Source of the DNA: Octopus sinensis
Lineage: Eukaryota
Direction: 5' to 3'
Assembly: GCF_006345805.1 (NCBI RefSeq)
Contig: NC_043004.1
Location: 43,276,001 to 43,340,000 of the forward strand
DNA: 64,000 nucleotides
How positions within the stretch are numbered: position 1 is the stretch's first letter; the number at the start of each line of letters is the position of its first letter. The translations under genes were made by a program, and so were the position numbers. Below are positions 1 to 64,000 of this stretch, in pieces. Below the pieces are notes generated by a model that was not told where the DNA came from, searched no databases, and saw nothing but the letters and a program-made list of their open reading frames with translations.

Positions 1-401
1 ATATTATACCAGTGTTGAATGGTGTCACCAAATTGATGAAGGGATTTTGTTATGCATATTCTACCACGATAAAATCATCATGTTCGGAATTTAGAGACCA
101 GTTATATTTGATCTCAGACCCTTTACAAATACGTTGATGAAATGAGAGTTAAGTGACATTACGCTATAATTAAATTCACGTCATCTGTTTCCTGCGATTT
201 GGGACATGAGAGATTGAAGTATATAGATCAGGTGTAGCGATTGTCTTTAGATTTTAGTTTGACGAAATGGATGATGGTGTCCATTTTCGTTCAGTCACCG
301 AGCAAGGAATATATCAGAGTCTACCAAAGTATACTGTTGATTTCTTTAGTTGGTGCAATGAAACAGTGTTGTTTTGGAAACAAAATTTATAAATTTGCAC
401 A

Positions 402-806
402 CAGGAGTGACTGTGTGGTAAATAGCTTGTATACCAGCCACATGGTTTCGGGTTCAGTCCCATTGCGTGGCACCTTGGGCAAGTGACTTCTGCTATAGCC
501 TCGGGCCGACCAAAGCCTTGTGAGTGGATTTGGTAGACAGAAACTGAAAGAAGCCCGTCGTATATATGCATATATATATATGTGTGCGTGTGTGTTTGTG
601 TTTGTCCCCTTAGCATTGCTTGACAACCGATGCTGGTGTGTTTATGTCCCGTCACTTAGCGGGTCAGCAAAGTAAACCGATAGAATAAGTACTGGGCTTA
701 CAAAGAATAAGACCCGGGGTCGAGTTGCTCGATTAAAGGCGGTGCTCCAGCATGGCCGCAGTCAAATGACTGAAACAAGTAAAAGAGTAAAAGAGAGAGT
801 AAAGAG
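402..806 (+). mobile_element. tRNA-derived SINE, family A (internal TA/TG microsatellite, AAAAGAG tail)
   Basis: A-box-like TGACTGTGTGG and B-box-like GGTTCAGTCCC; body and tail recur at 18849, 23028, 31345, 41505, 44100. Confidence 0.85.
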
Positions 807-1569
807 TATATAATTATTAGAAATAAAAGAAGCTTTCAGTGCAGCACTTTGTGTGATGATGCATACTTTCATGCTATGCAACAGATATTTTTCAAATAAA
901 ATATATTTTCTCTTGATTGTGGATAGTTTTGATGCTAGTCGTTTAATATATTAATTTTTCATGAAGACATTTGATTTTCCTGTTTAGTGTTCCATTTTTT
1001 GTGTGCATTGTGAGCCTACTTGTATTTTTATTAATACTATTTGCTAAAAAGTGATTTAATATGCAATGCTGAAAACAATTTTCTTTTTGTTCGTCTCTAT
1101 TCCTACAATAACAGGAGTGCGATAAACAAAACACTTTGTCTAAAAGCATTACCTACCCGTAAAATAGTTACATTATATATTATAGTATATTATATTATTT
1201 ACATTGCTAAGAAATTGCAGAACAAATAACATTCTATATACTTTCAGCTCAGAACGCAGTGTTAGTCAAGTATAGAGTGCAATAGGAGAAGATCACAAAT
1301 GAATAAACGATTATGTTATTAACTTCATAAACTCCAAGCCCGTTCTTCTGTAATATGCAACATCATGTTGCTTCACGAAAGCTTATTGGTCATGATTTCA
1401 TCATATTCGACGCGGCTGTGATGAAGCTACAAAGTGTTACTTAGACAATTAACTATGATTTCGCTATATATTATACCAAAAACAGCTGAGAGCTCATTAA
1501 GTTAGTAAGATAGTCACCGGTTCCCTTCTCATTTCATTTTCTGATACATACATGCATACACACACACAG

Positions 1570-1652
<83 letters not shown>

Positions 1653-1837
1653 GTTAATCCAAACAAGAAAACACACAAAAAAAACACAGCAACGTGAGGA
1701 CGTGGAACAAATAAAGTATTATTGGACGCTCAGGAAAGAAGGGAAGGAGGGTTTAACGTTTCGAGCGGAGCTCTTCGAAGGAAACAAAGGAGAAGGAAAG
1801 ATCCCGAGAAGGGAAGACAGAAGAAAAAAAATTGCTG

Positions 1838-1840
<3 letters not shown>
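1653..1840 (-). mobile_element. PLE 3' terminal (pLTR) fragment with degenerate hammerhead motif
   Basis: Flanked by (TA)n on both sides; minus strand reads GTTT-CCTTCGA-A-GAGC TCC GCTC-GAAA-CGTTA-AAC; similar to 21483-21560. Confidence 0.65.
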
Positions 1841-1874
<34 letters not shown>

Positions 1875-2770
1875 TTAGTAGACTTGAGATCTGACCGTAT
1901 ATGTTTTAACTTTTGACGAAAGCAGTAACATTCGCAGAAAAGAAGCGATAACAGCAAATCAACTAATTTTCAAATGAAATTTGCTTAAATTAGTTCTCAT
2001 AGTAAATATTGAACAATACATCTCCACCCGTAATAGATTTTGTCTTTATGCTAAATTTTAAATACCAGTATTAATATTCATATCTCGAAATGTGTAATAG
2101 GCTTTTAGCGTTGGCCATATTTGCTCAGGGCACTTCCTTATTTCAAGACTGATGTGTGTATAAAATGTAAGAAATAATAAATACAATCAACGTTTGCACG
2201 CTTTTTCCTTTTCAAAATATTATATTAAATTAATTTAAGAAAAAATAAATTGCAAACGAATTTTATTCTTGTGTTTATATCTTTCCTTGCTTCTTTATGC
2301 AGCAGAGAAATAATCATATTATATATTTATATTTTTAATGTTTTTTCTACAGTGTTAATAAAATTATATACTATAATTAGAAACAAGACATTATTAAAAT
2401 TCAATGCCGAGAATTTTGCGTCATGGGCCATATTATAACGACTTCCGATATTTCTAGTATTAAGCAAATCAAATTAGCATTAATAAGAAGTATATGTATG
2501 AGAAGTTTTACTCACACACAAAGACACACACATATACACACACACATACACACACACAAACACACACACAAACACACACACACATACACGCAGTCAGTCA
2601 CCCATTCACTCGAACACATAAACACACACAAACGCGCGTGCAGATTTATAAACGTCTATATATATGTATATATGTATATAAATAGATACATAAATACACA
2701 CATATATGCGCAGGTTCCTTGATTTAATTATACGCACAAAATACATATACCTATGCATACTTACATACAT

Positions 2771-2838
<68 letters not shown>

Positions 2839-3383
2839 ATATGCATATTCCCACATGTACATTTACTTATATGTAAAATATTTATGTCTTCCACAATTGG
2901 CCAGTATATATATATGTGTGTATGTGACTGTGTGTCAGTGTGTGCCCGCCTGTCTATCGGAATGTGTATGTGCGTGTGGGAATGTAAATTTCTTTGAAAC
3001 ATTATATAAGTATGTCCCTGTGATATACAAAACAGCGAAGCCGGGTCGGTAAATGTGGAATTTTATAAGCAACAGACTACGTATGTTTATGATGACGTTC
3101 AAGTGTATATCCACACATATATTTTGTCTACGAAAATCAATCTCACTCATATTCACATATACACACAGACACACAAACTCACGCCCACACTGGGAAACAC
3201 ACAAAAAGTCGGACACATATATTCGTTTAAATTTGTATGTATATATATATATAATATATATATATATATATAAATATAAGCATATATATATATATATATG
3301 TTAAATACATATTTTCATGTATATATATAAGCATATATATATATATATGTTAAATACATATTTTCATGTATATATACATAAGC

Positions 3384-3439
<56 letters not shown>

Positions 3440-3454
3440 CATAATTATATGTTA

Positions 3455-3487
<33 letters not shown>

Positions 3488-3542
3488 TTATATATATTTA
3501 TATATATATTTATATATATATATATATAATATATATATATAA

Positions 3543-3576
<34 letters not shown>

Positions 3577-4060
3577 ATACATACATACATACATACGTAC
3601 ATATATATGAATGTATAAATGTATGTATATGTTTATATAGGTGTACATGCATCTGATTTGATATGTACGTTGTATATGTGCGTATACATGGTTGCATGTA
3701 CTCATTTATTTGCCTTCATAATTGCATGATTAAGAATTGAGCGGCGGAAATGCTGTCGTGTCACGTAAATGGACTAAACCTGTAAAAGTCAAAGCTGTTA
3801 TATTTCAACGATTTGCAAAGTATTCAGGAGTTTTAATAATTTGACAGCTTCCAACAATAAGCTTAAAGCAATTTTCTACAATCTTCTGAACAGTTAGAAT
3901 ATTTTATTCATTAAATTGTACCACAAACTTTAATGGGGTTTTGTAACTACAACGCAGCACAATAATTAATGTAAGAGTTATCTATTATTATATTTATATA
4001 CATGTGTGTGTATAAGCGGATGTATATTAATGTATATACACGAGTGTGTACACACACATG

Positions 4061-4097
<37 letters not shown>

Positions 4098-4253
4098 ATA
4101 TATATATACGTATATATGTATATATATCCCTCAGTCTAAGTATTATCTACCTATCTATCTATTTCTTTATCTATCTACCTCTTCCTATATATAGATAGAT
4201 AGATTGATAGATAAAGAGATAGATAGATATACATATATGTACGTACATATATG

Positions 4254-4304
<51 letters not shown>

Positions 4305-4385
4305 TATATTTATGTATATATATATGTATTATATTATATATATATATGTATATATACATATATATATATATTTATATATATATAC

Positions 4386-4454
<69 letters not shown>

Positions 4455-4574
4455 CCATACATTTGAAACGCACAGTAGATATAACAGGGGATACAGGAAA
4501 CGTTCTCTATTTGGTCTGTCTCGCTCATTTTGTTCACGTATTTTATGACGTCCTGTGCCCATATATGCATGCAT

Positions 4575-4627
<53 letters not shown>

Positions 4628-4703
4628 CCGGAGTAAACACATAAATGTGAAACAAGGTGGAAAATAGAATACTCAAATACCAGTGGTAGAGTAATATGCT
4701 TTA

Positions 4704-4850
4704 TTTAAAAGCAGAAGAAAATTCAACAAAACCTGTTACTCTGAGTATCACGTTCCCGTTCGTCGGACATATTCTAGCAAAAACTGTCCGACGAACGGGA
4801 ACGTGAAACTCAGAGTAACAGGTTTTGTTGAATTTTCTGCTGCTTTTAAA
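4704..4850. repeat. Inverted repeat, 66-bp arms, 15-bp spacer
   Basis: Arms 4704-4769 and 4785-4850 differ at 2 positions. Confidence 0.95.
4779..4826 (+). ncRNA. Type-I hammerhead ribozyme-like motif (core CCGACGA)
   Basis: CTGT-CCGACGA-ACG GGAA CGT-GAAA-CTC A GAG-TA-ACAG: stems I, II and III all pair; GUA cleavage triplet. Confidence 0.7.
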
Positions 4851-4912
4851 GAATGTTTATATATATATATATATATATATATAGGCTTGTCCATGTATGT
4901 GTATGTATATGC

Positions 4913-4967
<55 letters not shown>

Positions 4968-5058
4968 CTTGTCCATGTATGTGTATGTATATGCATTTAT
5001 ATATATATATATATATTATATATATATATTAAGCTTTATATATATACACTATACATAT

Positions 5059-5115
<57 letters not shown>

Positions 5116-5562
5116 ATATATATATATTTATGTATGTATGTATGGAAAATTACGGGGAGAGACAAACGAAGAGCTGGTATACCTTACAGCCTTCCTTGAC
5201 AATGCATTTCAATTACGAAATGGCAACTGGAATTAGTACTATAGGACGAGGAATATAATGACGGGATCCCAGAATTGTTCGAAAGTGAGGTACGTGTACT
5301 TAAAATAATCTTCTTATGCCCTACTTGTAATTACATACTCATGGTCACTGTTTCGTCATCAACACCACATTTGTCGTGCCGATGATGGCATTTGACTACT
5401 AAGGATATAGACTTATTTTGTATGAGGCATTTTGTATGAGAAATGCATATTTATGGCTAATTTAACTTGAATAACTGAAACAATAATCAGCTAAGATATA
5501 TAACCAGTATGTTCATGGACATCAGCTATTTGTATATCGTCTAAACGTCAATATATCTTTGT

Positions 5563-5957
5563 AGGAGACGCAATGGCCCAGTGGCCCAGTGGTTAGGGCA
5601 GCGGACTCGCGGTCATAGGATCGCGGTTTCGATTCCCAGACCGGGCGTTGTGAGTGTTTATTGAGCGAAAACACCTAAAGCTCCACAAGTCTCCGGCAGG
5701 GGATGGTGGTGATCCCTGCTGTACTCTTTCACCACAACTTTCTCTCGCTCTTACTTCCTGTTTCTGTTGTACCTGTATCTCAAAGGGCCGGTCTTGTTAC
5801 TCTCTGTGTCACGCTGAATATCCCCGAGAACTACGTTAAGGGTACACGTGTCTGTGGAGTGCTCAGCCACTTACACGTTAATTTCACGAGCAGGCTGTTC
5901 CGTTGATTCGGATCAACCGGAACCCTCGTCGTCGTAACCGACGGAGTGCTTCCATCC
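5563..5957 (+). mobile_element. tRNA-derived SINE, family B (tRNA-Arg-like head)
   Basis: TGGCCCAGTGG A box (locally duplicated), TTCGATTCCC B box, CTCG in the anticodon-like loop; same head at 56892 and 25427(-). Confidence 0.85.
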
Positions 5958-6405
5958 ATATCTTTGTGTATGTGAATGCGTTTATGAATGTGTATTAGTG
6001 TTATTGCTCTATAAGCATGGAAACCTTTGTCACTGTTCCAATTTAGTTACATGAAAATACTTCACTTAGGCTAATAGTGTAACTCTTGTCCTTTCTTATC
6101 TCTTACTATTTACATCTCTTATGTACAACTACCGCCTCGTTTTTTATACTATTTATGCACTTCATTGAAGCGTTGCAGCTTTATTTTTAAATCACTTATT
6201 AAAATAATGTACATATGAAGGTTATGTTTCTGGAGCTGAAAGGACGTTTTCACTTTTCATTACACACAACCGTGCATATTGCTGCAGTTAACTGAGTTCC
6301 TTGTTCCTTTCATCAATGTCTTCATTACATGGCAGGTAACTAAGTTAGGAACAACTCGAATATAACTAAGCAACAGGCTAACAAGGTGACGTATTCGAAG
6401 ATAAT

Positions 6406-6625
6406 GCGCATAGCTCAGTAGTTAGACCGTAGGGCTCACAATGAGGTGGTGATTTCGATTATCGGACGGGTGGGGGTTATATTCTTGAGCAACATACTTT
6501 ATTTCACGTTCCTCCAGGTCATTCGGCTGTAGAAGTGAGGTGCAATGTCAATTGAGGCAAAATGCATCGTTGTTTACCTTTCCCTTGGGTAACATCCATG
6601 GCGTAGCGAAGATAGGCTGGAAAGC
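6406..6625 (+). mobile_element. Degenerate SINE, family C
   Basis: TAGCTCAGTAG A-box-like; CTTGAGCAACATACTTTATTTCACGTT core matches the reverse complement of 45526-45553. Confidence 0.6.
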
Positions 6626-7806
6626 ATGGACGGCTGCATTTGTATAACATTTGTCATATGAAAACAAGCAACTTCGTATCAACAGCAGCTGATGATCACT
6701 TATCAGAAGCAAAATGAAATAACTTGTTAAATAGCGGAAATGGGAAAAGGAATGATTGTAAGAGCAAAACAAGTGAAGTGAGCAAAATTCCTGCGTTCAG
6801 CACTGTTCATTTGGAGATGAGCCTGTAGTGTAGTATCAGGCCTGATATAGCACGGATTGTTGAAAGTTTCAACAATCAAGAATTCAAGTATTTGAGGGGA
6901 TCAGTATTAATTAATTTATTGCATTTAAACACTTGTAGCGTGATGATTAAGGATAATCGAAGTAAATGACTATCGATAGGTGTTATATTAAAATTAAGCT
7001 AGTATTGATATCAGTTAAAATACTTAGGGAAGTTAATGTTGAATCTATTTATACGTATCGTTAATATTCTTGTGAAATAGATGCAATAAAAATGTAATTT
7101 ATTTTTATTTTAGAAGATCTAGTATATGAATAATTGCTGCCTTGTCAAAAAGGGAATTATCATATATATATATCTAACAATTAATGATTCATAAATGGTA
7201 ATTGATATATCTGAATTAAAACATACATCTAAAGAATAATAATTTATAATGGGTAGTACAAAGAATCTTTATGTCAATTAATGGACTAGTTGTGGTGATA
7301 TTATTAAAGGCTGATAAAATCAAATGTCTATATTTTAGAATTTAACTCAAATTAAGCTTGACGACAGAGCTGCAAAAATATTTAGGTAAAATAGTGTTGA
7401 AACACACATTCACGTATACTTATAGTGTAAAGTATAATTAATAAAAATACATTTGGTATTTGGTAGTGTGAAGGGGAAAGTAAATATTTATATTTTTAAG
7501 GTATGCTTAGACATGCATCATATATTTTCAGCATATATTTTCGCATGCATCATATATCTAAAATGTGTTTTCACATGCATCTAGAAAATTATACGACGGT
7601 ATATATTTTACGATATATTACTTAAGTAAAATATTATTTCATAGCAGACAGTTATACGAGGAGCATTTTACGACTCGGAATTTTATCTAGGATAAATCTG
7701 AATGATATACCATTGGTTCGGAGAGCGTTGAAAGATTATTTAATGCTAGACGTTAGAACCCCATATTTAGAAGTTCTATATTGCAAGCAGTAGTGTAATA
7801 TAAGTA

Positions 7807-10007
7807 ACAAGAGCACTAATCGAGTGCAAACGTCCACCAATGTTTCTTTATTTTGGCACTAGGGCCACAACACAGAGGGGACACTACGAAAACAGACAAT
7901 ACCACAATGGGGTCAAAAATCATAAAACGAATGTAAATGAGATGTTATATAAAAATGAAAAATGAAATGGCTTCATGGGCTCCAGTCCTATGTAGTATCA
8001 TTTGAATGTTTATATAAACTATTTACAATCGTTCTATTATGTTATTGTTTTTTCTTAACCTAGCTTTTTCCTCTTTTTTTAAATGAAACAATTTTATTTC
8101 TTCCTTTTGTCTTCAATAAAACAATTTTACTTACTATTTACTTTTTTAATATCTCATGAAAGGTTCTAAATCTTTTAGCGTCACTACTGGTGCCAATTCA
8201 TCGAACTCTACCATCAGTTCTGACGGGTCAATCCCTTCTCCACACACGTCATTTAGTCTATTGTAGGTGTCCTTGTCAACCACGACGGCCTTCACATTCT
8301 CACTACACATCCGTGGGCAAATATTTCCTGCAACCGTCTTTCTGTTTCTTCCTCCAACAGCACCGCTTTCTCATCTCAATTGTACTCATTGTCAGCCTCT
8401 TTAACCCTTATTACAATTTTCTTTTCTTCCTCTAAAGTATTTTTGTAACTTCTCATAGTTCTTGCATATTTCCCCTTCGGCGACTATCTGCTGTTCCTCA
8501 CCACTCTCTTCCTCTGTTGCTGGTATTCCTGTCTTTGTTCGTCCTTTCTTCCCACTTTTATGTCTCTTCTTCTTCCGTCCTTCTTCCTCCTTACTAGTTA
8601 AAGGCAACTGTCTATGTGTTCGTTCCTCACTTGGCTCCCCATTCCTTCTTTTCTCGTTCTTGTTTTCCTCTGCCTTTCTTTTCTTCTTCGGGATTTTATG
8701 TGGGGATACCACATTACTCCTCTTTGTTTCTATCATTGCCTATTTTCCCAATATTCTCCTCCTCCGCTGTTGCACCCTCTTCTTCCTGACGTTCCTTCTC
8801 CGCTTCCGCTTGTTCGTGTTTCTGATAACACTTTACTTTCATGTCTCCCCTTACTACATATAAATAACATACCGGATATCTCCCTTCCACTAGAATTCAT
8901 AATATTGCCTCATCTGGTAGCACAAGCCCATCCGCAATTTTGTGGAGTACCGGCAGGCTTATATGGACCGACAGCTCCAGTCCATACCCCCAACAGTTCA
9001 GCTCCATCGTTCTCAATATCTTCAATACCTGTCTTCCCTGTGTTATAGAGGATGACTGCCACCAGCTACGCCTCATCAATTTCTGGAAGCACCCTAGCTA
9101 TTCTTACTCTGGCTGCACGTTTGCCACAGTAGGTAGGTAGCAGTGCCCACTCGTCTGATCCTAAAGGCACAGTGGAGCATTTCCTCGCTTCTTCTTCGCT
9201 TACGAAACGTACCACCACTGAGCCGTATTCCCTTCCTCTCGTGCAACATGTCGTTATATCCATTATCTCTCGTAGACACTCCTATACCGCTTCCTCCGCT
9301 GCTACTTCAATTTGTTTCGTTACCACATTCAACGTTCTATAAATAATTGCCCTATTTTCAGTTTTTTTTTCAAATATTTCTTTAGGGGGCGTCAACCTCA
9401 TGTTGTCCCTCTCCTCTCTCTTCGGCAAGCCATTATATATATATATTTTAATCCTCCTCCCTTAATTCGATTTCATGAACCTGCTGTACCTCTTCTGACA
9501 CGCCCTTGACAGTCACCGCAGGGTAATTGCTCGCTGGTTTGCTTTTCATGAGGGTATTACTCATAACTTCATCCAGTTCAACAATTCAGTGAATTAACAA
9601 TACAACAAAACCCACATTGAGTGGACACACTTCTCACACAGCTCGGAATCAAATGATTCGAAAAACAACACTAACGACAACGCCGGCGTACTCTCATCGA
9701 TTAGCCGGAGATGTTTGTTTTTTAAAATGAATATATCTTAAATTAACTCGAATGCTCTCATAAACGAGTATACTTAAAATGAACCCGTAGCTCTCAAAAA
9801 TAAATTTAAAAAAACCGAAATCCTTGTCAGGTACCGGATCGATACCAAAATATAATCAGTTTGTGCCAGTCACAAGGCCAAGCATCCCTGGTAGTTTCTC
9901 ACGAATCCATCCAGTGATTCTAGAGATATCTTGTCGACGGACTAACAAACAAACACAGAAACACGACTGAACAACAATGCGTCCGCCCTCGCTAAGGCGG
10001 AGGTAAT
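7807..10007 (+). mobile_element. Helentron-type non-autonomous element (HINE/DINE-1-like), split by a retroposon insertion
   Basis: 5' end AACAAGAGCAC...ACGTCCACC; 3' end with ACAA microsatellite, hairpin TCCGCC-8nt-GGCGGA and GGCGGAGGTAAT forming a subterminal inverted repeat with the 5' motif. Confidence 0.6.
7846..9710 (-). mobile_element. ORF1-only non-LTR retroposon (HAL1-like), decayed
   Basis: Minus-strand remnants SVVVRFVSEEEA, LLPTYCGKRAARVRIARV, VEGRYPVCYLCSK..H..KC zinc knuckle and a K/E-rich linker; tail ending AATAAAGAAA; ATGTTT at both junctions; no RT/EN seen. Confidence 0.7.
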
Positions 10008-12478
10008 TATTAGAATGCAAGTGTGAAATACTTTAATATCGGGGATCGCAGTTCAAATGACGATCCTATCTTATTTATGCTTTTCAAACGGCTGTCAGTA
10101 TACATCTGTTTATACTAGAGAAGAGGGTTAACTAGAGACTATTGTGAGAAAAACTAAACATAACGAAAGTGGTGGGAAAATATATAAATTACTACGATTA
10201 ACATATATGTATTACTTGAAAAAAGAAAAATAAACCGGCTATATAACACAAAAAAAAAACATTATGTCTCAAGTGATATCCTTACTACGTACAATTACAT
10301 ACCTGATAGTATTTTTCCAATACGAGTTTCAAGTGAGGTGAAAACAAACAGAAGCAGCTGTTATTAAAACAAAACAGAAGCGTACAAGACAGGATTCATA
10401 AGAAAACGAATTGATAACAAATTGTATCTCTATTGTGAATTGCTCAACATTCCCCAGTCTGAAAAGAGCACAGAAATTTTAGCTTGGCAGGAGCTCTGTA
10501 CACGAACACGCAAATACTCACGCACCCATGCAAACACACACGCACGCATACACACACACACACATGCATGTACACACATACACATGCACACACAGACTAC
10601 ACACACATATATACGCACACGCACACGAATACCCATAGCAACAATATGTATTGTTAATGACAGAATCACGAATGAAGGATGAGAGAGCCAGAATCGCTCT
10701 GTAGTTAGCCCTGTAACGCATCTCTTCTGTTTTGATTATTTCTCTGATTACAACGGCTCAACGTCTGCACAATGAGGGGAGATTGCGAAAATCTTCGAAA
10801 AGGTTTCTGGTGTATGACATCAACACAGAAGCAAGGAACAGATATGTAGCATGTGTAAGTTGGAGAAGAGGTTAAGAAGATATAGTTGGATTCTTCTAAT
10901 GTCTCATAAAGTATTCATGACTGAAATTATTAAACAATTATTAAACACGATTTATATTTAATGGGAAAATGTGACTTGTGTTGCGTGATTTATTCCCAGC
11001 TAATCAATGACATTCAAAATAGTAAACATTTCGGAATCCTGGAAGTTCTAGCCCATTCTTAGTCAGGTCTAATTAAAAATGAAACACGGTTTTGAATTTG
11101 AATGAATAAATATGTATGGCTTGAAGTAAATTTACATTCATAATAACTACAATTCATCAGGAAATTGAGAGATTAGCTTTTGTATCGCAATTTAGATAAA
11201 GTGCGAGTCAAATTTCGTGCAAAAGCACATCCTGCATATTGAAGCTGTCAACTGTTTTCCTCTGTAATTTTCTCAGTGATGAAACTGAATTTGTAGTTCA
11301 CTGCTGTTAATAGGTAAGATGCAAATGATCTATCCTGAGTGGGGAACCGGCTGAGTGTTTTGTAGTGTATATTAATGCTTACCGAACAAAGGTTTTCCAT
11401 AAGCATACCTATATGGCTAGAAACAGCAACGTTACACAACAGTTCGTAATTAATGTTACTCTATGGGAGAAATCAACAAAATTGATGTGAAGTATGATAA
11501 ATGTTAGAACATGTTATCATTATTACATATTATCATTATTACTCTCCGGAGTACTGCAAACAATTGAATATTTGTTTGATGATAGGAAAGTAGTTGCTGA
11601 CAAAATCTCACGTGAAGCCATTCTAACATGAAATCAGAAACACAGCGGATGAGTAAGATTACTTTTCAGGTGACATGCTGTTGAAGCAGAAAAAAAAAAC
11701 ACTACGAAAGTATTTACGTAATTCCTTGAATAAGCTTTCAAAAAAATCCAAACGGAATGCTTTATTTCTTTTCATTGGTTTTTGATTATCTAAATTAATT
11801 TCAAGGTAGTGTGCAACGCAGTTAATCTATTTATCTACGTATAAAATCTAAAGATGGATAAAGATCCTCTATATAATCTATAGAACGAAAACAACTGGTA
11901 TACTCTGACGACACTTTCTTCAAGATATAGGCGCTAACCAATGTAAAATATATTACAAGTACGGAAAATAAATTGCAAGTTTCTAATCTGTATATTGCTC
12001 TTAGAATGTTCGGTATGTTTATTTAGCGTAAATATTCTTGATGATATTGAAGATAACAAACCTTACCAGATTTTTTACTGCGTTACAGAGAGAACTGTTT
12101 AAAGTGAAATAATCAGAGCATTGGATTTTAAAAATGTATAAATGCCTACTTGTAATTAAATTCTTGAAAACTTTGTTTAACATGGTAGTAAATTACTTAA
12201 ATAATTATGAACACAAGTTTTGGGGATAGCAGAACCAAAATTCACAAACATATTTTGCATATAACACCAGTTTGTAAAGTAAGGTTACGACAAGAAGTAT
12301 TGCAAAACAATGCTAAACGTCAAGACTGAAATCTTAAATACACGCATATGTCCTAGTCCTGTGCGGTAGCCAGTTGTTAATCCTCAAGCTAGTCTGCCAA
12401 AATTATCGACCAGGTGTATTGAGTAGAGTACTTCCAGAAACAGTGCAGAGCGAAAGTGATATATATATATATATTGAA

Positions 12479-12518
<40 letters not shown>

Positions 12519-12652
12519 CGTGTGTGTGGTGTGTGTGTGTGTATATGTGTGTGTGTGTTTGTTTGTGTGTGTGTGTGTGTTTGTGTGTGTGTATGTAATG
12601 TAAGTGTATATATGTGTATGTATATATATATATGTATATATAATAAATATTA

Positions 12653-12830
12653 GGGAATAAATCCAAATTTACAGGGAAAAATCAGATTTAGGATTAAATC
12701 CAATTTTATAGTAAAATATTATATAATATTAATTAGAGACAAAACCATTATTTTGCAAAACAAACAAGGAAAGACTTAATCAATACATAAAATTTTAATA
12801 AAAAGTCAAAAAATTAATATTAATTAATAT
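12653..12830. mobile_element. Probable PLE terminal fragment between microsatellites
   Basis: A-rich insert bounded by (TA)n; AATTAGAGACAAAACCATTATT resembles the start of the 26368 insert. Confidence 0.35.
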
Positions 12831-12892
12831 TATATATGTATATATAATATATATATATATATATATAATATATATATATATATATAATATAT

Positions 12893-12937
<45 letters not shown>

Positions 12938-12999
12938 ATATATATATGAAAAACAAGTCAAAAATAGAAAATGCTTAAATAATTTTATAGTGAACATTT

Positions 13000-13037
13000 C
13001 AGTACCGGTTTCGGTCATTTTGAGACCTTTTCAACTG
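13000..13037 (-). ncRNA. Hammerhead-like motif with variant core TTGAAAA in PLE pLTR
   Basis: CAG-TTGAAAA-GGTC TCAAAAT GACC-GAAA-CCGG-TA-CTG. Confidence 0.5.
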
Positions 13038-13389
13038 TAACGATTAAATAATTAAATTTAGAAAAATTAGAAGAAAAGTTTTTTAAAAGAATATTTCTAT
13101 AGTAGTGTTCAGATTTAAGTGGCATTCTGCCTTTCTCTGACTCCCTTGTTTGCACTTGAGTGTTGGAGGTCGTTGTGAGTTTTTGGTAGGGTAGTAGAGG
13201 AAGAAGGCTGGTGAGGAAAGGGGGTGGGAGAATCTGGGAGTGCCCTGATGGTCGTATTTTGAATGGTCAGTGGCGGCTGGCAGTCTCAGTTCAATTCAGG
13301 AGAATATTTATATTGACAGGCTTGTTTATAGAATTAGCGTAGGTGTTATACTAAAAAACATTAGTGACAAAGTTAAGGGGTAGGGGTGG

Positions 13390-13625
13390 AGAAGTAGAAG
13401 AAGAAGAAGAAGAAGAAGAAGATGAAGAAGAAGGAGAAGGAGAAGATGACGATGATGGTGATGGTGGTGATGATTATAACGACGATGATGATGATAATGA
13501 TGATGATGAAGAAGAAGAAGAAGAAGGAGGAGAAGGAGAAGATGGTGGTGATGATGGTGGTGATGATGATGACGACGATGATGATGATAATGATGATGAT
13601 GAAGAAGAGAGGAAGAAGAAGAAAA
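13390..13625. repeat. Compound GAA/GAT/GGT trinucleotide repeat with internal duplication, inside the PLE 3' region
   Basis: Read directly; two similar GAA-GAT blocks. Confidence 0.9.
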
Positions 13626-14935
13626 AACAGAGAAGGGAGAATATGAAAGGGTGTAAGTATAGCTATGAAGGGGCTGATTAGTAATGGATTCTATGGAGTG
13701 TAATATTTGTGTGTGTATATATATTTTTCTTTTATTCTAAAGTTGAGGTATATTAATTGTTTGTCGTAGACCCGTTAAGAAGTGGCTTGTATTTTGTAAT
13801 AAAGAGATTTTCTTTACTTATTCGTTGTCTCGAGGTTGTATCGTCCCTAAATGGTAGAGGGGGGAAATTCTGAAGTTTGGTGTTTTTTTGTTGGCGCAAG
13901 TATCTATGTGTTGGCTAAAAGCTATTTTTTGTTTTGGGGAATTTTTATCTGGGATCTGTGCAGGGCCATTCGTTTACGCAAACCATTTTTTGTTTGGCCT
14001 ATGTACTGCTCTTGACACCCGGAGCAGGTTAGTGAGTATATTAGGTTCTCCGAAGCACATGTGAAGTTGCTTTTCACTGTAAACCGTTGTCCCTGTTTGA
14101 AGGAGAACTCTGATCCCTCAATTAGATAGTCGCATATCCCGCAATTGGGTCTTCCACATTTTTTTAACTGTCGGCTTCTGTGTTGAAGAGTGAATTCGGG
14201 CTTGTGTAAGGAGACTTTTCATGGATCTAGGCTGTCTTTTTCTTTTTATGATCGTGTGTGTTTGGAGGATTGTGTTCATTCTGTGGTCTTTTTTTAGGAG
14301 GGGTATGTTGTGGAGGATGGTGTCGAAGGCTTCGTTATTGAGAGGGTTGTGTGTGGAGATGTATGGTAAGGCTTTTGGTTGTAAGTTTTTCTTTGATTTG
14401 GGATGTCTCAGTTCCTTGATGTTAAGTTGAAGGGCACGTTGAATGCACTTGTCAATAAGTGAAGGTGGATAGTTCCTGGTGATTAGGGTATCTTTTAGTT
14501 CTTGTAGTCGTGTGTCTCTGGTGTTTGCGTTAGAGACTATAGTGCGTTTCCTTTTTGCTAGATTGAAGGGGATATTCATCCTGGTGTGTCTGGGGTGGCA
14601 TGAATTGAATGGAAGATATTGCTTAGAGTCTGTAGGCTTATAATATATGTCTGTTTCTATTATATTATTAGCTTTCTTAATGAGGATATCGAGGAAGGGG
14701 AGTTGTTGTTGGCTATATTCCATCGTGAATTGGATGTTTACGTCCAGTCCGTTTAAAATTTTCTGGAATTCTATGAGTTTTTCTATATTTTTATGCCAAA
14801 GGATGAAACAGTCATCTAGATATCACTTCCAGTTGTTTTCTATGTAGATGGAGAAAGGGCTGCCATATCTTTCTAGAACCTTACGATACAGACTGATCTC
14901 TAGGTATCCTATGACTATATATATATATATTATAT

Positions 14936-15029
<94 letters not shown>

Positions 15030-15031
15030 TC

Positions 15032-15065
<34 letters not shown>

Positions 15066-15346
15066 ATATATAATATATATATGTATATAAGTATGTATGT
15101 ATGACAATTACAATAAATACGGAGAATAATACATCTGCATATTGTTTATTTTTTCTTTCAATCCATTATACAGCCTAATGTACCTTACTACTCGATACCG
15201 TAAGCCATAAACTTGAATTATAATTGAGTGCTTGAACGGTAGTGTACTCGCCTCGAGATATTGTCCATCTCTATCTATTCAATATATATATATATATATT
15301 TACATACATACATTCATACAAAGCTCTTTAGACGATTCGATAGAGG

Positions 15347-15660
15347 TGCGACATGCAAACACAACATCTCTAGCAATACTAATAAGTACTGAAATATGCA
15401 AACTAATAGATAAAACATAGAAGTGCCGCCGGTTTTATATAGGAGATAATATTCTCCATGAAAGATAGCTCAACACAGACCAGGGACTCTCTCAGACTCA
15501 GTGGGCTAACTGCACTCTCGTCCGGTCGCTAATTTATAATAACTGGTGCTACTGTTCTGGCTGAGAGTAATCTGCAAAGAATAGTGTCGAAGAAAAAGAA
15601 CGGCACTGCTTAAAACGCCGGGTTCCTTGCAAGAGGCCCTGACTTCGTTATACAGTCACA
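15347..15660 (-). mobile_element. Possible solo-LTR remnant
   Basis: Minus strand begins TGTGAC and has TATA-like CTATATAAAACC; no TSD found, left end uncertain. Confidence 0.25.
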
Positions 15661-15709
15661 TGTCCGTGATTTATATATATATCTGTCTATTAATCTATAT
15701 ATCTATATA

Positions 15710-15940
15710 TTTCTTTACTACACACAAGGGGTTAAACACAGAGGGGACAAACAAGGACAAAAAAACGGATTAAGTCGATTACATCGACCCCAGTGCGCAA
15801 CTGATACTTAATTTATCGACCCCGAAAGGATGAAAGGCAAAGTCGACCTCGGCGGAATTTGAACTCAGAAGGTAACGACAGACGAAATAAGGCTACGCAT
15901 TTAGCCCGGCGTGCTAACGTTTCTGCCAACTCGCCGCCTC
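15710..15940 (-). mobile_element. SINE family D with LINE-type 3' tail
   Basis: Core TCGACCCCGAAAGGATGAAAGGCAAAGTCG recurs near 32990 and 57330; tail ACACAGAGGGGACA shared with 7870-7883. Confidence 0.85.
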
Positions 15941-16554
15941 TATATATCTATATGTGTGAGTATACAAGTATGTATGTCATTATTTAGTTTTCTTTGAAAC
16001 TTTCTTCCCAGCAGAGTCAGAGCCGTTTTCTAACCTACATCCAAGTATCCTTCACTGGAATTCCAACAACATCAACACGATATTATTGTTTGTATTCATA
16101 TCCTAGCATATCTAGACATGCTCATATATACTTAAATTATAAACTTCACAGATTTTTTACAGTTCCAGTGGTGGCTTAGATCTGTAGTTTTCGAATCAGC
16201 TTTCTCTATTTTGAATTTCAGAAGACTAATTGCTCAAGATTGCTGTGCATGTATGTATGTATGTATGTATGTATGTATGTATGTATGTATGTATGTATGT
16301 ATGTATGTATGTATGTATGTATGCATGTATGTATGTATGTATTTATGTCAATGTGCATGTGTGTTTGTCTATAATGATCATATAGCTTAGGGCGATTTAG
16401 AAGTTATGCATTTATGAGCAACATAATCTAATTATCAAATGCAATTAAATTGATATCGTCTCTTATCCTGAATTAGCGTCGACACTTATAAACGAATGCA
16501 AATTACGTATTCATCAGTTGTTATCAAACACAAGGCGGAATAGTGAGAATTAAT

Positions 16555-16745
16555 GTTGCTTTCGAATTTTGGCACAAGGCCATCAATTTCGGAGGTGATG
16601 AGCCGGTCATATCGACCCCACCGCTCATCAAGTAATTAATTTATCAAAAACAGATGCCTGGAATGTCATACGACCTCAGCGGATTTTAAACTAAGGATTC
16701 AAACACGAATGAAATGCCGCCAAGCATTCTACCAGCTCAGTGCCT
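16555..16745 (-). mobile_element. Degenerate SINE, family D-like
   Basis: TTTTGGCACAAGGCC..., ATCGACCCCA, CGACCTCAGCGGATTT. Confidence 0.6.
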
Positions 16746-17050
16746 TAGTGAGAATAAATATTATTTTTGTGTTTCTCTCGCTGAAATTGATATAGTAATT
16801 TAAAGTTATTTATTTGCTTTACAATTTTTAAATAATATTTGTAATTACACTAGAGTTTTATACATAATTTGAAAACATTGTCATTCTTTAAAATTCCACC
16901 CATAATAAGCAATCTATACGATGTATACGATGTCATTTCCTGCATGTAATAGGTAAAAGTTATAAGGCTATTACTTTATATGAGGAAACATTTTATATGT
17001 ATATGTTATGTGTTATGTGTGAGCCTGCGTGAGATTTCATATACAACGGT

Positions 17051-17090
<40 letters not shown>

Positions 17091-17177
17091 TAATAGATAG
17101 ATATAGAAACACACACACACACACACATATATATTATATATATATATATATACAACATACATACATACATATATATA

Positions 17178-17208
<31 letters not shown>

Positions 17209-17861
17209 ATATATATAATATACATATATGTAGGGTATATAGCCCCCTATATTGTTGCATACGTTCTTTCATAATGAATAAAAAATTGCGTAGTTAAATA
17301 TATAGGCTTATATTTTGTTAATATTCTTTTACATAAATCTGCATTTAAAACATTCTCTAAAGAGCATGAACACATTACAAGAAAAAGGAAAATCTTTCCA
17401 AGTACTTTGTAGATAGTCGATCCTGCATAGCTGCTGATTTGATAGTCGCAATTTCAATATATGAAAATATGAAAACAAATCCTCATAATTATATTCTTTG
17501 TCACTTAGCATTCTTGGAATCGCTATACGTTACATGAGGGCATAGTACATATGATTTATTTCCTATAAAAGAATTAAAAAATCATGAATCAAACACCCAT
17601 TGTAGTATTTTTTGAAAATGTTATTTGCAGCATGACTATATGTTCGAACTGCGCGCCACTTAGCCGCGCAACTATACATATATAGACATTTCTTATTTCA
17701 CACACAAACTGTTTTTCTTTTAATATATCTAATTTCTTTATCTGAATAGTTGCGTCTAATTATATTTATGTATGTATGTATGTATGTATGTATGTATGTA
17801 CGTATGTATATATATCTATATCTATCTATCTATCTATCTATTTCTCTCTCTCTCTCTCTCT

Positions 17862-17910
<49 letters not shown>

Positions 17911-18072
17911 GGAGCATTGGCGCAAAGCACTGTTTAGGTATGAGCAGAAATGAGGTTAGTTGAAATATGTGACAAACATATTTCTACTAACCTAAAAGGC
18001 AAATACACTGCGGTTACCGTAGAGAAATAATATCTATTTTGCTAAAAAGGTATTGAAACACCCAATTGGTTC

Positions 18073-18310
18073 CGTGTCGCCATATGTTAGGAATCTCAGA
18101 CATCGATGTTTCAAGTTTTTTGACTTTTGTCAATGAGATATACCCAAGAGGGCGCAAATCAGTCGACGTGTTGACTGAATTATATATATATAAAGCTGAA
18201 GTTTTATTAAGTTCGTTCACAGTTGCCTCTCTTGGGTATACCTCCATGACAAGAGTAACAGAAAAAGACTCGAAAATTCGATGTCTGAGATTCCTAATAG
18301 ATGGCCACGT
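18073..18310. repeat. Imperfect inverted repeat (~80-bp arms)
   Basis: TTAGGAATCTCAGACATCGA (18087-18106) pairs perfectly with 18278-18297; TATACCCAAGAG pairs with CTCTTGGGTATA. Confidence 0.9.
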
Positions 18311-18848
18311 GTGTATACTTACGTGTATATATATAGAGAGAAACACCTACACAGACACATATCGCTATCACTTATGTCATATTTTAAAGGTTACTGTACC
18401 AATTAACTTATGCAAACTAATTCCTTGTTTTGCTTTCTCTTTCAAATGAAAATTTTACACTCGACCTTCTGTTAGTATAATTATAACGTAAACAATTTCA
18501 ATTTTAGCCTTCTACATATTTCATTTCATTGGATTATTTTGTCGTGGTTTTCTCTTGCATGTTGCTTTCAACTCCCTTGAAAGTATCATACTTCAGAAAA
18601 ACCTCAGTTTCATGTATAGGCATTAAACTGTAGTACACAGAATTAATACCACATTGCAGGAACCTTTCTCTCGTATGTGCTATGAAGCGTTTGGTATGAA
18701 GGCAATCCATGTCAATCGTCCATCAATAAACTTGTGTGCTTCATTAACTATGAATTTGAGTTCGATATTTTGAAAGTTAATATATATGATAGATGGGACG
18801 TAATTGAAAGGGCGATTCTGGCATATTCTTGGTAATTAATAGATATTT

Positions 18849-19011
18849 AGGCGCAGGCGGAACTGTGAAGTAAGAAGCTTCCTTCCTAACTACATAGTTC
18901 TAGGTTCAGTCCCACTGCGTTGCACTTTAGACGATGTATCCTACTTTAGCGTCGAACCCACCAAAGCCTTGTCAGAGGATTTGATAGACGGGAACTGAAG
19001 CAGAATTATCG

Positions 19012-19058
<47 letters not shown>

Positions 19059-19134
19059 TGTGTGTGTGCGTGTGTGTGCGTGAATGTGTGTGTGGTGTTT
19101 GTACTATGTGTGTAAGAGTGTATGTGTATATGCG

Positions 19135-19168
<34 letters not shown>

Positions 19169-19178
19169 CATATATATA

Positions 19179-19225
<47 letters not shown>

Positions 19226-19310
19226 GTATGCATGTATGTATGTATGTATGTATATAAATGTATTTAAACGGCGGTGCATCAGCATGGCCGAAGCTCTGAG
19301 CTGAAACAAA
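18849..19310 (+). mobile_element. SINE family A with expanded internal microsatellite
   Basis: GGTTCAGTCCCACTGCG, CCAAAGCCTTGT, tail GGCGGTGCATCAGCATGGCC. Confidence 0.75.
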
Positions 19311-20243
19311 AACAATATATATATGTATATATATATATACACATATAATGCCATCGGTACATATATCCGTGTATCTACATGTGCGTGTGCGATTATAAAT
19401 GTATTTGTGCTTTTGTGTGTTTGCAGGTACTTACTTAATTATCTACCTACGTATCCATCCACTGCTCTTTCTCTCAATGTACATATACCTCCTATAAATA
19501 TATCTATTTGTGTGAATACGTGTGCGAATGTGTGTACCTACGTCTGTACTTTTGTCTCCTTCATTGTGTGTAATTTTATAGTGTAGTGTGTGGAGGGATG
19601 TGCGTTTGCGCTGCCAATACTAAAACCAGAAAACTAAAATCTTATAGAGGTAACATGACATTTTGACATTCATCAAACTTGTAAAAGTCAATGATGACAA
19701 ATAGCTATGGTGAGCTTTTAATATATCTCAAAGTGAGAAGTCACGATGATTAGTTATAAATCATGTAATTGTATATATTTCTCAATTGAAATCTTTTCTA
19801 ATTATTGAAATGTAACATGATTGCGCTTTTAAACGCAGTAGTTAAAATTGCCAGTGGCATGTTCACATACTCATTAGAACGGCGCGACACTACGATGGAT
19901 AACATATCATGCTGGTCTTGTATATATACACATGCATGCACACATGCACGAGCACGTATATGTGTGTTTGTATATATAAAAGTGCATGCATACTTATACA
20001 TATATATGCGTATATAAACATTCAGTATACTTTTGTGTGGTTGTAACGCTATTAAGTGATAGCTAAGCAAAAATAACGTATACTGAGTCTTATTACAATT
20101 TATACACACACATTCTCTCTCACACACGCACACACACACACAAACACACACACACACACATATATATATATATGCATAAAATAGAATAGATATATGTACA
20201 TACACATATATATATACATAAAATAGAATATATATCTATATAT

Positions 20244-20315
<72 letters not shown>

Positions 20316-20975
20316 TGTTCGTGTGTGCGTATGAGTAGGTATGTTTATGCAAGTGTGCATGTCTGTGTGCATATATATCTCACAGAGGTAGGCATGAAAG
20401 ATGATATAACAAAAGAACACCCCAGACACCCCCAGACACACATATGTTTTCATAGATGTATATATATATCACCATGCATACATATTCACATGTGTGTGCA
20501 CGCGCGCGCGTGTCTTACTGTGTGTCTGCATATTACTAGCGCCGAATATTTCCCTTAATTGTTGTACTATCTAGAAATAGCACAAATTATATTCAACTTT
20601 CACCAGATCAAGCTACTTAATTATTTCAAGATCAACACTACACTGGTAAAATGTTGTAATAATCAATATAGCTGCTCCTTAGGTTGACAAAGTAGTGATT
20701 TCAATTATTACTGATTTATGAGAAATTACAACGGAGGCTCGAGACATCATGTGCATTTTGTGCTTGGCTTCCACATATATACATTGAAATCATATAACGT
20801 AAATTTATACATGCTTAAGTCTGTGTGCGCATAAATGCAAGTACGTAACTTTAATATATGCATACATACTCCTCCCCCTCTTCTTCCCCTCCCCTTCTCT
20901 CACCCCTCTTCTCCCCCTCCCCCTCTTCTCACTACACCACATGACTTTACACATCACATCACATATGATGTGCCA

Positions 20976-21310
20976 TACTAATACACACACCAACTAATAC
21001 ATACTAATACGTACTAATACATACTAGTACATACTAATACTTACACCAACCCTATACATACACACGTCCAGACCCCGCATACGCACTTATACTCTCTCAC
21101 ACACACACACACACACCTATACATACCAATACGTACTAATACATACTAATACATACTAATACATACCAACCCCATACATACGCACGTCCAGACCAATCTT
21201 ACGCACTAATACTCTCTCATACACACACCCACACACACACACACACCCTTATACATACTAATACATACACCAACCCTATACATACACACATCCAGACCCC
21301 TCCCACGCAC
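20976..21310. repeat. Minisatellite: three ~104-120 bp units built on ATACTAATAC subrepeats
   Basis: CAACCCTATACATACACACGTCCAGACC-like anchor at 21047, 21167 and 21271. Confidence 0.85.
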
Positions 21311-21482
21311 TTTTAGCTGGTCCCTCAACCCGTTTATCAACCCTATTATATCCCCTTATTTCGCTCTCGCGTCTCATGTTTGATCTTTGACCTCTGGCCG
21401 AAATCAGATCGCCATGTTGATTCGTTAGCTACTGCACGCATTTTTTTTCTCTCCTTCTTTCTGTTTTTTCTCTCTCTGTGTA

Positions 21483-21520
21483 TCTTTCTGTTGAAGAGCG
21501 TAGGCTCGAAACGTTAAAGA
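21483..21520 (+). ncRNA. Hammerhead-like motif (core CTGTTGA) in a PLE terminal fragment ending at ~21616
   Basis: TCTTT-CTGTTGA-A-GAGC GTAG GCTC-GAAA-CGTTA-AAGA; palindromic AACGTT as stem III. Confidence 0.6.
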
Positions 21521-21645
21521 CTTGTTTTATTTTATTTCCTGAGCGCCATACTAATACAATTGTTCGTTTGTTTTCACCTGCCTCGTCTTTTGTTTATTTT
21601 CATAAAGCTTCCGTTATATATATATATATATATATCTGTTGTGTG

Positions 21646-21677
<32 letters not shown>

Positions 21678-21684
21678 TATATAA

Positions 21685-21738
<54 letters not shown>

Positions 21739-21906
21739 CTCTCTCATGCACCAAATGGCAGTTGCTAAAAAGCTTTCGTGAAGTAAAACCATGTAGCAAC
21801 ACCAAATGGCGGTGCCCCAGCATGGCCACAGCTCGTGAGCTGAAACTATAATCAATCAATCAATCATATATATATATACGCGTGTGAATGCATGTAGATA
21901 TGTATG

Positions 21907-21964
<58 letters not shown>

Positions 21965-21980
21965 AACATATATATATATA

Positions 21981-22495
21981 TCATCATCATCATCATCATC
22001 ATGATATTCAGATATCGAACTATTCGATGCTGTGGTCATCACGATGTCTTGTCACCTTCCCCTGTCCTCTACCCCATGGACAGCTGAGATTAAGTACAAT
22101 CCTGTGGCTGCGATGTCTTTCAGCCAAGACGTGGGTGGTCTGCCTCTTTTACGTTTGCCGCTCACCTTGCCAGTTATGATGGTTCGCCCAAGTCCATCCC
22201 GGCGCATGAAATGGCCAAAGAACCGTAGCTTCCGCTTCAGGATTTTTCGCCGAAGCGTCATCTCGCAACCGACCTTTTCTATTCGTCCAGTTGTTCGTCT
22301 TTCTCTCTGTCCACGACACTCTAAGGATTCTGCGGTAACACCACATTTCAAAAGCGCTCACTCTTTTTTCGTCTGCCTTCAACATTGTCCACGACTCGCA
22401 GCCGTACGTCGCAATAGAGTAAGCGGCAGCGCGAAGTAGCCTTGTTTTCAGCAGCATTGACACGTCGCGACTCTTCCAGATGTTCTCCATATCTG
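21981..22495 (-). mobile_element. RTE-clade LINE 3' fragment with (GAT)n tail
   Basis: YGCESWT..AFEMWCYRRILRVSW, LRFFGHFMRRDG, GKRKRGRPPTSW; frameshifted. Confidence 0.9.
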
Positions 22496-23027
22496 TGTAG
22501 GCATAAACGAATTTTTGGTGAGTTAAAGTATGTTTGTGACTTACTTCAATTTTTAAAGTTAAATTCACTGCAGTTACCACGAATAACAAAAATCATCTTA
22601 AGGTAAAAAAAAAAGTGTAAAAGCAGCATAATTTTCTCCGTGCTGTCTCCCATCGTTTTCTCAAACGCATTCCGATCTCCTTAGCAATCTCGTGAGCAAT
22701 GGGAAATTTCGTAGAAAGGTAAAACAGAACAGATTTTAAAGCCATTGCTTTAGCTAAATGAAATTTAAGAACATTGACTTATAAGCGACGTGGGACCGCC
22801 AAGGCAAAATATATTGTACTGTATCAGCGCGAAGCAGTCTTTCTTCATAATATAATTGATAACAGCTAAACAGCTAAAACGATTTCTGTGGGTCCAATAA
22901 TGGCATAGCACTGGGTAAATATGTTGTACTTCTTCTCCGTGGTATCTGTAGTGAAGTTGCCCTTAGCAGTTGAAATATGTCACACACATTTCTTATTACA
23001 CCTAAAGATCGCTTGTGCCCAAACACT

Positions 23028-23372
23028 GGTTGGCTGCTTCCCAAAGAGATGGTTCCGGGTTCAATCGCACTGCGTGACATTTTAGTCAAGCGTCTTCTAA
23101 TATAACAGCCTGTGGCTGAGCAAAACTTTGTGAGTGGATTTGTAATAAGGAATATGAAAAAGCCCCTCGTATATATAAGTGTGTGTATGTGTGTGTATTT
23201 GTGTCTGTGTTTGTCTCTCGCATCATCGCTTGGCAACCGGTGTGTGTAAGGATAGACTAAGTACTGGGCATAAAAAATAAGTCCTGAGGTCGATTTGCTG
23301 GATGAAAACCCATCAAGGTAGCGCATCAGCATGGCTGCTGGCAAATGTCGGAAACAAGTAAGCGAATAGAAG
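23028..23372 (+). mobile_element. SINE family A, diverged
   Basis: GGTTCCGGGTTCAATCGCACTGCGTG ... AAGTCCTGAGGTCGATTTGCT ... GAAACAAGTAA. Confidence 0.8.
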
Positions 23373-23382
23373 TATATATACA

Positions 23383-23762
23383 AGAAAGAAAGGCCAGGCC
23401 TGGCCAAACAACGGTCACATGTGGAGTGAAGCAAGAGAAGTAGAGGAATAGAAGAATTAAGAAGAGGCGGGGGAAAAGTGAAAGGGACACAATGAAGTGA
23501 AAGAGGGAAAGTGAGCATGAAGAGAAGGCCAGGGAATGTGAGAGAAGGGAAGGAAGGAACGAAGAGTAGAATGAATGTGAAAGGGCTGATTGAAAGAGGG
23601 AAAGAATGAAAGAATAGGACTTTTCTTCATGCTCAGTTTTCCTCTTCCACTTCATCGTGTCTCATTCGTTTTTCTGTCGTCCCTTCTTAATTCTTCTATC
23701 CCTCTACTACTTTCTCTTCTCTCCCCACGTGACTGGTGTTTGGCCGGGCCAGACATTTCTTG
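23383..23762. repeat. Imperfect inverted repeat, ~145-bp purine/pyrimidine-skewed arms
   Basis: ATAGAAGAATTAAGAAG pairs with CTTCTTAATTCTTCTAT; TGAGCATGAAGA with TCTTCATGCTCA; GGCCAAACA with TGTTTGGCC. Confidence 0.85.
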
Positions 23763-25129
23763 GTTGGACTACTGTCCGTGAAACATTTATATTCCTTCCT
23801 GTGCTTCTTAAAGCCTATGTCCCTGTCGTAAGGCTTTACTTCTACGCACGACAGGTTAATGTAATTCGTACTCAGTCGAAAGACACCTGTTGTTATGCCC
23901 TGTTATTTGTATTTGTGTAACAATTTTCGTTTTTGTTCCCAAGGAATGTAATGCTCTTTGCTTTTTGTTTCCTGGGGCTGGCCAGATTGGAGCAATCTCG
24001 AGTATAACCAGCCGAAATTGCAGAGAAAATCTGGAACTCGAATATGGATAGAAAACTCCGAATGATCCGTCCTTCTTTTCCTTGTATCGTATGTCTGTAT
24101 ATTTTGCTATCCTTTTTTTTTTCACCTAACAGTCTGGATGTTTTGCGATCTTGTCCTATTTTTGTATATTTTTATATTTAAAATATGGCGGCGTACTTAC
24201 AATTTGGTCTCGTCTCTTATATACATATATATGTACATATATATATGCTTGTGTGTTTGAACGTGTGCATTTTGGAGTCTATGCGAATGTGGTCTTATCT
24301 GGTATAAGACCCAATCCTGCAATATCTATGCCTTAGAACATATAAGATGTCCCAAACTAAATATAATTTCAACCATGGCTATCCTAATAGATTTGGAAAG
24401 TAAAGTGTATGTGGTTATCACGAGAATGATATATCAACTCATGAATTAAAGCATATTCGGAAAGAATTTATAAAATTCCACCGCAAGAAAAAGCATAGGT
24501 ATTATACCTTTACAGTCAATAATGTTACTAATAGAATCATTTGGAACAAATTATTTGCTACAATAAACATTAGTATATGCTATCACCAATTTTCAAATGT
24601 CGACTAACCCTTGGTTCCATCTGGTATTTATTGCTATGTACAGATGTTAAAAAAACTGGTTATTATTGCTTTTCAATTGATTGCGATGTGAATAGAACGG
24701 ATCCTTCAAAAAGACCCGTTTTATGTTGTGCAACGTAAAATACTTAAACAGTGTATTAATTCAGAAGCATTATCAATTATGACTATTTGTACAAACAGCT
24801 ACTTTAAAAATATCCATTATATCTTGCATCCAAAATTTTGTAACTGTAGCATTCATAAAATACGGAAATAAAAACTTTTAAATATTATGCAGCAAACACA
24901 TAAAAGATTAAATATACATAAATGCATATTTCAATGAATATACTTCTGTCTAAAATTCATGTGATTTTATCGAGAAACTCAGTGTTTCACAACACTATGA
25001 AATTCCCTGGGAATGCTGAATTTGTGATATTAATGATATAATGGTGTTTAAGATTGCATAGGATTTCAAAATTAAGGAAGTCGTTAGCTGTCTTTTATTA
25101 TCCCTATTACTATATAGATTTTTGTTTTT

Positions 25130-25427
25130 TTTCTTCCTTCTCGAGCCATGCCTGGCTCATAGGGACCAGTTTCTCGGTTTCTTGGCATGTAGGTTCCCCA
25201 CGTATATGGGACGCCGGTCTATCGCAGGTGAGCTGCGAGATGCAGGAGGAAAAAGAGAGAGAAAGTTGTGGCGAAAGAGTCAGAAGTTTTGCCATTACCC
25301 TCTGCCGGAGCCGCGTGGAGCTTAGGTGTTTCGCTCATAAATACACACATCGTCCGGTCTGAGATTCGAACCTGCAATCCCTCGACCGCGAGTCCGCTGC
25401 TCTAACCACTAGGCCATGTGCCTCCAC
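25130..25427 (-). mobile_element. SINE family B head with a different tail
   Basis: Reverse complement TGGCCTAGTGGTTAGAGCAGCGGACTCGCGGTC...GGTTCGAATCTC. Confidence 0.85.
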
Positions 25428-26292
25428 AACTACTATATAGATACTCAACTCAAGCATATATCAAATGCTATATTAATGAGACTATACACACTAGTAGGTA
25501 TAACAAGACTCACAGTCACCCGTCTGTACGAAAACATTAGATTGACTTTTGCTTTGTTATTTTATGCTAACTATGAATAGAGATCTGAACCTAGCTACTA
25601 TATACCTACTACTAATCATAATAAAGCGCAAATATAACCTCCGATTCTAAATACTTCAATTTTCTGCATTTTTGCTACTCATTGGGACAATGTAAATGAC
25701 CTACAAACACAAAGATATGGAACTTCACACACACCCACGCACACACATGCATGCATACAGATATAGAGACATACACACAAACGCAAACAGACGCCATGTC
25801 TCTCACATACACACACAAACACACACATACAAACACGCATATATTTACATTAAATGTAAATGTATTACCATATAATGTAGTGTATCTGTAACACGTAATT
25901 CCTGTCAAAACTAAAAGTTAGTCTTATATTCCAATTATTGCAGACAAAATGTAGGAAACTATGAGAGATGTGACTGTAATTGTGCATAGCAAAAGTTGTG
26001 ATAATATGAAATAAATTGAAATCATGATTCCTTCCGTTAAATTCTTGACATGTTTTCCCTGGAGGGAAGACAACTTTCATAGATATTTTGAAAAAATAGC
26101 AGATAGTTACGTCTTCCACAGAACTTTACTTATAAGTGTTATGATGTACATCGGATTTGCTTATATGAATGCAGAAATACGCACCAAAATACACTAAACA
26201 CAAGTAAATATATATGTACACTCATGTATATGAGTGCATGCGTGCATATACATACATACATACACACACATACACAAACACACACACATATG

Positions 26293-26343
<51 letters not shown>

Positions 26344-26917
26344 ATATATATATACATATATATATAAATTAGAGAAAAACACTATTATGTAATTCAAACA
26401 ATGATAGACATAAATCAAATCATAAATAAAAAATAAAATATATTTTTAAACAAATAACTAGATCACAAACAGTACAAAAATGAACGATATATAATAATTA
26501 AAATAATTAAAAAGACTGCGTACGTTTCATGTAGTATAACACCTAAATATTATTATCATTATTATATATTATTATTATTATTATGATATATATATATATA
26601 TATGGTTCGTGTTTTAACAGCCCTTTTCAGTATGTAAGGTGTCCTGTTATGGTCACCTCCTTTGAGTATTGAAATGTACTCTAATTTATATGAAAAATAT
26701 GTTGTCTGTGGACTCTATTACGCATTCTGACTACTGGTAGAATATTTCTCCAAATTTTCTACCATAAATATTTTGATAGTAAAATTTTTCGTAAAGTTGA
26801 AGTACGCTGGCACGTAACTTTTATTTGCCGCCGATTGTAGCTGCGCTTGCGTGGTAGATTTGTACCAGTTTCACACTGGGTTCGATGTAATCGACTTAAT
26901 CTCCTTGTCTGTCCTGT

Positions 26918-27081
26918 TTTTAGCAAATAAAATATTTTGGTAGGCGAAATTTCTCATTCGCGACCGCGCCATAACACTAACACAATTCAGAGACGAATAA
27001 CACTTGTCTCTCATCGTGTTAGTATTATGGCGCGGTCACGATTGAGAAATTTCGCCTAGCAAATTATTTTATTTGCTAAAA
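26918..27081. repeat. Inverted repeat, 66-bp arms (about 5 mismatches)
   Basis: 26918-26983 versus 27016-27081; inner AGAGAC/GTCTCT also pairs. Confidence 0.92.
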
Positions 27082-27350
27082 GAATTTTCAAATCTAGGTC
27101 TGATCTGATTAAAATAAAAAGGTAAAAGCTTTTATTTTTCGTTTCTCCTGAAGATTGCTCTTAAATTTGGTTTTGGTCGTTTTGACTACTTCTTCCAGGG
27201 TACATACTGCCTCTTGAAGGCAGTTTTCTCTTGTGTACACTATTTTATATTGAGAATATGTTGTCTATTGATTTTCATACATGCTAGGCCACAGGTAGTA
27301 AAATTTCTAGATAAAAACTAACTACCCTATATTTTACATACACACACACT

Positions 27351-27404
<54 letters not shown>

Positions 27405-28031
27405 CACGCATATATATATATTTATAGATATAGCATACATGCATACACACGGAAACGCACACACACACACACACATATATATATGTCCATGTATGCATAT
27501 ACATAAATATGTGTGTGTGTGTCTCTGGAATGTTTACATGTGTGTGTGGCATGGATGTGCGTGAGTGTCTGCGACGATTTATGTACGTGATATAATAAAT
27601 GTAAACAATTATATAAATCATATAACATAACGGCATATTTGTAGTGTAAAATGTCAGAAATAAACGTATAGGAAAAAGCTAAGTTTAAAAGACTTCGTGA
27701 AATAACGTCCGTCTCTTGACCTTGTTGTTTACGATTCGAAACCAAGTAGTTTTTTTATATCCGTCATGTACAATCCAATCAACATGGGGCCATGTCGACG
27801 TCAAATATATTACCGTAACAAGTGTATCAAGAATGTCTTGACATTTTGAAATATAAAAGTCACTGAGTAAATTACGTACGAATAGAAGACATAATTGTAT
27901 ATACATATATACGTACAAACATATATGTGTGCATGTATGCATGAATATACACCCATATATATATACACATATATATTCTATATACATACATGTTTTTGTA
28001 CACATATTCACATATATATATATACTGATAT

Positions 28032-28065
<34 letters not shown>

Positions 28066-28199
28066 CACTCATATACATTTCAAAGTTCATGTGTTCATAC
28101 ACACACATACCTACAATAGCCCCGCCACCCTCACACCCTCAATCACACATTTTCGTAAAAGTGAAACTCATGTGTTTCCTGTCTCAGACAGAAACATAT

Positions 28200-28960
28200 A
28201 AATACACCATGGTCACTTAGAACCAGATTTGTCTATATGTTCGCATAATGTAAAATGCTGACCCTGTTTGAAAGAGGACCCAAATCGCCTCAGTTAGGTT
28301 AACACATACTACAGTTAGGTCTTTCGTCCTTTTTTACTAATGGCTTCAGGGTTGTTGAGTGCATTCGGGCTTGTGTTAGGAGACTTTTCATAGATTTGGG
28401 CTATCTTTCACTCTTTATGATGGTGTACGTTTGTAGGATTAAATTCATTATGTGGCCCCATTTTAGTAGTGGGATGTTTTGAAGGATGGTGTTGAAGACT
28501 TCTTTGTTAAGAGGGTTGTGTGTGGAGATGTATGGTTGGGCTTTTGGTAATAAATTCTTCTTGAATTTAGGATGCCTGAGTTCGTGGATGTTGAGTTATA
28601 GGCCACGCTGAAAGCATATATAGATTAGTGATTTTGAGTAGTTCCTGCTGATAAGTGTTTCCTATAGTTAATTTAGTCGTGTATCCCCGGTACTTGTATC
28701 AGAAACTATAGTATAGATCCTTTTTGCTAGTTTGAAAGTGATATTCATTTTGCTGTGTTTGGAGTGGCAGGAGTTGAATAGTATTGGTTGGTGTCTGTGG
28801 GCGTTTAGTATATATCTGTTTCTATTTCGTTGTTAGATTTCGAATTGAACATTTCAAGGAAAGGGAGTTTTTCTTATGGCCATATTCCATTGTGAATTGA
28901 ATGTTTACGTCAAGTACATTTATAAGTGCTTGAAATTCTTTAAGGCTCTCTTTACTTTCA
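28200..28960 (-). mobile_element. Decayed PLE RT/thumb fragment related to 12948-14915
   Basis: Shares CATATTCCATTGTGAATTGAATGTTTACGTC, GAGGGTTGTGTGTGGAGATGTATGG and CCCTGTTTGAA blocks with 14090-14745. Confidence 0.85.
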
Positions 28961-28966
28961 TGACTT

Positions 28967-29665
28967 AATCGAAGCTAATCCGCGCACAACTTTTCGAAAA
29001 TTAGCTTCTCAATTAGACGTAGCGTTTACGCCACTTTCTAACCACTTGAAAGAGATTGGAAAAACAAAAGTATTTGAGAAATGGGTGCCGCACGAATTAA
29101 ACGACAACTAAAATTAACGCTGTTTTGAAGTGTTGTCTTCCCTTCTTTTACGCAAAAAGAACGAGCCGCCTCTCGACCGGATTGTGACTTGCAATGAAAA
29201 GTGAATTCTTTGCGACAGCCGGCGAAGCTAAGCTCAGCGGTTGGATGCCGACGAAGCCCCACGGCAGTTCCTGAATCCAAAGTTGCACCAAGAGAAGGAC
29301 ATGCTGACTGTTTGGTAGTCTGTAGCCGGTCTCATCCAGCTATTTGGAACCAGGCGAAACCATTACGGCGGCGAATTACTGTCAGCAAATGTATGAAATG
29401 CATAAAGATTCCGACAACAACAGCATTAGTCAATAGGAAAATACCAATTCTCCAGAACAACGCTCGGCCGCACGTCGCACAACTGACCCTGCAGAAGTTG
29501 AACGAATTGCGCTACGAAACTCTGCCTCATCCGCATTACTCACCAGAACTCTCGGCTACCGTCTACCTCTTTTACAAGCGTCTTGACATCTTCCTGCGTG
29601 AGAAATGCTTCATAAACCAAGACGATATCAAACATGGCTTCAACGACTTCATCGCGATCAGAAAC
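28967..29665 (+). pseudogene. Mariner transposase fragment
   Basis: KWVPHEL, IVTCNEK, QNNARPH, LPHPHYSPELS motifs spread across frames; no TIRs seen. Confidence 0.9.
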
Positions 29666-29804
29666 GTAAAAATGGACGGCATGAAACTAGATATTCTGCC
29701 CGACGTGCTAGCGACATGCTATATGCTTTTGTATAATTATGGAAAGGAAAATTTCCTTTACAAAATCAATCTCATTCATTATAATTTGTATGCTCATATC
29801 ATAA

Positions 29805-29837
<33 letters not shown>

Positions 29838-29839
29838 CT

Positions 29840-29875
<36 letters not shown>

Positions 29876-30195
29876 CAACGACTATTTTCTACTGAGAGAA
29901 TACGTTTCTGCTAGTTTAAATACATAAATTTTGGCTAGACGAAACAGATTCTGTACGTATATTCGGTTGACAATTCCAGCATTACAGCATCAAGAATGCA
30001 TTGCTAATTGTGCAGTAAACTGTGAAGACTTAAACGCACCAAATCGCTAGAATGCGTCAAATAGAAAGTTTTCTGAGCAGTTTCGTATGTTGTTAAAGAG
30101 AAAATTTGCAGATGTTTTCACAAATCCTTATTCGAGCTAATCAGAACCATAAGATTATTTTTAACCAGGAAATATAGTATGAAAACTTGCACCAT

Positions 30196-30276
<81 letters not shown>

Positions 30277-30502
30277 CCTTTTTGTATTTGGTTTGCAAGA
30301 TCCTTAATATGAGTTCGTGTGTTGACGCATATTCTGTTGTGTATGGGGAGAGTCATTCTCTTTTAGAGTCAAGACTATTGAAGAGGTTGCAAGACGCAAC
30401 GAAAATTTCAGAAAATAGAAATAAGAACTAAGCGGTAATTTTACCGGTGAGTGTCTTAAATCATAAGGCACTAATAAGAATGACTCTCCCCAGACACAAC
30501 AG
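30277..30502. mobile_element. Rearranged PLE terminal fragment with short inverted repeat and hammerhead-like core
   Basis: IR 30334-30359 / 30477-30502; TTGAAGA-G-GTTGC AAGAC GCAAC-GAAA-ATTTC at 30378-30409; start resembles 31800-31862. Confidence 0.55.
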
Positions 30503-31124
30503 TATATATATTTATGTTATATATTTATTCATTTGACTTCTATCTATAACTATTTCCTCCCCTATATACATAAATACGCACTGATGCGTACAGAAATATA
30601 TGTATACACGCATACACACACAAGCACACACATACACATATATGTATATTTACCCGTTAATTTGTCATCGAGAGCTACCCACGCACACGTTTACTAACTG
30701 GTTGCTTTGTACATTAAATGATTGTAAGTGATTTTAATTAAAAGTTTTGAAACAATTATTTATACTTATGACGGAGAAAGAGCATAAGTACTTCCAGCTG
30801 CGTATAATATCAGTTTGCAAGAAATACTAAAAAATTATACTTACACATTATAATTCCTTTTTTAATGACAAAGATTCAGAATTGATTTTACAATTATATT
30901 TAAGATATGCCTGATTTCAAAATATTTTTAAGGAAACGGGTACATACACACACGTACGCAGATATAATTACAGAGCGACATGCAAACTCATACGTCTATA
31001 CACACAAATGCGTAACTATAAATACATATTTATGTGTGTGCGCGCGTAAATATATATTCATATACATTTATATATATATGTGTGTGTGTATACTTGATAA
31101 ATATATATATAGTTATATGTAATA

Positions 31125-31183
<59 letters not shown>

Positions 31184-31185
31184 AT

Positions 31186-31275
<90 letters not shown>

Positions 31276-31344
31276 TTATATATATATATATGTGTGTATA
31301 TATATACATACTTATATATTTTAATATTTGCATATATTTATATG

Positions 31345-31547
31345 TATCTGTGTGTGTCTGATCGTCACAACGACGTTGCTGTGTGTACCCCCGCGTAACT
31401 AAGTGGTTAGGTAAAAAAAAAGAACCGATAGAATAAGTACTAGGCTCACAAAGAATATGTCATGGGCTCGATTCATTCGACTAAAGATGGTACTCCAGCA
31501 TAGCCTCAGGTATATGACCGAAACCAGTAAATGAATAAAAGAATAAA
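31345..31547 (+). mobile_element. SINE family A, 3' part
   Basis: CCGATAGAATAAGTACTAGGCTCACAAAGAAT ... CTCCAGCAT ... GAAACCAGTAAA. Confidence 0.75.
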
Positions 31548-31565
31548 TACATAAATATAGGTTAA

Positions 31566-31668
<103 letters not shown>

Positions 31669-31797
31669 TATATATACATATCTATAAGACTGCCATATTA
31701 ATATGGCGATAACAATTAATTTCCAGTAACGCTGCCGTAATCTCTTTTAGAGAGACTTAGTAATTTTAATATTTCTATTATATATATATATATATAT

Positions 31798-32090
31798 ATT
31801 TGTTTTGCAAGATTTTTGATGTGAAATCATGTGTTGAAACATATTGTTGTATTTAGGAATGGTTTGTTACTTTGCTTCAGCGTTGTTTATTTTTTACATT
31901 AATCTTAATCTTATTTCGGCCAGAGTTCTTTCGTCACACTCCTAACTAACATAGACACACGTAGAGGTATACGCATGCGCAAATGAAGACACATACAATA
32001 GAAATACAAAACACAAAATGGCTGACCGTTAGTAAGGAGAGATACAAATTAGAAATAAGAAAGCAAAGAACCACTGATGCGGTGGTGACC
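31798..32090. mobile_element. Rearranged (inverted plus direct) pLTR fragments of the 50891 PLE family
   Basis: 31798-31943 matches 38850-39045 reversed; 31950-32083 matches 52180-52305. Confidence 0.8.
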
Positions 32091-32924
32091 CCTCCTAATC
32101 GATCCACCACAAAAGGGAAACAAAATCGAAAATAAATGTAGTTATAAGCTTATGAAAAAAAACATTAAATAGCCCTTGAAATGGATATATTAGCGAAAAG
32201 TCTGATTTGACCAAAACTGGCGGAGATCTAATCATAATGAAATGAAAAAAATATTTGAATATTGTAGGGGAATTGGCAATAAGACAATTTGAAAAGAAGG
32301 CCGACAGCGAATTTTCTGTTACATACGAAAGTATCTGTTTTGTACCAAGATGTAAAAATAAATCACTGCATTATCTTTATCAGTTCTTTAATATAAAATC
32401 ATATATAAACAAATAATCAATTCAACATGTAATTATATATAGTTCTAAAACATAATTAAATCTCAAAATGAAAAGGAATTAAAAATTAAAGAAGCCATCG
32501 AATTGAGAGAGAATACACTGAGAGATTTTGAGTTTTATAAATACAGGTTGCTATCTAAGAAAGAAGATAATATGCCTGATGAATGCATTGAAATCTAGAA
32601 CAAATAGAATATTCTTATAATCTTCTTTCCTAATAAACTTCTACCGACTGCGAATGTAATTAATTTCAAGGGAAATATATCTCTTACTATAGGTTGTCAT
32701 CAATGTTTATATTAAGATACGGTGTATGTATATGAATTAATATTTTTTTCATAAATCAATTTTTAAATACGTATCTGGCTAATATTTGAAGCCCCCGACA
32801 GACTGGGTTTTGTTTTTATACTTCTGATATAACACATTTTCCGAAAACGTTAAAAGTTTTTGTAAGAGTTAATCTAGATCTAATTATATTGAATTCCAAT
32901 TTCCAAGTAAGAAATAGCTGTTAA

Positions 32925-33122
32925 ATATTCTTTTCTGTTCAGGGCACAAGGCCGCACATTTTGAGGGAATACCCCAGTACGCAACTGGTACGTATTTTAG
33001 TAACCCCGAAGGAATGAAAGGCAAAGTAGCATTGGGGAAATTTGATCTCAGAATGTAAAGACAGACAAAATCCCACTAATCATTTCGCCCGGTGGGCAAA
33101 TGTTTCTGCCATCTCGCCGCCT
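32925..33122 (-). mobile_element. SINE family D
   Basis: CCCCAGTACGCAACTGGTAC ... GAAAGGCAAAGT ... TTTCTGCCATCTCGCCGCC. Confidence 0.75.
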
Positions 33123-36100
33123 TAATATCTGTTAAATATTAAACCATCTGCTGTAATGTACATATAAACCACCTCATGAATACGGTAAAGGCATAATAAA
33201 ATACTGGCTGAAGAACATAAAGAAACATACAGAAAATAATTCGTGAACAACGACAGGAACTGCACTAGCCCCAGTATACAAAACAGACGGTATTTCAGCA
33301 ATATGTGAAAGCTACCATGTTCCAATGCAGTATATATCATAGAAACATTAGAATAATATAGGAAAATCTGTATCAGTATAGAAAAGAAAATTCTATACGA
33401 AATCTTGATTTTGTTGTGTAACACCATGGAAAACTTAATGCAAGTACACACTATTATCTAATGAAATAAATAACAATATTAAACACAGAAAGGAATAAAG
33501 GAAATACAGTTTAGACTATTTTAGCGACGAAAGGAAAGTATTTAAGACACGCAGGCAAGAACATATGCACACGTAGACAGACGCAGAAAGACACAGACCT
33601 CCATATATACCATTTTATGAAGCTATATATACAATCAGTATAGTTTTTGTATAGTATTGTCTGATTTATAAATGGTTTTAATTGTTTCTTTTCTTTTGTA
33701 AGGCCAAAATAATCCAAGTGATAACACATATTATAGGTCGATGCTTAATACGTTTTCCTAATATTTGAATATTTCAGGTTTAGTATGCTTCAGAAAATGC
33801 TCAGGTAAATGATCCTGTGAACTGTACTGTTTTTTTTCTATCTCTTGTATTGCTTTGTCATTATTGCCACATTTATAGAATATAGGATAAAAGAAGGCAA
33901 GACATCTATTGAACAGAATGTTAAACAATAAAAAAGTCGTATGAGTAAATTCAATAAGTTATCGTATGTTTCTGTTTAGACATTCATAAACTACGGCATA
34001 TATAACATTATTTTTCATATGATACCTATACAATAAATAGATGCCAGCATGAAGTGAATTTTAAAACCATTTATAATATTAAAAACATCTCAACGAAAAT
34101 TATTAAAAAATATTAAAAAAACCGAGATAATATGTCAACAACATGGGTGACACAAATCTGGAATATCCTCCAATTTTTCTAAATTATCAGAATTCTATTG
34201 TAAAGAAAAATAAACTTAAAAAGAAAAAAATGTTCACAATGTGAAGTAAATTATGACTCATTATAAAGACATAAAAGATTATGATAAAATTTAAGAAGAA
34301 ATTCTATTTCTAATCCATGCAAAAATATCTTTAAATCTTTAAGTGGGGATAAAGGTATGTTTGTTAATAATCGTCACCAGAATTTAAAATCCCACTTTCT
34401 ATGTGTTTTATCGAAATATCTGATGAAATCTAGTACGTTAAGTTATCTGCATATCTTGGACTATATATGCTGCATCTGTCGACGTGTAAGAAAAAATACG
34501 TTGCGTGCACTTAGTCTATTTCTGTTTAATACTTGATGTATTCCGTCTTCGTCAGGCTGTTGTGCCATTGTATTTAAATTGAGTTCATGTTTTCTAATAC
34601 GAAAATCACCTGGATTACGAATCCTCATATCAAATTAAATCGTCTTGTTTAAATATTAGAAACATTAAAAATGCTCGTAAAATATTCGAATATTATAATC
34701 AGCTTAGCTGTATACGTATTATTTCTACAAAAGTCAGAATTAACATATTTTGTACAATGTTTTAAACACGTTTTTGAAAGCCAATAAGTTATACACACCA
34801 TAAACTAAAATATTTCTTTGCAAATTTTGTATAATGCATAGTCAATGAATAGTGGATGAGCTCTCTGAACCCAAGTAAGGAAGAAAATTTCTATATCCAG
34901 TTTTCGTTACCATGCGTCCTTTATTCACGAGCTATGACGCTATGTATCAACGCAGGCAGTTTTAGAATACAAAACTTCGAAAAAAGCACTACAGTTTTTG
35001 CATCTATAACCAACGCCTATTGCATATACAAAGGTAAGTATTTCATATAGAAGTATAAGGTCCCTTTATTGTTTAATTTATTACTTCACAATCAAGAAAT
35101 TTTAGAATTTGGAAAAGAATAAATACAACGTATAATCTTATTTAAAATGATCTAGAGGCTCAAATGATATCATGTGTTCACACTCGTTCGGATCCGAAAT
35201 CAAGGTAACGTAAACTATACTTTAAGCTTACTCTACTGTGCGTCTCAGCTATGTGGATTGTACTCTTCTTTGATATCTTAATTTAGGTACCGTATAAGCA
35301 TAATTCTTCACTGACAGAAAACAGTCGAAAGTACACTGTAACTGCGAGTATTATATGAGAACCTCTTTTCATACTGATACCTAGATGTATTTGGAGTGTT
35401 GATTGTTAATAGTGTTATTAAAGTATACTTTGAGGGTGTCATTGCAGTGTCACTATGCAAAAGTTTAAGTCTAAATTTTAAACGAGTCGGGTATGCATTT
35501 GGTGAATAACTAGTCTATAAGTTGAATAGGTTTAATAAAATGTACATTGTACTCCCGAGAAACAAAAATAAAATCATGTTGGACAGAGTTTGTACATGAT
35601 CCTTGGTCTCTAGTATTGAAATAAGTATTGAACTCTTGCGATATTCTCTCTATTTTTCTTGTGTGTGTTAGTGTTTTACGTGGTAGAATTATTTTTTCTA
35701 CGGTGTTCATTCTATATAGATTTGAAAAGTAGATGATAGATTTAAACGCTTGATATGTTTGTTCATCGAGTTCTATGTTGCGAAATACTTTATCTGGTTA
35801 TAGAATATCCAGCGTCAGATTCTGTGTTCTAATTACTTAATTTATGACACTATGATTTCTTCTTAATTATAAATCTGAATTATCAAGGGGTTTTCAAATG
35901 CTAATTTCTATTAAAAATTACATTCCACATGATACGTTTTATGACACAATTACTGTTTATCTCAGAAAGCATAATTATAGATCATATTAAAATATTAACT
36001 TTTATTTGGAATTTTAACACATATATATATATATACGATAAATATCTGAGATACCAGCAATATATAAATATGTATGTATGTGTGTGTGTGTGTGTGTTTG

Positions 36101-37281
36101 TTACCTCAGTGGTGAGCAAAAATATCAAATAGCATTAGCCAAATTACTGTAAATGCTTATATAAATTATAGAAAAAAATATATTTATCTCAGGCAAATTT
36201 TCAAATGTATTATTTGTGAACACGGGAACGCTTATTAGCACACGATTTTAATTTCAAATAACTTTCACAGGTTGCAGATGAGCCTGATATAATGGCTGAG
36301 AGTTAGATGTATGTGCTATAACTTGAGACTATGAGTTACTATGCTAGGGTATTACCAATCACAGATATCTGAGATAAGTGATAAGAGACTGAATTAACAT
36401 TTTGTGAGTCATCAATATAATTATCAGGATCAACACCTGCAAGGTGAATTATGTGGAATTTGCTTTAGATTTTAATTGTGTTTTAATTGTTTTCCTTAAT
36501 GAGATTACTTCAGGATATTGAAATACTCTTGAGGTTAAAATTTTGATAAAATTGTTGAACAACACTTTCTGTAGACAGCATTTAAAGAATAACGCTATTA
36601 ATTAGTTTCTCCTTTAACAGATAATCCGGATATGCTTTTTAGTGGTTCTTCTTTGCCTTATCTCTGGCTTCACCAATGAGAAACTTATCCTCTGTTTATG
36701 ATGTTAACGAGGGTAGAGAAGAGACATATTCAGTGTATTCTAACAAGATATTGATGTAGATTTCAGAGACATGGGCGTGCATCTAACCACTGAATTATAC
36801 GAATAAGATACCTTACTTGGAATCCATCAACATTGTCTTTCACCACTTAATTAAAGGAACATATTTCCTGTTTATTTTCTTACGCTGTATTCGATGTTAA
36901 ATTTTGAGACTGCTACGAAGTTGGTTAATTGAATATTGCAGATTTGAGGTAAATGATTATATATATTAATGAAAATAATTTTTCACATAAATTATTTTCT
37001 ATTACCACCAACATTTCTGCATAATATCCACTTTAATCTTTAATTTCTTGAATATCCACTTTAATCTTAAAGTATGGCATAAATTCATTGACTCAATCGA
37101 GGCAAATATTTTAGGAGATAACACCAAATACAGTGAGACATTTTCAAAATAACAAGCAGAACAAATATGGAGGTGATATTTGTTTCAGCATTATTGAAAA
37201 TATCTGTGATTTCGATGTTATATGTTACTTCACGCAAAGCCTAATTTAATCTTCGTCATATTTTCTAATTCAAAGTATATG

Positions 37282-37323
<42 letters not shown>

Positions 37324-37482
37324 GTACTAAGAAAAAATTTTGATTCTGTCTTGACGAGTTCATAAACTAACGAAAGAGCTAATAAGGAATTATCAAAAAT
37401 TCCGACTGTCGCCTGTTTCACAATGTACAAAATCTGTACGCCAATTCAAACACTCTACACACACACATACATACACACGCAT

Positions 37483-37520
<38 letters not shown>

Positions 37521-38054
37521 CGTGTGTGCGTATGTATGCATGTATATATGTAGGATATTAGTACGTATATATGTGTGTATACTTAACCAGCCTATTTTAG
37601 TGATCAAGTAATGTTACGTAACGTAATTCTTGACTATTTACAAATTGGTTTAGGATTATTAATAATAGTAAGCAATACTTCAACAAAGATTTCTAGCAAC
37701 CTTACAGTTGGCTCAGTGAAACAATAGGATATGACAACAATAAGCACTAAGAATTGCACAAGTTAATTGATATATATCTATATATACTCACAGACATACA
37801 TGTATGTGTGTGTATCAAATATGCACAAATGGATATATATATATATATTTATATATATATATATATCTTCACATATAAATATGACATTTATATAACACAC
37901 ACGCAAACAGACATGAGCGAAATTGCGTTTGACAATGTCCGATAACTGATTAGTAGTTGACGACAATCTGTACCTGTTTCCCGTTTGTTTGTGCAATTTA
38001 TTGTTTTCGACTTATTTAAGGTGACGCTAATTACAACATTTTTTGTTTACAAAA

Positions 38055-38112
<58 letters not shown>

Positions 38113-38114
38113 AT

Positions 38115-39045
38115 ATTGTTCTATTTCGGAATGGTCATTTTGCCAGTTTAACCAATAAAAACACACGAACTATATATTTGGTGTTATTTTGCTTCAGTGT
38201 TATTTATTTTTTACATTAATCTTAATCTTATTTCGGCCAGAGTTCTTTCGTCACACTCCTGTGACCGCATCAGTGGTCCTTTGTTTTCTTCATTCTTATT
38301 TGTGTCTCTTCGTACTAACCGTTAGACATTTTGTAGAAGATAAGCCTAGCCTGAATAGGAAACCGGTATGGAGCACTGCCACACACCACAATATATGACG
38401 GTAGAGGATCCCCATAAACTGGTTGCAATATAAACAAAACCGAAAACATATTAAAACACACAGATCAATAAACAAATAGAAATAAATAACTATATAGGTT
38501 TTTTTGTTTGTTTAATTTAAAAGATTTTTTTGATTTATTATTATTATTACTTATATTGTTGTTATACATACATACATACAAGCATACGTAATGATAATAA
38601 TAATAAGTGAATGTAAACACATGAACAAAATAAGAATAAACAAAAACAACAACAAAAACAATTTACACGAACGTATATAAACAGAAGATACAAGTATTAC
38701 AGACATCCCCCCCCACACAAAATAAACATAGACGCACATAGAGATATAAGCATGTACAAATGAAGACATACAATAGAAATGCAACATGGCTGATGGTTAG
38801 TAAGTAGAGACGCAAATAAGAAAGAAGAAAACAAAGGACCACTGATACGGTCACAAGAGTGTGACGAAAGAACTCTGGCCGAAATAAGATTAAGATTAAT
38901 GTAAAAAATAAATAACACTGAAGCAACATAACACCAAATATATAATGCGTGTGTTTTTATTGGCTAACCTGGCAAAATAACCATTCCGAAATATAACAAT
39001 ACCTGTTTCAACACACGACTTCACGTAAAAAATCTTGCACAACAA
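38115..39045 (+). mobile_element. Short PLE copy: inverted pLTR (38115-38333) joined to the 3' end (38334-39045)
   Basis: 38334-39000 aligns with 51829-52455; 38115-38333 is the reverse complement of 38780-39000; flanked by (TA)n. Confidence 0.9.
38235..38278 (-). ncRNA. Hammerhead-like motif (core CTGATGC)
   Basis: GGACCA-CTGATGC-G-GTCACA GGAG TGTGAC-GAAA-GAAC-TC-TGGCC; copies at 38836-38880 and 52290-52334. Confidence 0.6.
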
Positions 39046-39102
39046 TATATAAACGTATATATATATAATATATATATATACATATATATATATGTATATC
39101 TA

Positions 39103-39163
<61 letters not shown>

Positions 39164-39357
39164 TATATATATTTGTATATATATATATATATATTTGTAT
39201 ATATATATATAAATTTGTATATATATATATACCACTTATTGGTAAACAAAATTGTTGTACATAGCGTCTATACACACACATATGCTCGCTCCCACTCACA
39301 CAGACACACATATACGTTTATATGTATACGCTCACACATACCCAATCTTACGTTAAG

Positions 39358-39570
39358 GGACTGCGAGCTGGCAGTGTAAACGGCACGCGAGACAAAATCC
39401 CTGACACCATTTCGTCCGTTTCTGCGTTTTGAATTTAAAATCCCTTATGAGCAACTTCAACGTTCAGCGTTTCGTGGTCGATAAAATAAGTAACCAGCCA
39501 GGCACTGGGGGTCGATATTTTCAACTAAAACCCCTTCCTCAAAATCCCAGGCCTGCGGTAGAAGGGAATA
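39358..39570 (+). mobile_element. Degenerate SINE family D
   Basis: GCGAGCTGGCAG ... GGTCGATAAAATAAGTAACCAG ... ACTGGGGGTCGAT. Confidence 0.65.
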
Positions 39571-40308
39571 CACATTATACTAATCTTTTACTTCGGTATG
39601 ATTCAGAATGTAAATATTTGTATACTTCTCTCTGTTTATATAATCTTGTTTATTGTTGTGTTTTGTTTATACTTTTCAGCTTGTAAATGTGTATGAATAT
39701 TATTAACTCACGGAGTGATATTTTCACTTGATACATACAGATATTTGCAGAGTCGATTGGGATTTTATGAAAGATAATGATACCTACATTTCATATTATA
39801 TTGTGTGTTTGAAATTGAAAACTCCTCGCTAAATATATCTAACGCCTGTGCTTATTTTATAGGATTAAAACAACGGAATAATTTTAAGCTATAGAATAAA
39901 TTTTGATGTATAAATCTTGCTTGGGATATTTTATGACTTGTGTGTCATATTGTTTCTAATTATAATGAAAAATTTTGCTGATCAGTAGAATTTATCAGAA
40001 ATTATCTGAAAACAATGAGTGTGCTTTCAAATAATATACGCACGAATGACACTTGTTATACATGAGAGACATGTTAATGATAGTATATAAATCAACTGAA
40101 TGTTCACATTTACTCAAGAAAGAAAATTAATGACTATGTAGATTGATATTTCAAGAATGCAAAACACGGAATAATATCTCGCAGCAAAAGTCTGAAACAC
40201 AATCCAATATGAATGGCAACAATTTGTTTCCAATTAATAATTAATCTTATATTGAATGCCTGAAGAATTTGAGATTAGCAAGTGAGACCCTTCGCTATAG
40301 CAACAGGT

Positions 40309-40414
<106 letters not shown>

Positions 40415-40460
40415 GTATATACATACACACACTCGCGCACAAACACACACACACGTATAT

Positions 40461-40511
<51 letters not shown>

Positions 40512-40951
40512 CTGATATCTCATCTAAAACTTCTCTGTTATAGAAGGCAGTTTCATTCAAATTGAAACTTAATATAAAATAGATAAATCTCTAGAGCTTT
40601 AAGGAAGCAATCAAGAAATTTAAATCAAGCTAGGGATATCTGGACAACTATTTACAATTATCATAATGTACAAATAATTAAATCTATTAACTCAATCTTT
40701 GTTCTGGATATATATTCTTATGTAAATACATTCACATTTGTATGTAAACGAAGTTAAAGTCCAATATATATTTGTATAAATATGTATATTATGTATATTC
40801 AGTTCTTTCTCTGTATAATGCTTCAATAGTTGTTTGATTGGAAATTAATTTAGAAAGTTTGCCTTTACGCAAATCAACCCACGAACGTTTATGGTACACC
40901 TGTCTATCAGGATAATGTATATATCTATTGACTACGTATGTATGTGAGTGC

Positions 40952-41089
<138 letters not shown>

Positions 41090-41136
41090 AGTGAATATCT
41101 ATATCTATATATATATATATATATACCCACACAGAC

Positions 41137-41167
<31 letters not shown>

Positions 41168-41504
41168 ATATCATATTCACTTGTCTGTGTATCTACTGCA
41201 TAAATCTGTGTGCATATGTACAGACGTACACCACATGCACAGAGATATATACTCGGGAAATTAATATACAGAGGTATAGATAAATATCGGTGCATTCAAT
41301 GATATATGTGTATGAGTATATATATATAATACCAAATGCCGTTAGAATTTTAAGTTGGACTAGCAATCAATCCTTTAATTATAGAAAATGAGTGAACACA
41401 CCTTATCTTATATGAATTTTGAAAGATGTAATCTTGGCAGCCTTCACTCCATTGTACTTCCTATAAAATTATCTGAATTTTATTGACTAAGAATAACTTC
41501 ACTA

Positions 41505-41710
41505 CAGAAGTGGCTGTGTGGTTAGTAGGTTGCTTACCAACCAGATGGGTTCATTCCTACTGCGAGGAACCTAGGGCAAGTGTCTTCTACTATAGCCTCG
41601 CGCCCAGCAAAGCCTTGTGAGTGAATTTGGTAGACAGAAACTGAAAGCAGCCCGTCGTATACATGTATGTGTATATGTTTGTGTGTCTGTGTCCCCCCAC
41701 CATTGCTGCA
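41505..41710 (+). mobile_element. SINE family A, 5' part
   Basis: GTGGCTGTGTGG, GGGCAAGTGTCTTCTACTATAGCCTCG, GGTAGACAGAAACTGAAAG. Confidence 0.8.
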
Positions 41711-42984
41711 TATGTAAACGGGACAAGATCGTGTTTCAAAATGAGGTATTTTTGTGCGCGTGCTGGATAAATGCACCAGCACCTGTATTAATATTTGCGT
41801 GACATTTACCGATTCAAGGTACAATTTCTTTAGCAAGAAAACATTTTACGCTGTGTAACACGAAACAATTTCTGGTTGATCTTCCCTAACCAAAACGATG
41901 CATACATACACACACGCATAACATACTCACACACATGCGCGCTCGCACTCTTAAATACATTTACCGATACAAACAGATAAAGTGATTCTTAATAAAGGAG
42001 CACATATATAAGGTCATCCCATAAGTTCTGTCCAATTTTACCCTTTATAAAATTGAATGAAATTTAATAGTACTTTAGAATGTCTAAAATCACGTATATA
42101 GCATATTCAAGTATTTTAGTGTACCCATCATAGATTTGGCTCTATGGCTTTATCACTCACGAATAGATGAAAATAAATATCTGTTATTAAGTATATCATT
42201 AATGCAGTGAGCTCGCAGAATCCCAGCATTTTGTCTGTCTTTGCGTTCTGAATTCATCCTTGTGGGTGTCAACGAAATATAGTACCAGTTGAATACTAGG
42301 GTTGATATAATTGACTATCCATCTTCCAAAAATGTCGGACCTTCTGCCTTTCACAGAAGGGATTGTTAACTATAACATATACTTTAACAAATTTCGAAGT
42401 ATGTATCACATAAGCAAAACATGGCAAATCATAAATAACTGTCCTACATATTTATATTGAGAGTTTTCGTTGACTCTCACCTATTTTATATTGTATTGAT
42501 ATTATTCGTAATCAACTAATTGTTTACCTTCGAGATATATCTAAATTTATCTGTCGCCCTATGTTTTCCAAGTTAAATTTCAATATAATTGTTTTAATCA
42601 TTTCTGAGACCCGAAGGTTTTTTCTGTGTTTTATCAATACAAATCATGGTCTAACACAGTATAACCGAATTATAAATGTGTATCTCTTTCTATCTAATTA
42701 ATTTATATAATAGCTACTACTACATGTTAGAGAATCGTATTTTCTATATTTATATATTTCGAAGTTTGTTGCAACTTGATATGCATAATAATTATCAATA
42801 AATCAGTACAGGTTGTCATATATTGTACATAAAATATTGTGAACATAAACGGAGGATTAATCGCTTTATATATTGAGGTTTAAATTGGTTTACATTTAAG
42901 ATATTTTAAAAATTATTTCAGTTATATGGAAATTTTGTTATTTATAATGTTGCTTAATCTTCTCTGTGCAGTTTCTGATAGTTA

Positions 42985-43014
42985 GTTACATTGAGAAATA
43001 TTTCTCAATGTAAC
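42985..43014. repeat. Perfect 30-bp palindrome
   Basis: GTTACATTGAGAAAT|ATTTCTCAATGTAAC. Confidence 0.95.
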
Positions 43015-44099
43015 AAGTATTTTTCATTAATCTGATTTTTATTCATGTCTTTATAATATCCTCTCTTATCTTTCTCTTTCCAATTATCCATGCAGAATTT
43101 AAAAATTAAAATTAAATCTACTCGAATTCTTTTGCTTTATACTCAAAACTACTCTTAGAGAATTTTGTCTTGTTTATTTTCATGTTATTAGTACAAGCAC
43201 ACATACACACACACGCACGCCACACACAAAGGCACACACACACTACACACAGAAACGCCCACGCACATATATATGTATGTACACACACACACACACATAT
43301 ATATATATTATATTTTATTCATAAACTTTATTTGAAGAAATTCTATTTCTACACAGATCACAAATGTTTTTCGCTTGTTTACCATTATTCTATAGCAAAG
43401 CTACAACAAAATAAATTGCTTATTAAATATAAATATCAGAAATAAATTCTGTTTAGCATGCATGTAACATACATTTAATTCGAATCTATGATTTACCTAC
43501 ACATTATATTGACCTTTATATTTTGAAAAGTCATCGCTTTTGTTGTTTAGTTACACGTCTATATTCAAAACGTTCGTCTCCAACTGTTCAGTTATTATAT
43601 TCATGCAAATGAATTCTTATTCTTGTAAATATATCTGGCTTTAATATCTAATATTTTTTCTAAATTGCTGCTTCCTTTTTTAGTAAACATCTTGTCCATA
43701 CTAATATATAGATTTAGACAAGCGTAATTAGAAATATATTGTAAATTTTAAATAGCTTCTGCAGCACACTAATTCCATAACTGGGATGGAACTCACACAT
43801 ATCTCTTAAATTAAAAAGAAAAAAAACAAATGCTACATCTGTATATGCTTATTAAGTACAAATACATACAGAAGTAGACAACCGCACACACACTTACATA
43901 CGTATACACACACGTGCACGCACATACGGCCGCACATATGTAAGAGCTCCACATTGATTAACACCATCCAGTCGGCTACAAGTACAGTGGGTAGTTTACC
44001 ATTATAATTAGTAATGTTACTAGTTTATTTATACCAAGCATATGAAGTTTTTATCTTAATTTTCCAAAGTTTATATCTATACAAAAACACGTGTTAAGA

Positions 44100-44480
44100 A
44101 CTTTACTTCCAAACGACGTAATTCCGTGTCCAGTGCCACTGCGTGGCCTCTTGGACAGGTACTTTAGCCTGCGGACGATCAAATTCATGTGAGTGGAAAC
44201 TAAAGCCTGTCGTATATATGGCTATATACAAATATGTGTGTGCGTGTTTATTTGTGTGCTTGTATGTGCGTGTGTGTGTGTGTCTTTTGTGTCTCTGTTT
44301 GCCACCCTCACTGCTTGACAATAGGTGTTGGGTATTTATGTCATGTAACTTAGCGGTTCGGCAAATAGGTATTGTGAGCAGCAGGTTTAACAAAGCAATA
44401 AGTAGTGGGTTCGATTAGTTGTCAATAATTTTTCAAGGCTGTGCCCCAGCATGGCGGCAGTATAATGAACAAGCAAAAAA
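44100..44480 (+). mobile_element. SINE family A, diverged
   Basis: CCACTGCGTGGC ... GGAAACTAAAG ... TAACTTAGCGGTTCGGCAAA ... GTGCCCCAGCATGGC. Confidence 0.7.
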
Positions 44481-44503
44481 TAAAATATAAATATTTTTAT
44501 ATA

Positions 44504-44696
44504 CGTGAGGGTGCTGAGAGTTTCCTGGTTTTCGGTTAAAACAAATTACAGGAGGATCATTTAAATATACATTTTACACAGCATATTCCGCAGTTTCTTG
44601 CTTTAAGTCCTGTAAAACAACTTGGTCGTTTGGTTCTCTAAGCAGGCCTGTCTCGTTACCCTTAAGGCCAGGAAGCTTTCCTCTCAGCACCGCCTC

Positions 44697-44697
<1 letters not shown>
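44504..44697. mobile_element. Mariner-type MITE
   Basis: Imperfect TIRs CGTGAGGGTGCTGAGAG..TTCCTGG / CCAGGAA..CTCTCAGCACCGCCTCG, flanked by TA. Confidence 0.65.
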
Positions 44698-44741
<44 letters not shown>

Positions 44742-44757
44742 TCTGTCTCTCAATTTT

Positions 44758-44839
44758 TTCCCCTGACGAAAGAGTAATCATTGTGATACACCCTCGTGCA
44801 TTAAATACAGTGATGTACCCCTGAAATGGCCATAGGGAA
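44758..44839 (+). ncRNA. Type-I hammerhead ribozyme with canonical core and long stem II
   Basis: TTCCC-CTGACGA-[..ATCATTGT...ACAGTGAT..]-GAAA-TGGCCA-TA-GGGAA; palindromic ATGGCCAT as stem III. Confidence 0.7.
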
Positions 44840-45333
44840 TGTAAATATGGTTTCTTCTTTTTTGCTTGGACACTGGCTTTTAACTATAGGTTTCCCTTAT
44901 CTGAAAAGTAATTTTTAATGAAAACAATTTCTAAACGATGGACTTTTATCTTACCTTATATATTATATATTACTTATTTATATGCTTCCTATATATATGT
45001 ATTTTTTATATATTTTCTATATATCTATATATTTATATATTACTTTATATTTTTACGTATTTATTATTCTAGGTGTTGTAATGTTTTTCAAAAAATATAT
45101 ATATTTATTAATCGCTAAAGTATTAACTTTTAACCGTGATGAACGGTATTCACACATTTTCTTGCATTTTCTTATAGGTTTGTACTGATGAGTTATGTTT
45201 CATCTTCCGTGATGTTATACGTGCATATTCTATGTGAAAGAAAAAGCATTACCTGATTAAATGTTCGAGATATGAAATGTTACGTGGATGACCTTGTATT
45301 AGTTTGTTCTGCAACCATAGTTTTATATATATA

Positions 45334-45387
<54 letters not shown>

Positions 45388-45391
<4 letters not shown>

Positions 45392-45641
45392 AATGCGCCC
45401 TTTTAAAGCCTAGCCAGGCTCATGGGCCCGGATTCCCCGTTTCTATGGCGTATGAGTTCCGCAGCTGGACGGGGCACCACCCCATCGCAGCACTACTCAT
45501 TTTTGCCAGCTGAGTGGACTGGAGCAACGTGAAATGAAGTGTTTTGCTCAAGAACACAACGCGTCGCCCGGTCCAGGAATCGAAACCGCAATCTTACGAT
45601 CATGATGCTGACACCCTAACCACTAAGCCACGAACCTCCAC

Positions 45642-45642
<1 letters not shown>
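45388..45642 (-). mobile_element. tRNA-derived SINE family C
   Basis: Reverse complement TGGCTTAGTGGTTAGGG A box and TTCGATTCC B box; tail similar to that of the 25130 copy. Confidence 0.85.
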
Positions 45643-45679
<37 letters not shown>

Positions 45680-47242
45680 CAGTTGAGGGAAATAAATATT
45701 CGTACATGTCAAAAGTCTCTTTTTATTTAATTCCTAATGAGCATAAATGGGATATACCAATACTATATTTGCATACACATGCATAAACTAAGAATATGCA
45801 AAAGAAACTAATAAATTATAGTAACTAATACAATTATAAATATTTAAGTGTGAAAAAAGTATTCGTAAAGAATAAATTTATGATTTTCTATGCCATAAAA
45901 TATTGTTAATTTTTTTTTTACTAGAACTTTTTCGTTTCTTCCAACAATCAGTTGTCATTTTTAAGTGTCAAAACACTATCTTCTTCATTCAGCACTGAGA
46001 CAACATAAAGTAGTATCGTAATAATGGCGAAAAGTAAAGAACTCAAAAATTCAGTGAAAATCTTATGTATTGAACAGTGGAAACGAGGTAACTGTTACAG
46101 GAAAATATCAGAGACCCTTTGTATTCCATTTCCTACCATATCTTCATTTATTCAAAGATATAAAAAATCGGGGGACTGTTGAAAGCAGAATAAGATCCGG
46201 TGTACCACTCAAGATTTCTCCTAGATCTTTAAGAAAAATGAAGCGAAGAATCGAATAAAAAAAAACGCAACGATCACCAGAAAGGAGTTGCAAGATTTGT
46301 TAGCTTCAGGGACTAGTGTTACACTGTGAACAATCAGCAATGACATTCATAGGAATGAACTGAAGTCACGCTCTCCTAGAAAAACTCCGCTGTTGACTAA
46401 AATGCATAGAGATGCCCGTTTAAAATTTGTTTATGAATATAAAGATAAATCTGATACATTCTGGAAAAAAGCTCTATGGACAAATGAGTCGAACATTGAA
46501 TTGTTTGGACGAAATTCGCATAGACATATACTGTAAAGTTTGGAGGTGGCAACATCATGGTGTGGGGGTGCTTCTCTGCAAATGTTACTGGCAATTTACA
46601 TGTGATAGATGGTAGAATGAATGCAGAGATGTACCAAAATATTCTGAACAATAATTTATGGGACTCTGTAGAAAAGCTCTAGATTTGTGAAGGTGGGTTT
46701 TACAAAAGGATAACGACACGCGAAGTGTACCAAAAAATGGATTGTCGTTCACAATATAAAATTATTAGAATGGCCAAGCAATTCACCTGACTTGGACCCC
46801 ATTGAAAATTTGTGGCGTTATTTGAAAATAAAAATTCATTGAAGAGCCCCAACGTGCATTGCAGATTTGAAGAAAATTTGTCAAGAATAGTGGGAAAAAT
46901 TCATAACGAAACATGTGTGTCATTGATTAAGAACTAAAAGAAGAAATTGGTTGAAGTAGAATTGAATAATAGTTATGCTACGAAGTATTGAATCAGAATT
47001 ATCTTTATTTATGTTCCGTACGAATACTTTTTCCGTACGAATACTTTTTCATCCCTAAATATTTAAATATTTATAATTGAATATAAATTCCTTATTCACT
47101 ATAATTTATTAGTTCCCTTTGCATATTCTTAGTTTATACATGTGTACGCAAATATAGTTTTGGTATATCCCATTTATGTTTATTAGAAATTAAATAAATA
47201 AAGACTTTTGACATTTACGAATATTTATTTCTCCCCCCATTG
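45680..47242 (+). mobile_element. Tc1-like DNA transposon with ~190-210 bp IR/DR-type TIRs; transposase disrupted
   Basis: TA-flanked CAGTTG...CATTG; TIRs 45680-45868 and 47034-47242; MAKSKEL start at 46025, [43 protein letters not shown] at 46991. Confidence 0.93.
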
Positions 47243-47257
47243 TACATACATACGTAA

Positions 47258-47299
<42 letters not shown>

Positions 47300-48289
47300 T
47301 TCTCCCCCTCCCTCCCTCTCTGTATGTCTCTCCTTCTCTCATTATATATATATAAAAATTGGACATATTGTCCATTAACCATATAATTTTTTCACAATAC
47401 GCACGCTACTCGAAAAAAAGTTGTATTTGAACTGAAAGTTTACGTAGATTTTAAAGTGCAGTATCGAAAACCTGTTATGGGAATGACACGTGTAGTGTGC
47501 TCGTAGAGCATGTTCACTGCTTGCGGCTACCGGATGTCATCAGGGGTAGTGCGCCTTTCTTGCTGGAATGAATTCTTCGGTGTACGTTTAGTGTATTCTA
47601 AATGGCTATTGCGGAAGGCTTTATCCGAAATAAAGCTTCCAGCACACTCTCTCTTCAGTGTTAATAATTTAGAGTATACATACATACAAACATACACACA
47701 TACATACAAACATACACACATACACACATCCATATATACATACATACACATACATACATACATACATACATACATACATACATACATACATACATGCATG
47801 CATACATATATACATACATAACATACATTCATAACATACATACATACATATATGCATGCTTGCATACATATATGCGTCGCTTCTCAGTGCTACAGGTATT
47901 ATATAACACCACACAACCTTGTCTAAACCGGAAAAGTGGCACAATGTGCAGGAGACCAGGTGAACAAAATCATATGTTGAGAGAGTATGTTTTGTCCAGC
48001 ATAAGCAAAATCCAATTTAAGCAACTCATAGTGGATGTCATTCAGTGACAATATGAGAATACAGGAAATCCTATGGTGATAACGTGGTAACGAAAGGTCA
48101 GGTGACGAAACTCACTGAAGGTCTCTGTCTTAAGATTTGCATTTGTGCAAACTTATATGAACAATTTCACTGCCTCGGTAGTAATCATAACCCCAAAGCA
48201 ACCTAGGTATGATAATACTGCTTTTCAGTGTATTGGGAGGAATCTAGGAAAGGAGCTATGTAACTTGCTTGCTCACACAATCAATTCAA

Positions 48290-48850
48290 TTTTTCAATAT
48301 TTATTGAAAAAAAAGCAAAAGCAAGGACATATAGAGGGGGATGGAGTTATGTACAGGGAGGTTGGTCATACAATGAGTTCAGGCCATTTCTGGTGAAGAG
48401 ATACTTTGAATCGAGCGGTCGTCGTCATCTTCACTATCTCGTCCGGCAGCTTATTCCATGGATCCGCAACCCGGACGGAGAAAGCCCCTCACCGTCGATT
48501 GAGATGAAATCGTCGCAGATAGAGCTTTTCTGAGTGACCGCGCATCCCATGCCCTGGAGCAGGAGTGAAGAACACCTCTTTCGAGAGGTTACACTTTCCG
48601 CTTATGTTGTTGTGAGCGAGAATGAGATCACCACGGCGTCGTCATTTTTCGAGAGAATAAAGTCCGAGCGTCTTCAGCCTTTCTTCATAAGACAAATGAT
48701 TGAGACCAAGAAACATGCCGGTAGCAAGCTTCTGGACTCTTTCGAGATGATATATGTCTTTGAGGAGATAAAGAGAAGAGGCTTCAATCGCGTACTCCAA
48801 TCTTGCCATTATATTGTGAAAGACTGGAGTTACAAATAATCAATCGAAAA
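48290..48850 (-). mobile_element. CR1/L2-group LINE 3' fragment
   Basis: Minus strand RGHSEKLYLRRFHLNRR*GAFSVRVADPWNKLP. Confidence 0.85.
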
Positions 48851-48894
48851 AAATATGGCAACAATGAAGGTAAAAGAGGAGTGAAACACACACG

Positions 48895-50065
48895 ATATAG
48901 CATCTTTGAACGTCCGCCCACTCCAGGACCACATAAAAAGTCCTGGCGCAAAACAGCATTTGTATCTCTGTTTCTGAGAGGTAAACATTTTAGTACCGCT
49001 GGTCTTTCGGAGACGGCTAGTAGATTTTGTTGGCTGAATGGGGTACATTTTTCTTCTAGTTTGGTAAATCTGGTGTGGTTTTCGCTTTTAGTAACTAGAA
49101 TCCTTACCAAATGAAATTTATGACCATCTTATTTCGAATCCCAGGTCGCTTATAACATTATGCTACATTAGTAAGTTCATACAAAAGAACATTTTTTCTA
49201 AGGTTACTGCTAAAGAGGAACTTCTATTTCGCTTTATAAATATTTTTGAACCGGATTCCTAATCAAGAGAACAGGTTTCCTTTTTCGAGATTTTGATGTC
49301 GGTGATGGATTAAATTTTCTATTTTAGCCAAATATTGTTGTTAATCATGATCTTGACAAAATAAATTGAAATGGACTCCTCCTACTACTTTGGTGCAGTG
49401 AGTGTAGAGTTTCTGTCACCAATCCACTTTCAAAACAGTCCAAAAAGGCACAATGTAACTTGGTATCATCGAAGAACCTGTCCAATGTCACGTGATTGAC
49501 TATTTGATTTTCCGTATTCAAAAGAGAAATGATGTTAAGATCAAAACCAATTTTCATAAAGCAAAATACATCTTTAGCAATCCTATTGTTTGTAGTAAGA
49601 TATAAAAAAAAACATCAGACCAAAGCCGGCCACATAGGAAATAAAAAATAAGAATCATACGACTTTGATATTTCAAAAACGTAATGTAGGTCGGCCACCT
49701 TTAATATAGAAGGACAAATTCAATTTTAATTTTATCCACCAATGCATTAGAAAAGAAGACTGAGAGAATCTTGCAAGAAACTGTTCAGAATGTAACAGAG
49801 AGTGCTTTTTCTAGATTCAAAATTTCGATACACAAACGATGCTTCATCACCAGTAGTTACGGGAAAACTGGAAAATAAACAGAACAACAGCCTTCCCGAA
49901 AACCAGCATTGTCCATATTGTGAATCCTCAATTAACACGTCATCTGGTTTGGTGAGTCTTGCTCGTATCCGTGTTGCTTTTGGTGGCCTGATAACGCACA
50001 TGAGACGTTGCTGGCACAGAAGAATTATTGTGGACAATGGTGCGTAGAAGTAATAGTAATGTGAG
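48895..50065 (+). mobile_element. Old RTE-type LINE remnant: AP-endonuclease pieces plus C-terminal zinc-finger tail, RT missing
   Basis: IASLNVR..RKTAFV..GLSET; NGLLLL..C..VTN..TWYH..HVIDYLI; GLITHMRRC. Confidence 0.6.
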
Positions 50066-50253
50066 TGCGTCGTTAATCGTCTACATGGATAAAAGTTTCC
50101 CGCCTTCTCGCTGAAGACTCATACGTCATCTTCGAAGGGAGAACTACTATATGCGTGTGTGTGCGTGGGTGTGTATGCATATATATTTGTGAAAATACGT
50201 GTTTGTGTGCGTGTGTGTATGTATGTGAAAAGGATCGGTGTGAAGGTAAATAT

Positions 50254-50309
<56 letters not shown>

Positions 50310-50890
50310 GCATGTACATGCGTGCATCTTTATAAGTTATATTTTTATATATGTAAGTGTTTCAACATATTTGAATAAAATTCTCTTCATAATTGTATTT
50401 GAAAATAAATTATATATTTAAAATGTATTTATTCATGGGAACCTGCAGAGGAATAAGTAGCATCACATAAATACTATGCTAAAACGTTACCAGAAATCTA
50501 GTAAATAAGAGGAAAACATTGATTCGTACAGAGGATATATCAGAAACCACCAATAATTCCGAAGCAGCCCACCAGCACTATTCATCATATTCCTCGATTA
50601 ATTGCAATTTTATGTATTTGCATTATTTATTTGAAAGTACAGTGAATATTCGAAATACTTTTGAAGCAATGTGTGTCGCTAATCTTCCAATTTTATTCTC
50701 AATGTACAAACACACGCGCGCACGCTCATACAAACACACACACATATACATATATAAATATACATACACACACACACACACATATATATTCATATATGCA
50801 CTATCGTGTTCGAAAAATAAAATTGTAAGTACATATGTGTGTGTGTTCGTGTATATATGTGCGTACATATAATATATATATGCATATATA

Positions 50891-52455
50891 GACTACCCCA
50901 CTAAACACCCCAACCATAGACTACCAGTACTAGACACTGAACTCTGGCTAGAAATTGTGAATAATAAAACCCAAATCCTTCATTCATGCTATGCCAAACA
51001 TATGGCCTCAAAATACTTGATCCACCGGAACTCAGCAATTTCGAACAATGCCAAATTCAATATTTTGATGGCAGACCTTGTCAGAATAATGAGAAATGTG
51101 TCACGCATGTGCGAGCCCACAGAGTTAAAGAGACACATACAATATTTCATTCACCGCATGCAGTTCTCAGGTTACAGCCATAAAGAAAGGATCAGAGTAT
51201 ACAAAGGAGCCATGAAGAAATTTGATGATATATTATGTAATGATAGGAATGGGATTTGCCCACTCTATAGGAACAAATCATGGAACACTATAGAAAGGAC
51301 AAAAAAGAAAATAGGGAAGGCTAACTCTTGGTATGATAGCCATAAATACCAGAGTGTCATGTTCGTTGACACCACCCTTGGAGGTGAACTGGCGTACCGC
51401 TTTAGAAGGACTCTAGACAAACTTAAGCTAAGAATTAAAGTTGTTGAATAGCCGGGCAACCCTATCAAATCTATAATTAGTAGAACCTATCCTTTTAGTA
51501 GAACCCTCTGTACGGATAAGTACTGTACTGTATGTAGATTTAGCCCCCAAACAAACTGTAAAGCCAGAAATGTAGTCTATAATATAAGATGTATAGAGGG
51601 ACGATGCAGTAACAAGACAACGACATACTTAGGGGAAACGGCAAGAAGCATAGGAGAGCGGGTAAATGAGAATTGGAGACAACTCAAGGAAGGTAAAAGC
51701 TCAGCGATTCTGTACCAACAGGCCGAACAGGAACACGGGAAATCAATCAACAATATAGGAATTAAAATATTGTCCACACATAGAACAGATGCAACAATCA
51801 GACAAATTACAGAAGCTACACACATAATAGAAAATAAACCTAGCCTGAATAGTAAACTAGAATGGAGCACTAGCACACACCACAACATATGACGATAGAG
51901 GATCCCCAAAACATGATAAATACACAGATAAATAAACAAATAGAAATAAATAACTATTCGATTCGATTTATTATTATTATTACTAGTATTGTTGTTATAC
52001 ATACATACTTACATACATACAAGCATATGTAATGATAATAATAAGTGGATGTAAACACATGAACAAAATAATAATAAACAAAAGCAACAAGAACAAAAAC
52101 AAAATACAAATTACATGAACGTATATAAACAGAAGATACAAATATTACATGCACCCCCCCAAAAACACACACTAAATAAACATGGACGCATATAGAGATA
52201 TAAGCATGCGGAAATGAAGACATACAATAGAAATACAAAATGGCTGACGGTTAGTAAGGAGAGATACAAATAAGAAAGAAGAAAACAAAGGACCACTGAT
52301 GCGGTCACAGGAATGTAACGAAAGAACTCTGACCGAAATAAGATTAAGATTAATGTAAAAAATAAATAACACTGAAGCAAAGTAACACCAAATATATAGG
52401 GCGTGTGTTTTTATTGGCTAAACTGGCAATATGACCATTCCGAAATATAACAATA
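50891..52455 (+). mobile_element. 5'-truncated Penelope-like element (RT thumb, Cys-rich linker, GIY-YIG, pLTR)
   Basis: One frame 50891-51892 with a single TAG at 51449: DYPTKHPNHRLPVLD ... CTDKYCTVC..NC..NVVYNIRC..C..YLGETARS..ER ... EA..I..KPSLNSKLEW; ends in (TA)n. Confidence 0.92.
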
Positions 52456-55400
52456 TATATATATATATATATATACAGAGAGCGAGGCAGAGAGAGAGAG
52501 ATGAATAAATGCACAAATTAACACCGTGGCATACACAAACACACATGAATATATTTAAATATATATGTCTAAATATGTCTGCATGTACTATTTTGGGGTC
52601 CACATAGGAGAAAGTTAGTCATATCTAAATTCAAGTAATTCAATATATAGAATTATATTGATATATTTATTCCTGATAAGACTGATTCGATATTATTACC
52701 CTCGTTTTGCATATTCAGATTTTAGTTGGAAATCGTACACATTCTAAAGGGAAATGTATTTATTTCGTAAAGATATAGAAGTGAGAATATATATTTATCG
52801 GAGAGGAAAAAGATGCGAGGTTGCATCACGTAATAACTATTCTCATGGCAGAGACATCCCACAACATTTTCTAAAGCAATCGTGTGAAATGTACAACTGT
52901 TTGCCTTAAAATTATCTCCCTTCGCAGTTGTTAAGAATTGTCACTTGGATATGGATTTCTTCCCTCGCGGTTAGGCAAATGTCAATCACTTTCTCATCGT
53001 TGCTTATCCTGCAAAGAATCTTTTAAAACTGTATTGGAATGTTCTTGCAATACTTATTTTCCCTCCTGATCGTCTCAATCTAATGCACCAGTCCACCAGT
53101 TGGATGCTCGTTTCTGGGCGGGGCTGCGACTAAAGGCATCCATCCAATAACCATCTTCCATTGTGAAGGTTAACTCACTCCAATGAAGATGCATGATGGA
53201 TCGATAGGAAAGTCCTCTAGTAGAAAAAGACATCAAAAAGTTCCTCCCTATTCATTGGCAATCGGGAGAGGAATATTCCATTAGCTTACAAAGTGAGGAT
53301 ACTACAAACTACAGTAACATTTTCTGTTTTAAATTGAATAATTCTCTAATAGGGGAGATCACGTATACATCCTATGATCTTTTGATTCATAAAAATCTGG
53401 AAGCATTGAAAATATCTGTTCAGCATTAGTGAATGAAGCTGAAATGCGAAAAGTCTCACCGCCACTAACATCAAAGTAGGGTGCTTAATTTGGTAGCTAA
53501 AATCGGTGACTCGGTAAAAATAGGATACAAATAAGATGTGAAAATAAGGGTGTACTATGATTATACACTTATACTTCTAGTTATAAATATATATGTATAT
53601 ATGTGTTTGTGTCTATGCGTCTATGTGGAAATATAATTATATAAGCAGATACACTCGCACCCATAAATATATCTAGTATATATAAATTACAGTCTGAGTG
53701 TGCATAATGACATGATAGAATATCAAAATAAATACTGTTTTTTTGCGAAATTTTCCGATCGAAAACAATGCATATATCACGTCCTTTTACACCCGGGATT
53801 CCCAATGCGTAGCTCACGCCCCACCGGTGGAACATGGTAATATTTTGTTGAGGCATGGTAATATTTTGGTCAGGCATGCATAGTGTTATGTTGAATTTAT
53901 ACTCTTTAAACACAATGTTTAGTATACCAATAAGAGGAAAGGGGGCAATTCGAGAATGAGTTACTAAAAACAAAAATTCTTCACATCCCTTCTGCGGACA
54001 ATTTTATCAAATATATAAAATTTAATTAGAAAAAAAATACCTCTTCTTAAAATTTATGAGGAAAATACACCGAAGTTGTAAATTTTCCGACGACCTCGCC
54101 CTTCCTGTTGATTTCCACCCTTTTTTTTTTCATATTCGTTTCCTATACATTTTTTTTACGTGTGTTGCACTATTTTTTAACTTCTGTTTCCGGGTAATAT
54201 TGTAAAGATTTGCATAACAAAAATTAAATATGACAAGGGGGGATTCAGGATTTTAGAAATGATTCGGTGGAGCATGGCCAAAAATCTGTTGAGAACCACT
54301 GTTTTACACCAAAGGCATATATACCGATACAGAATATCATCACAGATTGTCATGGACAAACATATTACTTAAAATAACTGAATTTAGGTTCTCTTCTCCC
54401 CAACAATGTAAGAGCGAAATACGAAAATTGTCACAAAAATACTTGTCAATAATTAGTAATCTAATACATAGAGGCACATCCTAGGATGATGAAGAAGAGA
54501 TGGTAAGTGACATGCATTGCACAATATATACATTAAACATACACGAATATATCAGAAACTAAAGCTATTTAAATTTCAGAAACCACACATGAAAAGTATT
54601 AATGTCGATACAAAAGCTGAATACATGATCAAACATCAGCTAAAACAGATCGTAACCCATATAACCAAATGTAAATTAACACTAATAGTTTTTAAATAAA
54701 CAATCAAATTAAAAACTGTTTCCTCAATAAAATATCGCAATGTGTCAAAGTAAGAATATCTTACTAATGTCAAATATCTTTTAAAAAATTCGGTAGAAAA
54801 TGCTGAAGTCGCAAATTTCATGGTTGCAACCTTTACCTTGTTCATCCATGTACGGTACTCTGCGGAGATCCCCGCGTTTACTTGAAAGAAAAAGAATCTG
54901 TGATACACAGAATGATATAACACAAAACAATACTGGTCTATACAAAAACGCTTGGAAATGATGTAGTGTCTTTCCGTGACGCGAATCGTTTTTGTCCTTA
55001 TTTTGTCAACCGTAAGCGTAAAGAATGACCATTGGGTGATATTGAACGTTTAATGTCTACATATTTATCCCGTTAATTTTATAACTCTACAGTACTTATT
55101 TCTAATTATTTCTCACACTTTCCCTTCTCTCCCCCTCCCTCTCTATCTCCTTCTGTCTCCCCATTTCTCTTTCTGATGTCAACTACTTTTATTTTCTATG
55201 CTTCTCAATGGTAATATTCTTTGCTCAGTTGCCTTAAAACATTTCACTCGAGTGCATAAACAACGCACTGTTCACTTGCATCCATTATTCCACAACATGA
55301 CAGCCCAATGCCTAATGGAAGTTCATTATTAACACAAGTTTCTCTAATGCATATATGTATGTATGTGCTTTAGTGCGTGTGTAACTGTTTGTGCAAATGC

Positions 55401-56827
55401 GTATGCAATATATGTACACAAAGAACGATCTAAATACAAGTACAGACACAGATATAAACACATTAAATATATATAAATGTGCGTGCGTCTGTGTGTATCC
55501 ATCGGTATGTGGCTTTGTGCGTCTGTGTGGGTTGTATATATGTCTGTATGCAATTGCAGATAGATTAAGTGAGATAAATAGAAGAGTAAGCGAGAGGTTT
55601 GTGTGTTTCAAAGTATGAACCCAATTTTAGATTTATACCATAATTTGATATAAATTTGTAAAGAAGAGCTGCACGTAATTGAAAATACGTCTTACATTGA
55701 TTTTTCTAATGCATTTAGTTTCGGAAAACGTGATTCCACCTCTTTTATTTCGCACAACCATGTATGTAGGTGCTGCTAATGAATACCATAATTGCGACTT
55801 ACGCATCTACGACTAACCAATCATCAAATAGGTTCCGCAAACGTTTGTGTAGTCGATTTAACACACATACATTCATACTTATACATAATAGTATATGTAT
55901 GTCTGCGTGTATGTATGTGTGTTTCTATCTACCTATCTATCTATCTATCTGTCTATCTGTCTTTCTGCCTGCCTGTCTGTCTATCTATCTATATATATAT
56001 CTATCTGTCTATCTATCTGTCTACCTACCTATATATATATCTATCAATCAATCTATCTACATATGTATCTATCTACTTATCAGTCTGTCTATTGTTGTAT
56101 GTATCTACCTATCTTGATATCTATTGTATATACATACATATGGAGAAGAGCTCTGCATATATCTCTATGTATCAATGAAACTGTGTTGTGTGTGTGTGCT
56201 TGCGTTCGGTGTCACTTTTCAGCTCCAAATTGCTCGGCCACTCTTCTTTCTAATATGATATATACCTAACGAATTTAAAAGCGCAAAATAGACTTGTTAT
56301 TGATTTTATTGTTTTATTTTACTAAAATTGCAGCAATGTCTTGTTAGCACTTACACAATGCTCGACAATATTTTTGTTTCAAAAGACCTTCCTTAATCAC
56401 TGCTTACTATTTGTAATTTGCAGTATGTGAATTGGCTTGCTGCAAATTCAACAAACATGATTGTATGCAACCTGTGTTGTAAGCTTCCCAAATGCAAGTA
56501 AATATTTACTTCTTTCATACACAATGATTTCCTATTATGATTTGACGATAATTGGATTTTGAATCGTAAATATTTCCACAAGCAAAAGTAAGTTGGTATA
56601 TAAAATTATTATTCGAAATTTGGCAGAATCTGGAGAGGGCCACATCTACTGTAGTTACATTAAAATCAAACAATTTGCACCTTGTGCTTTTCATCTTCCA
56701 CTAGTCGAAAACAAAATTCTATCGAATGCAGATTCTGTTTAATCGACAGTTTCTCGATAGAGGTGATCAGTAGATCATAAGTATTTGCAATCAATAGAAG
56801 ACTTCCACAAAATCTTTCTGTATATAT

Positions 56828-56858
<31 letters not shown>

Positions 56859-56891
56859 TATGTGTGTATGTGTGTGTGTGTGTTTGTGTGT

Positions 56892-57195
56892 GGAGGTGCA
56901 ATAGCCTAGTGGTTAGGGCAGCGGACTCGCGGTCGTAGGATCGCGATTTCGATTCCCAGACTGGGCGTTGTGAGTGTTTATTGGGCGAAAACACCCTAAA
57001 GCTCCACGAGGCTCCTGCAAGTGGGGGGATCCCTGCTGTACTCTTTCGCCACAACTTTCTCACACACTTTCTTCTGTTGGCCTGTTCGCTTAGCAACCGG
57101 GGTGGCGTCATTTGAAGGCTAAAACAATGCGAAGCGCAATGTGATCAGCGATGTTTAGTAACATCTAATAACCTAGTCGGTCATGGAGACCACGG

Positions 57196-57197
<2 letters not shown>
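56892..57197 (+). mobile_element. SINE family B head with a third tail type
   Basis: First ~170 bp closely match 5565-5745, then the sequences diverge. Confidence 0.85.
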
Positions 57198-57235
<38 letters not shown>

Positions 57236-57249
57236 GGGATGACATATTG

Positions 57250-57450
57250 GCTTCAAATTTTGGCACAAGACCAGCAATTTCGTGGGATCGGTAAAGTCAG
57301 TTACATCGCTTCCAGTGCTTAGCTAGTAATTACTGTATCGATCTCGGAGTGATGAAAGGCAAAGTTGGAATTTGGAATCACAGCGTAAAAACAAACGAAA
57401 TGCCGCTAATCTTTTTCTCTAGTTTACTAATGATTCCGCCAGCCGCCGTC
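57250..57450 (-). mobile_element. Degenerate SINE family D
   Basis: TTTTGGCACAAGACCAGC ... GATGAAAGGCAAAGT ... GAAATGCCGCTAA. Confidence 0.6.
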
Positions 57451-58193
57451 TTCTGTACGTGTCATATCAAAACCACGCCAATATTTCGGTTTGATATATT
57501 TCTTACTATATTTTCTCTGCATATTTCTGAATAAAACTCTAGCAATTTATTATGAAGAATGAAGTACACTTAAGCGCAAATATCATACTGATGATCAGAC
57601 TGCTATGGTTACTAAATTATCAAAGCGTAATCAGGATACAAAGTGTTATTCGTCTTCGAACAGCCTGTTTTGCTTTCGTATATAATAAAGCAACTTTTCA
57701 TTATGCAGAGAGTAAAATTTTTAAGTGAGGTCGGGTTGCACATCAGGAAGTTTACTTTTAGAGTTTACGCTGTTAACCAGATACTTAACCTCCGTGAAAA
57801 CCTGTATGTTATGTTTGTATTAACTTGGTGTTGTGGCATTGAAATCATTTCCATAAACTGATCCTAACCATATATTGAAAACAATGCTACAATCAATAAT
57901 GAGTCAGAGAAAAGTATAAATCTGAGAACCCTAAAACAATTTCCAAATATACAATGCAATTCATGAAAAAGTTACTGATCTCATGGTGCTAGCATACAGG
58001 TGCACCACACACCAGTAGTTACATTTGCAATAAGAAATAATTGTAACATAATGTTTACCTACAGTCACGCAAAACACACGTACACAGACACACAAAGACG
58101 TATACAGATACTCATATATGCATCCATATACGTACACAGATACACAGGCGCGCATATATATATATATAATATATATATATATATTATATATAT

Positions 58194-58227
<34 letters not shown>

Positions 58228-58299
58228 ATATATATATATATACATATATTCACACGCATACATATATACGTGTGTGAATGTATTTGTGTTTGACTATAT

Positions 58300-58374
<75 letters not shown>

Positions 58375-58699
58375 CAGTATATATCTGTATATCTAGGAAT
58401 CACGCCAGCGGATAGTACCGTAAGTACAGGTGTATTGACCATTAAATTATTAAGATTATATGTGCGTATAATTTATGTGACTCCAGAGATAAACATAATT
58501 GTGAATTCTCCACTATTTGTAAAACTAAAAACGTAATCTACCAATGCGGCGTACTCGCAAATAATTACATGAAATCTTATATGCGAGCAACTAAAAACGA
58601 GTAATAAAGTGTTAGTGAAAGATCCAGGTACTAATAGAAGTAATAATAAAATAGAATTAAACATACGGCTAATACAGTAAATTTAGATTTTAAAGTACT

Positions 58700-59530
58700 A
58701 AATAATGAAGATCATTCATTGATGTGTATATAATAGGATATTCTGCCACTAGATGATGAAAGCAATGACAATAAACACTATAAAATTAAAAACAAAAATT
58801 AAAAGAAAAGTAAAGACAGGTATAAAAGGACGCTATTAAAAACTATCTGTAATTATAGAAGCCCTAGTATTTGTCCGCTCGCCGGTGTATGTCTTCAGTA
58901 TAATGTTATATACAAAAGAATTGTCAGGGTACCTAATAAATAGAATAGGGTATATATAGATAGCAATGTGGGAATCAATAGGAGAAACAGGGTCCACTTT
59001 AATTCCTTCACAAACCCTAAGTACAGTAACTCTACACCCCTAGGAACCTACGTAAATAAACTTGGGAATAATAACTTGAACTACGATCTCTCGTGTTATA
59101 TAATTGCGAAGCCCCGCCCCATTATGGGGCAAATTCTTACAGGTGTATATTATGTTTCAGGGAGTCGTATTAAACTGTATACCTCTAATATATTAAGTAG
59201 GTTTACAAATCCCATTCCTTCATGAAATCATAAAATACTCTCTACTTCTTTACAATCTTATAAAAATAGGCCACCTGACAGTTGTTTCAAACCGCACCCA
59301 TACGTTAGGAAATATATTAAGAAGCTAGATCTATCTCCACTCCTAAATTTATATTTGGACTACTCCAATGTAAATTTCTCGTTATGCCATTTATATAGTA
59401 ACTACAAAGCCTATATAAACATCTATTAGGTTCCAATATATTATTTTATGATGTAATTTGTTACGGAGTTTCCATTTTAGATTGTTTAAATTCTTGTATT
59501 GTAAGTTTAATTTGTTTTCTGTAAATTTAC
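58700..59530 (+). mobile_element. Decayed PLE GIY-YIG region of a further family
   Basis: CPLAGVCLQYNVIYK at 58872; R...H.NSF and NSTPL motifs downstream. Confidence 0.6.
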
Positions 59531-59531
59531 T

Positions 59532-61110
59532 GTCTAACGACACCTTGCTTTGCCACCTACGGCGGCCTTGTTAACGCCTTTCTCGCTTGCTTGAGTGGGG
59601 AAGCGCTGTATTGGAAATGTTAACAGAAAATATTAGCTCCTCAGGCTTGTCGTCGTCTGAGGAAGAGCTAGTGAAATGTTTAAAGAAAATAGATGAAGTG
59701 GGAGTGGTGAAGTATTTTGCAGAGGGGGTGAAGGATAAGAGTGAAGACATATGCCTCAGAGATTTAAGTACATTTAAAGAAATGCTTGAAAAGGAGGGTA
59801 ATTAGGTAAAGGTGTCCCCTCCCAGCGATACCATGGAAGAAGTCACATGCAGAACTATAATGTACAGAAGTACAATGTGAAAAACCATTGAAGAGAGGTC
59901 GCAACCAAAGCAGCGGTTGAAAGGACTTTGAGGGTCTCATGGAAGAAATAAAATATCATACAAAAGGAAAAAAAATTGCAACGATGGTGATGCAGTTTGA
60001 GTCGGAGTCTGTGGCTATGACTCCCCTCGAGACGGAAAAGGTAGTTCTTCTGCCCAGATAGCTGGGAAGACTTTCTTCCAGTGTAAGAATAGAATAGATC
60101 CCTCTTCAGGTGGATGTTGTCTGGTTGGTACCCGCCATCCAATTGGCATTGGCCTCCAGGCCAAGAAAGTATCTACGAGGAATTGGCAAGAGCAGGGCCT
60201 GGAAATGGTAATCCAGGTTGCCTCTGATGTTAGGAGAGGATGGTGGAAACCATCACAGTCGGTGAAGACGTAAAGTTGAGAGTTATGTTGGAAGGTAAGA
60301 CGCCCCGATGCTTTGAACGTGGAAAATGGTTCACATAAAAGCAGAAGCCCACCACCCAGCGCAAAAAAAGGAAAGAGGGCGCATCTCCACCTCTTGCGAC
60401 ATCCTGTGAGGTCGAGAAGAAGGTTGAGGAGGACGAGAACCAAGTGTCTGAAGTGGAACAAGGATGGTAATCTGAACCAAAATACAATATAGAGGAAAGA
60501 AAAGAAAGAGGAAAATATGAACCCCACCCTACTCACATCCGGCTCCCACGCAATGCCATCATTTTCCACCCTCCCCCTGTAATCACACACCCTCACCCTG
60601 CTCTGCTGGTACAGACACTTGCACTGACATCCAGATGCCCGAGATTCCAACATCCATTCCCCAAAAGAAAAAAAAAAGAAACGCAGATATAAAGTATGCT
60701 ATTTTATATGCCAATGCGTCAAGAACAGAAATAAACACTGATGTGCCGGTGGACATTTCAAAGTGCAAGGATTGGCCCGAGCACGTTGTGTGCGAATGGT
60801 GAGCAACAAAGACAGGATTAAGTTAAAGAAAAAGTATGGAGATAAACTAGTGGACCTAGAAAGGGAAATTGGCGTACGTTGCCTCCAAGATTGGCCTTTG
60901 ATCACATTGAAACTAACTTTTAATTATATAAAAAGAAAGTGTGTCAAATGTATTAAGTGAGGTCGCTCGGGTGTGGGGTCGCGTGTCCTTCATTCTATTA
61001 TCTTTATTCAATCCCATCTTTTCATTCATTTTTCTTTTCTTCCCACTTATAAGTTTGTCTGTCATTGAATTGCCCCCTCTTCGTTTATCCCGCGGTGGGC
61101 AATAAAGAAA
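59532..61110 (+). mobile_element. ORF1-only non-LTR retroposon (HAL1-like), decayed; homologous to 7846-9710
   Basis: MVMQFESESVA, LLPR*LGRLSSSVRIE, NWQEQGLEMVIQV, MLEGKTPRCFE knuckle remnant; tail CCCCTCT...GTGGGCAATAAAGAAA; AAATTTACT / AAATATTACT at the junctions. Confidence 0.7.
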
Positions 61111-61440
61111 TATTACTTCGATATGGAGAATGTCTTCCTAATGAAGTGGATATTATTTGCTAGCATAAGTGGAATTTTGAACTTTCTTACCTTACTAAAT
61201 TGTACCCCAGGAACGAACGTCGAATGAACATCCTCTAATAACAGGACTTTTCCTTAATGTTTAATCGTTTATTGTTTTGTAGTTATTTGCTCTTTGAAAT
61301 ATCTAAAACTATTTTTTTGCAACCTGACGACTTAGACGCTTTTCTACATAATTAATATATGTTTTACTTTATTTACAACTCAAACAATTTTACCTTATTT
61401 AGACCTCAACTGATTTTACATTATTTTAATCTATATTTGT

Positions 61441-61489
<49 letters not shown>

Positions 61490-61493
<4 letters not shown>

Positions 61494-64000
61494 CTATTGA
61501 TCTGCATTCAATTGGGTTAATGTATGTGTATTTTTAAAATACACATCTACAGAAATAAATTGACGTCCAACTAAATGAAATTATAAACATCTAAGAGACA
61601 ACAAACACACAAAACTAACTTTTCAAATGGAAGTAAGCCGTTCTCAATTTAGTAATAGAAACAATTCATCAATAAGAAATACTAGAAATAACCAGTCTAT
61701 TGATAGGCGTAATTATTTCTCCCCAGAAAATTGAAACGTTGAAGAAACTCAACCTACGGAATTTCGTCATATTTACCCAGAAAGAAAAATCAAATCCTCA
61801 GGTTCTCACATATGATTAATCACCCTAATAATTTATTCCAGCGAAGAAACTCGAGCAAGGTGCTTCTAAAACATTTACCCGAACAGCAACACCAACTCCA
61901 AAGCATTCCTAATATAATTAATAGCAATAATAACACTGATAACGTCTACCGACCAAATTACACTGAACACATTTTAGACCGGGTGGAGAGAAACAGGGAT
62001 GCATGTTGGAATAAACCATACAGGAGAAATTCAAAGTAATAAATTTATCAAAGAAAACTCTCTCCGCAACAAAAGTCTCTATACTAGGTAAAGGATTAAA
62101 ATCCATCCCAACCCCACGAAGATCTGACCATAATGAAATTAAAGACAATATTTCGGAATTCTGCAAAAAAAACCAAAAACACCCGCAGAAGCAGTAACTG
62201 ATAAACAACGAGGATTAATCACTGAAGTAATTATCTTCCACTTAAATGTAGGAATAAAATATTACATGACTTCTGCGTCCATATCCGAAATTTACCAAAT
62301 ACTTTCCATAATCTGAAAATCAATTGAAATCTTAACAGTGCAGAATGGAAAAATCTGATTAAACTACAAAATGACAAAGAATTGGCTGTACAAGAAGCAG
62401 ACAAATGAAGTGCTGTAGTCCTGATGGACACAGAATACTACAAATGCCTAGTATTATCCATGATAAAAAACGACAACTTCTACGAAAAAGTTGTAAACTA
62501 TAAACAACAAGACACAATGAAAAATCTGGTATCCCTAATACTTCTGTTTGGAAAAAGCCTGACAGAAAAATAAATAGATTACATCAAGTCTTTAAAGGTA
62601 AACCTATCCTTTTTTTAAATTAAAATACAAGAGAGCAAGGTAGTTAATGAAACCTGCCAACAATCACCAGGCAAAGACATAAATATCTAAGCGCCAGACG
62701 ACTTAAAGTTAAGATCCATTATAGCTGGCCCAGACTGTGGAACCCATTGCCGAACCAGTTTTCTAGACATCCTAATGAACCCCTTGCTCAAATACATCAA
62801 ACCTTCCATTAGAGACGATTTAGACAAGCTAGAGCACCTACCAGAAACAACTACTGATGCGGCATTATTGGTTTCCTCTGATGTTATCATTCTTTACACC
62901 AACATCCCACATGATTACGGAATAGAAGCAATACAATTCTGGTTGGAAAATTACTCCAAAGTACTTCGGGATCGCATGAACCTTGTCTTTATTATTGATT
63001 CTTTATAATTGATACTTCCTACTGAATGATACCCATTATCGTCGAATATGCGGAATTGCGATGGGAACGAAAGCAGTCCTTGTTCTTGCGAACATAGTAA
63101 TGGGTTATTTTGAATTCACTATATATGAAGTGTCACTGCAAAAATTTGGCTATCCATTTCACCATTATATAAGAGAGAACTGGAAAAGATACCTGGATGA
63201 ATGTTTTGCCATTTGAAAGGAGACCATTGATAAACTTTTGGAATTCAAATCAATACAAAATAAAATAAAAACCCTAACATTAAATTTACAGTGGAATATA
63301 GCAAACAACAGCTCCCTTTCCTGGATATTAGGATAAAAAAATATTCATAAACCAAATTATAACTGACATTTATCATAAACCAACTGACCCGTAGCAACAT
63401 CTCCTGTTTAGTTCATGCCACCCGAAACACATAGAAAGAAATATCCCTTTTAATTTAGCAAAAAGGATTTGCACAATAGTGTCTGATACAATTACTCAGT
63501 ACGTTCGTCATCTGGAACATAATATCCACCCTCACTTATAGGCGTTGGAATTAAGCGTGCTAAGCAATTAGACACTAAAACACTAAGGGTAACAAAACGT
63601 AACACTGCACCTCATCTCAAAACACTACTGTATATATCAACTCACAAACCTAAAAACAATAAGGTATGCAACTCTATTGTACAAAATTTACCTATGCTGA
63701 CTAGAGATCCAAAAATGAACAACATTCTGAAAATACATAACTTCATGAAAAGCACAGAAACAACACAAATCGCTAAAAGACTTCTAACAAATGCGAAGCT
63801 TTGCACTACCACGAAACCAACGGCTGAAAAATGTAGACGGCCAAACTGTGGATCATGCTGCAACCTACTGGATGGTCTGGAGTTCTTATTCAAACAAGGA
63901 GGGATGTTCACAATTAAAACCAATGTCACTTGTGTTTCCGAGAATCAAATTTATGTTATAACTTGCTCAGGTTTTGGACATAACTATACTGGACAGAGAA
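61490..64000 (+). mobile_element. Long Penelope-like element, pseudogenised, running off the window end
   Basis: LGKGLK, DVIILYTNIPH, GIAMGT, WKRYLDECF, LPFLDI, SCHPKH..NIPFNLAKRICTIVS, NVTCVSENQIYVITCSG. Confidence 0.93.

What the first reader, a model, noticed from the sequence alone, without database searches (positions are those of the whole stretch)
7846..9710. ORF1-only retroposon with apparent TSD (HAL1-like), copy 1
Seen: a ~1.86 kb unit holds only remnants of an ORF1/gag-like protein (RRM-like segment, VEGR-P-CxxC knuckle, charged linker, C-terminal domain) followed directly by a LINE-type tail. It has ATGTTT at both ends (7840-7845, 9711-9716) and interrupts a Helentron-type element, which fixes its boundaries. 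Known: HAL1 (half-L1) elements keep ORF1 and borrow ORF2 in trans. Inference: this unit moved whole without its own RT. I do not know of such a family described in cephalopods, but could not search.
Basis: partly seen in the sequence, partly recalled or inferred. Interest (0 to 1): 0.72.

Follow-up and report, generated by a model that had tools for sequence, protein, structure and literature searches.

The report
Fused half-LINEs inside a Helentron repeat
This 1.84-kb stretch of likely octopus DNA is a broken fusion of two jumping-gene families that carry only an RNA-binding gene and no reverse transcriptase, and that land at fixed spots near one end of an abundant short repeat, likely using enzymes borrowed from full-length relatives.

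Summary
The family idea holds; this copy and its TSD do not. The true unit is 7841-9677 (minus strand). ATGTTT is a chance match: 9678-9716 belongs to the host, a ~370-bp Helentron-like (HINE) repeat. The unit is a chimera: the 5' 1.36 kb comes from ORF1-only family A, the 3' 0.48 kb from family B, joined out of frame at ~8319. None of 39 other scored matches spans that joint. Whole A and B copies (mostly 1.7-1.9 kb) exist elsewhere, have no EN/RT (0 of 30 loci with an endonuclease after ORF1), and carry 14-15-bp TSDs at two adjacent fixed sites at the HINE's 3' subterminal repeat. Intact A-B tandems occur. ORF1 (two predicted RRMs, CCHC knuckle) shows purifying selection across lineages. A young autonomous L1/Tx1-type LINE has a homologous ORF1 and a related tail with a covarying hairpin, and is the likely kind of helper; none was found at the HINE sites. 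Works like HAL1/HeT-A plus Tx1L-in-Tx1D targeting; not a HAL1 member. The scan noted octopus ORF1-only Tx1 elements before on other DNA (SINE targets).

The parts
9678..10010 (-). 5' part (about nt 1-337) of a ~370-bp non-autonomous Helentron-like repeat (HINE): 5' palindrome/subTIR at 9980-10007, short GTTT microsatellite
   Evidence: 3987 candidates, 40 scored; 22 of 24 other loci are empty hosts that read through the site; coordinates
9678..9692 (-). Family A target site (15 bp, decayed); present here only on the 5' side, duplicated on both sides of full A copies
8320..9677 (-). 5' portion of an ORF1-only family A element: 5' UTR (about 70 bp shorter than in L004), ORF1 from ~9560, lacking its last ~335 nt
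   Evidence: 78-82% identity to L002-L007, ending at unit position ~1390
8828..9437 (-). Decayed tandem-RRM region and degenerate CCHC knuckle of ORF1 (stops, frameshift near 9035)
   Evidence: 67% and 60% identity to L029; domain call from intact relative L122:
8309..8321 (-). A::B joint in imperfect microhomology; out of register (part of the C-terminal domain repeated) and out of frame
   Evidence: spanned by 0 of 39 other scored matches
7841..8319 (-). 3' portion of an ORF1-only family B element: rest of the C-terminal domain (stop at 8146-8148), 3' UTR, A-rich end without poly(A)
   Evidence: 82-88% identity to L010, L012, L013, L016-L018, L025, L026, L030
7854..7867 (-). Predicted 4-bp stem-loop just before the 3' end, shared with covarying stems by ORF1-only and autonomous families
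   Evidence: 34 of 43 tails pair 4/4, shuffled mean 13.6, max 23; RNAalifold found no consensus on the MAFFT alignment
7805..7840 (-). 3' end of the HINE (about nt 340-374): family B target site / 3' subTIR at 7827-7840, 3' hairpin at 7813-7827; host nt 338-339 are missing
59540..61112 (+). Remnant of a different, more distant ORF1-only family (not a copy of this unit)

Best explanation
The unit is a dead fusion of two ORF1-only retroposon families (A and B) that lack endonuclease and reverse transcriptase, insert at two adjacent fixed sites in the 3' end of a Helentron-like repeat, and are likely copied by target-primed reverse transcription with ORF2 borrowed from an autonomous L1/Tx1-type LINE. 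Shown: anatomy, absence of ORF2, 14-15-bp TSDs, fixed sites, tandem stacking, purifying selection on ORF1, related tails. Inferred: the element makes its own ORF1 protein to package its RNA; the 3' stem-loop recruits the helper ORF2; the helper endonuclease picks the site; the duplicated site lets later copies stack. This locus likely held A and B in tandem and lost A's 3' end, the spacer and B's 5' part by a microhomology-mediated deletion, either when a 5'-truncated B inserted or later.
For: Split matches 1-1392 and 1391-1865. Host ends at nt 337 (A's site) and resumes at nt 340 (B's site), as expected for a collapsed tandem. Intact HINE-A-B-HINE tandems at L060 and L109/L010. A second A::B chimera, L160, has the same host ends but another joint with 5-bp microhomology. 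0 of 30 loci with EN after ORF1, against 5 of 5 autonomous controls. HINE next to 14 of 20 A-type and 8 of 9 B-type loci and 14 of 30 loci found by protein (the sets overlap in part). Filled hosts are no closer to each other (83.9%) than to empty ones (86.1%) and form no clade. dN/dS 0.10-0.45 for pairs with dS 0.5-1.5. Autonomous relative: homologous ORF1 plus 1132-aa APE-RT-zf-RVT ORF2. Its target follows the endonuclease subfamily: 11 of 12 copies of one subfamily share a GG(A/C)GGAAA-type site that resembles B's site. ORF1-only units stand in tandem with autonomous copies.
Against: No autonomous element was found at the HINE sites: 0 of 15 site-A and 0 of 6 site-B exact junctions, and 0 of 30 autonomous-tail loci lie in the HINE, so the actual helper of A and B is not identified. 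A's site does not resemble any autonomous target seen. Not all copies are targeted to the HINE: 16 of 30 protein-found loci had no HINE match. RNAalifold predicted no consensus hairpin. Deletion cannot be told from template switching. Tx1 clade placement was not tested by an RT tree.
Confidence: 0.8

Rival explanations
1. The chimera formed during reverse transcription: synthesis began on a B RNA at the B site and jumped to a co-packaged A RNA, whose 5' end joined at the A site.
For: Other mixed elements occur: ORF2::A (L149), autonomous::B (L056), A::ORF2 (L162), another ORF1::B (L065). The joint has only short microhomology.
Against: The 5' junction is exactly A's own site (host nt 337), not B's (nt 353), in both the window and L160, which a collapsed tandem explains directly; intact tandems exist.
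Confidence: 0.12
2. One reading: the 1.86-kb unit is one family member that moved whole and made a 6-bp TSD.
For: ATGTTT is at both stated places; length is like that of real family members.
Against: The left hexamer lies 33 nt inside host sequence; family TSDs are 14-15 bp; the joint is in 0 of 39 other scored matches and breaks the frame.
Confidence: 0.03
3. The ORF1 pieces were captured once and spread as cargo of the rolling-circle host.
For: Many copies share the same flanking repeat.
Against: 15-bp TSDs, several diverged subfamilies stacked at the site, relatives at other targets, and no clade of filled hosts (the host tree is poorly resolved).
Confidence: 0.03
4. The internal joint is an assembly collapse of an intact A-B tandem.
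For: The locus has the outer ends of such a tandem, and intact tandems exist elsewhere.
Against: A and B are only about 50-60% alike at the joint, a poor substrate for a collapse; a second chimera with a different joint exists.
Confidence: 0.05

Closest known systems
HAL1 (half-L1) of mammals (PMC5753468 and PMC5786205, passages read; Bao and Jurka 2010 not held, title seen only in reference lists)
   Same: Non-autonomous LINE derivative that encodes only ORF1p and keeps the 3' end; several lineages.
   Different: ORF1 is the RRM+CCHC type I kind, not the coiled-coil/RRM/CTD mammalian L1 kind; no poly(A) tail; fixed insertion sites; mollusc host.
HeT-A and other ORF1-only telomeric Jockey elements of Drosophila (PMC13534243, PMC5786205, passages)
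   Same: ORF1-only, head-to-tail arrays mixed with autonomous partners, ORF1-only lineages that give rise to new ORF1-only lineages.
   Different: L1/Tx1-type rather than Jockey; internal insertion with 14-15-bp TSDs into a dispersed repeat rather than chromosome ends.
Tx1L in Tx1D (Xenopus); Tx1-Mar and SINEU in Mariner-N4_AMi (crocodilians) (PMC4494074, passages)
   Same: Tx1-type elements and their non-autonomous dependants insert at fixed places in a non-autonomous DNA transposon, in tandem with a TSD between copies.
   Different: Here the dependants encode ORF1, and the host is a rolling-circle HINE hit at its 3' subTIR; no autonomous copy was found at that site.
HINE / DINE-1 non-autonomous Helentrons (PMC4067079, passages) - for the host repeat
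   Same: Palindromic 5' subTIR, microsatellite, 3' subTIR, 3' hairpin, T-rich flanks, no evident TSD.
   Different: 3' subTIR about 25-35 nt from the end (38-60 in the mite HINEs); autonomous Helentron not sought.

Membership tests
HAL1 | Encodes ORF1p only, no EN/RT | tested here: met
   0 of 30 loci with EN downstream, 21 of 30 with tail
HAL1 | Derived from mammalian L1 (type II / Transposase_22 ORF1p) | tested here: not met
   No Transposase_22 match; zf-CCHC and tandem RRM instead
HAL1 | Multi-copy family of near-constant length with TSDs | tested here: met
   For families A and B: 10 of 11 selected A copies with a 15-bp TSD, 1.45-2.07 kb; B 1.80-1.85 kb in 3 of 4. Not met by the window unit itself.
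HAL1 | ORF1 under purifying selection while mobile | tested here: met
   dN/dS 0.10-0.45 at dS 0.5-1.5; 35 of 210 pairs had dS under 1.5. That this defines HAL1 is recalled, not read.
Tx1 clade (autonomous relative) | ORF1 with RRM+CCHC, ORF2 with APE, RT and C-terminal zinc finger, L1-like | tested here: met
Tx1 clade (autonomous relative) | Target-sequence preference | tested here: met
   15 of 22 ORF2-bearing tail loci read into one target; target follows EN subfamily
Tx1 clade (autonomous relative) | RT phylogeny groups with Tx1L/Keno rather than other L1 | not tested
   No named Tx1 reference sequences were on hand
HINE / DINE-1 (host) | subTIRs, 5' palindrome, microsatellite, 3' hairpin, T-rich flanks | tested here: met
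   alignment of 25 hosts against the features in PMC4067079
HINE / DINE-1 (host) | Shares termini with an autonomous Rep/Helicase Helentron | not tested
   no search made
Catalogued repeat (Dfam/Repbase) | Family already in a repeat library | not testable with these tools
   no repeat library on hand; the O. vulgaris library of PMC13282606 was not seen

The most novel reading that the evidence does not exclude
Octopods carry an old, self-renewing clade of ORF1-only retroposons whose families each home to their own spot in another repeat (HINE site A, HINE site B, a SINE head, others), and the choice of spot is set by the parasite itself, through its own ORF1 protein or through flanking target sequence carried on its RNA ends, not by the borrowed endonuclease. 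Not excluded because no autonomous copy was found at 21 HINE junctions, copies about 85% alike (L003 versus L004) use different targets, the elements end without poly(A), and A's first bases resemble its target.
Probability: 0.15. Interest if true: 0.8.

Novelty: new variant of a known kind. Interest (0 to 1): 0.45.

Why it matters
It joins two known strategies, ORF1-only parasitism (HAL1, HeT-A) and targeting of another transposon (Tx1L, Tx1-Mar), in a lineage where I found neither described. Many families with different fixed targets, naturally intact ORF1-only copies and naturally intact ORF2 helpers whose targets change with a few endonuclease residues make two open questions testable: why a non-autonomous element keeps ORF1, and what sets target choice in trans. 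The window's own copy is a dead chimera and matters only as a record of how stacked copies recombine.

Tried and rejected
Independent check of the internal joint: contigs of four public runs (X1, X2, X4, X5) laid at 96% likeness did not cover 8302-8344; cover was patchy elsewhere too, so this says nothing either way. No RNA holder listed. RNAalifold on 43 tails gave no consensus structure, probably because loop lengths differ; the hairpin rests on my anchored count, for which 3 of 45 candidate tails were left out (L141 with a deletion; L106 and L117 mis-anchored), and which reflects only about three independent stem types. Profile comparison of ORF1 with a fish ZCCHC3-domain LINE protein aligned only the knuckle, probability 17.6%. 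Pfam found only zf-CCHC in ORF1. The word-based homologue search found one protein. The RT fragment upstream of B in L016 was first taken as B's own ORF2; it is an autonomous copy fused to a B 3' end. Insertions near HINE nt 198 are not ORF1 elements. No TSD found for the 59540-61112 element. The endonuclease step failed on a wrong option and was rerun; L188 was mis-oriented. Bao and Jurka 2010 could not be read. A look-up of earlier findings by the host sequence gave nothing.

Full report
Setting. The window is G000:C8:43276001-43340000 in a 2.7-Gb genome. Named homologues of the ORF1 come from Octopus vulgaris, O. bimaculoides, O. sinensis and Argonauta hians (7 of the 10 proteins looked up... 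6 carried such a name, 4 had none), so the genome is likely an octopus.

What is in the sequence. The minus strand of 7846-9710 holds a decayed ORF in three frames. It matches open frames of relatives at 67% and 60% identity over 9437-8828 and again over the charged linker and C-terminal part; the knuckle has lost two of four ligands, and the 1132-aa ORF2 of the autonomous relative has no match near it.

Boundaries. A search with 9690-10010 gave 3987 candidates, 40 scored. Of 24 other loci, 22 are empty hosts, one is filled by a B-type 5' end and one is truncated. The host is about 370 bp with a 5' palindrome, a GTTT microsatellite, a 3' subterminal inverted repeat, a 3' hairpin and T-rich flanks, the features given for HINE/DINE-1 in PMC4067079 (passages). 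The host runs to 9678 on one side and resumes at 7840 on the other, so the unit is 7841-9677. The left ATGTTT lies inside the host and 0 of 24 other hosts have it; a shared 6-mer within 20 nt of two ends occurs in 38% of random pairs. Contigs of runs X1 and X2 bridge both outer junctions with 0-1 differences, and X5 bridges the 7841 junction.

The unit is a chimera. Genome matches (57 matches, 40 of 703 candidates scored) split into those covering positions 1-1392 and those covering 1391-1865. In 100-nt windows the first 1.36 kb is mostly 70-91% like family A copies L004 and L002 and the last 0.48 kb is 79-92% like family B. The joint near 8319 sits in imperfect microhomology, repeats part of the C-terminal domain and shifts the frame. 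0 of 39 other scored matches (40 of 62 candidates) span it. The host stops at its nt 337, A's site, and resumes at nt 340, B's site, so no TSD is left. Intact host-A-B-host tandems exist (L060; L109 with L010), a triple stack of A subfamilies exists (L058), and L160 is a second A::B chimera with the same host ends but a different joint.

The families are real. Eleven A copies chosen for having host on both sides are 1.45-2.07 kb (six of them 1.74-1.81 kb); ten show a 15-bp duplication of host nt 323-337 and one has a shortened 3' copy. Four B copies duplicate about nt 340-353; three are 1.80-1.85 kb. Of 30 loci found with an ORF1 protein (30 of 150 matches), 0 have an endonuclease in the 1.5-1.7 kb after the ORF1 core and 21 show the tail there; 5 of 5 autonomous controls have it about 500 nt downstream. 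One locus (L114/L162) has a partial ORF2 without endonuclease behind ORF1. A HINE match lies next to 14 of 20 A-type and 8 of 9 B-type loci (whose query held 33 nt of host) and 14 of the 30 protein-found loci; others sit in different recurring targets, such as one shared by L091 and L094 and one by L003 and L007. Filled hosts are 83.9% alike to each other and 86.1% to empty ones and need 10 changes on a poorly resolved tree (shuffled mean 12.4), so hitch-hiking on one filled host is unlikely.

The protein. An intact relative (L122, 460 aa) folds with mean pLDDT 68.9 and pTM 0.32 into two alpha/beta domains, a knuckle, a long helix, a disordered linker and a small C-terminal domain. Foldseek's best matches are tandem RRMs (E 4e-4); the Atlas gives CCHC and ZCCHC3-type RNA-binding clusters at 0.90-0.92. 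This is type I ORF1 (RRM plus CCHC) as described in PMC5203782 (passages). Among 21 ORF1-only frames, 35 of 210 pairs had dS under 1.5; dN/dS was 0.10-0.45 where dS was 0.5-1.5 and 0.12-0.66 for the closest pairs. Eighteen rows, A and B among them, fall on one side of a 99/98 branch, apart from three autonomous and three other ORF1-only rows; the root is only a midpoint, the rows were picked for being open, and not every row's 3' end was checked.

The likely helper. A young L1/Tx1-type LINE has a homologous ORF1 and a 1132-aa ORF2 with endonuclease, RT and zf-RVT; its closest solved structure is human L1 ORF2p. Its 26-nt tail has 204 exact matches, some spaced about 1.78 kb apart (ORF1-only units) and some 5.2 kb apart in the same arrays. 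Tails of A, B, other ORF1-only and autonomous families align, and a 4-bp stem pairs fully in 34 of 43 (shuffled mean 13.6, max 23) with three stem types, though RNAalifold found no consensus. Of 22 ORF2-bearing tail loci 15 read into one target, and targets follow endonuclease subfamilies: 11 of 12 copies of one subfamily share a GG(A/C)GGAAA-type site similar to B's. Against a named helper: 0 of 15 site-A and 0 of 6 site-B exact junctions carry an autonomous 3' end; one (L149) is an ORF2 fragment fused to an A 3' end.

Mechanism. Shown: ORF1-only anatomy, TSDs, fixed sites, stacking, selection. Inferred from established non-LTR biology: own ORF1 packages the RNA, the tail hairpin recruits ORF2 in trans, the helper endonuclease nicks the site, and the duplicated site invites the next copy. 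The window copy most likely is a collapsed A-B tandem.

Literature. ORF1-only LINE derivatives are known: HeT-A, HAL1, Ag-Sponge (PMC5786205, PMC5753468, passages), and ORF1-only lineages that found new ones (PMC13534243, passages). Tx1 elements that target DNA transposons, with tandem non-autonomous dependants, are known (PMC4494074, passages). An O. vulgaris repeat annotation lists 13 recently active L1-Tx1 families and has no occurrence of HAL1, non-autonomous or Helentron in its main text (PMC13282606, part 1 of 3 and a term search; supplements and library not seen). PMC9115989 and PMC8967140 (passages) showed no such family. Searches listed no report of ORF1-only Tx1 elements in cephalopods or of Helentron targeting; subscription papers and Repbase Reports are not covered. 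Earlier notes of this scan describe octopus half-Tx1 elements at SINE targets; they are unchecked leads and were seen after my reading was fixed.

Verdict. A new variant of a known kind: target-specific, ORF1-only L1/Tx1-type retroposons in a HINE. The copy flagged is a dead chimera with a spurious TSD. Interest 0.45.

Noticed in passing
window 59540-61112 (+): Remnant of a separate, older ORF1-only family with the same kind of tail; 53 matches at 64-80% identity; no TSD found; one relative (L220) follows an ORF2 3' end.
   Followed up: partly
G000:C9:654470-666881, C4:78434598-78450430, C7:96719142-96726226 (L207): Young arrays in which 1.78-kb ORF1-only units with the exact autonomous tail alternate with 5.2-kb autonomous copies.
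   Followed up: partly
L118, L119: Tandem 3.57-kb units with ORF1 and an ORF2 that lacks the endonuclease and starts near the RT, repeated head to tail among full copies: possibly an endonuclease-less derivative.
   Followed up: no
L120, L169-L197: The main target of the youngest autonomous subfamily appears to lie inside a decayed ORF1-like sequence, that is, inside a relative.
   Followed up: no
alignment: Endonuclease subfamilies 90-92% alike use unrelated targets; differences cluster in a few short segments.
   Followed up: partly
L058 882-1384, L059 749-1411, L065 2617-3461 (oriented), also L004, L028: Several HINEs carry another insertion near host nt 180-198; those in L058 and L059 are related to each other and not ORF1 elements.
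   Followed up: partly
L091, L094: A-like copies inserted at one shared site that looks like a tRNA-SINE head (label recalled, not tested).
   Followed up: no
L007 ~671, L013 ~882, L018 ~1023 (oriented): An abundant short repeat, probably a SINE, ends in a tail like that of the autonomous LINE.
   Followed up: no
window 13922-14822, 28249-28962, 50873-51892, 62691-63495: Fragments of RT and GIY-YIG-like frames, probably Penelope-like elements (label from reading the ORFs, not tested).
   Followed up: no
window 22052-22592 and 29198-29914: RTE-like and mariner-like fragments (labels from reading the ORFs, not tested).
   Followed up: no

What the first reader, a model, noticed from the sequence alone, without database searches (positions are those of the whole stretch)
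59532..61110. Second, highly diverged ORF1-only retroposon of the same design
Seen: I could match it to copy 1 only at protein level, collinearly: LLPR*LGRLSSSVRIE vs LLPTYCGKRAARVRIA; NWQEQGLEMVIQV vs NCWGYGLELSVHI; MLEGKTPRCF vs LVEGRYPVCY. It also lacks ORF2, ends in AATAAAGAAA and has TSD-like AAAT(A)TTACT. Inference: two distant families with the same RT-less layout suggest a long-lived lineage that kept ORF1 under selection, rather than chance deletions.
Basis: partly seen in the sequence, partly recalled or inferred. Interest (0 to 1): 0.7.

Follow-up and report, generated by a model that had tools for sequence, protein, structure and literature searches.

The report
Octopus half-LINE lineages keeping only ORF1
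This is a dead 1.65-kb copy of a multi-copy jumping gene, likely from an octopus, that kept only the RNA-binding gene of a LINE retrotransposon under purifying selection and likely spread by borrowing the enzyme of full-length relatives, a strategy already known from mammals and flies.

Summary
Real. Window ~59,470-61,111 (+) is a decayed copy of a dispersed ORF1-only retroposon: 5' UTR, broken ORF1 (predicted two RRMs, CCHC knuckle), no ORF2, 3' tail. Homologous ORF1 precedes an endonuclease-RT ORF2 in L1/Tx1-type LINEs of this genome, which share the tail. Its clade has no endonuclease downstream in 60 of 60 sampled loci. Six of 8 complete siblings have 13-23-bp TSDs. ORF1 was under purifying selection between ORF2-less subfamilies (net dN/dS 0.11-0.19; neutral simulation 0.58-0.84). 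So a long-lived ORF1-only lineage is supported. Two claims fail or stay open. The quoted TSD is element-internal. One shared RT-less origin with copy 1 is not shown: this ORF1 is closer to autonomous families (44-49%) than to copy 1's (35%) and the best trees separate them, but AU tests do not reject one clade (p about 0.2). The design is known (HAL1, HeT-A, Ag-Sponge); my five paper searches found no Tx1-type or cephalopod case. The scan noted such elements before at other places in this genome.

The parts
59470..61111 (+). Whole ORF1-only non-LTR element, dead copy (family 2, clade X); 5' end uncertain by about 10 nt
   Evidence: 52 matches from 40 scored of 242 candidates in G000; ends from sibling alignments
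59470..59616 (+). 5' UTR, T-rich; internal promoter inferred, not tested
   Evidence: conserved in siblings
59523..59531 (+).
   Evidence: same letters inside siblings L003, L005 and others
59578..59603 (+). Decayed 5' UTR hairpin just before the ORF1 start, shared with autonomous family A and L244
   Evidence: motif counts, folds, position
59617..60960 (+). ORF1 pseudogene with many stops and frame breaks; 3' end approximate
   Evidence: three-frame translation; sibling translations
59932..60325 (+). Core with two predicted RRM-like domains
   Evidence: profile hits E 1e-13 and 6e-5 (the profile includes one family-2 sibling and other clade X members); model of a homologue, pLDDT 86, matches tandem-RRM proteins
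60309..60350 (+). Broken CCHC zinc knuckle
   Evidence: intact in siblings P0001 and P0002, PF00098 above cutoff
60955..61111 (+). 3' UTR; its last ~60 nt are a tail ending AATAAAGAAAT, shared with autonomous LINEs, copy 1 and an abundant short repeat
7843..10010 (-). Copy 1: dead ORF1-only element of a different clade (Y); 5' end approximate

Best explanation
The element is a dead copy of a multi-copy, ORF1-only derivative of the L1-group (likely Tx1) LINEs of this genome, whose ORF2-less lineage kept ORF1 under purifying selection and likely moved by borrowing the endonuclease-reverse transcriptase of full-length relatives through the shared 3' tail. Shown: multi-copy ORF2-less units with TSDs; ORF1 homologous to that of autonomous LINEs; shared tail; purifying selection between ORF2-less subfamilies. 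Inferred: transcription from the 5' UTR; ORF1p (two RRMs plus CCHC) coating its own RNA in cis and joining autonomous particles; ORF2p acting in trans on the tail by target-primed reverse transcription. Its clade (X) most likely lost ORF2 separately from copy 1's clade (Y), about 65:35. X looks extinct (no complete intact ORF1 seen), while Y has intact young copies.
For: ORF1 precedes an endonuclease by 494-821 nt in 56 loci of several families and in 18 of 20 loci of another family. That ORF2 has Exo_endo_phos, RVT_1 and zf-RVT, with human L1 ORF2p as best PDB hit (E 4e-67). Clade X: 0 of 60 loci with an endonuclease downstream, 26 with a detectable tail; clade Y: 0 of 74, 53 with a tail. TSDs of 13-23 bp in 6 of 8 complete family-2 copies. 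Net dN/dS 0.11-0.19 in X, 0.06-0.13 in Y, 0.14 for autonomous A against A2; neutral simulation 0.58-0.84. X is one side of a branch, 94-96 bootstrap. Copies with evident deletions (L193, L194) stay inside family A on the tree. Family-2 tails score 52-71 against family G, shuffled maximum 35-39.
Against: Sampling is partial: about 85 of 150 hits, 50 of 150, 20 of 151, and each search scores only top candidates. 34 of 60 X loci have no recognised tail, so their ORF2-less status rests on absence of an endonuclease alone. Seven X loci look like segmental duplicates of one insertion. L169 (Y) and L174 (X) have internal ORF2 pieces downstream. dS between family 2 and other X groups is 1.7-1.9, near saturation. 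Groups X2-X5 were picked by protein similarity, which favours low dN, and bootstraps had only 22-40 usable replicates. The 5' hairpin is also absent from X2 and X3 (0 of 14). The window copy lacks a TSD. Trans-mobilisation was not tested.
Confidence: 0.85

Rival explanations
1. Same mechanism, but X and Y descend from one ancient ORF2 loss.
For: AU tests do not reject X+Y as one clade (p 0.21; 0.195). Backbone support is only 81-87. Both share layout and tail.
Against: Best trees nest X among autonomous families, with another autonomous family outside (autonomous rows form one side in 0% of bootstraps). Family 2 is 44-49% identical to autonomous ORF1 and 33-35% to Y. The 5' hairpin occurs in family 2 (7 of 10) and A (10 of 10) but in 0 of 53 Y; the pattern was drawn from A and family 2.
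Confidence: 0.3
2. Each ORF1-only subfamily is a short-lived deletion product of an unsampled or extinct autonomous parent, and the selection signal belongs to those parents.
For: Internally deleted copies of autonomous families exist (L193, L262, L263). Sampling is partial.
Against: 0 of 134 X and Y loci with enough flank have an endonuclease downstream, although extinct parents should leave fossils of the same age. Y has intact 450-470-aa ORF1s ending about 180 nt before the tail.
Confidence: 0.1
3. A gag-like relic of an LTR element, or retrocopies of a host gene.
For: CCHC knuckle; feature similarity to ZCCHC3-type domains (0.90, a lead only).
Against: Homologues sit before an endonuclease-RT ORF2. 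Sibling ends show TSDs and a LINE tail, with no terminal repeat.
Confidence: 0.02

Closest known systems
HAL1 (half-L1) of mammals (passages in PMC5753468 and PMC5786205; Bao and Jurka 2010 itself not held)
   Same: Non-autonomous, encodes only ORF1p, derived from the L1 group; reported to have arisen independently several times.
   Different: Here the ORF1 is predicted two RRMs plus CCHC, the parents are Tx1-like, and the element ends in a conserved tail shared with partner LINEs rather than poly(A).
HeT-A and other ORF1-only telomeric Jockey elements of Drosophila (passages in PMC13534243)
   Same: ORF2 lost repeatedly (about 40% of families ORF1-only); head-to-tail arrays, as in young clade Y here.
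   Different: Jockey clade and telomeric; the elements here lie at interior positions of many contigs.
Ag-Sponge (CR1-derived; passage in PMC5786205)
   Same: ORF1-present bipartite non-autonomous LINE.
   Different: Different clade and host.
Tx1-clade LINEs such as Tx1L, Keno, Kibi (passages in PMC4494074)
   Same: Likely clade of the partner LINEs; autonomous family A ends at (TC)n like Kibi.
   Different: Those carry ORF2; no target preference was established for family 2.

Membership tests
ORF1-present non-autonomous LINE (HAL1/HeT-A type) | ORF1 homologous to that of an autonomous LINE | tested here: met
   44-49% identity to ORF1s that precede ORF2
ORF1-present non-autonomous LINE (HAL1/HeT-A type) | ORF2 absent, 3' end of a LINE retained | tested here: met
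ORF1-present non-autonomous LINE (HAL1/HeT-A type) | Amplified as an ORF2-less unit, with TSDs | tested here: met
   6 of 8 complete copies have TSDs; the window copy does not
ORF1-present non-autonomous LINE (HAL1/HeT-A type) | Mobilised in trans by an autonomous ORF2p | not testable with these tools
   inferred from shared tail and TSDs
HAL1 proper | Descent from mammalian L1, with its ORF1 | tested here: not met
   Pfam finds only zf-CCHC on intact ORF1s; named homologues are octopod proteins
Tx1 clade (partner LINEs) | Endonuclease + RT + C-terminal zinc domain of the L1 group | tested here: met
Tx1 clade (partner LINEs) | RT groups with Tx1 rather than L1 references | tested here: inconclusive
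   one hit named 'Transposon TX1' (38%, E 3e-78) among 120 listed, most unnamed; no RT tree with references was built
Single RT-less lineage with copy 1 | X and Y form one clade that excludes autonomous families | tested here: inconclusive
   not in the best trees, not rejected by AU

The most novel reading that the evidence does not exclude
One RT-less, ORF1-coding retroposon lineage older than the split of Octopus species has diversified more deeply than its autonomous partners in this genome and survived their turnover by keeping a compatible 3' tail: a protein-coding hyperparasite whose young members still build intact 1.7-kb head-to-tail arrays. An O. bimaculoides protein falls inside clade Y, though its ORF2-less status was not checkable.
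Probability: 0.25. Interest if true: 0.65.

Novelty: new member of a known kind. Interest (0 to 1): 0.4.

Why it matters
It extends the half-LINE strategy to a likely fourth LINE clade and to molluscs, and shows ORF1 held under LINE-strength constraint without ORF2 over several diverged subfamilies. Intact young ORF1-only elements, autonomous partners and a tail-sharing short repeat coexist in one genome. That makes an open question testable: what does an element gain by bringing its own ORF1p when a non-coding repeat moves with the same tail? The window copy itself is an unremarkable fossil.

Tried and rejected
Autonomous parent inside family 2: none found; the ORF2 piece in L012 follows a second 5' UTR motif and reads as another element inserted. 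ORF2 relic in the element: none. A-to-G hyper-editing, a lead from e1-9577793: not in this copy (A>G 3%, G>A 7%). dN/dS between family 2 and copy 1's family or autonomous families: saturated, not computable. Monophyly tests: inconclusive. The word-indexed ORF1 search gave 1 hit among 2794 candidates. tRNA scan of 5 short-repeat loci found 0 genes, so 'SINE' is untested here. Pfam on 6 other window frames: nothing above cutoff. Look-up of earlier findings by sequence: nothing. Paper searches listed no Tx1-derived or cephalopod ORF1-only family. Repbase, Dfam, subscription papers and supplements were not seen and may hold these families.

Full report
Observation. The quoted peptides are present and collinear in the element (+) and in copy 1 (about 10,010-7,843, minus). 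Their protein match beats 1000 shuffles (78 against a maximum of 55) while DNA matches are 32 nt or shorter. Four ORF2 queries find nothing better than E 0.63 in the element. The element is a dispersed repeat: 52 matches of 64-80% identity (besides itself) from 40 scored of 242 candidates. Homology with siblings begins near 59,470 and ends at AATAAAGAAAT, 61,111. Of 14 family-2 copies given to a TSD test, 8 had both ends. Six show 13-23-bp flanking repeats (p 0.017 or less against 300 random stretches); the window copy and L019 do not. The window copy is 10% diverged at conserved columns, like its 17 siblings (7-16%), with no editing bias.

What it is. Open frames in siblings carry a CCHC knuckle. 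A model of the core from a 24-row alignment of natural copies (pLDDT 86) shows two RRM-like domains that match tandem-RRM proteins at E about 1e-4. Named homologues are Octopus and Argonauta proteins, so the host is likely an octopus. In G000 the same ORF1 precedes an ORF2 with endonuclease, RT and zf-RVT domains in several families. Human L1 ORF2p is the best PDB hit, and one of 120 listed homologues is named Tx1. The Tx1 label is therefore likely, not tested by tree. Autonomous families, both ORF1-only clades and an abundant short repeat share the last ~60 nt.

Is the ORF2-less form a lineage? Of 212 ORF1 instances found in 250 loci and the window, 200 with enough coverage went into a tree. 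The finding lies in clade X: 60 instances, all with 1400 nt or more downstream, none with an endonuclease, 26 with a tail. Copy 1 lies in clade Y: 80 instances, 74 with enough flank, none with an endonuclease, 53 with a tail. The 56 autonomous instances have the endonuclease 494-821 nt downstream. Seven X loci look like duplicates of one insertion, and only part of the search hits were fetched (about 85 of 150, 50 of 150, 20 of 151). Copies with evident deletions exist and stay within their parent family (L193 in A; L262 and L263 are 73-74% identical to their family's ORF1). Pairwise NG86 counts on natural copies give dN/dS 0.39 within family 2 and 0.19-0.22 between it and four other X groups. 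After subtracting within-group decay, values are 0.11-0.19 across seven X comparisons and 0.06-0.13 across six computable Y comparisons (one with an interval reaching 1.16). Autonomous controls gave 0.14 (A) and 0.28 (B, wide interval). Neutral simulations give 0.58-0.84, and the most star-like groups 0.63-0.64. Caveats are near-saturated dS, selection of loci by protein similarity and few bootstrap replicates. Y includes intact 450-470-aa ORF1s ending about 180-210 nt before the tail and 1.7-kb head-to-tail arrays. I saw no complete intact X copy.

One origin or two? Family-2 ORF1 is 51-54% identical to other X groups, 44-49% to the nearest autonomous families and 33-35% to Y. Three ML trees (53, 47 and 43 rows) keep X together at 94-96 bootstrap and join it with autonomous families at 81-87, with Y outside (backbone values from 54 and 74). 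Rows were chosen by hand, L114 was left out of the last two, and the outgroups are long. AU tests do not reject one ORF1-only clade (p 0.21 and 0.195). A 5' UTR hairpin is shared by family 2 and family A and absent from 53 Y loci, but also from X2 and X3. I put separate losses at about 65%.

Mechanism. Shown: TSD-flanked ORF2-less units, conserved ORF1, shared tail. Inferred: the transcript makes ORF1p, which coats its own RNA, and a partner's ORF2p binds the tail and copies the RNA into a target nick. Family G's tail scores highest against family-2 tails (52-71), but B is close (46-62), so the partner is not identified. Kojima 2018 suggests such ORF1 proteins multimerise with those of the partner (passage).

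What is known. ORF1-present non-autonomous LINEs are described from L1 (HAL1), Jockey (HeT-A) and CR1 (Ag-Sponge) (PMC5786205, passages). HAL1 arose several times (PMC5753468, passages). About 40% of Drosophila telomeric families are ORF1-only (PMC13534243, passages). Tx1 target preferences come from PMC4494074 (passages), and L1-Tx1 as part of the coleoid repeat set from PMC8967140 (passages). Bao and Jurka 2010 was not held. Five searches (listings only) showed no Tx1-type or cephalopod example; repeat databases and supplements were not seen. Earlier unreviewed notes of this scan describe ORF1-only elements at other places in this genome; they are leads, not support.

Verdict. A real, well-supported new member of a known kind. 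The lineage-with-selection reading holds for each family; the single-origin reading is open and slightly disfavoured; the TSD claim is wrong. Interest 0.4.

Noticed in passing
L296-L301, L305, L308, L309, L311: Young clade Y elements in head-to-tail arrays with about 1.7-kb period and open frames of 444-463 aa in many units; several arrays end on the same downstream sequence, which resembles the unit's own 5' start.
   Followed up: partly
L109, L207, L235, L240, L244: An ORF1-only element with tail sits directly in front of an autonomous LINE. A tail lies within 700 nt upstream of 23 of 70 Y and 7 of 54 X cores.
   Followed up: partly
L091-L103, L105, L110: Autonomous family A ends at (TC)n microsatellites, like the Kibi family of fish (PMC4494074 passage).
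   Followed up: no
L019, L030: Two family-2 copies with A>G excess (0.15 and 0.21, against 0.01-0.10 in the other 15 siblings); editing or subfamily difference.
   Followed up: no
window 61,900-64,000 (+): Decayed RT-like coding stretch, Penelope-like by eye (recalled label; the one frame tested had no Pfam hit). It does not match the partner ORF2s.
   Followed up: partly
L219 (about 16 kb before the window on C8): Autonomous family B element with ORF1 and endonuclease.
   Followed up: no
window 38,113-38,335, 38,782-39,001, 52,234-52,456 and 15,707-15,766: Three copies of a ~220-nt repeat, 92-93% alike, and a separate match to the 3' tail.
   Followed up: no
P0003, P0044: Public gene models contain this ORF1: one is named EPM2A-interacting 1-like, one is joined to a long unrelated protein; likely annotation artefacts.
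   Followed up: no
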